Source of the DNA: Dehalococcoidia bacterium
GTDB lineage: Bacteria > Chloroflexota > Dehalococcoidia > UBA2979
Direction of reading: 5' to 3'
Assembly: GCA_964291495.2 (NCBI GenBank)
Contig: OZ219871.1
Coordinates: 992,001 to 1,056,000 of the forward strand
Length of the DNA: 64,000 bases
In this document: positions 1 to 64,000 of the stretch, piece after piece
How positions within the stretch are numbered: position 1 is the stretch's first letter
Layout: each line of letters begins with the position of its first letter
Made by a program: the position numbers and the translations under genes
The notes under the pieces: model-generated
What the model saw: the letters and a program-made list of their open reading frames with translations, nothing else
What the model was told of the DNA's origin: nothing
The model's database searches: none

Positions 1-307
1 CGACGGCCTCGCCTCGACCGCGCGGGTGATCACGGCCGCGGCGGCGATCATGGTCGTCGTCTTTGCGAGCTTCGTGTTCGAGGACAACCGCAGCATCAAG
101 ATGTTCGGCCTCGGCCTGGCCGTCGCCGTGTTCCTCGACGCGACCGTGGTGCGGCTGCTGCTGGTGCCCGCGGCGATGGAGCTGCTGGGCGCTCGCAACT
201 GGTGGGTGCCCGGCTGGCTCGACCGCCTGCTGCCCCGGCTCACCATCGAGCACGCCCCGGAGCCCGAGCCGGTTCCCGTGACGACTGGCGGAGACGCCAC
301 TGAGTGA
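1..307 (+). CDS. MMPL/RND-family membrane transporter, C-terminal part (truncated by window start)
   Basis: Translation shows the MMPL C-terminal pattern VITAAAAIMVVVFASF...GLGLAVAVFLDATVVRLLLVPAAMELLGARNWW; TGA at 305-307. Confidence 0.85.
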   Translation, partial: DGLASTARVITAAAAIMVVVFASFVFEDNRSIKMFGLGLAVAVFLDATVVRLLLVPAAMELLGARNWWVPGWLDRLLPRLTIEHAPEPEPVPVTTGGDATE

Positions 308-1017
308 GAGGCGAGGGGCTTCGCGCGGTGCGTATCGTCTGCTGGAACATGGAGCACAAGCGGGCGAGCTGGCGCTTCCTGCGCGAGCGCCATGCCAACG
401 CCGATGTCGCACTCCTGCAGGAAGCCTGCACGCCCCCGGCGGAAGTCGCCGCGGGACTGGATACCGGTTCCGGTCCCTGGATCTACAAGGGCTGGAACGG
501 AGCCCGGGCGGTGGTTCGTCTCACGGACAGGATCGCCATCGAGCGCGTACCGGTCGCGGACATCATCGCCGCGTCGCCGCCGCGTTCGGCGATCGACACG
601 CCGGCTCGACTGTGCGTCGCTCTCTGCACCCTGCCCGATGGCGAACGGCTGGGCCTGGTGTCTGTCGAAACCGGGAGCGAGACGGCCCCGCGGGTACCGA
701 GGATGATCAGCGAGGTTCGGGAGTATTGCGGATCGAGCCTCCCCTGGATCGTGGGCGGCGACCTGACGACGTGGTGGGATAGCGAATCGACGGTGTTCGG
801 GGAGATGCAGCGGATCGGACTCCCTCTCGCCGGGCCGCACGCCCCCACCTTCTACAACCCGCGTCTCCGGCAGGGTCCAGCCGACGCGCGCTTGCAGCTC
901 GACTACGTGTTCGCATCCCGCTCCATCGCCCACCGCGTGAGCGTCCGTGCCCTCAACACTCCGAGCGACTGGGGGCCAAGCGATCACTGCCGGATCCTGA
1001 TCGATCTGATCGAGTAA
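304..1017 (+). CDS. Endonuclease/exonuclease/phosphatase (EEP) family protein
   Basis: Motifs IVCWN, DVALLQE, GGDLT, LDYVF, SDHC; GTG overlaps upstream stop. Confidence 0.8.
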   Translation: MRGEGLRAVRIVCWNMEHKRASWRFLRERHANADVALLQEACTPPAEVAAGLDTGSGPWIYKGWNGARAVVRLTDRIAIERVPVADIIAASPPRSAIDTPARLCVALCTLPDGERLGLVSVETGSETAPRVPRMISEVREYCGSSLPWIVGGDLTTWWDSESTVFGEMQRIGLPLAGPHAPTFYNPRLRQGPADARLQLDYVFASRSIAHRVSVRALNTPSDWGPSDHCRILIDLIE

Positions 1018-1041
1018 GGCCGGGGAGACCAGGAAGACCCC

Positions 1042-2004
1042 TTACCCCAGCCGCCGCAGCTTCTTGATGCTGCGCAGCTCCCGAGGCGGATCGAGGTGGC
1101 GGCCGCGGATCGTCCAGGCGGCCTCGGCGACGTAGATGTCGCCACGCGAGTCGACCGCGATGCCGTGCGGGGCGATGAAACGGCCCGCCTCCTCGCCCTC
1201 CTCCGGATCGCCGAGGCGCGCGAGCAGCTCGCCCTCGCGGTTGAGGATGCTGACGCGGTGGCCGACGCCGAGCGCGCCCTCCAGGCGCGCGAAGCCGTTC
1301 AGCTCGCCGATGTAGATCAGGCCGTCCCCGCCCATCGTCATGCCGCAGGGCCGGTGGATGTTGTTCCACAGCGCCAGCGGCTCGCCGTCGCGGTCGAAGA
1401 CCTGGACGCGGTGGCTCTCGCGGTCCGCGACGTAGATGCGGTCCTCCTCGTCGATCGCGAGGTTGTGCGGCACCATGAACTGGCCGATGTCGATGCCCGC
1501 CTCGCCCCAGGACAGCTCGTACTCGCCCTCGGCGGAGTAGCGGTGGATGCGCGCGTTGCCGTAGCCGTCGCTGATGAAGATCGAGCCGTCGTGCGAGGAG
1601 ACGGCAGCGTCCGTCGGGCGGTTGAAGGGGTCGCCGCTGTAGGCCTCGGCGGAGACGCCCGGCTCGCCGATAGTCAGGACGAGCTCGCCTTCGCGGGTCC
1701 ACTTCGTGATCGTATGGGAGCCGTCGTCGGAGCAGTAGAGGAAGCCGTCCGGCCCGACGCTGATCGCGTGCGTGCGGTCCGTGAACACGCCCTCGCCGAA
1801 CGAGCGCACGAAGCCCCCGTCCGGATCGAGGACGACGACGGGGTTCGCGGTCTGCCTCGTGAGCAGGTAGACAAGGTCCTCGGCATCGACGGCTACGCCG
1901 GCGCACTCGACGAGGTTCATGCCCGCGGGCAGCCGCTCCCAGGCCGCCAGCGCCTCGTAGCGGAACGCCCCGGTCCCGAGTTCGACCGAGTCTGTTGCGA
2001 CCAT
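1042..2004 (-). CDS. NHL-repeat beta-propeller protein (peptidyl-alpha-hydroxyglycine alpha-amidating lyase-like)
   Basis: Repeated NHL motifs FNRPTDAAV, IFISDGYGNARI, FMVPHNLAID, IYVADRESHRVQVF, FIAPHGIAVD; ATG at 2004 chosen. Confidence 0.85.
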   Translation of the reverse strand: MVATDSVELGTGAFRYEALAAWERLPAGMNLVECAGVAVDAEDLVYLLTRQTANPVVVLDPDGGFVRSFGEGVFTDRTHAISVGPDGFLYCSDDGSHTITKWTREGELVLTIGEPGVSAEAYSGDPFNRPTDAAVSSHDGSIFISDGYGNARIHRYSAEGEYELSWGEAGIDIGQFMVPHNLAIDEEDRIYVADRESHRVQVFDRDGEPLALWNNIHRPCGMTMGGDGLIYIGELNGFARLEGALGVGHRVSILNREGELLARLGDPEEGEEAGRFIAPHGIAVDSRGDIYVAEAAWTIRGRHLDPPRELRSIKKLRRLG

Positions 2005-2204
2005 GCCGCACCCCCTCGCCTGCGGCGCGAGTATCGCACCGCGGGCAAGGGCGTGACGCTTCTGTCCAGGGACAGCTGGGGCTGCGTTGCCAGGCGCTGC
2101 CCCCGAATCGGAATCGCTAACATGTGGAGGCCGGAAGATCGCCACTACGAGGCTCACGTCTGGCCGAGCGCCTCCGCGTGGGGAGGGTGATTGCGGTGCG
2201 TTGG

Positions 2205-4169
2205 ATGTCCGTCCACAGTCTCGTTGTGCTCGTTCTGGCGGCGTTCGCGCTCTCAACAACCGGCACTGGCTGCGATTCCGCCAACCGTCCCGCGCCTGCT
2301 ATCGCAACAGCGGTGGCGACGCCGACCCCAACGTCGACGCCGGAGCCAACCCCGACCGCGACGCCCGAGTCGATTCCAACCGCGACGCCGAAGCCAACCC
2401 CGACCGCGACGCCCGAGTCAACCCCGACCGCGACGTCCAAGCCAACCCCAACCGCGACCCCCGAGCCAACCCCAACCGCGACGCCCGAGCCAACCCCGAC
2501 CGCGACCCCCGAGTCAACGCCAACCGCGACCGCGACGTCGAAGCCAACCCCGACCGCGATGCCCGACCAAACCCCGACCGCGATGCCCGATCAAACCCCG
2601 ACCGCGATGCCCGATCAAACCCCGACCGCGATGCCCGATCAAACCCCGACCGCGATGCCCGATCAAACCCCGACCGCGACCCCCGAGCCAACCCCGACCG
2701 CGACGCCCGAGTCAACGCCAACCGCGACGCCCGAGCCGCCCGAGGTCACGTTCCCCGGCGGCCTCCACGATGAACTTGGCTCCGGTTTTCTCGAGCAGGT
2801 GCGGCGGGATGTCCGCTGGGTGGTCGCGGTGATGGCTCGACGCTTCGAGTTCGAGATCGATCCGGAACGGTTGGAGATCCGGATACCGACGACCCCGGAT
2901 GCGCTGAGACAGCAGTACGACATCTTCGGCCGGCTACCGGGGCAGCCGCTCGCCGGCTTCGCCCGGCCGGCCACCGGCGGAGAGACGAAGCACCTCATTG
3001 TCCTGCCCGGGACGAAGTGGGGAGGCCGAAACCAATACGGCGACTGGATTACCCGTGACGCCCGTCCGAGCCTTGCCCACGAGTACTACCACGTTATGCA
3101 GTTTGAGCTCTCCGCCGGGAGATCGGTGGAGGCGCCGGATTGGCTCGTGGAAGGCACCGCGACTCGATTCGACTACCAGGTGGACGGCAAGCCGTACGAG
3201 ACGGACGAAGTGCAGCACCTGACCACGCAGCTTGATCTGAGCAATCTCTCCGTCCCCAGCTACCGCGTGCACAGCGTCGGGGTGGCGGCGGTCTCCATGC
3301 TCGCCGACCTCGCCGGTCCCGAGGCGCTCGTTGAGTACTGGGCCAACCTGGCGCCCGAGAACGGCAAGGCTGTGCACCATTCCATCGTCTTTGAACAGAC
3401 GTTTGGCCTGTCCGTGGAGGAGTTCACCCAGCACTTCCACGAGGTCCGTCGACCCTTGTTCACGCTCGTGAGCGGGAAGGTCCGCGCGTCCGATGGACCC
3501 GCTCCTCCCATTTGGATTTGGGCCTCCCCCAGCCGATTCATCGACACGTACGGCATCGAGGGGCGTCAGTGGACGGCAGAGACTCAAGACGACGGCTCGT
3601 TCTCCATGACGCTACCCAGGTATGACTCGGATCGTTCGACGCCGCTCGACTGGAGGTTCTTTCTGGCGCGGCGCATCGCGAGCCGGGAGGACACCCGCTT
3701 CTTCCTATCCGGCTGCGAAGCCGTGGTGGCAGCGGACCGAAGCCCGCAGCGAAACGCCGATTCGGCCCCATACATCCTGATGAGCCCGGACGAAACGGTC
3801 GGGGATCTCGATTTCTACGTCTCCACGAACTTCTGCAAGTACTGGGTCAGCGCTCGCTTGACGGATGCGGCTGGTGAACCTCTCGAAATCTTCAGCCCAA
3901 ACTTCTGTATGTCAACGGCCGGCCCGTGCATGTCGATCTTTGGTCGTCAGCCGGGCGACGACTACAGCACCGAGGTTTTCCTGGCGGATTCGTACGTCCT
4001 CGTCTCACCGGCGAACTGCGCCACGCGAACGTCCCGTGGCCAGGTGTGGTATGTCGCGGACGGCTACTTCACGCCCAACTACGAGGAGGCCTATCGATTC
4101 ACACCCAGCCTGGAGAAGAGCACGATCTCGCTCCGCATCACGCAGCAGCCCCCGTGCGAAGCAGAGTAG
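2205..4169 (+). CDS. Secreted/lipoprotein with Pro/Thr-rich linker and zincin-like HEXXH domain
   Basis: Hydrophobic N-terminus ending ...GTGC, ~140 aa PTPTATPE repeats, LAHEYYH...WLVEGTA; start uncertain (2124 or 2205). Confidence 0.7.
2320..2740 (+). repeat. Coding tandem repeat of 24-nt units (PTPTATPE / PTAMPDQT), with about five near-identical CCGACCGCGATGCCCGATCAAACC copies
   Basis: Directly visible periodic sequence; most homogeneous block is ~2550-2680. Confidence 0.9.
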
Positions 4170-4248
4170 CTTCGATCGCGTTGGCCTCGTGCGCCCACAG
4201 GCAGAGCGCAGGATGTCGCATTCGAGGCTCGTATCGGCCCGACTGCCC

Positions 4249-4671
4249 TCAGCCGCCGCTCTCGCTCCAGAGGTGGCGGCCGACGGCGAGGGCGACGACG
4301 ACGAAGAGCGAGTCGACGAGCGGAAAGTAGATGACGTGCGAGGTCACCGCCTCGCCGCTCTCGCTGTCCGGGTTGAGCGTCCAGATCCAGCCCCAGAAGA
4401 ACAGCATTGTGAGGACGATCGACGCGTAGAAGAGGGCGGTCACCCCGACGGACTCGAGGGTTGCGGGCTCGCCGCTTCCGACGTCGCGCCAGCGCAGGAA
4501 GCTCACCACGAGCGCGACCAGCGTCGAGGCCGCCATGAACCAGTTGATCACCTCCCACACGGGGTAGTCGGGCGAGCCGTCGTGGTAGACGGGCGTCAGA
4601 ATCAGGTTCACCGCCACGGCGACCGCCGTCGCCACGAGCAGCACCGCCAGCAGCCGCTTCACCAGCTCCAT
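4249..4671 (-). CDS. Hypothetical four-TM membrane protein
   Basis: 140 aa ORF with four hydrophobic segments and an AAGG-type RBS upstream. Confidence 0.7.
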   Translation of the reverse strand: MELVKRLLAVLLVATAVAVAVNLILTPVYHDGSPDYPVWEVINWFMAASTLVALVVSFLRWRDVGSGEPATLESVGVTALFYASIVLTMLFFWGWIWTLNPDSESGEAVTSHVIYFPLVDSLFVVVALAVGRHLWSESGG

Positions 4672-4713
4672 CGTCGTGCCTTCCTTCCCTTGGGCGTCCA
4701 GTGTCTCGCTGCG

Positions 4714-5859
4714 TCAGCCACTCGTCTCGAAACGGTCGAGGCGGAAGAGGGAGATGTCGTGGGCCGTCTCGCCGCGCGTGGCGAGGTCCGCCATGATCTC
4801 GCCGACGACGCTGCAGAACTTGTAGCCGTGGCCTGAGAAGCCCGCCCCCACGAAGACATTCGGCATGCCGGGCAGCGCGTCGATGATGAAGTGCTCGTCA
4901 GGGGTGTTCGTGAACATGCAGGCCTTCAGGGACAGCGTCGGCCCGTTCGCGTCCGGGAAGTAGCGGGCGACCGCCTGCCGCAGCACCGCCTCGTCCTCGT
5001 CACGGACGTCGCGGTCGAGGTCCTCGGCGGTCGTCGCCTCGCCGAGGTGGTGGAACTTGCCGATCTTGAAGCCGGGGATGCCGAAGACGGGGAAGCTGTA
5101 GTAGAGCCCCTCCTCGAATTCGCCGATCACGACCGGGCAGGCCTCGGGCGCGAACAGCTCCGGCCGCCGCGGCTGGAACCAGCCCATCACCTGCCGCTCC
5201 GGTTGCAGCAGGCCGTCCAGCGAGGACGCCACCGGCCCCGCCCACGCGCCCGAGGTGATGACCAGCGCACCCGCCTCGTACGACCCGCGGCTGGTCTTGA
5301 CGCGCACGCGGTCGCCCGTGCTGTCCCACTCCAGCACCGCCTCGCGGGCGCGGACCTCGCCGCCACGCTCCTGCGCTGCGGAGACGTGGCTCACGATGGC
5401 GCGCTCGGAGAGCACGAAGCCGCCGTCCGGCTGGTAGACGCCCATCCAGCCCTCCGGAGGGCGCACGCCGGGAAAGTGCCCGCTCAGCTCCGAGCTCGTC
5501 AGGACCTCGTGCGGCAGGGCGTGCTCCTCGCAGGATTGCAGCGAGCCGGGGAAGACCATGCCGTCCTCGGGGCCGACGTCGAGCGAGCCCGTGATGTGCA
5601 GCAACTGCTCGCCGCTCGCCAACTCCAGCTCGAGCCAGCGCTCGTAGGCGCGACGCAGCAGCGGGACGTAGGAGGGGTGCTCGAAGTAGGCGAGGCGGAT
5701 GATGCGGTTCACCCCGTGCGACGACCCCAGCTCGTGCGGCACGTCGAAGCGCTCGAGGCCGAGCACGCGCAGCCCGCGGCTGGCGAGCTCATGGACCGTC
5801 GCCGAGCCCATCCCCCCGACGCCGATCACGATCACGTCGTACGTGCCGTTCGCGCTCAT
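4714..5859 (-). CDS. solA: N-methyl-L-tryptophan oxidase / monomeric sarcosine oxidase family
   Basis: YDVIVIGVGGMGS FAD motif, GSSHGVNRIIR, CMFTNTPDEHFIID, GFSGHGYKF. Confidence 0.88.
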   Translation of the reverse strand: MSANGTYDVIVIGVGGMGSATVHELASRGLRVLGLERFDVPHELGSSHGVNRIIRLAYFEHPSYVPLLRRAYERWLELELASGEQLLHITGSLDVGPEDGMVFPGSLQSCEEHALPHEVLTSSELSGHFPGVRPPEGWMGVYQPDGGFVLSERAIVSHVSAAQERGGEVRAREAVLEWDSTGDRVRVKTSRGSYEAGALVITSGAWAGPVASSLDGLLQPERQVMGWFQPRRPELFAPEACPVVIGEFEEGLYYSFPVFGIPGFKIGKFHHLGEATTAEDLDRDVRDEDEAVLRQAVARYFPDANGPTLSLKACMFTNTPDEHFIIDALPGMPNVFVGAGFSGHGYKFCSVVGEIMADLATRGETAHDISLFRLDRFETSG

Positions 5860-5955
5860 GCGGCTCCGTCCTCGGCCGCGCCGTCCCCGGCCCGCTGCGC
5901 CTTCAACAATAGGCGCTCGCGCCAGGCGGCCGGACGGGCAAAGATGGCGCCAGCG

Positions 5956-7877
<1,922 letters not shown>

Positions 7878-7881
<4 letters not shown>

Positions 7882-8642
7882 GCGAGGCGAGACGCGCGAG
7901 GAGAGGCAGCCGGGTGGCGGAGCGGGACAGCGTCCGCGTCGGCGACGCGGTGATCGAGTACGAGATTCGCCGCAGCGAGCGGCGCAAGAAGACGGTGCAG
8001 ATCAGAATCGACGGCGCATCCGTGCGGGTCGCCGCGCCCTCGGCAACGCCCGACGGCGAGCTGCGCGCCCTCGTCCGCAAGCGGGCGCCCTGGATCCTCA
8101 AACGCCTCTCCGAGGCAGTCCCGGAGGCCGGAGGGGCGCGATTCGTCAGCGGCGAGACGCTGCCCTACCTCGGCCAGCACGTCCCGCTGGTCGTCGTGCG
8201 CGGCGACGCGCCCTCGCCGCAGGTGCGGCTCGACCGCCGGACCTTCCGGATCGTCGTGCCAGGGGACCTCGATGGCGGTGAACGTGACGAGCAGATCCGG
8301 AGCGCCGTTGTCGCGTGGTATGCGGCTCGCGCGGCGGAGCGCTTCCCCGCTGCGGTCGACCGCTGGTGGCCGCGGCTCGGTTGCGGCGAGCCGTCGCGAG
8401 TGCTGATCCGCGACCAGCGCCGCCGCTGGGGCAGCTGCGCCTCGGACGGCACGCTGCGCTTCAGCTGGCGGGGGATGATGTTGGAGCCCGCGCTGATCGA
8501 CTACATCGTTGTCCACGAGCTGGCTCATCTGACGGTCCGGAACCACTCGCCGGACTTCTGGACGCTGGTCGCCAGCGCGCTGCCCGATGCTCAGGAGCGG
8601 CGCATGCGGCTGCGCGAGGCCGGGCGCGCGCTCCCGCTCTGA
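7878..8642 (+). CDS. YgjP/DUF45 (M48/SprT-like) metal-dependent hydrolase
   Basis: RRWGSC and YIVVHELAHL..NHSPDFW motifs; GTGA overlap with ABC-F stop. Confidence 0.85.
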
Positions 8643-8720
8643 CGCCCACCGCCGCGCGTGCGGCGCTAGACTGCGCGCGGTGCGCCTCGTGCGGCGGGGC
8701 GCGAGCGAAGGGGGACCACC

Positions 8721-9815
8721 GTGCAGGCCGTCGTGTTCCATGAGCTGGGCAAGCCACCGGCCATCGAGGAGGTCGATCTCGCGCCGCCGAAGGCGCGCGA
8801 GGTGCGTGTGAAGGTCGTCGCCAGCGGACTCTGCCACTCCGACATCCACCGCCTGCACGGTCACCTGCCCTCGGCGACGCCGATGGTGATGGGTCACGAG
8901 GGCTCCGGCGTCGTCGAAGAGATCGGAGAGGCCGTCACCGACGTCGCGCCCGGCGACCACGTCGTGATCAGCTTCGGGCCGTATTGCGGCGGCTGCCGCT
9001 CGTGCAGCGACGGGCGCTTCAGCAACTGCGAGCGCAAGCTCGCCAACGCGCAGCGCGGCAACCTGCTCGACGGCACCAGCCGGCTCAGCCTCGACGGGCA
9101 GCGGATCAGCCACCAGTCCTCGGTCTCCTCGTTCGCGCAGGAGGCCGTCGTCCACGAGTCGAGCGCGGTGAGGGTGCGCGAGGACGCGCCGCTGGAGACG
9201 ATCGCGCTGCTCGGCTGCGGGGCCACCTCCGGCCTCGCGCCGGTCTTCAACGACGCGCAGGTCGAGGCCGGCAGCACCGTCGCCGTGATCGGCGTCGGCG
9301 GCCTCGGGCTCAACACCGTGCAGGCCTCGGCGCTCTCGGGTGCGCTCACGATCATCGCCGTCGACCTGCTCGACCACCGCCTCGACCAGGCGCGCGAGTT
9401 CGGCGCGACGCACGCGATCAACGCCTCGCAGCAGGACCCGATCGCCGAAGTGCAGCGCATCAGCGGCGGAGGCGTGGACTACGCCTTCGAGGTGATCGGA
9501 CTGCCGGAGACGGTGCTGCAGGCGATCCAGATGGTGCGGCCCGGCGGCGAGACGATCGTGATCGGCGCGCTCTCCGGGGACGCCGTGGTCTCGATCCCCT
9601 GGATGGGCATGATGCGCGGTCCACTGCGCCGCAGCGGCTTCAGCGCCTCGCGGCCGAACGTCGACATCCCGCGCTACGTCGACCTCTACATGGCGGGCAA
9701 GCTGCGCTTCGACGAGCTGGTGACGGGCCGCTACCCGCTGAGCGGCTTCAACGACGCCGTCGAGGTGATGGAGCGCGGCGAGGGCGTGCGCAACATCATC
9801 CACCCCAACGGGTAG
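8721..9815 (+). CDS. Zn-dependent alcohol dehydrogenase (class III-like MDR)
   Basis: GLCHSD, GHEGSG, CxxCxxC...C structural Zn site, GVGGLG. Confidence 0.92.
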   Translation: MQAVVFHELGKPPAIEEVDLAPPKAREVRVKVVASGLCHSDIHRLHGHLPSATPMVMGHEGSGVVEEIGEAVTDVAPGDHVVISFGPYCGGCRSCSDGRFSNCERKLANAQRGNLLDGTSRLSLDGQRISHQSSVSSFAQEAVVHESSAVRVREDAPLETIALLGCGATSGLAPVFNDAQVEAGSTVAVIGVGGLGLNTVQASALSGALTIIAVDLLDHRLDQAREFGATHAINASQQDPIAEVQRISGGGVDYAFEVIGLPETVLQAIQMVRPGGETIVIGALSGDAVVSIPWMGMMRGPLRRSGFSASRPNVDIPRYVDLYMAGKLRFDELVTGRYPLSGFNDAVEVMERGEGVRNIIHPNG

Positions 9816-9839
9816 GGGCGCGATGACGACCGCGCAGGC

Positions 9840-10253
9840 TCACGGCTCCACGCGCTCCACGTCAGCGAGGAGGTCGAAGTCCCTGTCGTAGCTCACGATC
9901 TCCGACACGCCCTGCCGCTCCATGTGAGCAACCACCAGCGCGTCCTCGAAGTCAAGAAACGGGGAGGAGGCGTAGAGGTCCAGCGCCCGGATGTAGACGC
10001 GCTTCTGAGGTAGCCTGAGACCCCGGAGCGTCAGAATCGGCACCAGCCGGGCCCGGATCTCCTCGTGGCTCAGCCTGTACGGGGCGCGCTGCGAGGACAG
10101 CACGTAAACGACCTCCGTGACGATGGCTTCGCACGTGACGAGCTCCTCCGCACCTTCCTGCACCTGCTGGAACAGCCGGTAGCAGGCCTCTGCCTTGACC
10201 TCGTCGTCCCTCGTCAGGTAGCGGAGGATGACGTTCGTATCGAGGAACCTCAC
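9840..10253 (-). CDS. vapC: PIN-domain (VapC) toxin
   Basis: FLDTNVILRYL, EVVYVL, DFEDA, SYDRDFD acidic PIN motifs. Confidence 0.88.
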   Translation of the reverse strand: MRFLDTNVILRYLTRDDEVKAEACYRLFQQVQEGAEELVTCEAIVTEVVYVLSSQRAPYRLSHEEIRARLVPILTLRGLRLPQKRVYIRALDLYASSPFLDFEDALVVAHMERQGVSEIVSYDRDFDLLADVERVEP

Positions 10254-10519
10254 GCCTCAGCAAGCTCCCGCGCGGTCTGCTCCGCCTTGGCGTCCTTCGC
10301 GTCCCGAGTCGCCTGCTCGAGGTCTTCCGGACCCGCGACGGGCCTTACCGAGCCGTACGCCGACTCAAGGCTGAAGGACGCTGGCGCAAGGCGAACCACA
10401 CCGCCGTCCTCGATGGTGAAGGCCACCTTGTCCCTCGGCTTCAGGCCGAGGAGCTGCCGCACCTCGGCGGGGATGGTGACCTGGTTCCGCTGAGTGGTGG
10501 CTGCGGTGATCTCCTTCAT
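10250..10519 (-). CDS. AbrB/MazE/SpoVT-family antitoxin
   Basis: QVTIPAEVRQLLGLKPRDKVAF; 4-nt overlap with PIN gene. Confidence 0.88.
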   Translation of the reverse strand: MKEITAATTQRNQVTIPAEVRQLLGLKPRDKVAFTIEDGGVVRLAPASFSLESAYGSVRPVAGPEDLEQATRDAKDAKAEQTARELAEA

Positions 10520-10740
10520 GTCGCCCCCGTACCGCAATGTAATGATCTGCATGAAGTGCATTTGACACATCACATTGTACACGGTTCGAACCAACGCAAC
10601 CAACCGTCACGCGCGTGAGCCCGATAGGCCCCGCACCCCTCGCCCGCAACGGGCGCTCTGGTAGGCTGGCCTCCCGCGCCGCGGCCACCGAGGCCAGCGA
10701 GCGCACCACGAGGCAACACGACGTACGGGAGAGGCAACAG

Positions 10741-12036
10741 ATGACCACCACCGAGCGGCGCTACCCGAGGATCACCGACGAGGGCATCGCGGCGATGCGC
10801 GCGCGTGTCGGCATACCCGCGAAGCGCGACGACCGCGGCAAGTACACCCAGATCAACGCCGACGCCGCGCGCGGGTACTCGATCGCCACCGGCGACCTCA
10901 ACCCGCTCTACGTCGACGCCGACCACGCGCGCGCCAGCCGCTGGGGCGACACCGTCGCGCCTCCCGGCATCCTGCTCGCCACCGGCGAGCCGGAGGGCCG
11001 TGACATCACCCCCGAGGAGCGCGAGGCCGGGCGCGGCGGCGCCCTCCCCGGCGTGCACGGCATGTTCGCCGGCCGCGACTTCGAGTGGTACGCGCCGATG
11101 CTCGCGGGCGACACGATCTACAAGGTCACCTACGAGGCCGGCTTCTACGAGAAGGACGGCAAGTTCACCGGCAGCCGCCAGATCCTCCAGATGGTCGAGA
11201 CGCTGTTCCGCAACCAGCGCCACGAGGTCGTCGCCAAGATGCTCGGCTGGCGCATGCGCACCGAGCGCGACGCCGCCCGCGAGCGCAAGTCCGTCTTCCG
11301 CGAGTCCCGCGTCTGGAGCGACGAGGAGCTGGCCGAGATCGACGAGGCCTACGCGCGTGAGACCTGGCGCGGCCCGGAGCCCCGCTACTGGGAGGACGTG
11401 CAGATCGGCGACAGCCTCGGCGAGATGGTGCGCGGCCCCTTCCGCGTCACCGACGGCGTCGCCTGGGAGATGGGCTGGGGCGGCCCCTACGCGCGCACCG
11501 GCAAGTCCGACCACGCCTTCCGCATGCGCCACCCCGGCGCCTACACGCAGGACCCGCGAGGCGTCTGGGACGTCGTCGAGCGCGTCCATTGGGACGACGA
11601 GTTCGCACGCGAGATCGGCGTGCCCGCCGCCTACGACTACGGCGCGCAGCGCGTCGGCTGGACCTGCAACTTCCTCACCAACTGGATGGGCGACGACGCC
11701 TGGCTGAAGCGCATGTGGGTCCAGATCCGCAAGTTCAACATCCTCGGCGACCTCCAGACCTTCACCGGGGAGGTGATCGACAAGCGCATCGAGGATGGCG
11801 AGTACCAGGTCGTCTGCGACTTCCAGGCGATCAACCAGCTCAACGAGATCACGACGCCGGGCCAGGCGATCATCCTGCTGCCCTCGCGCGAGGCCGGGAA
11901 CCCGCAGCTGCCGACCGGCAGCCAGCCGCCGTACCCGACCTGGGAGGGCGACAAGAAGGTCGTGCCCGTCGGCCCCTCGCGGTTCCAGCCGGTCTCGTCG
12001 ACGCACGGCTTCCGCATGGTCGGCCTCCAGGACTAG
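10741..12036 (+). CDS. Double hot-dog (MaoC/FAS1-type) acyl-CoA dehydratase-like protein
   Basis: GDLNPLY..A..SRWG..VAPP, MFAG..FEWY in the N-domain; YWEDVQIGD and VHWD..FA..IGVP.AYD.G in the C-domain. Confidence 0.8.
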   Translation: MTTTERRYPRITDEGIAAMRARVGIPAKRDDRGKYTQINADAARGYSIATGDLNPLYVDADHARASRWGDTVAPPGILLATGEPEGRDITPEEREAGRGGALPGVHGMFAGRDFEWYAPMLAGDTIYKVTYEAGFYEKDGKFTGSRQILQMVETLFRNQRHEVVAKMLGWRMRTERDAARERKSVFRESRVWSDEELAEIDEAYARETWRGPEPRYWEDVQIGDSLGEMVRGPFRVTDGVAWEMGWGGPYARTGKSDHAFRMRHPGAYTQDPRGVWDVVERVHWDDEFAREIGVPAAYDYGAQRVGWTCNFLTNWMGDDAWLKRMWVQIRKFNILGDLQTFTGEVIDKRIEDGEYQVVCDFQAINQLNEITTPGQAIILLPSREAGNPQLPTGSQPPYPTWEGDKKVVPVGPSRFQPVSSTHGFRMVGLQD

Positions 12037-12043
12037 CCCGACC

Positions 12044-14524
12044 GTGAGCGAGCAGCTCGTTCCGGCGCCCGCCCTGCTCGAGGGCGTCACGGCCGTCGAG
12101 TACGGCGAGAGCGCGGCGATCGGGTTCGCCGGGCGGTTGCTCGCCGACCTCGGCGCGACGGTGACGAAGATCGAGCCGCCCGGGGGCGACCGCACGCGCT
12201 TCGAGGGCTACACCGCGCCCGGCGCGGACGCCTCCGCGCTCTTCGCCTACGCCAACGCCGGCAAGCGCAGCGCCGTGGTCGACGAGACGACGGCGGAGGG
12301 GCACGACGAGCTGGCGCGGCTGCTGGCCAGCGCCGAGATCGTGATCGACGCGCACGCGGCGAGCCACTGGCGCGAGCTGGGGCTGGACTTCGACGCGCTG
12401 CCGGGCAGCGGGCGCTGCCGCCTGGCGGTCTCCGTGACACCGTTCGGGCGCTTCGGCGAGCGCGCCGAGTGGGCGGCCACGCACCTCACCGCCCACCACA
12501 CCGGCGGTGAGTCCTACGCCTTCCCCGGCGGCCTCAGCTGGCTGCGCTACCCGGACCGCGAGCCCGTCCGCGTGCCCGGCCGCGTCGCCGAGTTCGACGC
12601 GGGCACGGCGGCCGGCCTCACGATGCTCGGCTGGCTCGCCGGCGATCGCGAGCCGGCGGTGGTCGAGCTGAGCTGGCAGGAAGCGGCGATCGCGCTGAGC
12701 CGCCAGGACATCGTGAAGTGGCCCAACGACGGCTTCATCGACAACCGCGCGACGCGCCAGATTCCCGTGCTCGGCCTCGTCGAGTGCCGCGACGGCTGGG
12801 TGGAGATCTACCCGTCCGAGCAGCACATGTGGGAGCGCCTCGTGCTCGCCGTCGGCGACCCGGAGTGGGCGCACACCCTCGGCGAGACCGCCGACGACCG
12901 CATCAAGCACACCGGCGAGCTCAACGACCTCTTCGCCGTGTGGCTCAAGGAGCGCACCAAAGCCGAGGTCTACGAGGCCCTGCGCAAGCACGGCGTGCCC
13001 GGCGGGCCGGTGCGCACGATGCGGGACATCTACGAGTCCGACCAGATGCGCTTCCGCGACTTCTTCCACGGCGTCGCCTACCCCGACGGGGAGCCTCGGG
13101 ACGTGCCCGGCCACCCCTACATCGTGCGCGAGGCCCACGGGGGGGCCGACGACCGCGCCTGGCGCCCGGGGCCGCGCGGCGCGGCTGCGCCCCGGCTCGG
13201 CGCGGACACCGAGGCGACGCTCGCGGCCCTCGACGGCGATCGCGCCCCCGCGGTCCGTTCAGGCGCCCCCGCGCCCGAGCAGACCGAAACCCCGGCGCGG
13301 CCGATCGACTGGCTCAAGGGCAAGCGCATCGTCGACCTCACCTGGTACCAGGCTGGGCCCTACGGAAACATGATCCTCGCGTCGCTCGGGGCCGAGGTCG
13401 TGAAGGTCGAGAGCCTCGGCCGCACCGACCCGTTCCGCAAGGCGCGCCGCCTCAAGACCGTCATGCTCGATGAGTTGAAGCACGGCGACTGGGTCGACAC
13501 CGGCTACCGCTTCAACGAGGTCAACATGGGCAAGCAGAGCGTCCAGGTGGACCTCGCACACGAGCGCGGCCGCGAGATCGTGCGCGAGCTGGTCGCCGGC
13601 GCCGACGTGATCATCGAGAGCTTCCGGCCGGGCGCGGTGACGCGGCTGGGCCTCGGCTTCGACCGGCTGATCGAGGTCAACCCGCGCATCGTCATGCTCT
13701 CGCTCTCGGCCAACGGCGAGACGGGGCCGGACGGGCACATGCCCGGCTACGCCGCCGTCTTCGGCGCGACCTCCGGCATGTCCGGCCTCAGCGGCTACGA
13801 CGTCAGCACCCCCAGCGAGTACCGCGGCCCGCTCGACCAGCGCGTCGGCACCTCGGTCGCCCTCGCGGCGATCGTCGGGCTGATGGCGCGCGACCACTCG
13901 GACAGCGCCGTGCTGATCGACTTCGCCGCCTCCGAGGTGGGGACCACGCTGGTCGGCGACCAGCTGCTGGAGTGGCAGCTGCGCGGCACCGTCGACGAGC
14001 CGATGGGCAACCATCACCCGGTGCTCGCGCCGCACAACTCCTACGAGTGCGAGGACAGCGACCGGCCGGGCTGGATCGTGCTCGCCGTCGAGCACGACGA
14101 GCAGTGGCGGCGGCTCGCCGCGCACATCGGCGACTGGCGGCTCGACCCCTCGTGGGACCGGGCGGCGCGCAAGGCGCAGGAGCCCGCGATCGACGCGGCG
14201 ATCGCCGACTGGGCGCGCGGCCGCAAGCGCGAGGGGCTGGTCGCCGAGCTGCAGTCGCTCGGCGTCGCGGCCTCGCCGAGCATGAACGTGCGCGACCTCT
14301 ACGAGGACGCGCACGTCCGCCAGCGCGGCATGTGGACCCGCGTCGACCACGCCCGCCTCGGCGACATCGAGGTGCTCTCGATGCCCTGGCTGGTCAACGG
14401 CGCACGCCCGGTCATGCACCCCGCGCCCGCGCTCGGCCAGCACAACGACTACGTCTACCGCGAGATCCTCGGCCTCAGCGCGGAGGAGCAGGCCGCCCTC
14501 GCCGCCTCCGGGGTGGCGTACTAG
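12044..14524 (+). CDS. Tandem (two-domain) family III CoA-transferase (CaiB/BaiF)
   Basis: Two repeats of LGA.V.K.E / N.GK.S motifs and two APxLG.. endings. Confidence 0.9.
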   Translation: MSEQLVPAPALLEGVTAVEYGESAAIGFAGRLLADLGATVTKIEPPGGDRTRFEGYTAPGADASALFAYANAGKRSAVVDETTAEGHDELARLLASAEIVIDAHAASHWRELGLDFDALPGSGRCRLAVSVTPFGRFGERAEWAATHLTAHHTGGESYAFPGGLSWLRYPDREPVRVPGRVAEFDAGTAAGLTMLGWLAGDREPAVVELSWQEAAIALSRQDIVKWPNDGFIDNRATRQIPVLGLVECRDGWVEIYPSEQHMWERLVLAVGDPEWAHTLGETADDRIKHTGELNDLFAVWLKERTKAEVYEALRKHGVPGGPVRTMRDIYESDQMRFRDFFHGVAYPDGEPRDVPGHPYIVREAHGGADDRAWRPGPRGAAAPRLGADTEATLAALDGDRAPAVRSGAPAPEQTETPARPIDWLKGKRIVDLTWYQAGPYGNMILASLGAEVVKVESLGRTDPFRKARRLKTVMLDELKHGDWVDTGYRFNEVNMGKQSVQVDLAHERGREIVRELVAGADVIIESFRPGAVTRLGLGFDRLIEVNPRIVMLSLSANGETGPDGHMPGYAAVFGATSGMSGLSGYDVSTPSEYRGPLDQRVGTSVALAAIVGLMARDHSDSAVLIDFAASEVGTTLVGDQLLEWQLRGTVDEPMGNHHPVLAPHNSYECEDSDRPGWIVLAVEHDEQWRRLAAHIGDWRLDPSWDRAARKAQEPAIDAAIADWARGRKREGLVAELQSLGVAASPSMNVRDLYEDAHVRQRGMWTRVDHARLGDIEVLSMPWLVNGARPVMHPAPALGQHNDYVYREILGLSAEEQAALAASGVAY

Positions 14525-14543
14525 GGCCTGTTTACATTCGGGG

Positions 14544-14798
14544 TCACGGCGAGAACGCAGCGGCGGACCCGAAGATGGCGGCAGCAGTTACAGCCGCAGC
14601 AACGAGCGGTATGATCACCGCTAGGATGTATCTCCCAACGCTCAGCCCGCCCTTGATCTCCGATAGCGTGAGTTTTATGGGCTCCAACGCCGTCAGTAAT
14701 CCAGCCTCGTTGACGAACTCACGATCGAGCCGTTTCTCCAAGGCGTCCATCCGGGCAAGGGTTACACCGGGACTTGTGTCCTGCGACTTGCTAGTCAC
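14544..14798 (-). CDS. Small coiled-coil protein with C-terminal TM helix, unknown function
   Basis: 84 aa ORF; hydrophobic tail YILAVIIPLVAAAVTAAAIFG; overlaps upstream gene by 8 nt. Confidence 0.55.
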   Translation of the reverse strand: MTSKSQDTSPGVTLARMDALEKRLDREFVNEAGLLTALEPIKLTLSEIKGGLSVGRYILAVIIPLVAAAVTAAAIFGSAAAFSP

Positions 14799-15060
14799 TA
14801 TCTAGCCAGTCCCATAGGAGCTGCCGCTCGCGGCCCCAATAGGTTCCGTTGAGCCGGAAGATCACGCCCCGGATCCGGTCGTCGTCATCGATGTCGAGGT
14901 GAGCGGCGACAGTCTGAAGGAGATCGTCCTTGACGAGATACGCGGTCGGACCAAGCTCAAAATGTTCCGGGTACGCGATCTTCAATCTCTCCGCTGCTTC
15001 ACGATTGGCAGCAGGATCGTCTTGCTCTTGCTCACGAAGCAGAACCACGAACGCAGCCAT
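14791..15060 (-). CDS. Small hypothetical alpha/beta protein (possible ferredoxin/Cas2-like fold)
   Basis: 89 aa ORF with GGAGG RBS; ends NGTYWG...LWDWL. Confidence 0.65.
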   Translation of the reverse strand: MAAFVVLLREQEQDDPAANREAAERLKIAYPEHFELGPTAYLVKDDLLQTVAAHLDIDDDDRIRGVIFRLNGTYWGRERQLLWDWLDSD

Positions 15061-15280
15061 GTGCGTGGACCTCCAACTACCATGATACGTCCACGAACAG
15101 GGTAGTGAGCACCGCCAATCGCCCCCGCCGTAGCGCGGATGGTAGCACCGTAAGTCAAGCCCTACCGTGTCGCCCAGATACTCCGCTGAGATAAGCCCCG
15201 CCGAGCAGTCTCAGCGGTAGAGGCAGGGCTGGCAGAGCAGGAGGAAGGCCAACTGACTCGTTGCGGGTCAGCGCCTTTCC

Positions 15281-15644
15281 TTACCGCTGGTCGCAGCTTA
15301 CGAGCCGCGCGCGGGCGGACGAAATAGCGATCGTCGCCTCGACGATGCACTCAGTGCGGATCATCGCGCCGAAGCTGTTCTGCGCATCGACTGCGATCTT
15401 CCAGCGGTGCTGCCGGTCTGTCATGCGCGTCACCATATAGCCTGAGCCCCCCTGCCCGTCCGCGCGCCAGCAATCGCCGACCCAATCCGCCGACGCGGGA
15501 GACACGAGGCTCTGGGAGACGACGCGCTCAGCCGCTCTACAGGCGGTAACGATCTTGTCCTCCTCCGTCGGCTCAGCGTCTCCGCAGGCGGTAAGAGTGA
15601 AGAACGCGGCGAACCCTACTAGGCTTCAGGCATGCGAAACGCAC
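15281..15644 (-). pseudogene. Putative lipoprotein (VDAQNSFGAMIR motif) with disrupted or truncated signal peptide
   Basis: Frame reads SLVGFAAFFTLTAC-GD...VDAQNSFGAMIR; in-frame TGA just upstream; removing one base gives MRFACLSLVGFAAFFTLTAC. Confidence 0.5.
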
Positions 15645-15736
15645 CGCGGGACGAAGACGGTTACCTGCGGGCTGTCGCCGAGACGCTGACCGAGTGGAAC
15701 TCGCCGGAGGACGAGGACGCTTGGCGCGACCTTTGA
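15632..15736 (+). pseudogene. Remnant resembling the C-terminus of an antitoxin
   Basis: MRNAPRDEDGYLRAVAETLTEWNSPEDEDAWRDL*; the tail resembles LxEWxSxxDExA(W/Y)RDL of small AbrB-type antitoxins. Confidence 0.45.
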
Positions 15737-15763
15737 TCCGCTTGCCCGCCCGGCAACTCCCCC

Positions 15764-16716
15764 TTACCGCCCCGTCACGTCCGGCGCGGAGCGGATGCGT
15801 TCGATGTAGTCGGCCAGCCCCGTCTCGATGGTGTAGGGGGGGCGAAGCCCAGCTCCTCGCGGATCAGAGTGTTGTCCATCAGCTGGCCGACGTGCGCCGG
15901 GCGCTCGCTGACCTCGATGCGCGCGTCGGGGAGGAGGCGGCGCAGCTCGGCGGTGTAGTCGCCGATCGGGCGCTGCTCGGCGCGCATGTTGTAGGCGCGG
16001 TGCGGCGGGTTCACCGCCATCAGCGCCAGCCACCACGCCTCGGCCGCGTAGCACCAGTCCGCCAGCTGGCTGCCGGGCGGCATCGTGATCGCCTCGCCGC
16101 GCACCGCCACCTCGGTCAGCGCCATGTAGTGCGGCAGATCGCGCACGTGCACCAGCCCCGAGGCGAACGAACCGCGCCAGGCCCGCCCCAGCCCGAACAC
16201 CGAGCAGGGCCGCAGGCTCACGATCTCCATGCCGTGCTCGTCGTTGTAGACGTCGGCCAGGTGCTCGCTCCACAGCTTGCACGCCCCGTAGAGGCTGTCC
16301 GGCCGCTTCGGGTCGTCCTCGCGCAGCGCGGTGGACTCGTGCGGGCCGTAGACGGCGAGCGAGCTGGCGTTGACGACGCGCACGATGCCGTGCAGCCGCG
16401 CCGTCTCGAAGACGTTCGCCGTGCCCATCGTCTGCACGCGCGCGTAGGGCACGATCTTCTCCGGCTCCGGCCCGCCCACGCCGAAGGCGAGGTGCACCAC
16501 CCGCTCGACGCGATGGCGGTCCAGCGCCGCCAGCAGCTCCTGCGGCTCCAGCACGTCGCCCTCGACGACGCTGACGCGGTCCTCGATGCCCTGCAGCTTG
16601 CGCGGGTCCGGGTAGCGGTCGAAGAGCACGACGTCCTCGACGCCCTTCTCGAGCAGCAGGTGACGCGCGAGGTAGGAGCCGAGGAAGCCGGTCCCGCCGG
16701 TGATCATGATCGACAT
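15764..16716 (-). CDS. NAD-dependent epimerase/dehydratase (extended SDR), frameshifted near the 3' end
   Basis: ITGGTGFLGS, YGACK; C-terminus PYTIETGLADYIE lies in another frame after a C7 run at 15836-15842. Confidence 0.85.
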
Positions 16717-16831
16717 CGCACACCTCCCGCGCGGGCGTCCTCGTCCCGGCCCGCGAGGCGCTAAGATACCGGCGCGCCGTGCCCCACGCCGCGAGGCGCC
16801 CTCGCTGCCCGACGCACCCGCTGGAGGAACG

Positions 16832-18058
<1,227 letters not shown>

Positions 18059-18065
18059 GAGCCAC

Positions 18066-18926
18066 ATGCCGTTCATCGAGCGTCCCGATGGCGCACGCAT
18101 CCACTACCAGACCTGGGGGCCGGAGGACTGCGCCACGCCGCTGCTGCTGATCGCGCCCGGCGGCGTTCGCTCCGAGATCGACTTCTGGCATCGCGGCGAC
18201 ATCGACCCGACGCGGGAGTTCGCGGACGAGCGCATGGTGATCGGCATGGACCAGCGCCACGCCGGCGAGAGCTGGGACGCGCCGCTCGAGTTCTCCTACG
18301 AGCTCGCGCTCGGCGACCAACTCGCCGTCCTCGACGCGCTCGGCGTGGAGCGCGCGCACGTCATGGGCGGCTGCATCGGGGTCGCCTACGTGCTGCGCAT
18401 GGCCCGCGATGCGCCCGACCGCGTCGCGTCGGGGATCGGGCAGAGCCCGGTCGGCATCGACCACACGAACTCGCGCGAGACGTTCATGGACATGTTCCGC
18501 CCGACAGTCGCGCTCGCGCGCGCCGAGGGCATGGCGGCGGTCGTCGCGAGCGCCCTCGAGGACCCGCAGTTCGTCACCAACAACGCGGGCGGGCCGCTCT
18601 CGCGGCGCATCGAGGTCGACCCGGCCTTCCGCGGCGTGCTCAGCGCGATGCCGCCCGAGGACTACGTCGCGCTCGTCGAGCGCCTTGGCGACGCCTACTG
18701 GCCGGACGACCCGCCCTACTTCACGGTCAGCGAGGAGTGGCTGCGCGGCTGTCCGGCGCCGCTGCTGATCCTGCCCGGCAGCGACCCGTTCCACCCCACC
18801 TCGATCGCCGAGCGCATCTGCGCCGAGGCCCCGCACGCCCGCTGCCTCGCCGTGGACTGCCGCGCGCCCGCCAACCTCCCCGCCACCCTCGAGGAGATCC
18901 GCGCCTTCCTCCGCGCGAACTCGTAG
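18066..18926 (+). CDS. Alpha/beta hydrolase fold protein (Cys at nucleophile elbow)
   Basis: MDQRHAGES, GGCIG elbow, GSDPFHP. Confidence 0.8.
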   Translation: MPFIERPDGARIHYQTWGPEDCATPLLLIAPGGVRSEIDFWHRGDIDPTREFADERMVIGMDQRHAGESWDAPLEFSYELALGDQLAVLDALGVERAHVMGGCIGVAYVLRMARDAPDRVASGIGQSPVGIDHTNSRETFMDMFRPTVALARAEGMAAVVASALEDPQFVTNNAGGPLSRRIEVDPAFRGVLSAMPPEDYVALVERLGDAYWPDDPPYFTVSEEWLRGCPAPLLILPGSDPFHPTSIAERICAEAPHARCLAVDCRAPANLPATLEEIRAFLRANS

Positions 18927-18947
18927 CGGCCGGCGGGCGCGGAGCGC

Positions 18948-20192
18948 ATGCGCCTCCTGACCGCTCCCGGCCGCCACCCGCTCGTCGCGAACACGCTGGA
19001 ATCGCTGATCGCCTACCCGGACTTCCGCGCGCTGTGGTTGAGCACGCTGTTCGCATGGAGCGCGTGGTGGGGGCAGAACGTCGTACTCATCTGGCTGGCG
19101 TTCGACATCACGCGCTCGGAGCTCGCGGTCTCCGCGGCGGCGGCAGCCGGGTTGGCGCCGATGCTGCTCGGGCCGCTCGGCGGCCTGCTGGCGGACCGCC
19201 TCCACCGTCCGCGCCTGCTCATCGGCGCGCAGTCGCTCGGGCTCGCCACCGGGGTCGTGGTCGCCCTGCTCGTGACGCTGGATCGGGCGGAGTACTGGCA
19301 CGTCGTCGTGGCCATGGCGCTCCTCGGCCTGACCACGCAGCCGCTGATGCCGACACGGTTCACGCTCACGATCGACCTCGTGGGCGAGCGACGCGTCTCG
19401 AGCGCGAACGCGGTCACGACCGCCGGGATGCTGGGCAGCCGCATGGTCGTTCCCGCGGTGGCGGGTGCGCTGATCGCGACGTTCGGCGCGCACGTCGCGC
19501 TCTGGTTCTGCATCGCCTGGTATCTGCCCGCGTCGTGGCCCCTGCTCCGCATCGAGGACGCTCGCCGCGGTCCTCGCTCTGCCGTGACCGCGGCGCCGGC
19601 CGAGATCGCGCACGGGTTCCGCTACGCCGTCACGAGCCCCGCGCTGCGCGCCCTGCTGCTGGTCACGGTGCTGGCCAACATCCTCGGGTGGCCCGTGGTC
19701 CTCGGATTCCTCCCCGTCTTCGCCGAGGAGGTCTTCGAGGTCGGCGCGGCCGGTCTGGGATTGATCGTCGGCGTCAACGGACTGGGCGCGCTGATCGCCG
19801 CGATCACGATCGCCTCGTGGGGCGACTTTCGCCGGAAGGGGATGCTCTACCTGGGGGCGACGGTGCTGTTCGGGCTGGGGCTCGCCGCGTTCGCGCTGAG
19901 CGGCGGGTTCGCCCTCGCGCTGCTGCTCATCTTCTTCGCCGGTCTGGGGGGTTCGGGCTTCGGCGTGATGCAGAGCACCGTGACGATGCTGCTCTCGCCG
20001 CCCGAGGCGCGCGGGCGCCTGCTGGGCGTGCTCATGATTTCGATCGGCGTCCTGCCGGGTGCGACGCTCGTGCAGGGCGCCGTCGCGTCCTCGGTGGGCG
20101 TGGTGGCGACCACGGCGGCCTCGGGCCTGCTGCTCGCCGCCCTGACGGTCGCCATCACGGCCGTCTCGCCCGAGCTGCGCCGAGCCCGCTGA
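18948..20192 (+). CDS. MFS transporter
   Basis: About 12 TM segments, GLLADRLHRPRL motif A, RGRLLG. Confidence 0.88.
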   Translation: MRLLTAPGRHPLVANTLESLIAYPDFRALWLSTLFAWSAWWGQNVVLIWLAFDITRSELAVSAAAAAGLAPMLLGPLGGLLADRLHRPRLLIGAQSLGLATGVVVALLVTLDRAEYWHVVVAMALLGLTTQPLMPTRFTLTIDLVGERRVSSANAVTTAGMLGSRMVVPAVAGALIATFGAHVALWFCIAWYLPASWPLLRIEDARRGPRSAVTAAPAEIAHGFRYAVTSPALRALLLVTVLANILGWPVVLGFLPVFAEEVFEVGAAGLGLIVGVNGLGALIAAITIASWGDFRRKGMLYLGATVLFGLGLAAFALSGGFALALLLIFFAGLGGSGFGVMQSTVTMLLSPPEARGRLLGVLMISIGVLPGATLVQGAVASSVGVVATTAASGLLLAALTVAITAVSPELRRAR

Positions 20193-20211
20193 GGGCGGTC
20201 CGGCGTCGGCC

Positions 20212-20835
20212 CTACCCGATCGAGCTGCCCCAGCGGTCGAGCGAGGCGACCTCGGCGAGCGGCTTGCGGGTGACCGGGCCGAAGGCGCCCTTCGGGTAGC
20301 CGAGCGGCACGGCGTAGACGATCTGCGCCCCCTCGGGAATCCCGAGCAGCTCCTTCGCGCGCTCGTCGACCACGGCGTGCAGCGTCGTGATCGTGCCGCC
20401 GATGCCGAGCGCCCGGGCGGCGAGCAGCAAGTTCTGCACCGAGGGAATCACCGACCCCATCGCGTTCGCCCCCTGCTCGGTCGCGCAGACCAGCACAACG
20501 ACCGGCGCCTCGCCGAACTCGTCGGCGAGGCGCATCGCCGAGACCATCGTCTGGTTCGAGCGGTCGATGTCCTCGGGGCCGTGGATGCCCTGGTCGGCGC
20601 GCTTCGCCCACCACGCCTCGCGGTAGAGCACGCCGAGCTGCCGCCGCAGCTCGGCGTCGCGCACCACGAGGAAGTGCCACGGCTGGGCGTTGCCGCCGTT
20701 CGGCGCCTGGATCGCTGCGTTGAGGATGTCGCGCAGGTCGTCCTCGGGGATCGCGTCGGGCTTCACGCGGCGGATCGCTCGCAGCGAGAAGATCGCCTCG
20801 CCGAGGCTGATCGGGAATCGTTCGCTCGCAGCCAT
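20212..20835 (-). CDS. Nitroreductase family protein
   Basis: RAIRR, APNGGNAQPWHF, NLLLAARALGIG, PLGYP. Confidence 0.9.
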   Translation of the reverse strand: MAASERFPISLGEAIFSLRAIRRVKPDAIPEDDLRDILNAAIQAPNGGNAQPWHFLVVRDAELRRQLGVLYREAWWAKRADQGIHGPEDIDRSNQTMVSAMRLADEFGEAPVVVLVCATEQGANAMGSVIPSVQNLLLAARALGIGGTITTLHAVVDERAKELLGIPEGAQIVYAVPLGYPKGAFGPVTRKPLAEVASLDRWGSSIG

Positions 20836-20860
20836 GTCCGGCCTCCTGTCTCCTCGCGCG

Positions 20861-21529
20861 TCACCCTGCGCCCAGCGCCGCCGCATCCAGCCCGGCGAAC
20901 GCGGCAATCGAGGGCAGACGCATGTCCGGCGGCGCACCCTCGGCGGCCTCGAGGGCGTACGGGCCCTGCTCGACAAGCACCGTCGTCACCATGTCGCCGA
21001 GGGCGGACTTCACGGCGGCGAGGATGCCGGGCTTGTCGTCGAGCAGCGCGTAGCGGCGCGCCGGGTAGCGCGCGCGGATCGTCTCCAGCTCCTGCTCCTT
21101 GTGCTCGCAGATCAGAACCCGGCCCTCGAACGCGGCCTCGAGGCCGGAGCTCTCGATCTTGTGGCGCTGGAAGCGCTCGTCGCCGTCCGAGGCGATCACC
21201 GGCAGGCCGAGGCCGCGCGCGTGCTCGACGGCCTCGAGCGCGCCGGGGAAGAGGCAGCCAGCGAAGTCCAGGCCCAGCACCGCGCCGGTGAGCATCTCGC
21301 CCAGCGAGGCTTCGCCGGACTCGCGTGCGAGGCGCTCGATCGCCTCCGGCAGGTCGACGTAGCCGAGATCGGCGCGGACCGCCTCGTAGGACTGCCAGAA
21401 GCGCCGGGCGTGCTCGAGGCCCACGGCCGCCTCGATCCTCGCGTCCAGCCCGGCCTTCACCGCCGCGCCATCGATCAGCGTGTGGTCGACATCGAAGAGC
21501 AGGACGAGGTCCGCCGAGGACGCGGTCAC
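20861..21529 (-). CDS. HAD-superfamily hydrolase
   Basis: LFDVDHTLID motif I, SDGD, LLDDK. Confidence 0.8.
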   Translation of the reverse strand: MTASSADLVLLFDVDHTLIDGAAVKAGLDARIEAAVGLEHARRFWQSYEAVRADLGYVDLPEAIERLARESGEASLGEMLTGAVLGLDFAGCLFPGALEAVEHARGLGLPVIASDGDERFQRHKIESSGLEAAFEGRVLICEHKEQELETIRARYPARRYALLDDKPGILAAVKSALGDMVTTVLVEQGPYALEAAEGAPPDMRLPSIAAFAGLDAAALGAG

Positions 21530-21562
21530 CGGGGACTCCCCTCGCGCCGGCCGCCGCTCGCC

Positions 21563-22816
21563 TCAGGCCGCGAGCGTGTTCTTGTGCACCCGGCCGCCCT
21601 GCATGATCAGCCGCAGCCGCTGCGTGTCCTGCAGCAGCGTGACGTCCTCGAGCGGATCGCCGTCGACGACGATCAGGTCGGCGAGCTTGCCCACCTCGAG
21701 CGTGCCGATCTCGTCCGCCATGTGGATGCACTCGGAGGCGGTCTTCGTCGTGGCGACGATCGACTCCATGGGCGTCATGCCGTGCTGCGTCATCAGCTCC
21801 AACTCCCAGGCGTTCGTGCCGTGGACGCCCACGCCGACGTCGGTGCCCATCGCGATCCGCACGCCCGCCTCGTGGGCCGCGCGGAAGCTCTCCGCGTTCG
21901 CGTCGATCACCTCGTAGGCCTTGCGCAGCGACTGGGGCAGCACCGACTCCGGCGTCGCCTCCTCGCGCAGCACGATGCTGCGAGGCGCGTGGATCGTCGG
22001 CACCAGGAAGGCGCCGCGCTCGATCATCATCGCGATCGCCTCGTCGTCGAGGTAGAAGCCATGCTCGATCGACTCGACGCCGGCGCGGACCGCGTTCTTG
22101 ATGCCCTCGGTGGCCTGCGCGTGCGCCATGCAGGTCTTCCCGACCATCCGCGCCTCGTAGACCATCACGGCGATCTCCTCCTCGGTGAACTGCGGCGACC
22201 CGGGCTCGTCCGAGGGCGACATGACGCCGCCGGTGGCGTGCAGCTTGATGAAGTCCGCCCCGAGGCGGAGCACGCCGCGCACGGTCTTGCGCACCTCCTC
22301 GGGGCCGTCGCAGATCGTCTCGATCCACTCCGGGCCCCACTGCCGCCAGAAGCGCACCCCGCTCGGCAGCCGGCCGTCGCCGTGCCCGCCGGTCTGCGAG
22401 AGCGCGGCGACGGCGATGCGCATGCGCGGCCCCGGGATCAGCCCGCGCTCGATCGCGAGCTTGAAGCCGGCCGGCGATCCGGACGCCTCGCGCACTGCGG
22501 TGAATCCGGCGTCGAGGGTGGCGAGCGCGTTCTGCGCCGCCTCGAAGGTCGCCAGCGTCGGAGGCGTCAGCGCGCGCTGTTGCATTGACTTCCACGAGCT
22601 GTAGAAGTGCACGTGCGAGTCGATCAGGCCCGGCAGCAGCGTCGCCCCCGAGGCGTCGATCACCTCGGCGCCCTGCGGCAGCGTGTCGAGGCGGCCGACA
22701 CTCGCGATGCGTCCGTCCTCGACCACCAAGCTCGCGCCGGGCACCGCGTCGGCGCCCGTGCCGTCGATCAGCGTGACGCCGGTGATCGCGGTGGTGCCGG
22801 GAGCGGGGGCGGTCAC
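21563..22816 (-). CDS. Amidohydrolase family (Xaa-Pro dipeptidase-like)
   Basis: PGLIDSHVH, IKL.ATGG, AHA, IEHG, GTD, GKLADL. Confidence 0.9.
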   Translation of the reverse strand: MTAPAPGTTAITGVTLIDGTGADAVPGASLVVEDGRIASVGRLDTLPQGAEVIDASGATLLPGLIDSHVHFYSSWKSMQQRALTPPTLATFEAAQNALATLDAGFTAVREASGSPAGFKLAIERGLIPGPRMRIAVAALSQTGGHGDGRLPSGVRFWRQWGPEWIETICDGPEEVRKTVRGVLRLGADFIKLHATGGVMSPSDEPGSPQFTEEEIAVMVYEARMVGKTCMAHAQATEGIKNAVRAGVESIEHGFYLDDEAIAMMIERGAFLVPTIHAPRSIVLREEATPESVLPQSLRKAYEVIDANAESFRAAHEAGVRIAMGTDVGVGVHGTNAWELELMTQHGMTPMESIVATTKTASECIHMADEIGTLEVGKLADLIVVDGDPLEDVTLLQDTQRLRLIMQGGRVHKNTLAA

Positions 22817-23196
22817 GCGTCGATGCCCTGGTCGCGCAGCACCTGCTTGGCGATGCGCATCGCCTCGAGCGCGGCGGGGGCCCCGCAGTAGACCGCGACC
22901 TGCCGGATCACCTCGGAGATCTCAGCGGGCGTGAGGCCGTTGCCGAGGCCCGCGCGGATGTGTGTCGCCAGCTCGGTCGTCTTGCCGACGGCGGCGAGCA
23001 TTCCGAGGTTGAGCAGGCTGCGGTCGCGACGGCTCAGCCCGTCGCGCGTCCAGACCTGGCCCCAGGCGACCGCGGTCACGAACTCCTGGAACTCGCGATC
23101 GAAGTCCGTGACGCCCTCGAAGGCGCGGTCGACGTACTCGTCGCCCAGCACCTCGCGGCGTACCTTGAGGCCTTCGTCGAACCCGTCAATCGGCAT
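22813..23196 (-). CDS. Carboxymuconolactone decarboxylase (PcaC/AhpD-like) family protein
   Basis: GLKVRREVLG, AWGQVWTRDGL, QVAVYCGAPA. Confidence 0.88.
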   Translation of the reverse strand: MPIDGFDEGLKVRREVLGDEYVDRAFEGVTDFDREFQEFVTAVAWGQVWTRDGLSRRDRSLLNLGMLAAVGKTTELATHIRAGLGNGLTPAEISEVIRQVAVYCGAPAALEAMRIAKQVLRDQGIDA

Positions 23197-23302
23197 GTCA
23201 GCCCCTCTCCGCATCCATTTCCGAGATCGCACGAATCATACGGCGCGCCGCCGCAGGAACGAGGAGCGGCTACGATGCCCCTCGCGAGCAGAGGAGCGAG
23301 GC

Positions 23303-24244
23303 ATGGCGAACGTCCAGACCCTGCGCGGCGAGCTGGAGACGAGCGCCCTCGGCTTCACGCTCATGCACGAGCATCTCTTCCTCCAGTCGCCCGCGCTCTA
23401 CGACAACTACCCGCAGCTCTTCGACCGCGAGGCCGAGGTCGCCGCTGCGGCGGCCTTCTGCGAGGAGGCGCGCGCGGCCGGCGTCGACACGATCGTCGAC
23501 GTCACGACCGTGGACCTCGGGCGCGACATCCGCCTGATGGCGGAGGTCGGCGAGCGGACGGAGCTGCAGGTGATCGCCGCGACCGGGGTGCATCTGCGGG
23601 TGCCGAACTACTTCCGCCGCCGGACGCCGGACCGCGTCGTCGAGCTGTACCTGCACGACATCAACGTCGGCATCGCCGGCACCTCGATCCGCGCGGGCGC
23701 GCTCAAGATCGCCACCGAGGAGTACGAGCCGGACGACGAGCTGCAGCTGCGCGCGATCGCCCTCGCGCACCGCGCGAGCGGCGTCCCGATCATGACGCAC
23801 AGCAACCCGTTCGCCGGCTCCGGCAACGACCAGCAGCGGGTCTTCGCCGCCGAGGGCGTCAACCTCACGCGTGTCGTGATCGGCCACTCCGGCGACTCGA
23901 TGGACCTCGACTACCTGAGCGGGCTGATGGAGCGCGGCAGCACGATCGGGATGGACCGCTTCGGATCCGGCCTCAACGCGACGACCGAGGAGCGGACCGC
24001 GACCATCGCGGCGCTCTGCGAACGCGGCTACGCCGACCGCATGGTGCTGAGCCACGACACCTCGCCGCACATGCAGGGCGTGCCTCGCGAGGTCGTCGAC
24101 CGCGCGCTTCCGGAGGCGAACTTCCTGACGATCCCCAACATCGTGGTCCCCGGCCTGCGCCGCCTCGGCGTCCCCGAGGACCAGATCGAGGCGATGACCA
24201 CCGGCAACCCGCGCCGCATCTTCGAGGCGAAGGGGGCGTACTGA
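23303..24244 (+). CDS. Phosphotriesterase-family (Php/PTE-like lactonase)
   Basis: GFTLMHEHL, DLGRD, LKIA, IMTHS, IGHSGD, LSHD. Confidence 0.9.
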   Translation: MANVQTLRGELETSALGFTLMHEHLFLQSPALYDNYPQLFDREAEVAAAAAFCEEARAAGVDTIVDVTTVDLGRDIRLMAEVGERTELQVIAATGVHLRVPNYFRRRTPDRVVELYLHDINVGIAGTSIRAGALKIATEEYEPDDELQLRAIALAHRASGVPIMTHSNPFAGSGNDQQRVFAAEGVNLTRVVIGHSGDSMDLDYLSGLMERGSTIGMDRFGSGLNATTEERTATIAALCERGYADRMVLSHDTSPHMQGVPREVVDRALPEANFLTIPNIVVPGLRRLGVPEDQIEAMTTGNPRRIFEAKGAY

Positions 24245-24269
24245 GCGCGAGCGCACCGCGCAGCCTGCT

Positions 24270-24660
24270 GCGGGGGGCGCGCCCCCCACACCCCCATCCC
24301 GGACGAGCGAGCGCTGCGCGCCGCTCGGACCCGCCCACCCGCCCCGGATTCTTTTCTCTGTGGGGGGCTTTGCCCCCCACGCCCCCCTTCACTCCGCCGC
24401 ACACCCCGTCATGCTTGGGCCGGTCCGATTCCCTCTTCAGGGGGAGCGGGCGAGGATGAAGGGCTCACCGGAGTCCCGAGAGCGGATCCGGCCCCCTCTC
24501 CCCGCGGGAGAGGGCGGGGGGTGAGGGAGGCGCACGCAACGAGCCTTCCGAGGGCGCTCGCGGGCCTGCCGCACCTGGATTCCGGCGTTCGCCGGAATGA
24601 CGGGAAAGGCGGATCCGGTCCCCTCTCCCCTCGCGGGAGAGGGCTAGGGTGAGGGGAACT
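24270..24660. repeat. Intergenic REP-like palindromic cluster
   Basis: CCCTCTCCC-N-GGGAGAGGG..GGGTGAGGG x2, CTGGATTCCGGCGTTCGCCGGAATGACGG, GGGGGGCTTTGCCCCCC hairpins between convergent genes. Confidence 0.85.
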
Positions 24661-25456
24661 CCGGCTCCAGCGGCCGCTCCAGCCACTCGAGGATCGCCTC
24701 GGCGGTCTCGCGCCAGCCGACATCGAGCATCATGCCGTGCGGGACGCCCTCGAGGATCCTGCACTCGGCGCCGTACCCCTCCGCGATGCGGCGGAGCGCC
24801 GAGGGACGCACGAAGTAGTCGTCGGCTCCGCCGAGCACCAGCATCGGGACGCCACGGATGCGTGCGCGGTCCGGGCGGGTATAGACCAGCTGCAGCAGGG
24901 CGCGGAAGGACTCGGGGCCCTGGCGGGCCGCGTACTCGCGCACCCGCTCCTCGGCCAGCTCGGGCGAGAAGAAGAACTTGCGGGCGAGCTCGGGCGCTCC
25001 GATCAACTTGCTCGCCCGCCCGGTGAGGATCACCTGCAGCGAACGCCACGGATGGTCGAGGGGCATGCGCGCGGCCGGGCGGAGCACCCCGCCCCGCGTC
25101 GGGGGAGCGAGCAGCACCGCGGCGGGCGCCTCGTGGGTCTCGATGTACGTCTGCACCACCCGACTGCCCATCGAGTGGCCGATCACCACCGGCTCGCGTG
25201 GCAGGCTCGATGCCACCCGCGCGACATCGCTCACGTAGTCGGCGATCGAGGTCCAGCGCAGGCGCTCGCGGCCACCGCTCCGCCCGTGCCCGCGCAGGCT
25301 CAGCGCGTACGAGTCGAAGCCTCGAGCGGCGAAGAAGTCGAGGAAGTGCTCGTCCCAGCACCACGCGCCGTGGCCCGCCCCGTGCACGAACAGCAGCGGC
25401 GGCCGGTTGGAGTCTTCGGCCGGTGCTTTCGCGATGACCTCGAGCTCGACTGTCAC
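24644..25456 (-). CDS. Alpha/beta hydrolase
   Basis: FVHGAGHGAWCW, GHSMG, PHGMMLD. Confidence 0.9.
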   Translation of the reverse strand: MTVELEVIAKAPAEDSNRPPLLFVHGAGHGAWCWDEHFLDFFAARGFDSYALSLRGHGRSGGRERLRWTSIADYVSDVARVASSLPREPVVIGHSMGSRVVQTYIETHEAPAAVLLAPPTRGGVLRPAARMPLDHPWRSLQVILTGRASKLIGAPELARKFFFSPELAEERVREYAARQGPESFRALLQLVYTRPDRARIRGVPMLVLGGADDYFVRPSALRRIAEGYGAECRILEGVPHGMMLDVGWRETAEAILEWLERPLEPEFPSP

Positions 25457-25578
25457 GGCGCAGACCCGCCCCGCGCTTCATCGTGAAGCGCCGCTGCATC
25501 TATAGTCCAGCGGACCATCCGGACTCCCCGAGTCCGGGCGCTGGGCAAACTGACCGCGGCAGATCGGGAGGAGCAGCG

Positions 25579-26802
25579 ATGAGCGAGGGCGCCCTCGAGG
25601 GATTGCGCATCCTCGACCTCTCGCAGGGGGTCGCCGGGCCCTACTGCACCAAGCTGCTCAGCGACTACGGCGCCGACGTGCTCAAGATCGAGCGGCCCGA
25701 CGGCGGCGACCCCGCGAGGCGCGCCGGGCCGTTCCCGGACGACGAGCCGCACCCCGAGCGCAGCGGGCTGTTCCTCGACCTCAACACCGGCAAGCGCAGC
25801 CTCACGCTCAACCTCAAGACCGAAAGCGGGCAGCGCATCCTGCGCCGCCTCGCCGCCTGGGCCGACGCCGTCGTCGAGAGCTTCAGGCCCGGCACGCTCG
25901 CCCGCCTCGGCCTGAGCGACGAGCAGCTCGCCGAGGTCAACCCGGCCGCCGCGCTCGTCTCGATCTCCAACTTCGGGCAGCACGGGCCGTACCGCGACTT
26001 CGAGGCCGACGACATGCTGCTCTACGCGATGGGCGGCGCACTGGCCGTCACCGCCTACCCCGGCCGCGAGCCGAACCGGCCCTGGCTCTACGCCCCGCTC
26101 TTCCTCGCGGGCGCGATGTCCGCCTCGTACAGCCTCGGCGCGATCACCGCGAGCGTCCGCCTCGGCGCCGGCGAGCGGGTCGACATCTCGATCCAGGACG
26201 CGCTCGCCTGCTCGCTCGACCGCGCCACGCAGAACGTGATGGCGCACTCGTACGGCGGCGAGCTGTTCGTCACCGAGGACTGCAACCTGCGCGCCAGCGC
26301 CTTCCCCAACGGCGTCTACGGCGGCCAGCTGCCTTGCAAGGACGGCTACGTCAACTTCCTCTGCTACCCCTACTGGTGGGACCGCTTCTGCCGCATGGTC
26401 GGCCGCGAGGACCTGATCGACGACACCAGCTACTCCGACAACCTGCTCGACCCCGAGTTCGGCCCGCAGATCGACGCGCTGCTCTACCCCTGGCTGCTGG
26501 AGCGCACCAAGATCGAGGTGATGGACGCCGCACAGGAGCAGGGCGTACCCGTCGCCGCGCTCAACACCACCGAGGACCTCTTCGCCGACCGCCAACTGCG
26601 CGCGCGCGGCTACTTCGTCGAGCTCGATCACCCGGAGACCGGCCCCCGCGAGTACCCCGGCGCGCAGTTCAAGATGAGCGAGACGCCCGCCTCGATCCGC
26701 CGCGCGCCCCTGCTCGGCGAGCACACCATGGAGGTGCTCACCGGGCTGCTCGACTACACCCCCGAGGACGTCTCGATCCTGAGGCAGCGCGATGTCGTCT
26801 GA
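25579..26802 (+). CDS. Family III CoA-transferase (catalytic Asp absent)
   Basis: LEGLRILDLS, AGPYC, LNTGKRS, APLLGEH. Confidence 0.9.
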   Translation: MSEGALEGLRILDLSQGVAGPYCTKLLSDYGADVLKIERPDGGDPARRAGPFPDDEPHPERSGLFLDLNTGKRSLTLNLKTESGQRILRRLAAWADAVVESFRPGTLARLGLSDEQLAEVNPAAALVSISNFGQHGPYRDFEADDMLLYAMGGALAVTAYPGREPNRPWLYAPLFLAGAMSASYSLGAITASVRLGAGERVDISIQDALACSLDRATQNVMAHSYGGELFVTEDCNLRASAFPNGVYGGQLPCKDGYVNFLCYPYWWDRFCRMVGREDLIDDTSYSDNLLDPEFGPQIDALLYPWLLERTKIEVMDAAQEQGVPVAALNTTEDLFADRQLRARGYFVELDHPETGPREYPGAQFKMSETPASIRRAPLLGEHTMEVLTGLLDYTPEDVSILRQRDVV

Positions 26803-28144
26803 GGGCGCACCCGAAACCCGCACCGAGGCGCGGCTGCCCCTGGAGGGCGTGCGCGTGCTCTCCCAGGCGATCGTCTGGGCCGGACCGGCGGCGAGCCTGA
26901 TCCTCGCCGACCTCGGCGCCGAGGTGATCGAGATCGAGTCGATCCAGCACGTCAACCCGACGCGCTCGAACTACCGCTACCTGCCTGAGCTGTACCTGCA
27001 GGGTCCCTTCGGCGCGCTCTACGTCGACCGCGACCCGAGCGAGGGGTTCTGGAACCGCAACGCTCACTTCAACTACTCGAAGCGCGGTCACAAGAGCGTC
27101 ACGCTGGACATCGACCGGCCCGAGGGCATCGAGCTGCTGCGCGAGCTGGTGCGCGTCTCCGACGTGTACATCGAGAACAACGCGGCGGGAGTCGTCGAGA
27201 AGTTCGGGCTGGATTACCCGCGGCTGGCCGAGCTGAACCCGCGCATCATCCAGGCGCGCTTCCCCGGCTTCGGGACCACCGGCCCCTACCGCGGCTTCAA
27301 GGGCTTCGCGCCCACGATGGACGCTCTCGGGGGCCACACCTTCCTGCGCGGCTACCGCGACAGCGACCCCTCGTACACCCCGGGCGTCGCGCACGGCGAC
27401 CCCAACGCCGGCATCCACGTCGCCTTCGCCGTGCAGGCCGCGCTGTTCGCGCGCGAGCGCACCGGCCGAGGGCAGCTGATCGACCTCTCGCACGTCGAGG
27501 CGGGGCTGCACCACGTCTCGTGGGCGCTGATGGACTACTCCTTCAACCGGCGCGTGCGCGGCACCTTCGGCAATCGCCACCCCTCGAAGGCGCCGAGCGG
27601 CGTCTTCCGCTGCCTCGACGCGCCGGGCGAGCAGAGCGAGTCGAGCCGCCGGCGCTGGGTGGCGATCGCCGTCGACAGCGACGAGCAGTTCGCCGCGCTC
27701 GCCGCCGAGATGGGCGCGCCGGAGCTGGCCCGCGACCCGCGCTTCGCGACCTCGGACGTGCGCCACGAGCACCAGGACGAGCTGGAGCCGCTGATCGAGG
27801 CGTGGACCTCGCAACACGTCGCGCGCGAGCTGATGGAGCGGCTGCAGGCCGCGGGCGTGCCGGCCACCGAGCTGCTGCGCCAGGAGGAGCTGCGCGAGAA
27901 CGAGCACCTGCGCGAGCGCCGCTTCTGGCAGGAGGTCGACCACCCGCAGGCGGGAACGCACAGCTACCCCGCCCCGGTCGCCCGCTTCCGCGAGCGCCCG
28001 TTGCGCATCCGCAGCCACGCGCCGCTGCTCGGCCAGCACAACCGCGAGGTGCTGCAAGACCTCCTCGGCGTCAGCGACGAGCGCTACCAGCAACTCCTCG
28101 ACGCCCAGATCATCGGCGACGCCTACCTCGCGGACGCGACGTAG
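26792..28144 (+). CDS. Family III CoA-transferase (catalytic Asp present)
   Basis: LEGVRVL, WAGP, HGDPNAG, APLLGQHN. Confidence 0.9.
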   Translation: MSSEGAPETRTEARLPLEGVRVLSQAIVWAGPAASLILADLGAEVIEIESIQHVNPTRSNYRYLPELYLQGPFGALYVDRDPSEGFWNRNAHFNYSKRGHKSVTLDIDRPEGIELLRELVRVSDVYIENNAAGVVEKFGLDYPRLAELNPRIIQARFPGFGTTGPYRGFKGFAPTMDALGGHTFLRGYRDSDPSYTPGVAHGDPNAGIHVAFAVQAALFARERTGRGQLIDLSHVEAGLHHVSWALMDYSFNRRVRGTFGNRHPSKAPSGVFRCLDAPGEQSESSRRRWVAIAVDSDEQFAALAAEMGAPELARDPRFATSDVRHEHQDELEPLIEAWTSQHVARELMERLQAAGVPATELLRQEELRENEHLRERRFWQEVDHPQAGTHSYPAPVARFRERPLRIRSHAPLLGQHNREVLQDLLGVSDERYQQLLDAQIIGDAYLADAT

Positions 28145-28147
28145 GCG

Positions 28148-28975
28148 CTACGAGACCTCAATCTCCACGCGGCAATGGTCGCTGGGACCCCACTCCTCCG
28201 GCTCGTTCATCGCTCGCACGCTCACGGAGTCGGCTAGCTCCCTGGTGGCGAAGACGAAGTCCAGCTGCCGGGTCGCTGCGGCAGGACCCCCCTGCCGGAC
28301 CGTGTAGTACGTGGGCACGTTGGCGCTTTCCCGAGGAAGCTCTTTGGGCCACGGATCCGCCTGTCGCCCGTGAGGGTACTGAGGACCGACGAAGCGCAGA
28401 CCCAGCGCCTCCATTCTTTCGAACACGGTCCCGTAGCGCGCGGCCCAGTATTCGCGCCCGTGCTCGCCGTGGCCGTGGAGGATGTTGAGGTCTCCGGCAG
28501 CGAGGACATGCGGGCCATTCCGGCGCCGCACGAACGAGGACAGGTCGGAGACCAGGCGATGAGCCGAGGCGTCCGAGACGATCCCCCTGCTCCCGGTGGA
28601 TGGGTGCAACCTCGTCCAGAGCGAGTACATGGAGACGGCGACGAACGGATCGACGTCCGGTGCGCTCACGATGGCGGCCGCGATTGTTCCTTGCCGGCTG
28701 ACGGCGAACTCCCCGCCGCGCGCCTCCTCGAGCGGCTTCGCCTCGATCCACTCCACACTGACGCGATCGGAGAGCTTTGCAATAGCCGTCCGCCATGTCC
28801 GGTCGCGCGCGGCGGCGGTGCGCCAGGGGGCGGGATCCACGTCGACCTGGCTCGCGATCCCACGGGGCGGCGGGCGGGCCTCCTGCAGGAGCGCGATGTC
28901 CGCATCCATGTCAGTGAGGACATGCCAGGGCTTCCTGCGGCCCGCGATGTTCCACGAGACGATCTTTATTGACAC
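28148..28975 (-). CDS. Endonuclease/exonuclease/phosphatase (EEP) family protein, paralogue of 304-1017
   Basis: IVSWNI, DIALLQE, AGDLN, QLDFVFA, WGPSDHC. Confidence 0.85.
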   Translation of the reverse strand: MSIKIVSWNIAGRRKPWHVLTDMDADIALLQEARPPPRGIASQVDVDPAPWRTAAARDRTWRTAIAKLSDRVSVEWIEAKPLEEARGGEFAVSRQGTIAAAIVSAPDVDPFVAVSMYSLWTRLHPSTGSRGIVSDASAHRLVSDLSSFVRRRNGPHVLAAGDLNILHGHGEHGREYWAARYGTVFERMEALGLRFVGPQYPHGRQADPWPKELPRESANVPTYYTVRQGGPAAATRQLDFVFATRELADSVSVRAMNEPEEWGPSDHCRVEIEVS

Positions 28976-28985
28976 TCGACAGCCC

Positions 28986-30296
28986 CTACCGCCCCACAGC
29001 ACCGTCCGGCACGTTGCGGGTGACGCCGAGGGCGGCGAGGTGGGCGATCTCGGACTCGGAGAGGCCTGCTACGTCGCGCAGCACCTCCTCGGTGTGCTCG
29101 CCGAGCATCGGGGCGGGGCGGGGCGTCCAGCCGGGGGTGCGGCTCAGCTTGAAGGGGCGGCTGAGGTGCGGGATCAGGCCCGCCGCCGGGTGGTCCACCG
29201 GCTCCCAGAAGCCGCGCGCCTCCAGCTGCGGGTCCTCCAGCAGCGTGTCGCCTCGATGCACCATGCCGGCCGCGACGCCGAGCGCCTGCAGCTGCTCCGT
29301 CAGCTCGCGCGACTCGCGCTCCCGCGTCCAGGCGGCGATCAGCGCGTCCAGCTCGTCGTGGCGGCGGCGCCGACTGAGCAGCGTCGCGAAGCGCGCGTCC
29401 GAGGCCAGCCCGGGGCCGCCGATTAGCTCCGCGAGCGCCTGCCACTCGGCGTCCGAGCGCACGGTGATCGTGACCCAGGTGTCCTCGCCCGCGCTCGGGT
29501 AGACGCCCTGCGGAGCGTGGACGTCGTGGCGGTTGCCCTGCGGCCCGCGCACGCGGCCGTTCATCGTGTAGTCCAGCAGCATCTCCGGCACGATCGAGGT
29601 CGTGACCTCGCGTTGCGAGAGGTCGACGAACGTGCCCTCGCCGGTGCGGTCGCGGCGGCGCACGGCCGCGAGGATCGCGCCGACGCCGAGCATCGCGACG
29701 ACCGGATCGGGGAAGAAGGTGCCGGAGGTCTTTGGCGGACCGCCGTGGTAGCCGGTGATCGAGGCGATCCCGGCGGTTTGCTCGAGGATCGCGCCGTATG
29801 AGCCGTAGGAGCGCTCCGGCCCCGTCGCGCCCTGGCTGGAGAAGGAGACGTAGACGATGTCCGGCTTCACCTCGCGGATCGCCTCGTAGCCCGCGCCGAG
29901 CCGCTCGAGCACCCCGAAGCGATAGCTTTCCGCGACCACGTCCGAGGCGGCGATGAGGCGCTTCAGCGTCGCGATGCCCTCGGGCATTGTGAGGTCCAGG
30001 CAGACGCCGCGCTTGCTGCGGTTGCGGTCGTTGAACAGGCCCGCGCGGTTCCACGGCTCGGCGCCGGGGTCGTCGTCGGGATAGATCGCGCTGCTCGCCT
30101 GCGGGTTGGGATCGCCTCGGGCGGTGTCCGTGCGGCGGCCGGACTCGACCTTGATCACGTCCGCGCCCATATCGCCGAGCAGCTTGAGCGCGAGCGGCCC
30201 CGCCCAGACCTGCGAGAGGTCGACGACGCGCAGCCCCTCGAGGGCGCCCCCTCCCACGCCACCGGAGGTGGTCTGCCCGGACTGCCCGGCAGCCAC
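28986..30296 (-). CDS. Family III CoA-transferase (catalytic Asp present)
   Basis: LEGLRVVDLSQVWAGP, NRSKRG, FFPDPVVA, APMLGEH. Confidence 0.9.
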   Translation of the reverse strand: MAAGQSGQTTSGGVGGGALEGLRVVDLSQVWAGPLALKLLGDMGADVIKVESGRRTDTARGDPNPQASSAIYPDDDPGAEPWNRAGLFNDRNRSKRGVCLDLTMPEGIATLKRLIAASDVVAESYRFGVLERLGAGYEAIREVKPDIVYVSFSSQGATGPERSYGSYGAILEQTAGIASITGYHGGPPKTSGTFFPDPVVAMLGVGAILAAVRRRDRTGEGTFVDLSQREVTTSIVPEMLLDYTMNGRVRGPQGNRHDVHAPQGVYPSAGEDTWVTITVRSDAEWQALAELIGGPGLASDARFATLLSRRRRHDELDALIAAWTRERESRELTEQLQALGVAAGMVHRGDTLLEDPQLEARGFWEPVDHPAAGLIPHLSRPFKLSRTPGWTPRPAPMLGEHTEEVLRDVAGLSESEIAHLAALGVTRNVPDGAVGR

Positions 30297-31492
30297 TAGA
30301 TCACCCCCGCGCCGCGCATCCGCGCGAGCTCGGCGGCGTCGCAGCCGAGCAGCTCGCCGTAGACCTCGGCGTTGTGCTCGCCCAGCAGTGGGGCGCGGCG
30401 CAGCGGCGGGCGCTCCGTACCGAAGCGCAGCGGCAGGCCGGGGTAGAGCAGCGGCCCCGTCGTCGGGTGGTCGACCTCGCCGAAGAACTCGCGCTCGATG
30501 AACTGGGGCGACTCGATCAGGTCGGGCGCGGTGCAGACGTAGCCGGCCGGCCCCTGCACGGCCTGCACGGCGTGGTAGAGGTCCGCCTTGCGCTTGCCCT
30601 CGGTCCATTCGGCGATGATCTCGCGCAGTTCGGCCATGTTGTCGCGGCGCTGCCGCGTGCCCTCGAAGCGCGGATCGTGCTCGATGTCGGGTCGCCCGAT
30701 CAGCTCGCAGAAGCGCGGCCAGCGGGCCTGCGGGAACATCAGCCCGATGTAGCCGTCGTCCACCTCGAACATCGGCGCGTGGCCGGGGCCCCGGACGCGA
30801 ATCTCGCGCTTGTAGGCCCAGGCCGCGCCCGGGTACTCCTGCGCCGTCGCGATGCCCTCGAGCATCGAGACGTCGACGTGCTGGCCCTCGCCCGTCGCAT
30901 CGCGGTAGTGGAGGGCGAGCAGCGCGCCGCTGAAGGCCGAGAGCCCAGCGAAGAACTGCGCCGGCCGCCCGCCGATCTTGAGCGGCTCGCGGTCCTCGTC
31001 GCCGGCGATGTAGAGCGAGCCACCGAGGGCGAGCGCCGTCAGGTCCGACGCCTCCCAGTCGCGGTACGGCCCGCTCTGCCCGTAGTCCGTGACCGAGACG
31101 ACGATCACGCCCGGCCGGGCCGCTTCGAGCGCCTCATGGCCGAGCCCCCAGGCGTCGAGCTGCCCGGGCGCGAAGTCCTCGATCACGATGTCGGCCCACT
31201 CGGCGGCGAGCCGCCGGGCGATGGCGCGGCCGGAGGCCTGCGCGAGGTCGAGGGTGACGCTGCGCTTGCCGGTGTTGAGGTAGAGGAACAGCCCGCTCAG
31301 CTCCGGATGCGGCTCGTCTCCGGCGAACGGCGGAGCGGAGCGCGCGCGGTCGCCTCGGCCGGGCGCCTCGACGCTGATCACGTCGGCCCCGAGGGCGGCC
31401 AGCAGCTTGGTGCAGAACGGCCCGGCGACGCCCTCGGAGAGATCGAGGACGCGGACGTCGTCGAGCGCCTCACTCGTCACGGGCAGCGCCAT
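30296..31492 (-). CDS. Family III CoA-transferase (catalytic Asp absent)
   Basis: VRVLDLS..VAGPFC, LNTGKRS, RPAQFFAG, APLLGEHN. Confidence 0.9.
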   Translation of the reverse strand: MALPVTSEALDDVRVLDLSEGVAGPFCTKLLAALGADVISVEAPGRGDRARSAPPFAGDEPHPELSGLFLYLNTGKRSVTLDLAQASGRAIARRLAAEWADIVIEDFAPGQLDAWGLGHEALEAARPGVIVVSVTDYGQSGPYRDWEASDLTALALGGSLYIAGDEDREPLKIGGRPAQFFAGLSAFSGALLALHYRDATGEGQHVDVSMLEGIATAQEYPGAAWAYKREIRVRGPGHAPMFEVDDGYIGLMFPQARWPRFCELIGRPDIEHDPRFEGTRQRRDNMAELREIIAEWTEGKRKADLYHAVQAVQGPAGYVCTAPDLIESPQFIEREFFGEVDHPTTGPLLYPGLPLRFGTERPPLRRAPLLGEHNAEVYGELLGCDAAELARMRGAGVI

Positions 31493-31542
31493 CGAGGCTC
31501 CCTCCGGCGGCGCTCACCTTACCGCGAGGCTCGCCCGGCCGC

Positions 31543-32830
31543 CTACGTCAGCGCCTCGATCTCCTCGGCGCTGAAGCCAGCCTCCGTCAGCACCTCGACG
31601 GTGTCGCGGCCGAGGGGCGGCGCCGCCCGGCGCGCGCCGGTCGCGCTCTCCGACATCTCGACGAGCGAGCCGACGATGCGCTCGGGGCCGGTCAACTCGT
31701 GCTCGAGGCTCGAGGTCGAGCAGCAGCCCCAGCGCCTCGAGCTGCGGCTCGTCGGCGACCTCCTCGGGCAGGTTGACCCGCGAGGCGGGCGCGCCGGCCG
31801 CGTCGAGCGCCTCCATCCACTCGTCCATCGTGCGCTCGCGCATGATCGCGCGGATGCGCTCGCGGACCTGTTCGATCACCGGCCAGTTGTCGGGGTCGAG
31901 CGCGTTGAAGTCCGGATCGGCGGTCGGGTCGTCCTCGATGCCGAGGGCGGTGCGGATCTGGTCGCGGTTCTCCGCGCTGACCGCGCCGAGCACGATCGCG
32001 CCGTCGCGCACGGGGTAGCCGTTGGTGTAGAGCAGCCCGGCCGCGTTCTGGGTCAGCACCTGCAACCCGCGCGTCTCGAGGATCTCGCGGTAGCCGCCGC
32101 CGGCCTCCCGCACCGCGCGCACGCGCTCCAGCATCGGGCCGCTGGTCACGGCGTCGACGGCGGGGAGGCGGGAGACGTAGTAGGAGAGCAGGGAGACGGC
32201 CGTCGCCACCAGCGGCGCGCTGATGTACTGACCGCGGCCGGTGCGTTCGCGCCGGAAGAGCGCCGCGCAGACTCCCATCGCGCCGGCGATGCCGCCCGCG
32301 TAGTCGGAGAGCACCGTGCTGCTCATGCGCTGCGGCGCGCCGAACTCGTCGATCTTGCTCTCGGCCGCCATGAGGCCCGTGTAGGCCTGGATCACCACGT
32401 CGCCGCCGGGCCGCTGCGCGTCCGGGCCGCGCGTGCCGTAGCTGGTGTGCTCGACGTAGATCAGGTCCTCGCGCAGCCCTCGCAGCGTCTCGTAGTCGAT
32501 GCCGAGGCGCTGCGGCACGCCGGGGCGGGCGTTGATCACGAACACGTCGAAGCCCGGCGTCAGCCGGCGCAGCGCCTCGCGCGCCGCCTCCTGCCGCAGA
32601 TCGAGGACGACGCTGCGCTTGCCTCGGTTGAGCGTGTGGAAGAGCTTGCTCTCGTTCGGCGCGAAGCCGGCGAGCCGGCGCGTCGGGTCGCCGCCCGGCG
32701 GCTCGATCTTCACCACCTCCGCGCCGAGGTCGGCAAGGTTCTGCGCGCAGTAGGGCCCGACGACGTGCGTGCCCACCTCGAGCACGCGCACGCCCTCGAG
32801 AGCGCCCCCGTCGAGCAGCGGCTCGGTCAT
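31543..32830 (-). pseudogene. Family III CoA-transferase frameshifted by a 7-bp tandem duplication
   Basis: LEGVRVLE, LNRGKRS, LSDYAGG; C-terminus HELTG...APPLGRDTVEVL is in another frame after CTCGAGG x2 at 31702-31715. Confidence 0.8.
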
Positions 32831-32849
32831 CGCCAGCCCGGCTCCCGCG

Positions 32850-33803
32850 CTACTTGATCGCGTAGGCGTTGGGCGGCGAGCCGACACCGCCGAGGATGTT
32901 GAGCGGCGAGGAGACGAGCATGAACTCGTAGACGCCGTCCTCGGCGCAGTCGGCGGCGAGCGGCGCGAGGTTGAAGTACTCGCCGATCGCGATGCCGAGC
33001 ATCGGCAGCAGGCGGCGGTGCTGGAAGCCCTCCTCGGGCTTGACGTGCAGCGCCTCCATCGCGTGCGTGTCGGCGGCCACCGCGCTGATGCCGCGGTTCC
33101 AGAGCCACGCCGCCGTCTCGCGCTGGCCGTCGAGGCCGGGCGCCTGCATCCCCTCCGGCGTCGGCGCGACCGACCCCTGCAGGGCCATCCGCGTATCGAG
33201 GTCGAGCGAGAGCAGCCACTCGAGCCAGCCGGTGTTGAGCAGCAGCGTGTCGCCGGGCTCGATCGCCACGCCCTGCGCCTCCGCGATCTCCTCGATCATC
33301 GGGCCGGTGATGGCGAAGCGCTCGTCGGGCGCGCAGTCGTAGTGGCGTTTCGCGTCGATCAGCACGCCGCGGCCGACGATGCCGCGCTCGGCCCACTGGT
33401 CGATGCCGCACTCGCGGCCCTCGTTGACGTCCTCGTCCTGGCGGCCGCCCCAGTAGCCGTACTGGCGGTAGCGCACGTGGGCGAGGGCGTCCCACTGGCT
33501 GGAGCCCTGCAGGAAGAAGCCGTCGACCCAGTCGTCGCGGGTCTGGCGGCCGGTCTCGATGTGGTGGACGAAGCGCGTGCGGTGGCTGAGCGGCGGGTCC
33601 GGCTCGTTGAGCGGCAGATCGAGGTTGATCACCTTGCCCGTGCGCACCAGCCGGGCGGCGGCCACGACGTGCTCCGGGGTCACGCGGTTGAAGGAGCCGA
33701 CCTGGTCGTCGCGGCCCCAGACGTCCCAGGCGTGGCGCTCCTCGCTGCCCTCGTCCATGGTCGGCAGATCCTCGAAGGCGGGCGTTCCGGTCGCTGGCGG
33801 CAT
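32850..33803 (-). CDS. Cyclase family (kynurenine formamidase-like) metal-dependent hydrolase
   Basis: SSQWDALAH, GIVGRGVLID, GDTLLLNTGW, IGEYFNL, GSPPNAYAI. Confidence 0.85.
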   Translation of the reverse strand: MPPATGTPAFEDLPTMDEGSEERHAWDVWGRDDQVGSFNRVTPEHVVAAARLVRTGKVINLDLPLNEPDPPLSHRTRFVHHIETGRQTRDDWVDGFFLQGSSQWDALAHVRYRQYGYWGGRQDEDVNEGRECGIDQWAERGIVGRGVLIDAKRHYDCAPDERFAITGPMIEEIAEAQGVAIEPGDTLLLNTGWLEWLLSLDLDTRMALQGSVAPTPEGMQAPGLDGQRETAAWLWNRGISAVAADTHAMEALHVKPEEGFQHRRLLPMLGIAIGEYFNLAPLAADCAEDGVYEFMLVSSPLNILGGVGSPPNAYAIK

Positions 33804-33907
33804 CGCTGCATCCTTCCGGTCGATTCGGTGTGCGGCGGCGGCCGGACGATTCTAGAGGCTCGGGCCGGGGCGGGCAGGCGACGGCGGGCGAGGCACGCCG
33901 AAGACGC

Positions 33908-34147
33908 TCAACGCCTGTGCAACTCTTCGCGCGAGGGGTGCGCCTTCCCGCCGCTCAGGGAGCGAGGCCGCCGTGCGAAGTAGGAGCGGCGCGCCTGCTC
34001 GTAGCGATCGGCCTCGCGGCCGGCACGGGCCATCTGCTCGCGCAGCAGGCCGACGACGAACTGCGAGACACTGGTGTCTTGACGGGCCGCCTCGATGCGG
34101 GCCCAGCGAGCAGTCTCGTCGTCCAGGGTGATAGTCACGTTTCTCAC
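33908..34147 (-). CDS. Ribbon-helix-helix (CopG-like) antitoxin-type protein, orphan
   Basis: NVTITLDDETARWARIEAA..DTSVS ... SREELHRR. Confidence 0.75.
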   Translation of the reverse strand: MRNVTITLDDETARWARIEAARQDTSVSQFVVGLLREQMARAGREADRYEQARRSYFARRPRSLSGGKAHPSREELHRR

Positions 34148-34190
34148 GGATTCACTCTAGCCTGACCTGGATCGCGCGTAGAGGCCCCGA

Positions 34191-35432
34191 TCACCCCGCC
34201 GCCGCCCGCTCACGCGTGCTCGCGGGCGGGCGGAGCAGCAGCAGCAGGACGAGGTTGGCGGCCGCGGCGGCGGCGATGCCGCTCGCGAGGGCGACCTGGT
34301 CGATCTCGATCAGCTGGCTGAAGGTGATGTTGTAGACCGTGGCGATCGCCATCTGGGCGAACCCGAGCACCGCCGAGGCGAGACCCGCCATGCGCTCGAA
34401 GGGGATCATCGCGCCGGCCATCGCCGGCGGGCGGGCGAGACCGTTGCCCGCGGCGAACACGAACATCGGCAGCAGGACGGCCCACGGATTGGCGACGCCG
34501 CCCCAGGCGAGCCCCGCCATCACGCCGCCGGCGCCCGCGCCGAAGACGGCGCCGAGCAGCACCACCCGCGAGTTCGCCCAGCGCACCACCAGCCGGCTCG
34601 AGAGCCACGCACCGCTCATGATCCCGACCGCCGCGAATCCGAAGGCGAGCCCGAACTGGCCGGCGGTGAGCCCGAGCTCGTCGATCAGCACGAACGACGA
34701 GCCGGAGATGAAGACCAGTTGGCCGCTGAACATCAACCCCATCGTCAGCGAGTAGGCGAGGAAGATGCGGCTCGAGAACAGCTCCCGGTAGTTCCTGCCC
34801 ATCTGCACCGCGCCGAGGGCCGTCCGGTCGCGGCGCACGTTCGTCTCCGGCAGCACCAGCTGGTAGGCGACGAGCAGGAACACGCCGATGCCGATCAGCG
34901 TCACGAAGACGGCGCGCCAGTCGAACAGGTCCTGCAACACGCCCCCGATGATCGGCGCGAGCGTCGGCGCCAGCGGCGTGGCGATCGTCATGTACGCCAG
35001 CACCCGCGCGGCGCGGTCCCGGCCGAACACATCGAGCACCATCGCGCGGCCGATCGCGGGACCGGCGCCGCCGCCGACACCCTGGATGACGCGCCCGACG
35101 ATCAGCGCCTCCGCCGACCACGCGAACAGCGACATCAGGCCCCCGGCGATGAAGAGCACGAGGCCGGCGACGAGCGCGGGACGCCGTCCGAAGCGGTCCG
35201 AGACCGGCCCGTAGACGAGCTGCGAAGCCGCGAACGCAAGCAGGAACAGCGTGACCGCGAGCTGAATCGTCGAGGTCGGCGCCTCGAACTCCCTCGCCAT
35301 GTTCGGCATCGAGGGGAGGAACATGTCGATCGCGAGGGGCGCGGTCGTGTTCAGGCCGATCAGCAGCGCGACGGCGCGCTTCGACTCGGCGCGCTCGCGG
35401 ATCGAGGACGCGGGGGGATCGTTCGTGGCCAA
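34191..35432 (-). CDS. Bcr/CflA-family multidrug MFS transporter
   Basis: PLAIDMFLPSMP, GPVSDRFGRRP, WRAVF, LPET. Confidence 0.9.
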   Translation of the reverse strand: MATNDPPASSIRERAESKRAVALLIGLNTTAPLAIDMFLPSMPNMAREFEAPTSTIQLAVTLFLLAFAASQLVYGPVSDRFGRRPALVAGLVLFIAGGLMSLFAWSAEALIVGRVIQGVGGGAGPAIGRAMVLDVFGRDRAARVLAYMTIATPLAPTLAPIIGGVLQDLFDWRAVFVTLIGIGVFLLVAYQLVLPETNVRRDRTALGAVQMGRNYRELFSSRIFLAYSLTMGLMFSGQLVFISGSSFVLIDELGLTAGQFGLAFGFAAVGIMSGAWLSSRLVVRWANSRVVLLGAVFGAGAGGVMAGLAWGGVANPWAVLLPMFVFAAGNGLARPPAMAGAMIPFERMAGLASAVLGFAQMAIATVYNITFSQLIEIDQVALASGIAAAAAANLVLLLLLRPPASTRERAAAG

Positions 35433-35633
35433 GGGCGCCCGTTCTGGCCGCTCGCTGCGTCATCGGCGACCCCTGGAGCATCGGGGCGGCGCGCGGGTGG
35501 ATCAATCGTCCGGCCGCGCCCGGGTCGCGAGTGGGGGTGGGGAGCGGGCCGGGTGGTCCAGTCCGGTATGCTCGTTGTGGTTCTTCACACACCTCGGCGA
35601 GCGAGCGTCAGCCGGTCGGAAGGGAGCCCTCCC

Positions 35634-35951
35634 GTGGAACTCGCCCCGCTACTGGCGCTGATGGCGGTGTGCGCCGCCGCAAGCGGCGCCGTCGCCAGGT
35701 GGAAGCGGCGCCGGATATGGCTGTGGGCCCTGCTAGGGGCGCTCTTCACCATCGCCGCCCTCATCATCGTCGCCGTCGTGCCGCGAAGCCGCACGCGAGT
35801 TGCGGGCGGCGGCAGCCTCCCCGAAGGGGCGGACCACGACTCACGGCTGCGCGCGCAGGCCGAGGGAGCGGAACTCCGGCGTCGTTCGGACGACGCGCGC
35901 TCCGAAGCGCACCGGGACATGTCGTCCCACATCCCCGGCGGGGGCTTCTGA
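35634..35951 (+). CDS. Small membrane protein, unknown function
   Basis: Two TM segments around KRRRIWLWALLG; GGGAG RBS before GTG. Confidence 0.6.
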   Translation: MELAPLLALMAVCAAASGAVARWKRRRIWLWALLGALFTIAALIIVAVVPRSRTRVAGGGSLPEGADHDSRLRAQAEGAELRRRSDDARSEAHRDMSSHIPGGGF

Positions 35952-36106
35952 GGCGCATCGCGAAGGTGGAGCTTACTCGCGCCGAACCTCGCCCGCTGGG
36001 CGCAGCCCCTGACTCGACCCTGCGATAGGCTAGACGCCGCCTCGAGTCCCCCGAGGACGACCAGCCGCGGCCGCTTCCCGCCGGCCGCTCGCGAGGGAGC
36101 GCGCCG

Positions 36107-37429
36107 ACGACTGCACAACCCCGCGACGACGACCGCGAGGATGCGCCCTCGCACGAGGGCACGCGCCCGGACGCGGAGGCGGAAGGGCTCCCCACGCCCG
36201 CGCAACTGATCAGGGGCGTCGCCGCGGCGCCGACGTTCGCCTCGCTGCACGACCGCGATTTCCGCTGGTTCTTCTTCGCCTCGCTCAGCCAGAACGCGGC
36301 GATGAACATGCAGATGCTCGCGCGCGGCTTCCTCGTCTTCGAGCTGACCGGCTCCTACGCCGCTCTCGGCACCCTCGCGCTGGTGCACGCGGTCTCGATG
36401 CTCGCGTTCTCGCTCTACGGGGGCGTGCTCGCCGACGGCCGCTCGAAGCGCATGATCCTCCAGCTGGGCCAGATCGCGGCCGCCCTCAACGCCGCGGCGG
36501 TCGCGACGCTGCTCTTCGCGGACCTGCTGCGCTGGGAACACCTGCTCGTCGCGGCCTTCGCCCAGGGCGTGACCAGCGGGCTGATGATGCCGGCCCGCCA
36601 GGCGATGCCGCCCGAGATCGTCCAGCCCTCGCTGCTCCAGAACGCCGTCTCGCTCAACACGGCGAACATGAACGTCATGCGCCTGCTCGGGCCGGCCCTC
36701 GCCGGCGTGCTGCTCGCGGTCACCGAGGCGGAGTGGGTCTACACGATCATGACCGTGCTGTTCACGCTCTCGATCGTCCTGCTTGCCCGCGTGCCGAAGC
36801 GGGCGCCACGCCCGCGCTCGATGAGCGCCGCGAACGTCCTCAGGGAGCTGCGCGAGGGCTTCACCTACATCCGGCGCACGCCGACGGTGTTCTCGCTGCT
36901 GGCGATCGGCTTCACGACCTCGCTGCTGGGGATGCCCTACATCCGCCTCATGCCGGGCTTCGTCGCCGACGTGCTGAACGGGGACTCGGCGCAACTCGGC
37001 ATCCTGATGAGCCTCGCCGGCTTCGGCTCGCTCACCGGGGCGCTGGCGCTGGCCTCGTTGCGATCGAGGCGGCGCGGCAAGCTGCTGCTGTTGAGCATGG
37101 TGGTGATGGGTCTCGGCCTGACGGCGTTCTCCGCATCCTCGATCTTCGCGATCTCGATCGTCCTGATGTTCGTCGTCGGGATCGGCGAGGCGGGGCGGCA
37201 GGCGCTCAACGTGGTGCTGATCCACCAGTACGCCGACGACGCCTACCGGGGCCGCGTGATGAGCGTGCTCATGACGCAGGTCGGCACGATGGCGCTCGGC
37301 GCCTTCATCGTCGGCCTGATCGCCGAGGCGGTGGGCCCGCAGGTCGGCCTCGGCAGCTTCGCGCTGTTGCTCGTCCTCGTCGCGATCGCCGTGCACCTCT
37401 TCGTCCCGCGGGTGCGCGAGATCCAGTAG
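36107..37429 (+). CDS. MFS transporter (start codon non-canonical or uncertain)
   Basis: TFASLHDRDFRWFF N-terminus lies upstream of the first ATG (36302); 12-TM pattern; YRGRVMS. Confidence 0.8.
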   Translation, partial: TTAQPRDDDREDAPSHEGTRPDAEAEGLPTPAQLIRGVAAAPTFASLHDRDFRWFFFASLSQNAAMNMQMLARGFLVFELTGSYAALGTLALVHAVSMLAFSLYGGVLADGRSKRMILQLGQIAAALNAAAVATLLFADLLRWEHLLVAAFAQGVTSGLMMPARQAMPPEIVQPSLLQNAVSLNTANMNVMRLLGPALAGVLLAVTEAEWVYTIMTVLFTLSIVLLARVPKRAPRPRSMSAANVLRELREGFTYIRRTPTVFSLLAIGFTTSLLGMPYIRLMPGFVADVLNGDSAQLGILMSLAGFGSLTGALALASLRSRRRGKLLLLSMVVMGLGLTAFSASSIFAISIVLMFVVGIGEAGRQALNVVLIHQYADDAYRGRVMSVLMTQVGTMALGAFIVGLIAEAVGPQVGLGSFALLLVLVAIAVHLFVPRVREIQ

Positions 37430-37535
37430 CGCGCGCCCGTGCGCTACGCTGGGGGCCGCTGCGAGCCCTCCCGGCCGCTTCGCGAACACGCCGACGACTC
37501 GACAGCGCCGCGAGGACGACCGCGAGGACGCGCCG

Positions 37536-38816
37536 ATGCGAGGCAGCACGCGCCTGGACGCGCAACCGGAGCGGCCCGCGGCCACCTCGCGGCTGCTTCG
37601 CGGCCTGACGTCGGCGCGCACCTTCGAGTCCCTGCACGACCGCGACTTCCGCTGGTTCTTCGTCGCCACGCTCGGCCTGAACGCGACGATGAACATGCAG
37701 ATGCTCGCGCGCGGCTACCTCGTGTTCGAGCTCACCGGGTCCTATGCGGCGCTCGGAACGATGGCGCTGTTCCTGTCCGTGGTGATGCTCGGCTTCTCAC
37801 TCTACGGGGGCGTGATCGCGGACCGGCGCTCCAAGCGCCTCGTGGTCCAGGTCGGGCAGATCGGAGCCGCGCTGACCTCGGCGGCGGTGGCCGTGCTGCT
37901 CTTCATGGATCAGCTGCGCTACGAGCACCTGCTGGTCGCCGCGATGGCGCAGGGAGCGACCAGCGGCGTGATCTTCCCGGCGCTGCAATCGATGCCGCCG
38001 GAGATCGTCGGCCTGGCCCGCCTGCAGAACGCCGTGTCGCTCAACATGGCGGGCATGAACACGATGCGGCTGTTCGGCCCGATGCTCGCCGGGGTGATGC
38101 TCGCGATCGTCGGTCCGGAGTGGGTCTACGTGCTGATGACCGCGCTGTTCCTGCTCTCCGTCGTCCTGCTCCTCCGGGTGCCGGCGCGCGAACCGGACGC
38201 GGGCGCGGTGCGCAGGCGCGGCGGGATCGAGGAGTTCCGCGAGGGCCTCGCCTACATGCTCCGGACGCGCACCGTCTTCCTGCTGCTCGTCCTCAGCTTC
38301 GCGACCTCGCTGCTCGGGATGCCTTACATCCGGCTCCTGCCCGGATTCGTCGCCGACGTGCTGAACGGAGACGCGGCGCAACTCGGCCTGATGATGAGCG
38401 TGGCCGGCATCGGATCACTGGTTGGGGTGCTCGCGCTGGCCTCGCTGGACTCGGGGCAGCGGGGCAAGCTGCTGCTGCTGAGCGTGGTGGTGACCGGCCT
38501 CGGCCTAACGGCCTTCTCCGCCTCCTCGCACTACGTCCTCTCGCTCGCGCTGATGGTCGTCGTCGGGGTGGGCGAGTCAGGCCGGCAGGCGCTGAACAAC
38601 GTGCTGCTCCACACGCACGTGGAGGACGCCTACCGCGGCCGCATGGCGAGCGTCTTCATGATGCAGGTGGGAACCATGGCCCTCGGTGCCTTCGCGGTCG
38701 GTCTGATCGCCGAGGTGGTGGGGCCGCAGGTCGGCCTTGGCAGCTTCTCCCTGCTGCTCGTCCTGGTTGCGCTCGCGATCTACGCCTTCGTCCCGCGCCT
38801 CCGCGACCTCGAGTAG
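37536..38816 (+). CDS. MFS transporter, tandem paralogue of the preceding gene
   Basis: TFESLHDRDFRWFF, MNMQMLARG, GGVIADRRSKR; long identical stretches shared with neighbour. Confidence 0.9.
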   Translation: MRGSTRLDAQPERPAATSRLLRGLTSARTFESLHDRDFRWFFVATLGLNATMNMQMLARGYLVFELTGSYAALGTMALFLSVVMLGFSLYGGVIADRRSKRLVVQVGQIGAALTSAAVAVLLFMDQLRYEHLLVAAMAQGATSGVIFPALQSMPPEIVGLARLQNAVSLNMAGMNTMRLFGPMLAGVMLAIVGPEWVYVLMTALFLLSVVLLLRVPAREPDAGAVRRRGGIEEFREGLAYMLRTRTVFLLLVLSFATSLLGMPYIRLLPGFVADVLNGDAAQLGLMMSVAGIGSLVGVLALASLDSGQRGKLLLLSVVVTGLGLTAFSASSHYVLSLALMVVVGVGESGRQALNNVLLHTHVEDAYRGRMASVFMMQVGTMALGAFAVGLIAEVVGPQVGLGSFSLLLVLVALAIYAFVPRLRDLE

Positions 38817-38843
38817 CGCCGCCCCTCGATGGACCCTCTCCCT

Positions 38844-39285
38844 TCCGGCCCCCTCTCCTGGGGGAGAGGGTTGGGGTGAGGGGGCTCGCCCGCCGCTGCT
38901 CCTGCCTCGAGGGGTTGTTGCGCCGCCCTCGCCGTTTGGCCGGGATGACTCGGCCGGCTGGATTCCGGCTTTCGCCGGAATGACGGGAAGGGAGCCGGAA
39001 TGACGGAGTAGCGAGGGCACCCCCTCCGGCCCCCTCTCCCGGGGGAGAGGGTGGGGGTGAGGGGGCTCGCCCGCCGCCGCTCCTGCCTCGAGGGCTTGTT
39101 GCGCCGCCCTCGCCGTTTGGCCTGGACGACCCGGCCGGCTGGATTCCGGCTTTCGCCGGAATGACGGGTAGGAGAGCCGGAATGATGGAGTAGCGAGGGC
39201 GCTCCCCTCCGGCCCCCTCTCCCGGGGGAGAGGGTTGGGGTGAGGGGGCTCGCCCGCCGCTGCTCCTGCCTCGAGGGGTTGTGCG
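38844..39285. repeat. Tandem composite REP-like repeat, ~180-bp unit x ~2.5
   Basis: Units start at about 38844, 39024 and 39208; each has CCCCCTCTCC..GGGAGAGGG..GGGTGAGGGG, and the two full units add CTGGATTCCGGCTTTCGCCGGAATGACGG. Confidence 0.92.
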
Positions 39286-39313
39286 CCCTCGGCGCTGCTC
39301 GCACCCGCCGCGA

Positions 39314-39748
39314 TCAGCGGACGGGCCGGCGGTCGCGGACGATCTCGGTGAGGATGCCGTCGGCGGAGGCGGGGTGGAAGAAGGAGGTCGTGATGTCCTC
39401 GATCGGCTCGCCGAAGTCGATGTAGCGCAGGCCGTTGTCGATGAACTGCTTCGTGTCGGCAACCACGTCGTCGCTGCCGTAGCCGATGTGGTGCAGCCCC
39501 GGCCCGCGCCGCTCGAGGTAGCGACCGATGCCGCTCTGCGCGTCGTCGGGCAGCAGGATCTCGATCTTCGTCTCGCTGACGCCGACCCGCACGAAGAAGA
39601 TTCGCGTGCGCTCCGGGGCGAAGTAGCCGCCATCAGGCATGGGCGCGCGGTCCGTGTCCCAGGCGAGGCCGAGCCGCTCGACGAGCACGTCGCCAGCCTG
39701 CTCGAGGCTGTGCGACACGATCCCGATGTGGTCGACGTAGGTGATCAT
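39314..39748 (-). CDS. VOC-family protein (methylmalonyl-CoA epimerase-like)
   Basis: DHIGI, KIEIL, GPGLHHIG, FFHP...GILTEI. Confidence 0.85.
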   Translation of the reverse strand: MITYVDHIGIVSHSLEQAGDVLVERLGLAWDTDRAPMPDGGYFAPERTRIFFVRVGVSETKIEILLPDDAQSGIGRYLERRGPGLHHIGYGSDDVVADTKQFIDNGLRYIDFGEPIEDITTSFFHPASADGILTEIVRDRRPVR

Positions 39749-39873
39749 CCCGTCCCCCTCCCGCGCTCGCCGTCGAGGCGAAGCCTAGCGGCTGCGGCTC
39801 GCCGTCGCTGCGACTACTCAACCAGCCTCCGTATACTCACGAGCCACGAGGACTCCCACCACCCGGAGGCGTC

Positions 39874-42351
39874 ATGGGCGAGCTCGAAGCGCCGCTGACC
39901 GGCATCCGCGTGCTCGATCTCGGGCAGGCCGCCGTCGGCCCGGTCGCCGCCGAGTACCTTGCGTGGCTCGGCGCGGACGTGATCAAGGTCGAGTCGCCAC
40001 AGGGCGACATGGTGCGCAACACCCGGCCCGAGCTGCGCGGCATGGGCCACACCTTCCTCGGCAACAACCTCGGCAAGCGCGGGATCGTGCTCGACCTCAA
40101 GCAGCCCGAGGAGTTCGCGCGAGGCGAGGACCTGATCCGCACCGCCGACGTGCTGATCGAGAACTTCCGCTCGCCCGCCGTGATGGAGCGGCTGGGCCTC
40201 GGCTGGGAGCGCTTGCAGGAGCTCAACCCGCGCCTCATCTACCTGCAGAGCTCCGCCTTCGGTCCCGTCGGGCCGATGGTCGGCATGACCAGCAACGAGT
40301 GGTTCTCGCAGGCCGCCGGCGGGGCGACCAGCCTCAACGGCCAGTCCGGCGGCCCGCCCGAGTTCTCGCGCGGAACGCCCTCGATCGACTGGAACGGGGC
40401 GGCCGTCAACCTCGAGGCGCTGCTCGTCGGGCTGTGGGTGCGCGAGCGCACCGGCCGAGGGCTGCGCATCCACAACTCGCAGCTGCAGTGCACGATGTTC
40501 GGGGCGACCACGCGGATCGCCGAGTACCTCGCGACCGCCGAGCCGCCGCCGCGGCTCGGCAGCGCGCGCAGCAACATCGTGCCGGACCAGGCGTTCGCCA
40601 CCGCCGAGGGCTACGTGGCGGTGAGCGCGCTCAACCAGCGCCTCTGGACGCGGCTCTGTGGGGCCCTCGAGCGCCCGGACCTCGCCGCCGACCCGCGCTT
40701 CGCGAGCAACGCACTACGCGTCGAGAACCGCGAGGCGCTGATCCCGCTGCTGGAAGCGGCCTTCGCCGAGCGGAGCGCCTCGGAGTGGGTGGAGCGGCTG
40801 CACGCCGCCCGCGTCCCGGCCTCGGAGGTGCTGACCGGGCTGCCGCTGATCGAGGGCCTGCTGGCGCATCCGCAGGCAAGCGGGCAGCGCTTCCTCAGCG
40901 TGATGGACACGCCCTGGGGCGACATGGGCACGGCCGAGCCGCACTGGCGCTTCGACAAGTCCCGCGCGCGCATCACCAGCCCCTCGCCCGCGCAGGGCCA
41001 GCACACCGACGAGGTGCTGCGCGAGCTCGAGGACGAGGTGGCCGCGCTCCCGCCTCCGGCGCCCGTCGCGCGCATCGGCGCGCGCGGCAACGGCGCCACG
41101 GCGGCAAGCGATGACGCCGCGCCCGCCCTCGCGGGCCTGCGCGTGCTCGACCTCTCGCAGGGCGTCTCCGGCCCGATCTGCGCGATGCAGCTCGGCGACC
41201 TCGGCGCGGACGTGATCAAGATCGAGCCGCCCGAGGGCGACTGGATCCGCGAGATCGGCCCATTCCACACTCCGGCAGAGGGCGAGCCGGAAAGCGCGCT
41301 CTACCTGCAACTCAACCGCAACAAGCGCGGCATCGCGCTCGACCTCAAGTCGCCCGAGGGCAGGGCCGTCCTCGAGCGGCTGCTCGACGGCGCCGACGTG
41401 CTGCTCGAGGGCTACCGGCCGGGCGTGATGGAGCGCCTCGGCCTTGGCTACGAGGAGCTCTCGAAGCGCTATCCGCGGCTGATCTACCTCTCGATCAGCG
41501 GACAGGGCGCCGAGGGGCCGCTGGCCGAGGCGCCCGCGAGCGAGCTGGACGTGCAGGCCGTGGTCGGCTCCAACCGGCACCTCGGTCGGGCGAGCGAGCC
41601 GCCGGTCCGCTACGGCTACGACCTCGCCTCGGTGGGAGCCGGCATCGCCGGCGTGCACGGGGTGCTGACGGCGCTGCTCTGGCGCGAGCGGAACGGCCTC
41701 GGGCAGCACGTGCAGACCTCGCTGCTGCAGACCTTCATCGCGATGCACCAGTGGACGATCAGCGCGGAGCTCGCCGTCGAGGATCGCGTCGGCCGCCCCC
41801 TCACCGGCGCCGACGAGGAGCCCGACCACGGCTTCGAGACCGCCGACGGCCACGCGCTGATCACGATGCGTGGCGACGAGGGCGCCTGGGCCAAGTTCCT
41901 GATCGCCATCGACCGCCCCGAGGTGCTCCTCGACCCGCGCTACGAGGCGCCGGACACGCTGATGCGCAACCTGCACCTGCTGCCGCCGCTGGTGAACGAC
42001 CGCACGCGCCAGATCCCCTTCGAGGAGCTGCGCACGCTGGTGCAGGACGAGCTCGGCTACACGATCGTGCGCATGCACGACCTGCGCTCGCTGCTCGCGG
42101 ACGCGCAGACCGAGGCGCTTGGCATGATCCAGACGATCGAGGGCCACCCCACGCTCGGCCCGCTGCGCACGCTCAACGTCCCTTGGGGCTTCGAGGATGG
42201 CCTCGCCTCGCTGCGCCTCCCGCCGCCGCTGCTCGGCCAGCACGGCGCCGAGGTGCTGGCGGAGGCTGGCTACGAGGAGGCGGAGATCGCCCGCCTCGCG
42301 GAGTCGGGCGCGGTGCGCCTCGCGCCTCGGGCGGCGCTCGCCGGGGCGTAG
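39874..42351 (+). CDS. Tandem (two-domain) family III CoA-transferase
   Basis: Two L.G.RVLDL domains, NLGKRG and NRNKRG, P..GQH x2. Confidence 0.9.
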   Translation: MGELEAPLTGIRVLDLGQAAVGPVAAEYLAWLGADVIKVESPQGDMVRNTRPELRGMGHTFLGNNLGKRGIVLDLKQPEEFARGEDLIRTADVLIENFRSPAVMERLGLGWERLQELNPRLIYLQSSAFGPVGPMVGMTSNEWFSQAAGGATSLNGQSGGPPEFSRGTPSIDWNGAAVNLEALLVGLWVRERTGRGLRIHNSQLQCTMFGATTRIAEYLATAEPPPRLGSARSNIVPDQAFATAEGYVAVSALNQRLWTRLCGALERPDLAADPRFASNALRVENREALIPLLEAAFAERSASEWVERLHAARVPASEVLTGLPLIEGLLAHPQASGQRFLSVMDTPWGDMGTAEPHWRFDKSRARITSPSPAQGQHTDEVLRELEDEVAALPPPAPVARIGARGNGATAASDDAAPALAGLRVLDLSQGVSGPICAMQLGDLGADVIKIEPPEGDWIREIGPFHTPAEGEPESALYLQLNRNKRGIALDLKSPEGRAVLERLLDGADVLLEGYRPGVMERLGLGYEELSKRYPRLIYLSISGQGAEGPLAEAPASELDVQAVVGSNRHLGRASEPPVRYGYDLASVGAGIAGVHGVLTALLWRERNGLGQHVQTSLLQTFIAMHQWTISAELAVEDRVGRPLTGADEEPDHGFETADGHALITMRGDEGAWAKFLIAIDRPEVLLDPRYEAPDTLMRNLHLLPPLVNDRTRQIPFEELRTLVQDELGYTIVRMHDLRSLLADAQTEALGMIQTIEGHPTLGPLRTLNVPWGFEDGLASLRLPPPLLGQHGAEVLAEAGYEEAEIARLAESGAVRLAPRAALAGA

Positions 42352-42416
42352 CGAACTGCCCTCGACGTGATGGCACGGGCATGCTACGATGCGTGCTCCC
42401 CCAAGAGAGAGGGCTC

Positions 42417-42638
42417 GTGCCCGAGCAGAGCGCCAACGGATCCGTCCCGCTGGACGTCGTGCGCCAGGTCGTGCGCGAGGAGATCGCGCCGCTCGCTCGC
42501 GACGTCACGCAACTGCGGAGGGACGTAGCCCAGTTGGCTGAGGGCCAGAAGGTGCTCCTCGAGGACATGGCCGAGGTCAAGCAGGTCGTGCGCGGACACG
42601 AGGCCCGAATCACCGCCCTCGAACGCGGCCAGCTGTAG
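42417..42638 (+). CDS. Small coiled-coil hypothetical protein
   Basis: 73 aa heptad pattern; GAGAGG RBS; TACGAT -10 upstream. Confidence 0.55.
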   Translation: MPEQSANGSVPLDVVRQVVREEIAPLARDVTQLRRDVAQLAEGQKVLLEDMAEVKQVVRGHEARITALERGQL

Positions 42639-42661
42639 TCCTCGCCGACCGGCCGCTCGGG

Positions 42662-43072
42662 CTAAGCCCGCGCCCGCGGGTCCACGTGGTTGACGCGGTA
42701 GCGAAACTTCCAGCCCTCGGCCGTGCGCACGTAGACGTCGTCGTACCAGCCGGTCGCGAGGATGCGCGCGCGCGACTCGCCGGTGGTCGCGATCGTCACG
42801 AGGAACATCGCCTTGCCGCGCACGCTGCCATCGGCTTCCGGCTCCTGCAGCCGGATGTTGGACACCATGTGCCGCCGTGGCGTTGGCTCCTCGACCCAGC
42901 GGTTGGCGACCAGCTCGCGGATCGCCTCGCGGCCCCGCACCTCGCTGCCGGCGCGGCCGAAGACCGCATCCTCGCTGAAGAGCGCGGCGAAGGTGTCGTG
43001 GTCGGCGCTGTCGAAGGTGTAGCAGTAGTCCGTGATCAGGTCGTGGATCGCCTGCCGGTCCGCGGGGTCCAT
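42662..43072 (-). CDS. SnoaL-like/NTF2 family protein
   Basis: DRQAIHDLI..Y...D, GREAIR, RHMVSN, GWYDD...GWKF. Confidence 0.88.
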   Translation of the reverse strand: MDPADRQAIHDLITDYCYTFDSADHDTFAALFSEDAVFGRAGSEVRGREAIRELVANRWVEEPTPRRHMVSNIRLQEPEADGSVRGKAMFLVTIATTGESRARILATGWYDDVYVRTAEGWKFRYRVNHVDPRARA

Positions 43073-43228
43073 CGTCGCCTCCGTTCGCAGCCGCACGCGC
43101 GCGGGCCATCGTAGCGGCCTCGTGCGTCCGATGACGGCCACGGGCTGGCAAGGCCTGTTGCGCGGGAGTAACCTTGGAGTTCGTCACGGGTTCAACAGCG
43201 CACGACCGCACGGGGAGGGAGGCGGACG

Positions 43229-44410
43229 ATGTCGATTCGCGGGAAGGCGGCGATCGTCGGGTTCAGCGAGCTCCCGACGCTGCGCCAGTACGGCGAACGG
43301 AGCACCACGGGCCTCCTCGCCGAGGTCGCCCGGGACGCGATCCGCGACGCCGGAATGCGCAAGGACGACATCGACGGCGTGATCAACCGCGAGGACGTGA
43401 ACTCCCTCGAGCTCTGCGAGGCGCTCGGCATCAGGCCCCGCTATACCTCCTCGATGACCACGCACGGGGCGAGCGGCGCGGCCTCGATCCTGACAGCGGC
43501 GATGGCCGTCGCCTCTGGCGTCGCCAGCAACGTGCTCTGCATGCTCGGCCAGTCGCGGCCGGCCAGCGCGACGCGGCTCGAGGCCGGGGCGGGCGCGCGT
43601 GGCGGCGGCGGCCCGGCCAACATCCTCACGGAGTGGGAGGCGCCGTTCGGCACCGTGATCGCCGCCAACGGCGGCTACGGGATGATCAAGGCGCGCCACA
43701 TGCACGAGTTCGGCACCACGCAGGAGCAGTTCGCCAAGTGCGCCGTCGACCAGCGCTTCAACGCGCTGCGGAACGAGAACGGGCTCTGGAAGGACCCGAT
43801 CACCATCGACGACGTGCTCAACTCGCGCTTCGTCAACGACCCGCTGCACCTGCTGGAGTGCGTGATGCCGTGCTCCGGCGCGAACGCCGTGATCGTCACC
43901 AGCGCGGAACGCGCGAGGGCGTTGCCGAACCCGCCCGTCTACATCCTCGGCGTGGGCGGACCGGCGACCAGCCACAGCGTCGTCTGGCAAAACGACAGCA
44001 TCACCACCACCCCGGTCGTGCAATCCGCCCCGGTGGCGCTGCAGATGGCGGAGTACAGCGCGCGCGACATCGAGTTCGCCCAGTTCTACGACTGCTACAC
44101 GATCCTCGCGATGATGTGCCTGGAGGACGCCGGGATCTGCGCGAAGGGCGAGATCGGGGCCTTCTACGAGAGCACGGACACGACCTACGAGGGCGACTTC
44201 CCGATCAACACCGACGGCGGCCAGATCTCGGCGGGCCAGCCCGGCGGCGGCGCCGGCGGCTTCCGCCACGTGGTGGAGGCGACCCGCCAGATCATGGGCC
44301 GAGCCGGGGTGAGGCAGGTGAAGAAGGGCGACCTCTGCCTTGTCAATGGCTGAGGCGGCACCGGCAGCGTCATGACGACGCTGGTGCTCGGTTCGGGCGC
44401 CACCCTCTAA
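43229..44410 (+). CDS. Thiolase-like (SCP-x/Ltp2/DitF-type) protein with in-frame UGA at 44351-44353
   Basis: AAIVG, FYDCYT, PINTDGGQIS; frame continues past TGA as GGTGSVMTTLVLGSGATL-TAA(44410), completing the fold's last strand. Confidence 0.85.
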
Positions 44411-44443
44411 CTCCAGCAAGCAAAGACCACACCGAGGTCCACG

Positions 44444-44863
44444 ATGGCCGAATACGAGAAGCCTCTCCCGCGACAAGCAGACCCTGCGCTCACACAGCCC
44501 TTCTGGGACGCGGCGAAGCGCCACGAGCTGGTCCTCCCGCGCTGCCTCCAGTGCAGCCGCCACTTCTGGTACCCGCGGCAGGCCTGCCCGCGCTGCCTGA
44601 GCCCGGACTGGGAGTGGACGAAGGCGAGCGGCCGCGGCCGCCTCCACACCTACACGATCGTCCGCCAGCCGCAGAACCCCGCCTTCAACGACGACGTGCC
44701 CTACGCCTACGCGATGGTCCAACTCGACGAGGGCGTACGCATGATCTCGAACCTCGTCGACGTCGAGGTCCCCGACGGCGTGCGGATCGACATGGAACTC
44801 GAGGTGACGTTCGAGGACGTCACCGAGGAGTGGACGCTGCCGCGCTTCCGGCCCGCGTCGTAA
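44444..44863 (+). CDS. DUF35 Zn-ribbon/OB-fold protein (thiolase partner)
   Basis: PFWDAA, CxxC...YPR..CPxC, SGRG.LHTYT, VQLDEGVRM. Confidence 0.9.
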   Translation: MAEYEKPLPRQADPALTQPFWDAAKRHELVLPRCLQCSRHFWYPRQACPRCLSPDWEWTKASGRGRLHTYTIVRQPQNPAFNDDVPYAYAMVQLDEGVRMISNLVDVEVPDGVRIDMELEVTFEDVTEEWTLPRFRPAS

Positions 44864-44878
44864 CCCGCGGAGCGTCCC

Positions 44879-45292
44879 TCAGCGCTGCGGAGCCCCCTGC
44901 TCCAGCAGCGCCAGCGCGGCCTCGGCGGCACGGCCGGCGTAGGCGACGTACTCGGCCGGGCTCAACTCCTCGAGGGGTACGCGCAGCTCCGAGCGGGTCG
45001 TCGCCGGGTCGTCGGTGTCGAGCTGGTCGGCCTCGAAGCCGATACGCAGCTCGTAGAGGCCGCCGTCCTCGCCCAGCACGACGCAGCCGGGGGCGTCCTC
45101 GGCCTGGCCGCCCGGCGGCGGCTCGACCTCGATACCGTAGGAGAAGAACGAGCCGGGGTACTCCGGGAACGGGTCGAACGAGGCGGCGATCTCGCGCAGC
45201 AGCTCGCGGTACTCCCGCGCGGCCTGCTCCATGATCGCGTCGGCGTGCGCGCGGAAGCGCAGCGTCCCCCCGCTCGCGGCCTGCCCGCTCAT
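44879..45292 (-). CDS. Hypothetical protein
   Basis: 137 aa ORF with typical high-GC3 codon use. Confidence 0.6.
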   Translation of the reverse strand: MSGQAASGGTLRFRAHADAIMEQAAREYRELLREIAASFDPFPEYPGSFFSYGIEVEPPPGGQAEDAPGCVVLGEDGGLYELRIGFEADQLDTDDPATTRSELRVPLEELSPAEYVAYAGRAAEAALALLEQGAPQR

Positions 45293-45320
45293 CGTCCCCC
45301 CGAGCGGAGCTCGCCTCGCC

Positions 45321-45593
45321 TCATGACAGGCAATGGCAGTCCGTACTCAATTCGCCGTCCACCTCTTCGCGTTCGGCCCACTCGATCAACTCCTGGCGGT
45401 CGAGGGAGCAGATCTTGACGGACTCCCCCGTCGTGTAGCGCTGGCCCGGCTCCGCGATCAGCTCGCAGACGGCGAGATGCAACACGATCGGTATCGAGGG
45501 CTGCGGGGTGCGCCCGACGTTGAGTACGTAGCCCTCGGGCTGCCAGCGCGTCCACACCAGGTACGCCTCGTCGGCGTCGACGAACATCTGCAT
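45321..45593 (-). CDS. Hypothetical protein, possible metal-binding (H/C residues)
   Basis: 90 aa; LHLAVC, KICS, CHC; GGGAG RBS. Confidence 0.6.
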   Translation of the reverse strand: MQMFVDADEAYLVWTRWQPEGYVLNVGRTPQPSIPIVLHLAVCELIAEPGQRYTTGESVKICSLDRQELIEWAEREEVDGELSTDCHCLS

Positions 45594-45626
45594 CGGGCGG
45601 CTCCCGTACCGCCGGGCTCCCGCCCC

Positions 45627-46724
45627 CTAGTCGATGTCCTCCCAGCGGTCGTGCAGCATCGCGGCGACGGCCGGCATCGTCGTGTACTCCATCTCGTCGA
45701 GGGGCAGGCGGTGCGGCTCGAACGGGCCGTGCTTGCGCAGGTAGTCGCTGACCCGGTTCGCCTCGTCGCGCGCGTTGTCGTACGAGGGGTCGTCAAACAG
45801 ATCGCGCGGACCGATCAGCATGCCCTCCGCCAGCTGGAAGCCGAGCGCGATGATCCGCGGCGGGCCATCGAAGCGCGAGGGGTGCGCCTGCTCCACCGAG
45901 GTCGGCATCCACGGCCCGTAGTGCGAGCCGCGCATGAAGCCCTCGACGGTCCAGGCGGTGGTGAACGGCTCGATCACCTCGCCGACCGCCGGGAAGTTGC
46001 CCTGGCAGCGCACGATCGCCGTCGGGTCGTCCTTCCCGATGTAGCGGCCAGCGATGAGCGAGAGCTTGTCGGTCGAGGAGACGGCGGCGACCTCGCCCGT
46101 GACGCGGCTGCGCACGCGCTTCACGGCGTAGCGCGCCGGGGAGCCGATGAAGACCAGCAGGTCGTACATCTCCTCGGGGCAGGCGAGGTGGATGCGCTTG
46201 TGCTCCTTGACGTCGTGGACCTCGTACTCGAAGCCCTTGTGCAGCGGCTCGGCGATCACGAGGCCGGCGGTGTTGAAGGGGTCGGCGAACATCTTGAAGA
46301 ACGGCAGGTTGAACGAGCCCGCCGAGGTCTTGTCGCCCATGAACACGATCACCGGCTCGGAGGGGCGCTCCTCCAGCTCCAGTTCGGCCGAGCCGGGGCC
46401 CGCGCCACGGATGTTGCCGGAGAAGGCGTCGACGAGGATGTCCTGTCCCGCGCCGTAGAGATGCAGCTTCTGGGCGACCGCGGTGCCGGTCTGGAACGTG
46501 TCCCAGGCGAGCTGGTGGACCGCCTCGTCGTCTTCGCCGCGGTCGTGCGACATCACGAGGAACAGGTCGTCGCCGCAGGCGTGCGCCTGCGCGTCGATCA
46601 GCAGCCCCGACTGCACGGCCTGGGCGAGCGACTCGCGGCCCGCGTCGAGCAGTTCGGGGTGCATCGCGGAGTGGCCGACGTAGCCGCCGACATCGGCCTT
46701 GATCACGCTCAGGGTTTGGGGCAT
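45627..46724 (-). CDS. fbp: Bifunctional fructose-1,6-bisphosphate aldolase/phosphatase (class V FBPase)
   Basis: SVIKADVGG..GH, CGDD, LYGAGQD, DPFNTAGLVI, YIGKDDP, GFMRGSH, FDGPP, GPFEPHRL. Confidence 0.95.
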   Translation of the reverse strand: MPQTLSVIKADVGGYVGHSAMHPELLDAGRESLAQAVQSGLLIDAQAHACGDDLFLVMSHDRGEDDEAVHQLAWDTFQTGTAVAQKLHLYGAGQDILVDAFSGNIRGAGPGSAELELEERPSEPVIVFMGDKTSAGSFNLPFFKMFADPFNTAGLVIAEPLHKGFEYEVHDVKEHKRIHLACPEEMYDLLVFIGSPARYAVKRVRSRVTGEVAAVSSTDKLSLIAGRYIGKDDPTAIVRCQGNFPAVGEVIEPFTTAWTVEGFMRGSHYGPWMPTSVEQAHPSRFDGPPRIIALGFQLAEGMLIGPRDLFDDPSYDNARDEANRVSDYLRKHGPFEPHRLPLDEMEYTTMPAVAAMLHDRWEDID

Positions 46725-46926
46725 GACGCCGTCCTTCGTCTCGCTCCTGCGGGCGAATCGTACTGTGCCGCCCGGCCTCGGTTGGGTGTGACGCGCCGCG
46801 AGGAACCGCGACGCTCCGTCGTTTCGCCGATTCTACACGACGGACCGTTAGCGCCCCGCGCGGTAACGCCCCGTCACACGCCGTATCCTGCAGTTGCCTC
46901 GAAGCGCTGAGCCGAGGGGGCGACCC

Positions 46927-47259
46927 GTGAAGCTGCTACGGGCGTCCGGCCTGCTCCTCGGACCTCCGGCGGCCGCGCTGGCGGTCGTGCTCTCGCGCGA
47001 TCCGGAGTTCGGGGACGCCGCCGGCGTCTGGCTGGGTCACTTTGCGATCAGCTACTGGCTGGTCATTATCCCGTGGACTGTGATCGCCGGACGGCTCGCG
47101 CCGCCCGACCCGCCCGGGACTGGTATCAGGCTTGTGCTGGCGACCGCCGGCTGCGCGGCGATGTACCTGCTCTTCTGGTGGGGAGGGCTCGGCTTCGGCG
47201 CCGCACTGCTGGTACTCGCTGTGCTCCCGCGCGCGAATTGGATCGCATCGAGCCGCTGA
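46927..47259 (+). CDS. Small membrane protein
   Basis: Hydrophobic ORF with GAGGGG RBS. Confidence 0.5.
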   Translation: MKLLRASGLLLGPPAAALAVVLSRDPEFGDAAGVWLGHFAISYWLVIIPWTVIAGRLAPPDPPGTGIRLVLATAGCAAMYLLFWWGGLGFGAALLVLAVLPRANWIASSR

Positions 47260-47305
47260 GCCGCCGGCTCCCGCATCAAGGACCGTGAGCGCCCCGGCGC
47301 CGCCA

Positions 47306-48019
47306 TCAGCCGTAGCGCTGGCGCAGCTCGTCGCGGACGCGCTGCGCCAGCGGCTCGGTCAGCGCGCGCAGATCGCCGGCGAGGCGCGCGCCCTCGAGGA
47401 AGGCGTCGAGGGTGGCGATCGTCTCGAGGCCGCGCGTGCGGGCGTGTTCCTCGTTGGTCGCGCGGAAGCCCTGCAGCTTGCGCGGGCCCTCGCGGCCGCC
47501 CTCGGAGATGTACCAGTCGCGGAACGCCACGCCGCAGCCGAGGTCGAAGAGCAGCGCGCCGAGCGGCGTGGCGACGGGCGGCACGTCGGCCGCCAGCGCG
47601 CGCGCCGTGCTCGCCCGCGGGCGCGAGTCGTACTCCGCCATCAGGTGCCCGCCCGCCGGGACGAGGCCCGCGAGCTGCCCGAACAACGCCCGCTCGACCT
47701 CGGGCGATACGGGCTGCACGCCTCCGGCGGCGAGCGGCGGCGCGTCCGTGTAGTCGAGCACCTCGATCCAGTTGAAGCCGGGAAACGGCCCGGAGTTCTG
47801 CAGCCCGAAGATCACGGGCGCGGACGTCGGGCCCTCGGGGCCGTCGAGGATGCAGCGGAAGTAGGTCGAGCCGACGGAGCTGCGCGGCCCGAGCAGCACG
47901 ACGAGCCGCAGCCCCCCGACGAGCGAGGCGCCGTCGATGGGCGCGAGCGGGTGTTCGGGACGCTCGGACGCGGGCTGCCAGCGCCCGTCGGCGGGGTCGC
48001 CTCGCGGTGTCGTGGTCAT
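47306..48019 (-). CDS. DUF1122 family protein
   Basis: NWIE, GGHLMAEY, TPLG, FRDWYISEGGREGPRKLQG. Confidence 0.75.
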   Translation of the reverse strand: MTTTPRGDPADGRWQPASERPEHPLAPIDGASLVGGLRLVVLLGPRSSVGSTYFRCILDGPEGPTSAPVIFGLQNSGPFPGFNWIEVLDYTDAPPLAAGGVQPVSPEVERALFGQLAGLVPAGGHLMAEYDSRPRASTARALAADVPPVATPLGALLFDLGCGVAFRDWYISEGGREGPRKLQGFRATNEEHARTRGLETIATLDAFLEGARLAGDLRALTEPLAQRVRDELRQRYG

Positions 48020-48099
48020 GCCCGCGACGCTAGCACGGGCGGTCGGGGTGGGCGAGCGCGGCAGTCCGCCCCAAACGGGCGAAGGGCTATCCTCGCACC

Positions 48100-49476
48100 A
48101 TGACCACCACCCCGCCCGGCGACCTCCCGGACGACGCCACCCTCGCGGCCTACGCCGAGGCCGTGCGCGGCCTGCTCGCGCGCGGCGGCTACGAGCGCAG
48201 CGGCGATCCACGCGAGGCGAAGCGCTTCCGCCTGAGCCACATCGAGGCGTTCCTCGAGGCCGCCGGACGCCCGGACCGGCGGCGCACCGTCCACATCGCC
48301 GGCTCAAAGGGCAAGGGCTCGACCGCGGCGCTGGTCGAGGCGCAGCTGCGCGCCGCCGGCGCGCACACCCTGCTGCTCACCTCGCCCGATCTGCACCAGG
48401 CCCGCGAGCGCGTGCGCATCGACGGCGAACCGCTCGGCCACGCCGCCTTCGCCCGCCTCGCGCGGGCGTTGCTGGACGACGCGGCGACCGAGGGCTGGTC
48501 CTACTTCGAGCTGCTGACCGTGCTCGGCTGGCTCGCGGGCGCGGAGGCCGGCTGCGACTGGCAGGTGCTGGAGGTCGGCCTCGGCGGGCGGCTGGACACG
48601 ACGAACGTCGTCGCCGCCTCGAAGGCGGTCGCCGTGATCACCCCGCTCGACCTCGAGCACACGGCGATCCTCGGCGACACGATCGAGCAGATCGCGGCGG
48701 AGAAGGCGGCGATCATCCGCGCGCCCGGCGCCGCCGTCGCCGCGCCGCTGCGCGAGCGCGCGCTCGACGTGGTGCGCGCGCGGGCATCCGAGGTGGGCGC
48801 GACGCTGCACGAGGTGGCGGCCGAGTGCGCGCTGCGGGTGACCGCGCAGGGTCTCGACGGGCAGACGCTGGACCTGCGCACGCCGCTGCGCACCTACCGG
48901 CGGCTGCGGCTGCCGCTGATCGGCCGCCACCAGGCGGAGAACGCGGCGACAGCCGTGCGCGCGGCGGAACTGGCGTGGGACGCCGCCGGAGGCGAGCTGC
49001 CCGAGGCGGCCGTGCGCGACGGTCTCGCCTCGGTGCGTTGGCCCGGACGCTTCGAGGTGCTGCGCCAGCGCCCGCTGGTGGTGCTGGACGCGCTGCACAC
49101 GCCGCTCGCGGCGGAGCGGTTCCGGGAGACCCTGCGCGAGCTGCCGCTGCCCCATCCGCATGTGCTGGTGGCTGGCCTGCTCGCCGGCCGCGACGTGCCG
49201 TTGCTGGCCGCGCCGCTGCTCACCGGCGGCGAGACCGTGATCGTCGCCCCGCCGTCCTCGGAGCGGGCGGCCGATCCCTCGCAGGTCGCCGCCGCCTTCG
49301 CCGCGGCGGGCGCGGTCGTGCAGCAGCAGCCGAACGTCGCGGCCGCCCTCGCTCTGGCGCGCGCGCTGGCCGGCGAGGGGGGCGCCGTCTTCGTCGTCGG
49401 CAGCCTCTACACCGTCTCCGAGGCACGCGAACAGCTCCTCGGTGTGAGCGGGGACCGCGCACTCGGGTTGCGCTAG
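48100..49476 (+). CDS. folC: Folylpolyglutamate/dihydrofolate synthase
   Basis: HIAGSKGKGST, TSP.L...RER, EVGLGGRLDTTNV, LEHTAILG, WPGRFE, GSLY. Confidence 0.92.
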   Translation: MTTTPPGDLPDDATLAAYAEAVRGLLARGGYERSGDPREAKRFRLSHIEAFLEAAGRPDRRRTVHIAGSKGKGSTAALVEAQLRAAGAHTLLLTSPDLHQARERVRIDGEPLGHAAFARLARALLDDAATEGWSYFELLTVLGWLAGAEAGCDWQVLEVGLGGRLDTTNVVAASKAVAVITPLDLEHTAILGDTIEQIAAEKAAIIRAPGAAVAAPLRERALDVVRARASEVGATLHEVAAECALRVTAQGLDGQTLDLRTPLRTYRRLRLPLIGRHQAENAATAVRAAELAWDAAGGELPEAAVRDGLASVRWPGRFEVLRQRPLVVLDALHTPLAAERFRETLRELPLPHPHVLVAGLLAGRDVPLLAAPLLTGGETVIVAPPSSERAADPSQVAAAFAAAGAVVQQQPNVAAALALARALAGEGGAVFVVGSLYTVSEAREQLLGVSGDRALGLR

Positions 49477-49514
49477 ACTGTGGCCCGGTAATCGGTCACG
49501 TCGATGGAGGCCGG

Positions 49515-50777
49515 ATGACGCAACGCAATGGCAGGGATCGCCGCGTTGTCGTGACCGGCATGGGCGTGATCTCTCCCCTCGGCAGCACCGTCGACGAGCT
49601 GTGGGAACGCGCGCTCAACGGCGAGTCCGGCATCACCGCGCTGACGGCGATCGAGCCCGGCGACTACCCCTGCAAGGTCGCCGGGCAGGTGCATGACTTC
49701 GAGCCCAACGAGTGGATGGACCGCAAGGACGCGCGCCGCATGGCGCGCTTCTCGCAGTTCGCGATCGCCGCCGGCAGGCAGGCGATTGCCGACGCCGGAC
49801 TGGACCTCGAGGCAATCGACCGCCACCGTGCCGGGGCGCTGCTCGGCACCGGCAACGGCAGCCTGCCGCACGCCGACCAGGCGATGCGCACGATCCTCAG
49901 CCGCGGCGGGCACCGCCTCGACCCGCTCTATATGGCGAAGATGCTGCCGAACATGGCCGCCGGAAACCTCACCATCCAGCTCGGCCTGCGCGGCTACACC
50001 AACACCGTGACCACCGCCTGCGCGGCCGCCACCCAGGCGATCGGCGACGCGACCGAGGTGATCCGCCGCGGCCACGCCGACGTGATGCTGGCCGGGGGCA
50101 CCGAGGCCGGCATCTCCGAGCTGGGACTCGCCGGGTTCTGCGCGATGCGCGCCCTCACCACCTCCTACAACGACCGCCCCGGCGAGTCGTCACGCCCCTT
50201 CGATCGCGACCGCGACGGCTTCGCCCCCTCGGAGGGCGCGGGGGTGCTGGTGCTCGAGGAGCTCGAGCACGCCCGCGAGCGCGGCGCAGAGCCCCTCGCC
50301 GAGGTGGCCGGATACGGCGTCACCGCGGACGCGACCTTCCTCGTCGCGCCGCCCGAGGACGGCGGCGGCGCCGCGCGCGCCATCCAACTCGCCATCGAGG
50401 ACGCGGGCATCACCCCGGGTGAGGTCGACTACATCTCCGCCCACGCCACGGCGACCGAGGTCGGCGACATCGCGGAGACGCGGGCGATTCGCTCGGTCTT
50501 CCGCGAGGACGCGGATCGCATCCCCGTGACCGCGTTCAAGTCCCAGATCGGCCACCTGCTCGGGGCCGCGGGCGGCGTCGAGGCGGTGGCGGCCGTCCAG
50601 ACGCTGCGCACCTCGACGATCGCGCCGACCATCAACCTCGAGAACCCCGATCCCGAGTGCGACCTCGACTACGTCCCGCTCCAGCCGCGCGGCGCCGATG
50701 TGCGCACCCTCGCCAAGAACTCCTTCGGCTTCGGCGGCCAGAACGCCGTGCTGATCCTGCGCCGCTTCGAGGACTGA
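49515..50777 (+). CDS. fabF: Beta-ketoacyl-ACP synthase II
   Basis: RRVVVTGMG, TACAA, SRPFDRDRDGF, AHATAT, KSQIGHLLGAAG, NSFGFGGQN. Confidence 0.95.
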   Translation: MTQRNGRDRRVVVTGMGVISPLGSTVDELWERALNGESGITALTAIEPGDYPCKVAGQVHDFEPNEWMDRKDARRMARFSQFAIAAGRQAIADAGLDLEAIDRHRAGALLGTGNGSLPHADQAMRTILSRGGHRLDPLYMAKMLPNMAAGNLTIQLGLRGYTNTVTTACAAATQAIGDATEVIRRGHADVMLAGGTEAGISELGLAGFCAMRALTTSYNDRPGESSRPFDRDRDGFAPSEGAGVLVLEELEHARERGAEPLAEVAGYGVTADATFLVAPPEDGGGAARAIQLAIEDAGITPGEVDYISAHATATEVGDIAETRAIRSVFREDADRIPVTAFKSQIGHLLGAAGGVEAVAAVQTLRTSTIAPTINLENPDPECDLDYVPLQPRGADVRTLAKNSFGFGGQNAVLILRRFED

Positions 50778-50908
50778 GCCGCCCCCGCCGCCCGGCCCGC
50801 GCCACCGCACCGCTGGTATGATGGTTGCGGCGGGGCGCCGGTCGTGGCGCCCCGTTGGCGTGCGCGCCGCGCAATCCTCCCCACGGATCGGGCCGGCGGA
50901 TCGGGCCT

Positions 50909-52897
50909 ATGGGCACCTGGGTCGGACGCTACGCCATCGTCGGCGGCGAGGTTCGCGAGGACGGACCTTGGCTCGCCGAGCAACTGCGCTTCAGCGACGA
51001 GGAGCGCGTCCATCTCTTCGTGCTCGCCGATCCCGCGGACGAGCGTTCCGCCGACTTCTGCCAGGAGGTCGCCAGCGCCGTCGCCGACCTGTTCGCGGCG
51101 GAGTCGCTGTCGCTGACCGGCGGGCTGCTGCGCGCGCTGCGCCAGGCGCACCGCAACCTGGCCGAGTGGAACAGCCGCTCGCTGCGCGAGCACCGCGTCT
51201 CGATCGGCGTCACCTGCCTGGCTGTGCGCGGCGACAGCGCGACCGTCGCCCAGGCCGGCCCCGGCGTCGTCTACGTCGCTGCTCCCGACGGCGTGCGCCG
51301 CATCACCTCCGAGGGCGCCGACGCCGCGCAGCCCCTCGGGGGAGTCGACCGGCTTGAGCCGCTGTTCACGGGGATGCCGCTCGAACAGACGAAGATCCTG
51401 GTGCTCAGCAGCGCCGCCGAGGAGGCGGCCGGGTCCGCGGCGATCAGCCAGGCGCTGGAAGGGGATCCGGACCGCGCCCTCGCCGAGGTCTTCCGCCTGA
51501 CCCGGGAGGTGGACGACATGACGGCGGTGCTGATCGCCGACGTGCCCGACGCCGCGACCGAACCCGCCCCCGTGGAGATCGATTTCCCGGACCGCGAGGC
51601 TCCCCCTGACGACCAGGGAGCAGCCGTCGCCGAACCTCCGGCGCCGATCATCACCTCGCCGGCTCCGCAGCCGGCGTCCGGCAGACGGCGCTTGCCGCGC
51701 CTGCGCCGCCCCCGACTGGCCGGCGCGCCGCGCAACCGGCGGCGCTGGCTGATCGCCGGGCTGCTGGTAGTCGCCGCGCTGCTCGCCTCGGCCGCCACGT
51801 ACTACCTGCCGCCGCTGTTCGAGAGCGATCCGCAGGCCGAGGTCGAAGAGCGGCTCAGCGCCGCCAACGCCTTCCTCGATGCGGCTGCCGAGAACGACGA
51901 CATCGCGTGGCAGCGCCAGCACTTCCAGGCGGCGCTCGCCGAGCTTGAGCAGGCGCGAGCGGCCGGCACCGAGGATCCGCGCATCAATGAGCTCCAGGCC
52001 GGCGTGCAGCAGCGCCTGGACGACCTCAACGGCGTCGTCGAGGTCGGCGATCTGCGGCGCATCCTGCAGTTCGCCGGATCGCTGAGCGCGCCCCTCACTC
52101 CGGCGAATCTCGTCCTCGGCGGCGACTGGCTGTGGCTGCTCGACGGCGATCGCGGGCGTGTCTTCGCGATCGATCCCGCGGGCCAGGAGCCGTCGCTCGA
52201 GGCGTACCGCGCGGGGGTGCGCTACGGCGCCGCCATCGCCGCGCGTCCCAGCGTCATCGCCTGGGACGAGGTGGCCGCCCGGCTGCTGCTGATCGACGAG
52301 TCGCGCAGGCTGTTCGACCTCGTGCCCGGGGAGCTGCCCACTGCCCTGCCGCTGCGCGACGCCGACGAACTGGGGACGATCGACTCCATCGCCGCCTACG
52401 AGGGCAACCTCTACGTCCTCGACACGCTCGGCGCCGAGGTCTGGCGCTACCGCCCGGTCGACGACGGCTTCGACACGGAGCGCACCGGCCTGATCGGCGG
52501 AACGCTGCCCGGCGCGGCGGGCGGCGCGCCGCACGAGGGCGCGCTGCGGCTGATCGTCGACGGCGATCTTCACCTGCTCGTCGGGGACACCGTCCGCCGC
52601 TTCAGCCTCGGCCGGCAACTGGGCCCGCTGCTGGAGGGCATCGATCGGCCGCTCAACACGCCGGTCGGCATCGCCCGCGATTCTGCCGACGGCGTCCTCT
52701 ACGTCGCCGACCGCGGCAACCGCCGCATCGTGGTGAGCGGCGACGATGGTGCGTTCCTGCGCCAGTTCGTGCACCCCACTCTGCTCGACATCCGCGCGCT
52801 CGCACTCTCCCCGGACGGCGCCACGATCTACATCCTCACCGGCACGAGCATCGAGGCCTTCGATCCCGCGGCGAACCTGCAGCCGGAGGCGGAGTGA
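50909..52897 (+). CDS. Membrane protein: PP2C-like N-domain, single TM, extracytoplasmic NHL/beta-propeller
   Basis: N-domain ends DDMTAVLI; TM WLIAGLLVVAALLASAA; YEGNLYVLD, LYVADRGNRRIV. Confidence 0.7.
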   Translation: MGTWVGRYAIVGGEVREDGPWLAEQLRFSDEERVHLFVLADPADERSADFCQEVASAVADLFAAESLSLTGGLLRALRQAHRNLAEWNSRSLREHRVSIGVTCLAVRGDSATVAQAGPGVVYVAAPDGVRRITSEGADAAQPLGGVDRLEPLFTGMPLEQTKILVLSSAAEEAAGSAAISQALEGDPDRALAEVFRLTREVDDMTAVLIADVPDAATEPAPVEIDFPDREAPPDDQGAAVAEPPAPIITSPAPQPASGRRRLPRLRRPRLAGAPRNRRRWLIAGLLVVAALLASAATYYLPPLFESDPQAEVEERLSAANAFLDAAAENDDIAWQRQHFQAALAELEQARAAGTEDPRINELQAGVQQRLDDLNGVVEVGDLRRILQFAGSLSAPLTPANLVLGGDWLWLLDGDRGRVFAIDPAGQEPSLEAYRAGVRYGAAIAARPSVIAWDEVAARLLLIDESRRLFDLVPGELPTALPLRDADELGTIDSIAAYEGNLYVLDTLGAEVWRYRPVDDGFDTERTGLIGGTLPGAAGGAPHEGALRLIVDGDLHLLVGDTVRRFSLGRQLGPLLEGIDRPLNTPVGIARDSADGVLYVADRGNRRIVVSGDDGAFLRQFVHPTLLDIRALALSPDGATIYILTGTSIEAFDPAANLQPEAE

Positions 52898-52937
52898 GCG
52901 GCCGGACCGTACGGCTCGCCGCGATATCCTGTAGCGC

Positions 52938-53948
<1,011 letters not shown>

Positions 53949-53971
53949 CCCGCACCCGACACCCGCCCTCG

Positions 53972-54290
53972 ATCCGGCCCCCTCTCCCTGGGGAGAGGGC
54001 GGGGGTGAGGGGGCTCGTCGGCCTGGCTCCCGGCTTGATCGGTTGTTGCGCCCTCCGGGGCCCTTCGAGGGGCCCTCGAAGCGTTCGTTGCCCCTCGGGG
54101 CTTCGGTGCGCGCCTGCTGGCCGTGCTGGCGCGGCTGGATTCCGGCTTTCGCCGGAATGACGGGAACGGGCGCGGAATGAGGGAAGGGCGGACCCGGAAT
54201 GACGGAGGCGACGGAGCCGAGGGGTGTGGGGGCACAGCCCCCACGAAGCGGGGGCGCAGCCCCGCATCCATCGAGGGCGGGTGGGTGGGG
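53972..54290. repeat. Intergenic composite REP-like cluster
   Basis: Same motifs as 38844-39285 plus GTGGGGGCACAGCCCCCAC and GGGGCGCAGCCCC hairpins; between convergent tsaD and rimO. Confidence 0.88.
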
Positions 54291-54347
54291 AGAGGGAGCC
54301 GGATCCGGCCTCGGTGGGGCCGACGGCGTGAAGGGCGGGAAGGCGCG

Positions 54348-55637
54348 CTACGTGAGCGGGGTGCAGACCAGGTCGTAGGGGAGGGCGGTGTCGACGCGCA
54401 CGCGGACGAACTCGCCCGAGGCGTACTCGCCGCGCACGAAGGCGAGGCCGTCCACCTCCGGGGCGTCGCGGTAGCTGCGGCCGACGACGAAGCGCGAGCC
54501 GTCCTCCTGCTCGCTCGGCTCGTCCGACTCGATCAGCACCTCCAACTCGCTGCCGACCAGCTCGCGGTTGCGCTCGATCGAGATCTGCTGCGCCAGCTCC
54601 ATGAGGCGGCCGTAGCGCTCCGCCGCGACCTCGTGCGGCACGGCCTCGCCGAGGTCCGCCGCGGGCGTGCCGGTCTGCGGCGAGTAGGTGAACGCCCCGA
54701 CGTGGTCGAAGCGCTGCTCCTCGACGAAGTCGAGCAGCTCCTCGAACTCCTCCTCCGTCTCGCCGGGGAAGCCGACGATGAAGGTGGTGCGCAGCGCGGC
54801 CTCGGGCATCGCCTCGCGCAGCGTCTCCAGGCTGCGGCGGGCGACGCGCAGGCTCGGTCGCCGCATCCGCCGCAGCACGCTCGGCGATCCGTGCTGCAGC
54901 GGCATGTCGAGGTAGGGCGTGACGTTCGGCAGCCGCGCCATCGTCTCCGCGAGCCGGGGCGTGACGCGCCCGGGGTAGGCGTACATCAGCCGCAGCCAGC
55001 GCACCTCCGGGACCGCCTCGGCAAGCCGCTCCAGCAGCTCGGCCAGGCCGTCGCGCTGCGCGCGGTCCTCGCCGTAGGCGGTCGAGTCCTGCGCGACCAG
55101 CACCAGCTCGCGCACGCCCGAGGCTGCCAGCGCCCGCGCCTCCGCGATCAGCCAGTCCTCCGGCTCCGAGTGCATGCGGCCCTTGATCGTCGGGATGATG
55201 CAGAACGTGCACGGCCGGTCGCAGCCGTCCGAAATCTTGAGGTAGGCGCTCGGCCCCGTTGCCAGCAGCGCCGGCTGCGGGATGTCGAAGTCCGCCGAGC
55301 CCGAGCCAAGCGAGGCTGCGACGGCGTCCCAGGCCTCGACGCCGAACGTGGCGTCGACGGCCGGTACGGCGCGCCGCACCTCCGCCTCGGCGATCTGCGT
55401 GAGGCAGCCGAGCACGTAGAGCTGCTGGTCGGGCCGCCGCTCGGCATCCAACTCGGCGATCACCTCGAGCGACTCGTCCTTCGCGTCGTCGATGAAGCCG
55501 CAGGTGTTGACGAGCAGCAGCTCGGCCTCGTGTGCGGACGCCATCGCCTGGTGCCGGGCGTGGCGCAGCGCGCGCTCGAGCCGCATCGAGTCGACGGTGT
55601 TCTTGGCGCAGCCGAGCGTGACGAGGTGGTAGCGCAC
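54348..55637 (-). CDS. rimO: Ribosomal protein S12 methylthiotransferase
   Basis: LGCAKNTVDS, NTCGFI..AK.ES, CDRPCTFC, RLMYAYP, DAPEVDG. Confidence 0.94.
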   Translation of the reverse strand: MRYHLVTLGCAKNTVDSMRLERALRHARHQAMASAHEAELLLVNTCGFIDDAKDESLEVIAELDAERRPDQQLYVLGCLTQIAEAEVRRAVPAVDATFGVEAWDAVAASLGSGSADFDIPQPALLATGPSAYLKISDGCDRPCTFCIIPTIKGRMHSEPEDWLIAEARALAASGVRELVLVAQDSTAYGEDRAQRDGLAELLERLAEAVPEVRWLRLMYAYPGRVTPRLAETMARLPNVTPYLDMPLQHGSPSVLRRMRRPSLRVARRSLETLREAMPEAALRTTFIVGFPGETEEEFEELLDFVEEQRFDHVGAFTYSPQTGTPAADLGEAVPHEVAAERYGRLMELAQQISIERNRELVGSELEVLIESDEPSEQEDGSRFVVGRSYRDAPEVDGLAFVRGEYASGEFVRVRVDTALPYDLVCTPLT

Positions 55638-55646
55638 GCGGGCGGC

Positions 55647-56399
55647 CTACTCGGGTTCCCTGGCCACCACCAGCGTGACCCCCTGCCCTGCCGCCAGCAC
55701 CTCGCCCGGCGCCGGTGTCTGGGCGAAGACGTGACCGGGCTCGGCCTCGCTGCTCTCGACCTCGACCACCAGCGCCGTGGTGCCGAGTTCGAGTACCCGC
55801 TGCTCCGCCTCGGCCTTCGTGAGGCCGCTGAGGTCCGGCATCTCCTCCGCGAGCGGCGTCGCCGTGCTCTCTGCGGTGGGGGCCACCGACCCTTCGCCAT
55901 TGGTCCCATCGTCGGAGCCGCCGAATCCGATGTTGGGCACGCCGAAGATAAACGCCGCGACGAGGACGATCGCCGCCGCGGCCGCAAGCAGGATCCAGCG
56001 CCGGCTGATGGCGGGCAGCACGCCCACGCCCTCGCGCAGCCGCAGGCCGGGCAGCGGATCGAGACCCGGCGGCTCCGGCAGGTTGTCAGGCAATCGCTCG
56101 ACCGCGTCCTCGGGATCGATGCCGAGGAAGCGGGCATAGAGACGAACGAAGCCGCGCACGTAGACGGGCGCGGGCAGCACGTCGAAGCGATCGGCCTCGA
56201 TCGCGTCGAGGTAGCCGTAGCTGATGCGCGTCTCCTCGGCGGCCTGATCGAGCTCAAAGCCGGCGGCGAGCCGGTGCTCGCGCAGCCAGCTGCCGAGGGT
56301 GTTCGGCAGGGCGCCGGTTTCGGGGCCGGGCGCGTTCGCTTCCTCGCCGTCCAGCGACGCGTTCCTGTCAGAGCGGCGGAACAACCCGCGCAACACCAC
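55647..56399 (-). CDS. RodZ-like HTH protein with TM and C-terminal PASTA domain
   Basis: ETRIS..YL.AIE...F..LP..VYVRGFVR.YA.FLG.D; TM; MPDLSGLT...QTPAPG. Confidence 0.85.
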   Translation of the reverse strand: MVLRGLFRRSDRNASLDGEEANAPGPETGALPNTLGSWLREHRLAAGFELDQAAEETRISYGYLDAIEADRFDVLPAPVYVRGFVRLYARFLGIDPEDAVERLPDNLPEPPGLDPLPGLRLREGVGVLPAISRRWILLAAAAAIVLVAAFIFGVPNIGFGGSDDGTNGEGSVAPTAESTATPLAEEMPDLSGLTKAEAEQRVLELGTTALVVEVESSEAEPGHVFAQTPAPGEVLAAGQGVTLVVAREPE

Positions 56400-57445
56400 T
56401 ACGCGCCATCGACGCCCGGGAACTCCACGAGCGACTTCAGCCCCTCCATCGCCAGCCTCGAGGCGTAGGCCTGCGGGGCGTGCTCGATCCCGTAGCGGTT
56501 TGTCACGACCTCATCGATGTGTGCGACGTGGGGGAGCAGCGCCACCGTGCGGCGGTACTGGTCGCTGGTGGCGTTCTGCGAGCCGGTCAGGATCACCTCC
56601 CCGTAGTGCACGAGGTTCGGGTCGAACGGCACGTCCTCGCCCGGCGGGAAGCCGGCGAAGAGGTTGACCACGCCCTGCGGCCGCACGAGCTCCAGCGCGG
56701 GTCCCACGAGGGCGGAGACGCCCACGGAGAGCACCACGCCGTCGGCGCCCGCGCCGCCGGTCGCATCACGTACGGCCCCGGTCACGTCATCGGTGGCGGG
56801 GTCGAGCACGAGGTCCGCGCCCCAGCGCGCCGCGATCGCGCGCCGCTCGGCGAGCGGCTCGCTCACGATGATCGGCGCGGCCCCGGCCGCGCGGGCGAGC
56901 AGCACGTGCAGCAGCCCCATCGGCCCCGCGCCGATGATCGCGAGCGAGCTGCCGATACCGGTGGCGCACAGCTCGAGCGAGGCGGTGACGCAGGCAGCCG
57001 GCTCGGTCAGCGCGGCCACGTCCAGCGGCAGCTGGTCCGGCGCGCCGATCACCTGTCCGCGCCCCACGATCTCGGCGGGCACCAGCAGCGACTCGGCGAA
57101 GCCGCCGTCGATGTCGTAGCCGAGCGTCCGGCGGTTGGTGCAGCGGTTGCGCTTCCCGGTCTGACAGAAGCGGCAGCGTCCGCAGGAGACGATCGGGCAG
57201 ATCACCACGCGGTCGCCCTCGGCGACGTCCGCGACGCCCTCGCCGACCTGGTCGACGACGCCGGCGATCTCGTGGCCGGGGATGACGCCGGGGCGGGCGT
57301 GCTTCTCACCCTTGTAGACTCGCACGTCCGAGGCGCAGAGAGAGGAGGCGGCCGTGCGCAGCCGCACCTCGCCGGGCCCGGCTTGCGGGGTGGGGCGGTC
57401 CTGGACGGAGATCTTGCCGGGCTCTTCGAAGATCGTCGCGCGCAT
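56399..57445 (-). CDS. Zn-dependent (polyol-type) dehydrogenase
   Basis: LCASD, GHEIAG, CGRCRFC...C, GAGPMG. Confidence 0.9.
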   Translation of the reverse strand: MRATIFEEPGKISVQDRPTPQAGPGEVRLRTAASSLCASDVRVYKGEKHARPGVIPGHEIAGVVDQVGEGVADVAEGDRVVICPIVSCGRCRFCQTGKRNRCTNRRTLGYDIDGGFAESLLVPAEIVGRGQVIGAPDQLPLDVAALTEPAACVTASLELCATGIGSSLAIIGAGPMGLLHVLLARAAGAAPIIVSEPLAERRAIAARWGADLVLDPATDDVTGAVRDATGGAGADGVVLSVGVSALVGPALELVRPQGVVNLFAGFPPGEDVPFDPNLVHYGEVILTGSQNATSDQYRRTVALLPHVAHIDEVVTNRYGIEHAPQAYASRLAMEGLKSLVEFPGVDGA

Positions 57446-57523
57446 CGAGTGTCCCGGTTCCTCACTGTCGCCGTCGGGCCGCGGGCCTGTGCCTCGCAGT
57501 ATCGCAGCGTGCGGCGAGGGCTG

Positions 57524-59167
57524 CTACTCGCCGCCGCCGCGCAGCCCCGCCAGCCACTGCACGCCCGCGTGGTACTCGCGGCTCCCGAGCACTGCCGCGG
57601 CCGCGAGGAAGGCGAACAGCCCCCCGAGGCCGCAGGCCGCCGTCAGCACAAGCGAGCCGAGCAGCTCCTTCGGATCCGCCCCCGCCGCGCGCAGCAGGAT
57701 CAGCAGCAGGATCAGCGTCAGCACCATCACCAACGTCGCCAGCAGCGTGTGCCCCGCCGAGACCGCGAGCGCCGAGGCGTCGAACCCCTCGAGGCGGCCG
57801 CGCAGCGCCCGGAGCAGCAGCAGCAGCTCCACGATCGCTGCGACGGAGGCCGCCGCCGCCAGTCCGCGAATGCCGAGCGGCTCCACCAGGGCGGCGCAGA
57901 GCACGACGTTGATCACCATCCCGACCAGCGCGAACGTGACCGGCGTGCGCGTATCGGACAGCGCGTAGAAGCCGCGGCTGAGGATCTCGATTGCCGCGTG
58001 CGCCCAGACCGCGACCGCGTAGATCGTGAGCGCCTCGACGACGAGGTTTGTGGAGGCCGCGTCGAAGGCGCCGCGCTGCAGCAGCAGCCGCACCGCCGGC
58101 TGGGCGAGCAGGATGAGTCCAGCCGAGGCGGGGATCGCGAGGAAGAGGATCATCCGCAGCGTCGCGTCGAGCGAGCGGCGGAGGCTCGCGATGTCCTCGC
58201 GCGCGGCCTGCTGCGAGAGCTGCGGGAAGGCCGCCGTCGAGATCGCCATCCCGATCACGCCCACCGGCAGCAGCATCACGAGGAAGGCGAAGTTGATCGC
58301 GCTGATCGCCTCGTCCGAGATGAACGAGGCGAAGAAGATCACCACCACCAGGTTGACCTGCGCGGCCGCCAGCCCTACCACGCGCGGCCCCATCAGGCGC
58401 AGCACCTCGCGCACCCCCGCCGAGGCGACATCGACCGCGGGCCGCCAGCGCATGCCGACGGCGCGCAGCGCGGGCAACTGCACCAGCAGGTGCCCGCTCG
58501 CTCCGATCACCACGCCCCAGGCGAGGCCGTGCACGCCCCAGCGCTCCGCCAGCACCACCGCCCCGAAGATGATCCCGAGGTTGTAGAGGGAGGGCGCGAT
58601 CGCCGGAGCGAGGAAGTGCTGCCGCGCGTTGAGGATGCCGGTCAGCATGCCGGAGATGCCGAACAGCAGCGGCGAGATCAGCATCAGCCGCGTCAGCTCG
58701 ACGGCGAGCGCCTGCAACTCGGCCTCGCGCCCGCTCGCCTCGCCCAGTCCGGGCGCGAGCAGCGGGACGATCAGCGGCGCGAGCACAAAGCCGATCGCCG
58801 CGGCGACGAAGGTGGCGAGGGCGATCAGGTTGAGCACGCTCGAGGCGAGCCACCAGCCCTCGTCCTCGCTCTCGCGCAGCACGACGCGGCTGAAGGTGGG
58901 GATGAAGGCGGCGGAGAGGGTGGCGCCGGCGAGCAGCTGGAAGATCGCGTCGGGCACCCGGAAGGCGACCCAGTAGGCCCCCAACTCGGGCTCGGTGCCG
59001 AAGGCGTCGGCGATCGCGACCGAGCGCAGCAGCCCGAGCAGCCTCGAGGCGATGAAGCCGCCAGCGACGATCCCGGCCGCTCCGGCGGCGGTTCGCGGCG
59101 TCAGTCCCCGGCGCAGGATCCGGAGCAGTCGATGCACGAGCCCGGCCGCGGGCGGCGATGAGGCCAT
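57524..59167 (-). CDS. murJ: Lipid II flippase MurJ (MviN)
   Basis: SRLLGLLR, AFRVPD, SAAFIPTF, LP.GVIG, RGAFD, RGFYALSDTRTP. Confidence 0.93.
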   Translation of the reverse strand: MASSPPAAGLVHRLLRILRRGLTPRTAAGAAGIVAGGFIASRLLGLLRSVAIADAFGTEPELGAYWVAFRVPDAIFQLLAGATLSAAFIPTFSRVVLRESEDEGWWLASSVLNLIALATFVAAAIGFVLAPLIVPLLAPGLGEASGREAELQALAVELTRLMLISPLLFGISGMLTGILNARQHFLAPAIAPSLYNLGIIFGAVVLAERWGVHGLAWGVVIGASGHLLVQLPALRAVGMRWRPAVDVASAGVREVLRLMGPRVVGLAAAQVNLVVVIFFASFISDEAISAINFAFLVMLLPVGVIGMAISTAAFPQLSQQAAREDIASLRRSLDATLRMILFLAIPASAGLILLAQPAVRLLLQRGAFDAASTNLVVEALTIYAVAVWAHAAIEILSRGFYALSDTRTPVTFALVGMVINVVLCAALVEPLGIRGLAAAASVAAIVELLLLLRALRGRLEGFDASALAVSAGHTLLATLVMVLTLILLLILLRAAGADPKELLGSLVLTAACGLGGLFAFLAAAAVLGSREYHAGVQWLAGLRGGGE

Positions 59168-59280
59168 CGCAAGCCATCTTCCCACGCCCGCGCCTCGGCG
59201 GGCCATCGAGCGCGCGGTTGCTCCGGCGTTGCCGCCGAACGGGGGCGTCGTGCATCGTGGGCCACGGTTCGGGGGTGCAC

Positions 59281-59919
59281 ATGACGAGCGATAGAGCCAG
59301 TACGGAGCGGATCCAGCGGGTCTACGCCTCCAGCGACTCGGCCGAGCTGACCAGCGAGTACAACCGCTGGGCGGGGGAGTATGACGCGGACCTCGAGGCG
59401 CTCGGGTACAGCGCGCCGAGGGCCGGGGCCGAGCTGCTGGCGACGTACGTGGCGGACAAGCGGGCGCGGGTGCTCGACGCCGGAGCCGGCACGGGGATGG
59501 TCGGCGAGGAGCTGGCCCGCGCCGGCTTCGAGCGCATCACAGCGCTCGACATGTCGCCGGGAATGCTGGCCCAGGCAGAGCAGAAGGCGGTCTACGAGGC
59601 GCTCGTGGTCGGGGAGCTGGGGAAGCCGCTGCCCTTCGAGACGGGCGAGTTCGCCGGCGTGACGTGCATCGGCGTGCTGACGTTCGGCCACGCTCGGCCG
59701 GAGGCGCTGGACGAGCTGGTCCGGGTCACGGCAGCGGGCGGGGCGGTCGTGTTCTCGATGCGCACGGACTACTACACCGAGGGCGGGTTCGACGTCAGGC
59801 AGACCGCGCTCGAAGCGGCCGGGAAGTGGCGCCTGCTCGAACGCGGCGAGCCGTTCCAGGCGATGCCGGACGGCGAGCCCGACATCTGGCACGAGATGTG
59901 GGCCTACGAGGTGCTGTAG
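59281..59919 (+). CDS. Class I SAM-dependent methyltransferase
   Basis: Y..WA..YD.DL, VLDAGAGTG, DMSPGML. Confidence 0.9.
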   Translation: MTSDRASTERIQRVYASSDSAELTSEYNRWAGEYDADLEALGYSAPRAGAELLATYVADKRARVLDAGAGTGMVGEELARAGFERITALDMSPGMLAQAEQKAVYEALVVGELGKPLPFETGEFAGVTCIGVLTFGHARPEALDELVRVTAAGGAVVFSMRTDYYTEGGFDVRQTALEAAGKWRLLERGEPFQAMPDGEPDIWHEMWAYEVL

Positions 59920-59989
59920 CAGCGCTGATAGACGCTCGCACGCATCGGCGCTAACGTGGTTCGTCGCGAAGCGCGACGAAGGAGCAACG

Positions 59990-60259
59990 GTGGCGCACTC
60001 GAACCAGGCGAAGAAGCGGATCCGCCAGAACGAGCGGCGCGCCGCGCGCAACCGCCCGCTGCGCACCCGCGCCTCGCGCCGCGTGCGCGACGCCCGCGAG
60101 GCGATCATGGACGGCGATCCGGACGCCGCGCTCTACGTGCGCCGCGCCCAGTCCGCCCTCGACAGCGCCGCGAGGCGCAACGTGATCCACCGCAACGCCG
60201 CCGCGCGGCGCAAGAGCCGCCTCGCCGCGCAGCTCAAGGCCGCGCAGATCGCGGACTGA
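59990..60259 (+). CDS. rpsT: 30S ribosomal protein S20
   Basis: AKKRIRQNERR, IHRNAAARRKSRL. Confidence 0.96.
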   Translation: MAHSNQAKKRIRQNERRAARNRPLRTRASRRVRDAREAIMDGDPDAALYVRRAQSALDSAARRNVIHRNAAARRKSRLAAQLKAAQIAD

Positions 60260-60405
60260 GCCTCGAGGCGGGCCTCGCGCCCCCGTTCCAGCAGAAGCCG
60301 TATACTGAGTCGGCCCCGATTCCGGCCCCACACCACAAGGCCGCATCGCGAGCGCGACCGACGCGCCGGGGCCGAAGGCATCGGGCGTGAGCAGAGGAGG
60401 CACCA

Positions 60406-60852
60406 GTGCCAAGCGACCGTGAGCTGACCTGCCGCGACTGCGGCGCGAGCTTCGTCTTCACCGCCGGCGAGCAGGAGTTCTACGCCAGCAAGGGCCTGCA
60501 GCACGACCCCGTGCGCTGCCCCGCCTGCCGCGCCAACCGCAAGGCGATGCGCCCCGAGGACCGCGAGCTCGCCCCCAGCTACGGCACATACGTCTCCTGG
60601 GGCGGCCGCACGCCTCGCCAGCTCCACGTCGCCACCTGCGCCAAGTGCCAGCAGATGACCGAGGTGCCGTTCCTGCCTCGAGGGGACCGGCCCGTCTTCT
60701 GCTCCGGCTGCTACAACTCCGTCCGCGAGGAGCAGGAGGCGGAGGAGGAAGCCGCCGCCGCGCGCCTCGCCGCCCAGATCTCCGGCAGCGGCCACCAGTC
60801 CGAGCGCCCCGAGGGCGCCGGACCGGCCTCCACGATCTCGCTCAACTCGTAG
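60406..60852 (+). CDS. Zinc-ribbon protein with CxxC-x17-CxxC domain
   Basis: LTCRDCG..FVFTAGEQEFY..KG...P.RCPACR; CAKC...VPF.P...RPVFCSGC. Confidence 0.85.
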   Translation: MPSDRELTCRDCGASFVFTAGEQEFYASKGLQHDPVRCPACRANRKAMRPEDRELAPSYGTYVSWGGRTPRQLHVATCAKCQQMTEVPFLPRGDRPVFCSGCYNSVREEQEAEEEAAAARLAAQISGSGHQSERPEGAGPASTISLNS

Positions 60853-60877
60853 CCCGCGCGCGCTGGCAACTCGCCCC

Positions 60878-61110
60878 TCCGGCCCCCTCTCCCCGAGGGA
60901 GAGGGCGGGGGTGAGGGAGGCGCACGCCCGCGCGCCCTCGAACGCAGCGAGGGCGCACCGAACCCCCGACGCCGGATTCGGCTCCCTCTCCCTCGCGGGA
61001 GAGGGCGGGGGTGAGGGGGCGTCGCGCGGCAGCGCGGCCAACGAGGGCGCAACGCAGCCCCGGAAGGGCGGACCCTCCCTCACCCTGACCCTCTCCCTCG
61101 GGGAGAGGAG
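60878..61110. repeat. REP-like palindromic cluster (three copies, last inverted)
   Basis: CCCTCTCCC..GGGAGAGGGCGGGGGTGAGGG at ~60879 and ~60980; inverted copy at ~61076-61109. Confidence 0.88.
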
Positions 61111-61174
61111 ACCGGAGGGCCGTGCGCCGCGCGCCGTTGATCGCCGCGCGATCGCGGCCATAGACTCGACAGAC

Positions 61175-61484
61175 AGGCTGAGACGGAGACAGTAGCCCGC
61201 CGCAGCCAGCTGCCAAGCGAGTCCGGGACGGTGCGAGCCGGACGCAGCCGCGACGGGTGAAGATCACTCCCGAGCCGCCGACCGAACGCGCGGGCGCCTC
61301 GAAGGCATCGAGGACCGGCGCCAGTAGGCTCGGCCGGAGCGCCCACCGTTAGCAGGGGCAGCGCCCTCCGGTTCGCCGGGCGGCGCGTGAAGCGGCGTCG
61401 CCTGCCGGCAGCGGGCCGGACGCGACGCAACGCGGGTGGTACCGCGGGCAACCACGCCCGTCCCGCAGAGGGGCGGGCGTTTTG
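61175..61484 (+). ncRNA. Ile T-box riboswitch leader
   Basis: AUC specifier at 61263-61265, T-box AACGCGGGTGGTACCGCG at 61429-61446, directly upstream of ileS. Confidence 0.9.
61454..61484 (+). terminator. T-box attenuator terminator hairpin
   Basis: ACGCCCGTCCC-gcaga-GGGGCGGGCGT-TTT, overlapping the antiterminator 3' arm. Confidence 0.75.
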
Positions 61485-61524
61485 ACGTCCACATGAAGAG
61501 CGCGGCAGCGCGAGGAGGCCAGCG

Positions 61525-64000
<2,476 letters not shown>

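What the first reader, a model, noticed from the sequence alone, without database searches (positions are those of the whole stretch)
43229..44863. Candidate selenocysteine (UGA-recoded) thiolase-like protein paired with a DUF35 partner
Seen: the thiolase frame hits TGA at 44351-44353 within LCLVNG*GGTGSVMTTLVLG and continues 18 sense codons to TAA at 44410. The continuation supplies the GG turn and final hydrophobic strand expected for this fold, so the TGA is unlikely to be the true end. A hairpin starts 4 nt after the UGA (GCACC 44358-62/GGTGC 44383-87, AGCGTC 44366-71/GACGCT 44377-82, loop ATGAC, 18 nt from the UGA). A second hairpin lies just upstream (GAGGCAGGT...ACCTCTGCCTT, 44311-44341). 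The usual N-terminal thiolase Cys position reads HGASG (no Cys). Known: bacterial SECIS elements sit directly 3' of the UGA, and this loop holds the second catalytic Cys of classical thiolases (CIGGG). Inference: a Sec-dependent thiolase/aldolase-type enzyme, a selenoprotein type I do not recognise as standard. Caveats: the loop lacks the typical early G, hairpins are common at this GC content, no sel genes are in the window, and the assembly has other errors.
Basis: partly seen in the sequence, partly recalled or inferred. Interest (0 to 1): 0.8.

Follow-up and report, generated by a model that had tools for sequence, protein, structure and literature searches.

The report
Selenocysteine in a thiolase-fold aldolase-like enzyme
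The apparent premature stop codon in this thiolase-like gene is almost certainly read as selenocysteine at the enzyme's active site, and it marks a widespread selenium-enzyme family in Dehalococcoidia bacteria that databases cut short and the selenoprotein catalogues I checked do not list.

Summary
TGA 44351-53 interrupts a thiolase-fold gene (43229-44410), and 18 further sense codons run to TAA.

It is not an error or a fresh nonsense mutation. The same TGA sits at the same column in all 49 relatives that I fetched as TGA-bearing, from 39 genomes of the order (44-97% identity).
- The tail evolves like coding sequence: 83% nt identity against 32% after the true stop.
- A 6-bp hairpin 15 nt downstream covaries, and Asn paralogues with the same peptide lose it.
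- The genome has tRNA-Sec, SelA, SelB and a TGA-bearing SelD.
- 39 of 41 TGA-carrying genomes have SelA.

The protein is not a true thiolase. It has Gly at the nucleophile site, no GHP histidine, and the Tyr/Cys/Gln/Gln set of the bile-acid retro-aldolase CtSal (9MYR, best sequence and fold match). Sec occupies the classical CxG cysteine position, beside catalytic Cys289.

In other Dehalococcoidia families, 10 of 20 fetched relatives carry a second TGA exactly at that Cys (Y-D-U-Y), with its own hairpin. Non-Sec relatives mostly have Asn, rarely Cys, at position 375.

A DUF35 partner gene follows. Substrate and exact chemistry are inferred only.

No thiolase-type family appears in the 2026 inventory of 119 prokaryotic selenoprotein families. 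This scan noted the same family before on other DNA (e1-2332413).

The parts
43229..44410 (+). Complete gene of the thiolase-fold (Sal/SLP-like) selenoprotein: 393 codons plus TAA, with TGA read as Sec at codon 375
   Evidence: AF2 model pLDDT 87.3, pTM 0.89. Best PDB matches are 9myr_A (E 7.9e-73 by sequence; TM 0.87 by fold).
44351..44353 (+). In-frame TGA = predicted selenocysteine U375, in the motif N-G-U-G-G. This is the CxG position of classical thiolases and aligns with Thr389 of CtSal.
   Evidence: TGA at this column in 49 of 49 fetched TGA-flagged relatives and in 15 of 20 class-level relatives. Residue mapping.
44366..44382 (+). Core SECIS-like hairpin: AGCGUC / loop AUGAC / GACGCU, starting 15 nt after the U of UGA, with the apical loop at +21
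   Evidence: 91.9% of cells paired against 79.3% in shuffles (0 of 500 as high). 3 of 6 pairs show double changes; slid controls give 14-55%. z -3.73. The hairpin is broken in Asn paralogues that encode the same peptide.
44354..44407 (+). 18-codon tail GGTGSVMTTLVLGSGATL, translated only if the TGA is recoded. It supplies the active-site GG turn and the last beta-strand (residues 382-388 in the model).
   Evidence: Entropy by codon position is 0.285/0.179/0.758. Nucleotide identity is 82.9%, against 32.0% in the 54 nt after the true stop (32 distinct sequences). Secondary structure.
44087..44098 (+). Codons for Y287-D288-C289-Y290, the YDCY motif equal to the catalytic Tyr302/Cys304 of CtSal. 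Codon 289 is TGA (Sec) in 10 of 20 relatives fetched from other Dehalococcoidia families.
43466..43468 (+). Codon for Gly80 at the position of the thiolase nucleophilic Cys (CxS becomes G-A-S), equal to CtSal Gly89
   Evidence: Gly in all 49 Sec genes.
44444..44863 (+). DUF35 partner gene (139 aa: zinc ribbon plus OB fold), 33 nt after the TAA of the selenoprotein gene
   Evidence: Pfam OB_ChsH2_C and zf-ChsH2. The same gene follows the homologue in L099, L102 and L103.

Best explanation
The gene 43229-44410 encodes a 393-residue selenoprotein.

How the codon is read. UGA375 is decoded as selenocysteine. The genome's SelB with Sec-tRNA(Sec) is inferred to bind the hairpin 15-31 nt downstream and so outcompete release factor 2. 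The ribosome then continues for 18 more codons, which build the active-site G-G turn and the last beta-strand.

What the protein is. It is a thiolase-fold enzyme of the Sal/SLP type, not a true thiolase. It lacks the nucleophilic Cys (Gly80) and the GHP histidine (Gln337). It keeps the catalytic set shown by mutagenesis in the bile-acid retro-aldolase CtSal: Tyr287 and Cys289 in Y-D-C-Y, plus Gln332 and Gln337.

Where Sec sits. Sec375 is at the position of the classical thiolase acid/base Cys378, two residues before the oxyanion-hole glycine. By homology, its selenol points at the alpha-carbon of the bound acyl-CoA, next to Cys289.

Inferred chemistry. The enzyme, as a dimer flanked by the DUF35 protein encoded just downstream, cleaves or forms a C-C bond of a CoA thioester, most likely by retro-aldol cleavage of a beta-hydroxyacyl-CoA. 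Residues 289 and 375 would work as a chalcogen pair: Cys-Sec here, Sec-Sec in relatives. The pair either acts as the proton relay to the enolate or cycles through a selenenylsulfide.

What is shown and what is inferred. Shown: the recoding signature, the fold and the residue mapping. Inferred: Sec insertion itself, DUF35 binding, the reaction and the substrate.
For: 1. Conserved TGA. Of 66 loci fetched from the order, all 49 that I chose because the tool flagged a TGA have it at column 375. The conserved tail reads GGxxSxMxxLVLG. In 48 of 48 the terminator is TAA or TAG; one locus runs off its contig. Of the 120 best protein clusters in the public database, 106 end at ...VNG and 1 ends at ...YD.

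2. The tail is under coding selection: identity 82.9% against 32.0% after the true stop, with 3-nt periodicity.

3. The hairpin covaries at synonymous and non-synonymous sites: CG/UA, UA/AU and GC/CG/AU. Hairpin energy is about -8 to -9 kcal/mol in most Sec genes, or about -6 in a register shifted by 2 nt, and -4.8 to -5.6 in three (L041, L059, L061). In 17 non-TGA homologues the median is about -2.9. L071, which encodes the identical peptide SVMTTL with Asn375, has -3.3.

4. The Sec machinery is present: tRNA-Sec (77 bits, anticodon tca), SelA (425 bits), SelB (302 bits) and SelD (368 bits, itself with one in-frame TGA). The SelD TGA is followed by a hairpin whose loop starts at +19, similar spacing to the thiolase gene.

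5. Co-occurrence across 99 genomes of the order: 39 of the 41 genomes with a TGA form have SelA. The exceptions are G049 (92% complete) and G081 (73% complete). Among the other 23 SelA-less genomes, none has a TGA form and 5 have only non-TGA homologues.

6. TGA is an ordinary stop in this genome. It ends 6 of 20 Pfam-supported ORFs in the window and a non-Sec paralogue of this gene (L072).

7. Second site. 10 of 20 relatives from other families of the class have TGA also at the catalytic Cys of YDCY. Its own hairpin forms 8-11 of 11 pairs, against 3-9 in 10 non-TGA genes.

8. Fold and residues. 9myr_A is the best match. CtSal's catalytic residues come from PMC12329534 sections 9 and 11. All 49 Sec genes keep G80, YDCY and both Gln.

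9. Coupling of sites 289 and 375. Every U375 gene has Cys or Sec at 289 (64 of 64). The two database proteins with Cys375 have Gly at 289 (YDGY). Two of the five Asn replacements nested in Sec clades also lost Cys/Sec289 (PN and AN).
Against: - No direct evidence of selenium in the protein: there are no proteomic or labelling data.
- The usual Sec/Cys alternation is weak at column 375. Non-Sec homologues carry Asn (12 of 17 fetched), Ser (3) or Pro (2). Only 2 of 10 full-length database proteins carry Cys. Asn cannot do selenol chemistry, so Sec375 may not be a nucleophile or essential acid.
- The apical loop AUGAC lacks a G in its first two positions, which I recall as a feature of the common bacterial SECIS model. 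No Rfam family matches.
- The hairpin register differs between clades, and the lower stem does not covary.
- 2 of 41 TGA-carrying genomes show no SelA.
- The model is less confident in the block that holds the Sec loop (mean pLDDT 71 for residues 371-380), and no coordinates were available, so the Cys289-Sec375 distance is inferred by homology and was not measured.
- The gene context outside the DUF35 gene is variable. It shows no MaoC hydratase and no steroid genes, so the substrate is open.
Confidence: 0.9

Rival explanations
1. The TGA is the true terminator. The functional protein has 374 residues, and the downstream conservation and hairpin serve something else, for example a terminator or attenuator, or translational coupling to the DUF35 gene.
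For: Gene callers in every public source end the protein there: 106 of the 120 best clusters do. TGA is a normal stop in this genome.
Against: The 18 codons after the TGA vary with codon periodicity and are more conserved than the 18 codons before it, while the sequence after TAA is unconstrained. Profile matches and the CtSal alignment run through the TGA to the end of the fold, including the oxyanion-hole Gly and the last strand. The stop at this column is TGA in 64 of 64 cases and never TAA or TAG. TGA forms track SelA.
Confidence: 0.03
2. The TGA is a sequencing or assembly error or a recent nonsense mutation, making this a pseudogene.
For: One copy in a relative (G079) carries an extra TAG and is split.
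Against: The same codon appears in 39 sequence-verified genomes of the order, plus 2 more by the tool's flag alone, and in 6 further families of the class, over 44-97% protein identity. The source-like run X1 covers the site with no differing letters. Contigs of two other studies (X2, X4) span the whole stretch at about 95-96% identity, with no change listed at 44351-53 among the 40 of 117 rows shown.
Confidence: 0.01
3. UGA375 is recoded, but not as Sec. It would be read through by a near-cognate tRNA (Trp, Cys or Arg), with the hairpin acting as a generic read-through stimulator.
For: There are no selenium data. Cys is rare at column 375 in homologues, and the loop is atypical for the common SECIS model (as I recall it).
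Against: 39 of 41 carrier genomes have SelA, and no SelA-less lineage carries the TGA form apart from two incomplete genomes. Hairpin spacing equals that after the SelD Sec codon of the same genome. The second recoded site replaces a catalytic Cys, the classical Sec/Cys signature. No homologue has Trp or Arg at column 375.
Confidence: 0.05
4. Sec is inserted, but the protein is a genuine thiolase that uses Sec375 (or the pair 289/375) as covalent nucleophile. [quoted passage not shown]
For: The fold is a thiolase fold. Earlier notes of this scan report thiolase families in Desulfobacterota with Sec at the nucleophile (e1-1228244, e1-2421919; not tested here). Selenolate is an excellent nucleophile.
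Against: The canonical nucleophile site is Gly in all 49 Sec genes, and the GHP His of the oxyanion hole is Gln. Position 375 corresponds to the acid/base Cys378, which faces C2 of the substrate and not the carbonyl carbon (PMC3406046; the geometry is recalled). Asn replaces Sec in nested paralogues. The nearest characterised relative, CtSal, cannot do thiolysis (PMC12329534).
Confidence: 0.12

Closest known systems
CtSal, bile-acid side-chain retro-aldolase of Comamonas testosteroni, in complex with the DUF35 domain of Shy (PDB 9MYR; PMC12329534)
   Same: Best sequence match (E 7.9e-73) and best fold match (TM 0.87, 37% identity). Both have Gly at the thiolase nucleophile site, Y-D-C-Y with catalytic Tyr and Cys, two activating Gln, a G-G oxyanion turn and a DUF35 partner.
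   Different: CtSal has Thr389 where this protein has Sec375. The DUF35 here is a free-standing 139-aa protein with a four-Cys zinc ribbon, not fused to a MaoC hydratase. No steroid-degradation genes lie nearby. The host is an uncultured Dehalococcoidia bacterium. CtSal contains no Sec.
TcLtp2-ChsH2(DUF35) steroid C3 side-chain aldolase (PDB 6OK1) and TbSLP (PDB 5AB4-7)
   Same: Thiolase-fold proteins without the nucleophilic Cys. Ltp2 binds a DUF35 domain, and SLP has YDCF.
   Different: Ltp2 uses YDHF plus Tyr344, and this protein has Gln at that place. Identities are lower (28% and 23% by fold alignment). Neither contains Sec.
Classical thiolases (Zoogloea ramigera numbering: Cys89, Asn316, His348, Cys378 in CxS, NEAF, GHP, CxG) and thiolase-like protein MsTLP1 with an NGG motif (PMC3406046)
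   Same: Same fold. Sec375 occupies the CxG position of the acid/base Cys378. The Asn found in non-Sec relatives equals the NGG motif described for MsTLP1.
   Different: Three of the four thiolase fingerprints are not met: G-A-S for CxS, YDCY for NEAF, GQP for GHP. Thiolytic chemistry through Cys89 is therefore impossible.
Bacterial selenoprotein genes with an in-ORF SECIS (for example FdhA, or SelD of this same genome)
   Same: In-frame UGA, a hairpin whose loop starts about 19-21 nt downstream, dependence on SelA/SelB/SelD/tRNA-Sec, and truncated annotation in databases.
   Different: The fold and presumed chemistry (C-C lyase on CoA thioesters) are unlike the thiol-oxidoreductase-type families that dominate the catalogues. 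Non-Sec homologues carry mainly Asn at this site rather than Cys. The family is not in Table 1 (119 families) of the 2026 review PMC13188914 by text search.

Membership tests
Bacterial selenoprotein gene (Sec-UGA with in-ORF SECIS) | In-frame UGA conserved at one column among orthologues and paralogues, never TAA or TAG | tested here: met
   49 of 49 loci fetched as TGA-flagged and 15 of 20 class-level loci.
Bacterial selenoprotein gene (Sec-UGA with in-ORF SECIS) | Sequence downstream of the UGA is coding and homologous to full-length relatives | tested here: met
   Codon-periodic conservation, 82.9% against 32.0% identity. Pfam, NCBIfam and PDB alignments run through the TGA.
Bacterial selenoprotein gene (Sec-UGA with in-ORF SECIS) | Stem-loop shortly 3' of the UGA, supported by covariation | tested here: met
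   91.9% paired, 0 of 500 shuffles as high, 3 of 6 pairs with double changes. Lost in Asn paralogues. The loop sequence is atypical and there is no Rfam hit.
Bacterial selenoprotein gene (Sec-UGA with in-ORF SECIS) | Genome encodes tRNA-Sec, SelA, SelB and SelD | tested here: met
   SelA is present in 39 of 41 genomes that carry a TGA form.
Bacterial selenoprotein gene (Sec-UGA with in-ORF SECIS) | Homologues with Cys in place of Sec | tested here: inconclusive
   Column 375: Cys in 2 of 10 full-length database proteins. Asn, Ser, Pro or Val otherwise. Column 289 in relatives shows clear Cys/Sec alternation.
Bacterial selenoprotein gene (Sec-UGA with in-ORF SECIS) | Selenium shown in the protein (75Se labelling or mass spectrometry) | not testable with these tools
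   No proteomic data were reachable.
Sal/SLP-type thiolase-fold aldolases (CtSal) | Thiolase fold with Gly in place of the nucleophilic Cys | tested here: met
   G80 aligns with CtSal Gly89. Fold match TM 0.87.
Sal/SLP-type thiolase-fold aldolases (CtSal) | Y-D-C-Y/F motif with catalytic Tyr and Cys, plus two Gln that activate the Cys | tested here: met
   Y287, C289, Q332 and Q337 align with Tyr302, Cys304, Gln347 and Gln352. Kept in 49 of 49 Sec genes.
Sal/SLP-type thiolase-fold aldolases (CtSal) | Complex with a DUF35 domain | tested here: inconclusive
   The DUF35 gene lies 33 nt downstream, and the same gene follows the homologue in 3 of 4 other loci examined. Binding was not tested.
Sal/SLP-type thiolase-fold aldolases (CtSal) | DUF35 fused to a MaoC hydratase (Shy) and steroid or bile-acid catabolic context | tested here: not met
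   The DUF35 protein is free-standing (139 aa). Neighbours are family III CoA-transferases, MFS transporters, a SnoaL-like protein and FBPase. A crotonase-type hydratase lies 2-3 kb away in L099 and L102 only.
Sal/SLP-type thiolase-fold aldolases (CtSal) | Retro-aldol cleavage of a beta-hydroxyacyl-CoA | not testable with these tools
   Needs an enzyme assay.
Classical (Claisen/thiolytic) thiolases | Nucleophilic Cys in CxS, Asn in NEAF (or His/Cys in HDCF), His in GHP | tested here: not met
   G-A-S, Y-D-C-Y and G-Q-P. Fingerprints as listed in PMC3406046 and PMC7682436.
Published prokaryotic selenoprotein families | Listed in an inventory of known or predicted families | tested here: not met
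   Text searches found no 'thiolase', 'ketoacyl', 'acetyltransferase', 'acyltransferase', 'aldolase', 'lipid', 'DUF35', 'PF22691', 'PF02803' or 'PF00108' in PMC13188914, which includes Table 1 with 119 families. 'Thiolase' is also absent from PMC9312934, PMC12013277, PMC13326102, PMC2398784 and the preprint 10.1101/2022.07.06.499078. The BSepDB family list is in a supplement that I could not open.

The most novel reading that the evidence does not exclude
The Cys289-Sec375 pair (Sec-Sec in relatives) is not just a better proton relay. It would be a redox-active chalcogen pair placed over the alpha-carbon of a bound acyl-CoA in a thiolase-fold oxyanion-hole site.

That would turn an aldolase scaffold into a reductive lyase. 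Sec attacks C-alpha or an alpha/beta substituent, the enolate is held by the oxyanion hole, and a selenenylsulfide or diselenide is then formed and re-reduced by a thiol system. This is chemistry of the glycine/proline-reductase type on CoA thioesters.

Such an enzyme class, expanded into several paralogues per genome in marine and sponge-associated Dehalococcoidia, could be part of how these bacteria attack recalcitrant organic matter.
Probability: 0.15. Interest if true: 0.9.

Novelty: new variant of a known kind. Interest (0 to 1): 0.8.

Why it matters
- Nearly all known bacterial selenoproteins are oxidoreductases or carry thiol-redox motifs. A selenocysteine in the active site of a thiolase-fold C-C lyase acting on CoA thioesters would widen what selenium is known to do in catalysis.
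- The family is large. 107 of the 120 nearest protein clusters are truncated at a Sec codon. There are three Sec paralogues in this 3.1-Mb genome alone, and Sec forms were verified in 7 families of the class. Yet it is annotated everywhere as a shortened 'thiolase family protein', so genome-based metabolic models of Dehalococcoidia/SAR202-type bacteria misread it.
- It shows a blind spot of Sec/Cys-homology search methods: here the non-Sec state at the site is mostly Asn.
- The single-Sec, double-Sec, Cys and Asn variants form a natural mutational series around the catalytic Cys that was recently defined in CtSal. That makes the role of that residue, and of Sec, directly testable.

Tried and rejected
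- Rfam scan of 44250-44500 at E up to 10: no match. This is uninformative for bacterial SECIS elements.
- I hoped to measure the Cys289-Sec375 distance in the AlphaFold model, but no coordinates are given to the script box. Proximity rests on homology.
- Reads. All runs are contigs. X1 is probably the source sample. X2 and X4 span the gene at about 95-96% identity, but only 40 of 117 difference rows are shown, so the TGA in those two runs is not strictly proven. RNA-library contigs (X19) touch 43406-43584 and 44772-44863 only. That is a weak hint of transcription and nothing about recoding.
- Gene context as a clue to the substrate: only the DUF35 gene is conserved. In paralogue clade L094 an SDR gene follows, and no DUF35 ORF of 130 aa or more was found there.
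- The paper of Harijan et al. 2013 on the HDCF cysteine is not held. What I say about the spatial equivalence of the HDCF and CxG cysteines is recalled.
- Complex prediction was not run. A thiolase-DUF35 pair would pass by likeness to solved complexes and would not change my odds.
- Some '1 TGA' flags (G253, G291) turned out to be the terminator, with Asn at column 375. For that reason I count only sequence-verified cases outside the order.
Full report
**1. The observation**

The + strand reads CTT GTC AAT GGC TGA GGC GGC ACC GGC AGC GTC ATG ACG ACG CTG GTG CTC GGT TCG GGC GCC ACC CTC TAA. TGA is at 44351-53 and TAA at 44408-10. The table-11 ORF is 43229..44353 (374 aa). Read through, the protein has 393 residues (stored as P0001 with C for U).

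Pfam Thiolase_C_1 matches residues 245-388, covering profile positions 2-143 of 144. NCBIfam PRK06158 matches residues 3-393 to the last profile position. The homology therefore does not stop at the TGA.

The next ORF (44444-44863) is a DUF35 protein with a zinc ribbon and an OB fold.

The hairpin AGCGUC/AUGAC/GACGCU at 44366-82 is real and better than chance: z -3.73, 0 of 200 shuffles. The upstream hairpin is not: z -0.59, 55 of 200.

**2. Is the TGA an accident?**

No. A search of 99 genomes of the same order found matches at E <= 1e-60 in 58. The matches from 97% down to about 44% identity carried '1 TGA' inside an alignment that ran on to residue 389-393.

I fetched 66 of these loci:
- the top 30 by score;
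- 20 more flagged with a TGA;
- 16 flagged without one.

All 49 TGA-flagged genes have the TGA at exactly the column after ...VNG. It is followed in frame by GGxxSxMxxLVLG... and a TAA or TAG terminator. One locus, L034, runs off its contig before the terminator.

The 17 without TGA carry Asn (12), Ser (3) or Pro (2) at that column.

In 32 distinct sequences of the closer clade, the 18 tail codons vary with codon periodicity (entropy 0.285/0.179/0.758). They are 82.9% identical at the nucleotide level, against 69.6% for the 18 codons upstream and 32.0% for the 54 nt after the true stop.

In the public protein collection, 106 of the 120 best cluster representatives end at ...VNG and one ends at ...YD. 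Only 10 are full length, with N x6, S x1, C x2 and V x1 at this column. Three are other fragments.

TGA is otherwise a normal stop here. It ends 6 of 20 Pfam-supported ORFs in the window and the non-Sec paralogue L072 of the same genome.

Contigs of the probable source run reproduce the stretch without differences. Two other studies hold copies that are 95-96% identical across the whole stretch.

**3. Is it Sec?**

The genome (3.08 Mb, 8 contigs, 93.7% complete) encodes:
- tRNA-Sec (77 bits; ARAGORN calls SeC with anticodon tca);
- SelA (425 bits);
- SelB (302 bits);
- SelD (368 bits), which itself has one in-frame TGA.

Across the 99 genomes, 41 carry at least one TGA form. 39 of these are verified by sequence; G080 and G083 rest on the tool's flag only. 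Of the 41, 39 have SelA. The two exceptions (G049, 92% complete; G081, 73% complete) belong to genera in which 7 of 8 and 4 of 5 genomes have SelA.

Of the other 23 SelA-less genomes, none has a TGA form, and 5 have only non-TGA homologues. Related genomes are not independent, so I give no P value.

The hairpin starts 15 nt after the U of UGA. On 35 distinct sequences it is paired in 91.9% of cells, against 79.3% in shuffles (0 of 500 as high) and 14-55% in slid controls. Three of its 6 pairs show changes on both sides: CG/UA, UA/AU and GC/CG/AU. Several of these lie at synonymous third positions.

Some clades use a register shifted by 2 nt.

The best control is the pair of Asn paralogues L071/L072. 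L071 encodes the same peptide SVMTTL but breaks the stem: -3.3 kcal/mol, against -8.9 in its Sec sisters.

The Sec codon of SelD in this genome is followed by a hairpin whose loop starts at +19. In the thiolase gene the loop starts at +21.

**4. What protein is it?**

By sequence, the nearest solved structure is 9myr_A (E 7.9e-73), then 4u4e and 6ok1. By fold, an AlphaFold model (pLDDT 87.3, pTM 0.89) matches 9myr_A best (TM 0.87, 37% identity), then 4u4e and 6ok1.

9MYR is CtSal, the bile-acid side-chain retro-aldolase of Comamonas testosteroni, bound to the DUF35 domain of Shy. I read sections 9 and 11 of PMC12329534. They report:
- Tyr302 and Cys304 of Y-D-C-Y are essential;
- Gly89 replaces the thiolase nucleophile, so thiolysis is impossible;
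- Gln347 and Gln352 are proposed to activate Cys304;
- the oxyanion hole is Gln161 plus the backbone NH of Gly391.

The HMMER alignment (chain numbering is residue + 24) maps the residues as follows:

| This protein | CtSal |
|---|---|
| G80 | Gly89 |
| Y287 | Tyr302 |
| C289 | Cys304 |
| Q332 | Gln347 |
| Q337 | Gln352 |
| G377 | Gly391 |
| U375 | Thr389 |

U375 therefore lies two residues before the oxyanion-hole glycine. PMC3406046 places Cys378 of the CXG fingerprint (residues 378-380), the proton-abstracting base of classical thiolases, at that position. It also describes an N-G-G variant in thiolase-like proteins.

All 49 Sec genes keep G80, YDCY and both Gln.

The protein is thus a Sal/SLP-type thiolase-fold enzyme, not a thiolase. 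In the model the tail forms the turn and the last strand (382-388) of the C-terminal domain.

**5. A second Sec site in relatives**

A sample of 301 genomes of the class (at least 80% complete) gave 94 with a match at E <= 1e-70. This tally includes one unpublished genome, G313, on which nothing here rests. Many matches carried '2 TGA'.

Of 20 loci I fetched:
- 10 have TGA at both column 375 and column 289, so the motif reads Y-D-U-Y, with Sec in place of the catalytic Cys of CtSal;
- 5 have TGA at column 375 only;
- 5 have Asn375 and no internal TGA, including two whose flagged TGA was the terminator.

The TGA at 289 is followed by its own hairpin, with loop CGUG[U/A] starting at +20. It forms 8-11 of 11 pairs in the 10 TGA genes and 3-9 in the 10 others, with one GC/CG covarying pair.

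Sec forms are thus sequence-verified in seven families of the class: f1, f5, f17, f24, f27, f30 and f55.

On a quick ML tree of 86 distinct sequences, the state 'U at 375' needs at least 7 changes. Asn forms are nested inside Sec clades five times: L050, L071/72, L077/81, L121 and L122. In two of these the residue at 289 changed as well, to Pro or Ala.

Every gene with U375 has Cys or Sec at 289 (64 of 64). The two database proteins with Cys375 have Gly at 289. Sites 289 and 375 behave as a functional pair.

**6. Mechanism**

Shown:
- the recoding signature;
- the fold;
- the CtSal-like catalytic set;
- the position of Sec in the CxG loop;
- the adjacent DUF35 gene, which also follows the homologue in L099, L102 and L103 but not in paralogue clade L094, where an SDR gene follows.

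Inferred:
- SelB-dependent Sec insertion;
- a dimer flanked by DUF35 proteins, as in CtSal and Ltp2;
- action on a CoA thioester with enolate chemistry, most likely retro-aldol cleavage of a beta-hydroxyacyl-CoA;
- Sec375 next to Cys289 over the alpha-carbon, acting either in the proton relay or through a selenenylsulfide.

That Asn can replace Sec argues against Sec375 being an obligatory covalent nucleophile. That a second Sec can replace the catalytic Cys, and that the pair is always chalcogen-chalcogen, points to a cooperative or redox role.

The substrate is unknown. The window offers five family III CoA-transferase domains (28989-32887 on the minus strand, and 39874-42348), MFS transporters and a SnoaL-like gene. 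There is no hydratase and there are no steroid genes. A crotonase gene lies 2-3 kb away in two distant loci.

**7. Novelty**

Relatives with names are MAGs labelled Chloroflexi or Dehalococcoidia bacterium. NCBI names the truncated products 'thiolase family protein'.

Three full-text searches for selenocysteine or selenoprotein together with thiolase or acetyl-CoA acetyltransferase found no paper on such a protein.

The 2026 review PMC13188914 calls its Table 1 (119 families and subfamilies) the most comprehensive inventory. By text search it contains none of the words thiolase, ketoacyl, acetyltransferase, acyltransferase, aldolase, lipid or DUF35, and none of the Pfam ids PF22691, PF02803 or PF00108.

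'Thiolase' is also absent from the main text of:
- the 2022 review with its family table;
- the deep-Sep paper;
- the BSepDB paper;
- the GOS paper;
- the preprint on eight new families.

The BSepDB family list is in a supplement I could not open, and Peng et al. 2016 was not checked, so 'not in print' is limited to these searches.

Within this scan, the same family was reported before on other DNA as a double-Sec gene (e1-2332413). Other Sec-bearing thiolase families were noted in Desulfobacterota (e1-3359974, e1-1228244, e1-2421919). I read these notes after reaching my own reading. They are AI notes and not independent evidence.

**8. Verdict**

This is a genuine, conserved Sec codon with odds of about 0.9, in a thiolase-fold, CtSal-like enzyme paired with a DUF35 protein. 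It is a new variant of a known kind: standard bacterial Sec recoding, in an enzyme fold and active-site setting not listed among known selenoproteins. Interest 0.8.

Noticed in passing
G000 C5:687274-688416 (L053) and C5:178843-179997 (L069); non-Sec paralogues C5:712051-713187 (L072), C8:108866-110023 (L077), C1:121798-122979 (L078): The same genome holds two more Sec-bearing paralogues of this gene (70% and 44% identity, TGA at the same column). It also holds three paralogues with Asn at that column, one of which (L072) has YDPY in place of YDCY.
   Followed up: yes
Relatives: L105-L114 (G222, G293, G225, G209, G242, G102, G212, G237, G206): Double-Sec forms with TGA at both the YDCY cysteine (Y-D-U-Y) and the U-G-G site, each followed by its own hairpin. 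In some genomes (for example G206 C143 and G102 C6) two such genes, or a double-Sec gene and an Asn copy, lie in tandem.
   Followed up: partly
G000 C5:1608812-1609747 (L018), minus strand: SelD of this genome has an in-frame TGA (...SCGG-U-AGK...) followed by a hairpin whose loop starts at +19, so SelD is itself a selenoprotein here.
   Followed up: partly
window 39874-42348 (+): An 825-aa ORF made of two complete family III CoA-transferase domains in one chain (Pfam CoA_transf_3, 2 stretches, 612 bits). Three more single-domain CoA-transferase III genes lie at 28989-32887 on the minus strand.
   Followed up: no
window 44882-45292 (-): A 137-aa ORF directly after the DUF35 gene on the opposite strand has no Pfam match at E <= 1e-6. 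I did not check whether it is a real gene.
   Followed up: no
window 47937-50774 (+) and 48100-49473 (+): A 946-aa ORF whose C-terminal part is a beta-ketoacyl synthase overlaps, in another frame, a Mur-ligase ORF. The long ORF is probably an over-extended start call typical of this 71.5% G+C DNA.
   Followed up: no
G079 C4:339056-340235: In one relative the orthologue is split, with an extra TAG besides the TGA and two overlapping matches. This is probably a real pseudogene or an assembly fault in that genome.
   Followed up: no
Proteins P0063 and P0073: Two full-length homologues carry Cys at column 375 together with Gly in place of the YDCY cysteine (YDGY), as if the catalytic thiol had moved from one active-site loop to the other.
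   Followed up: partly
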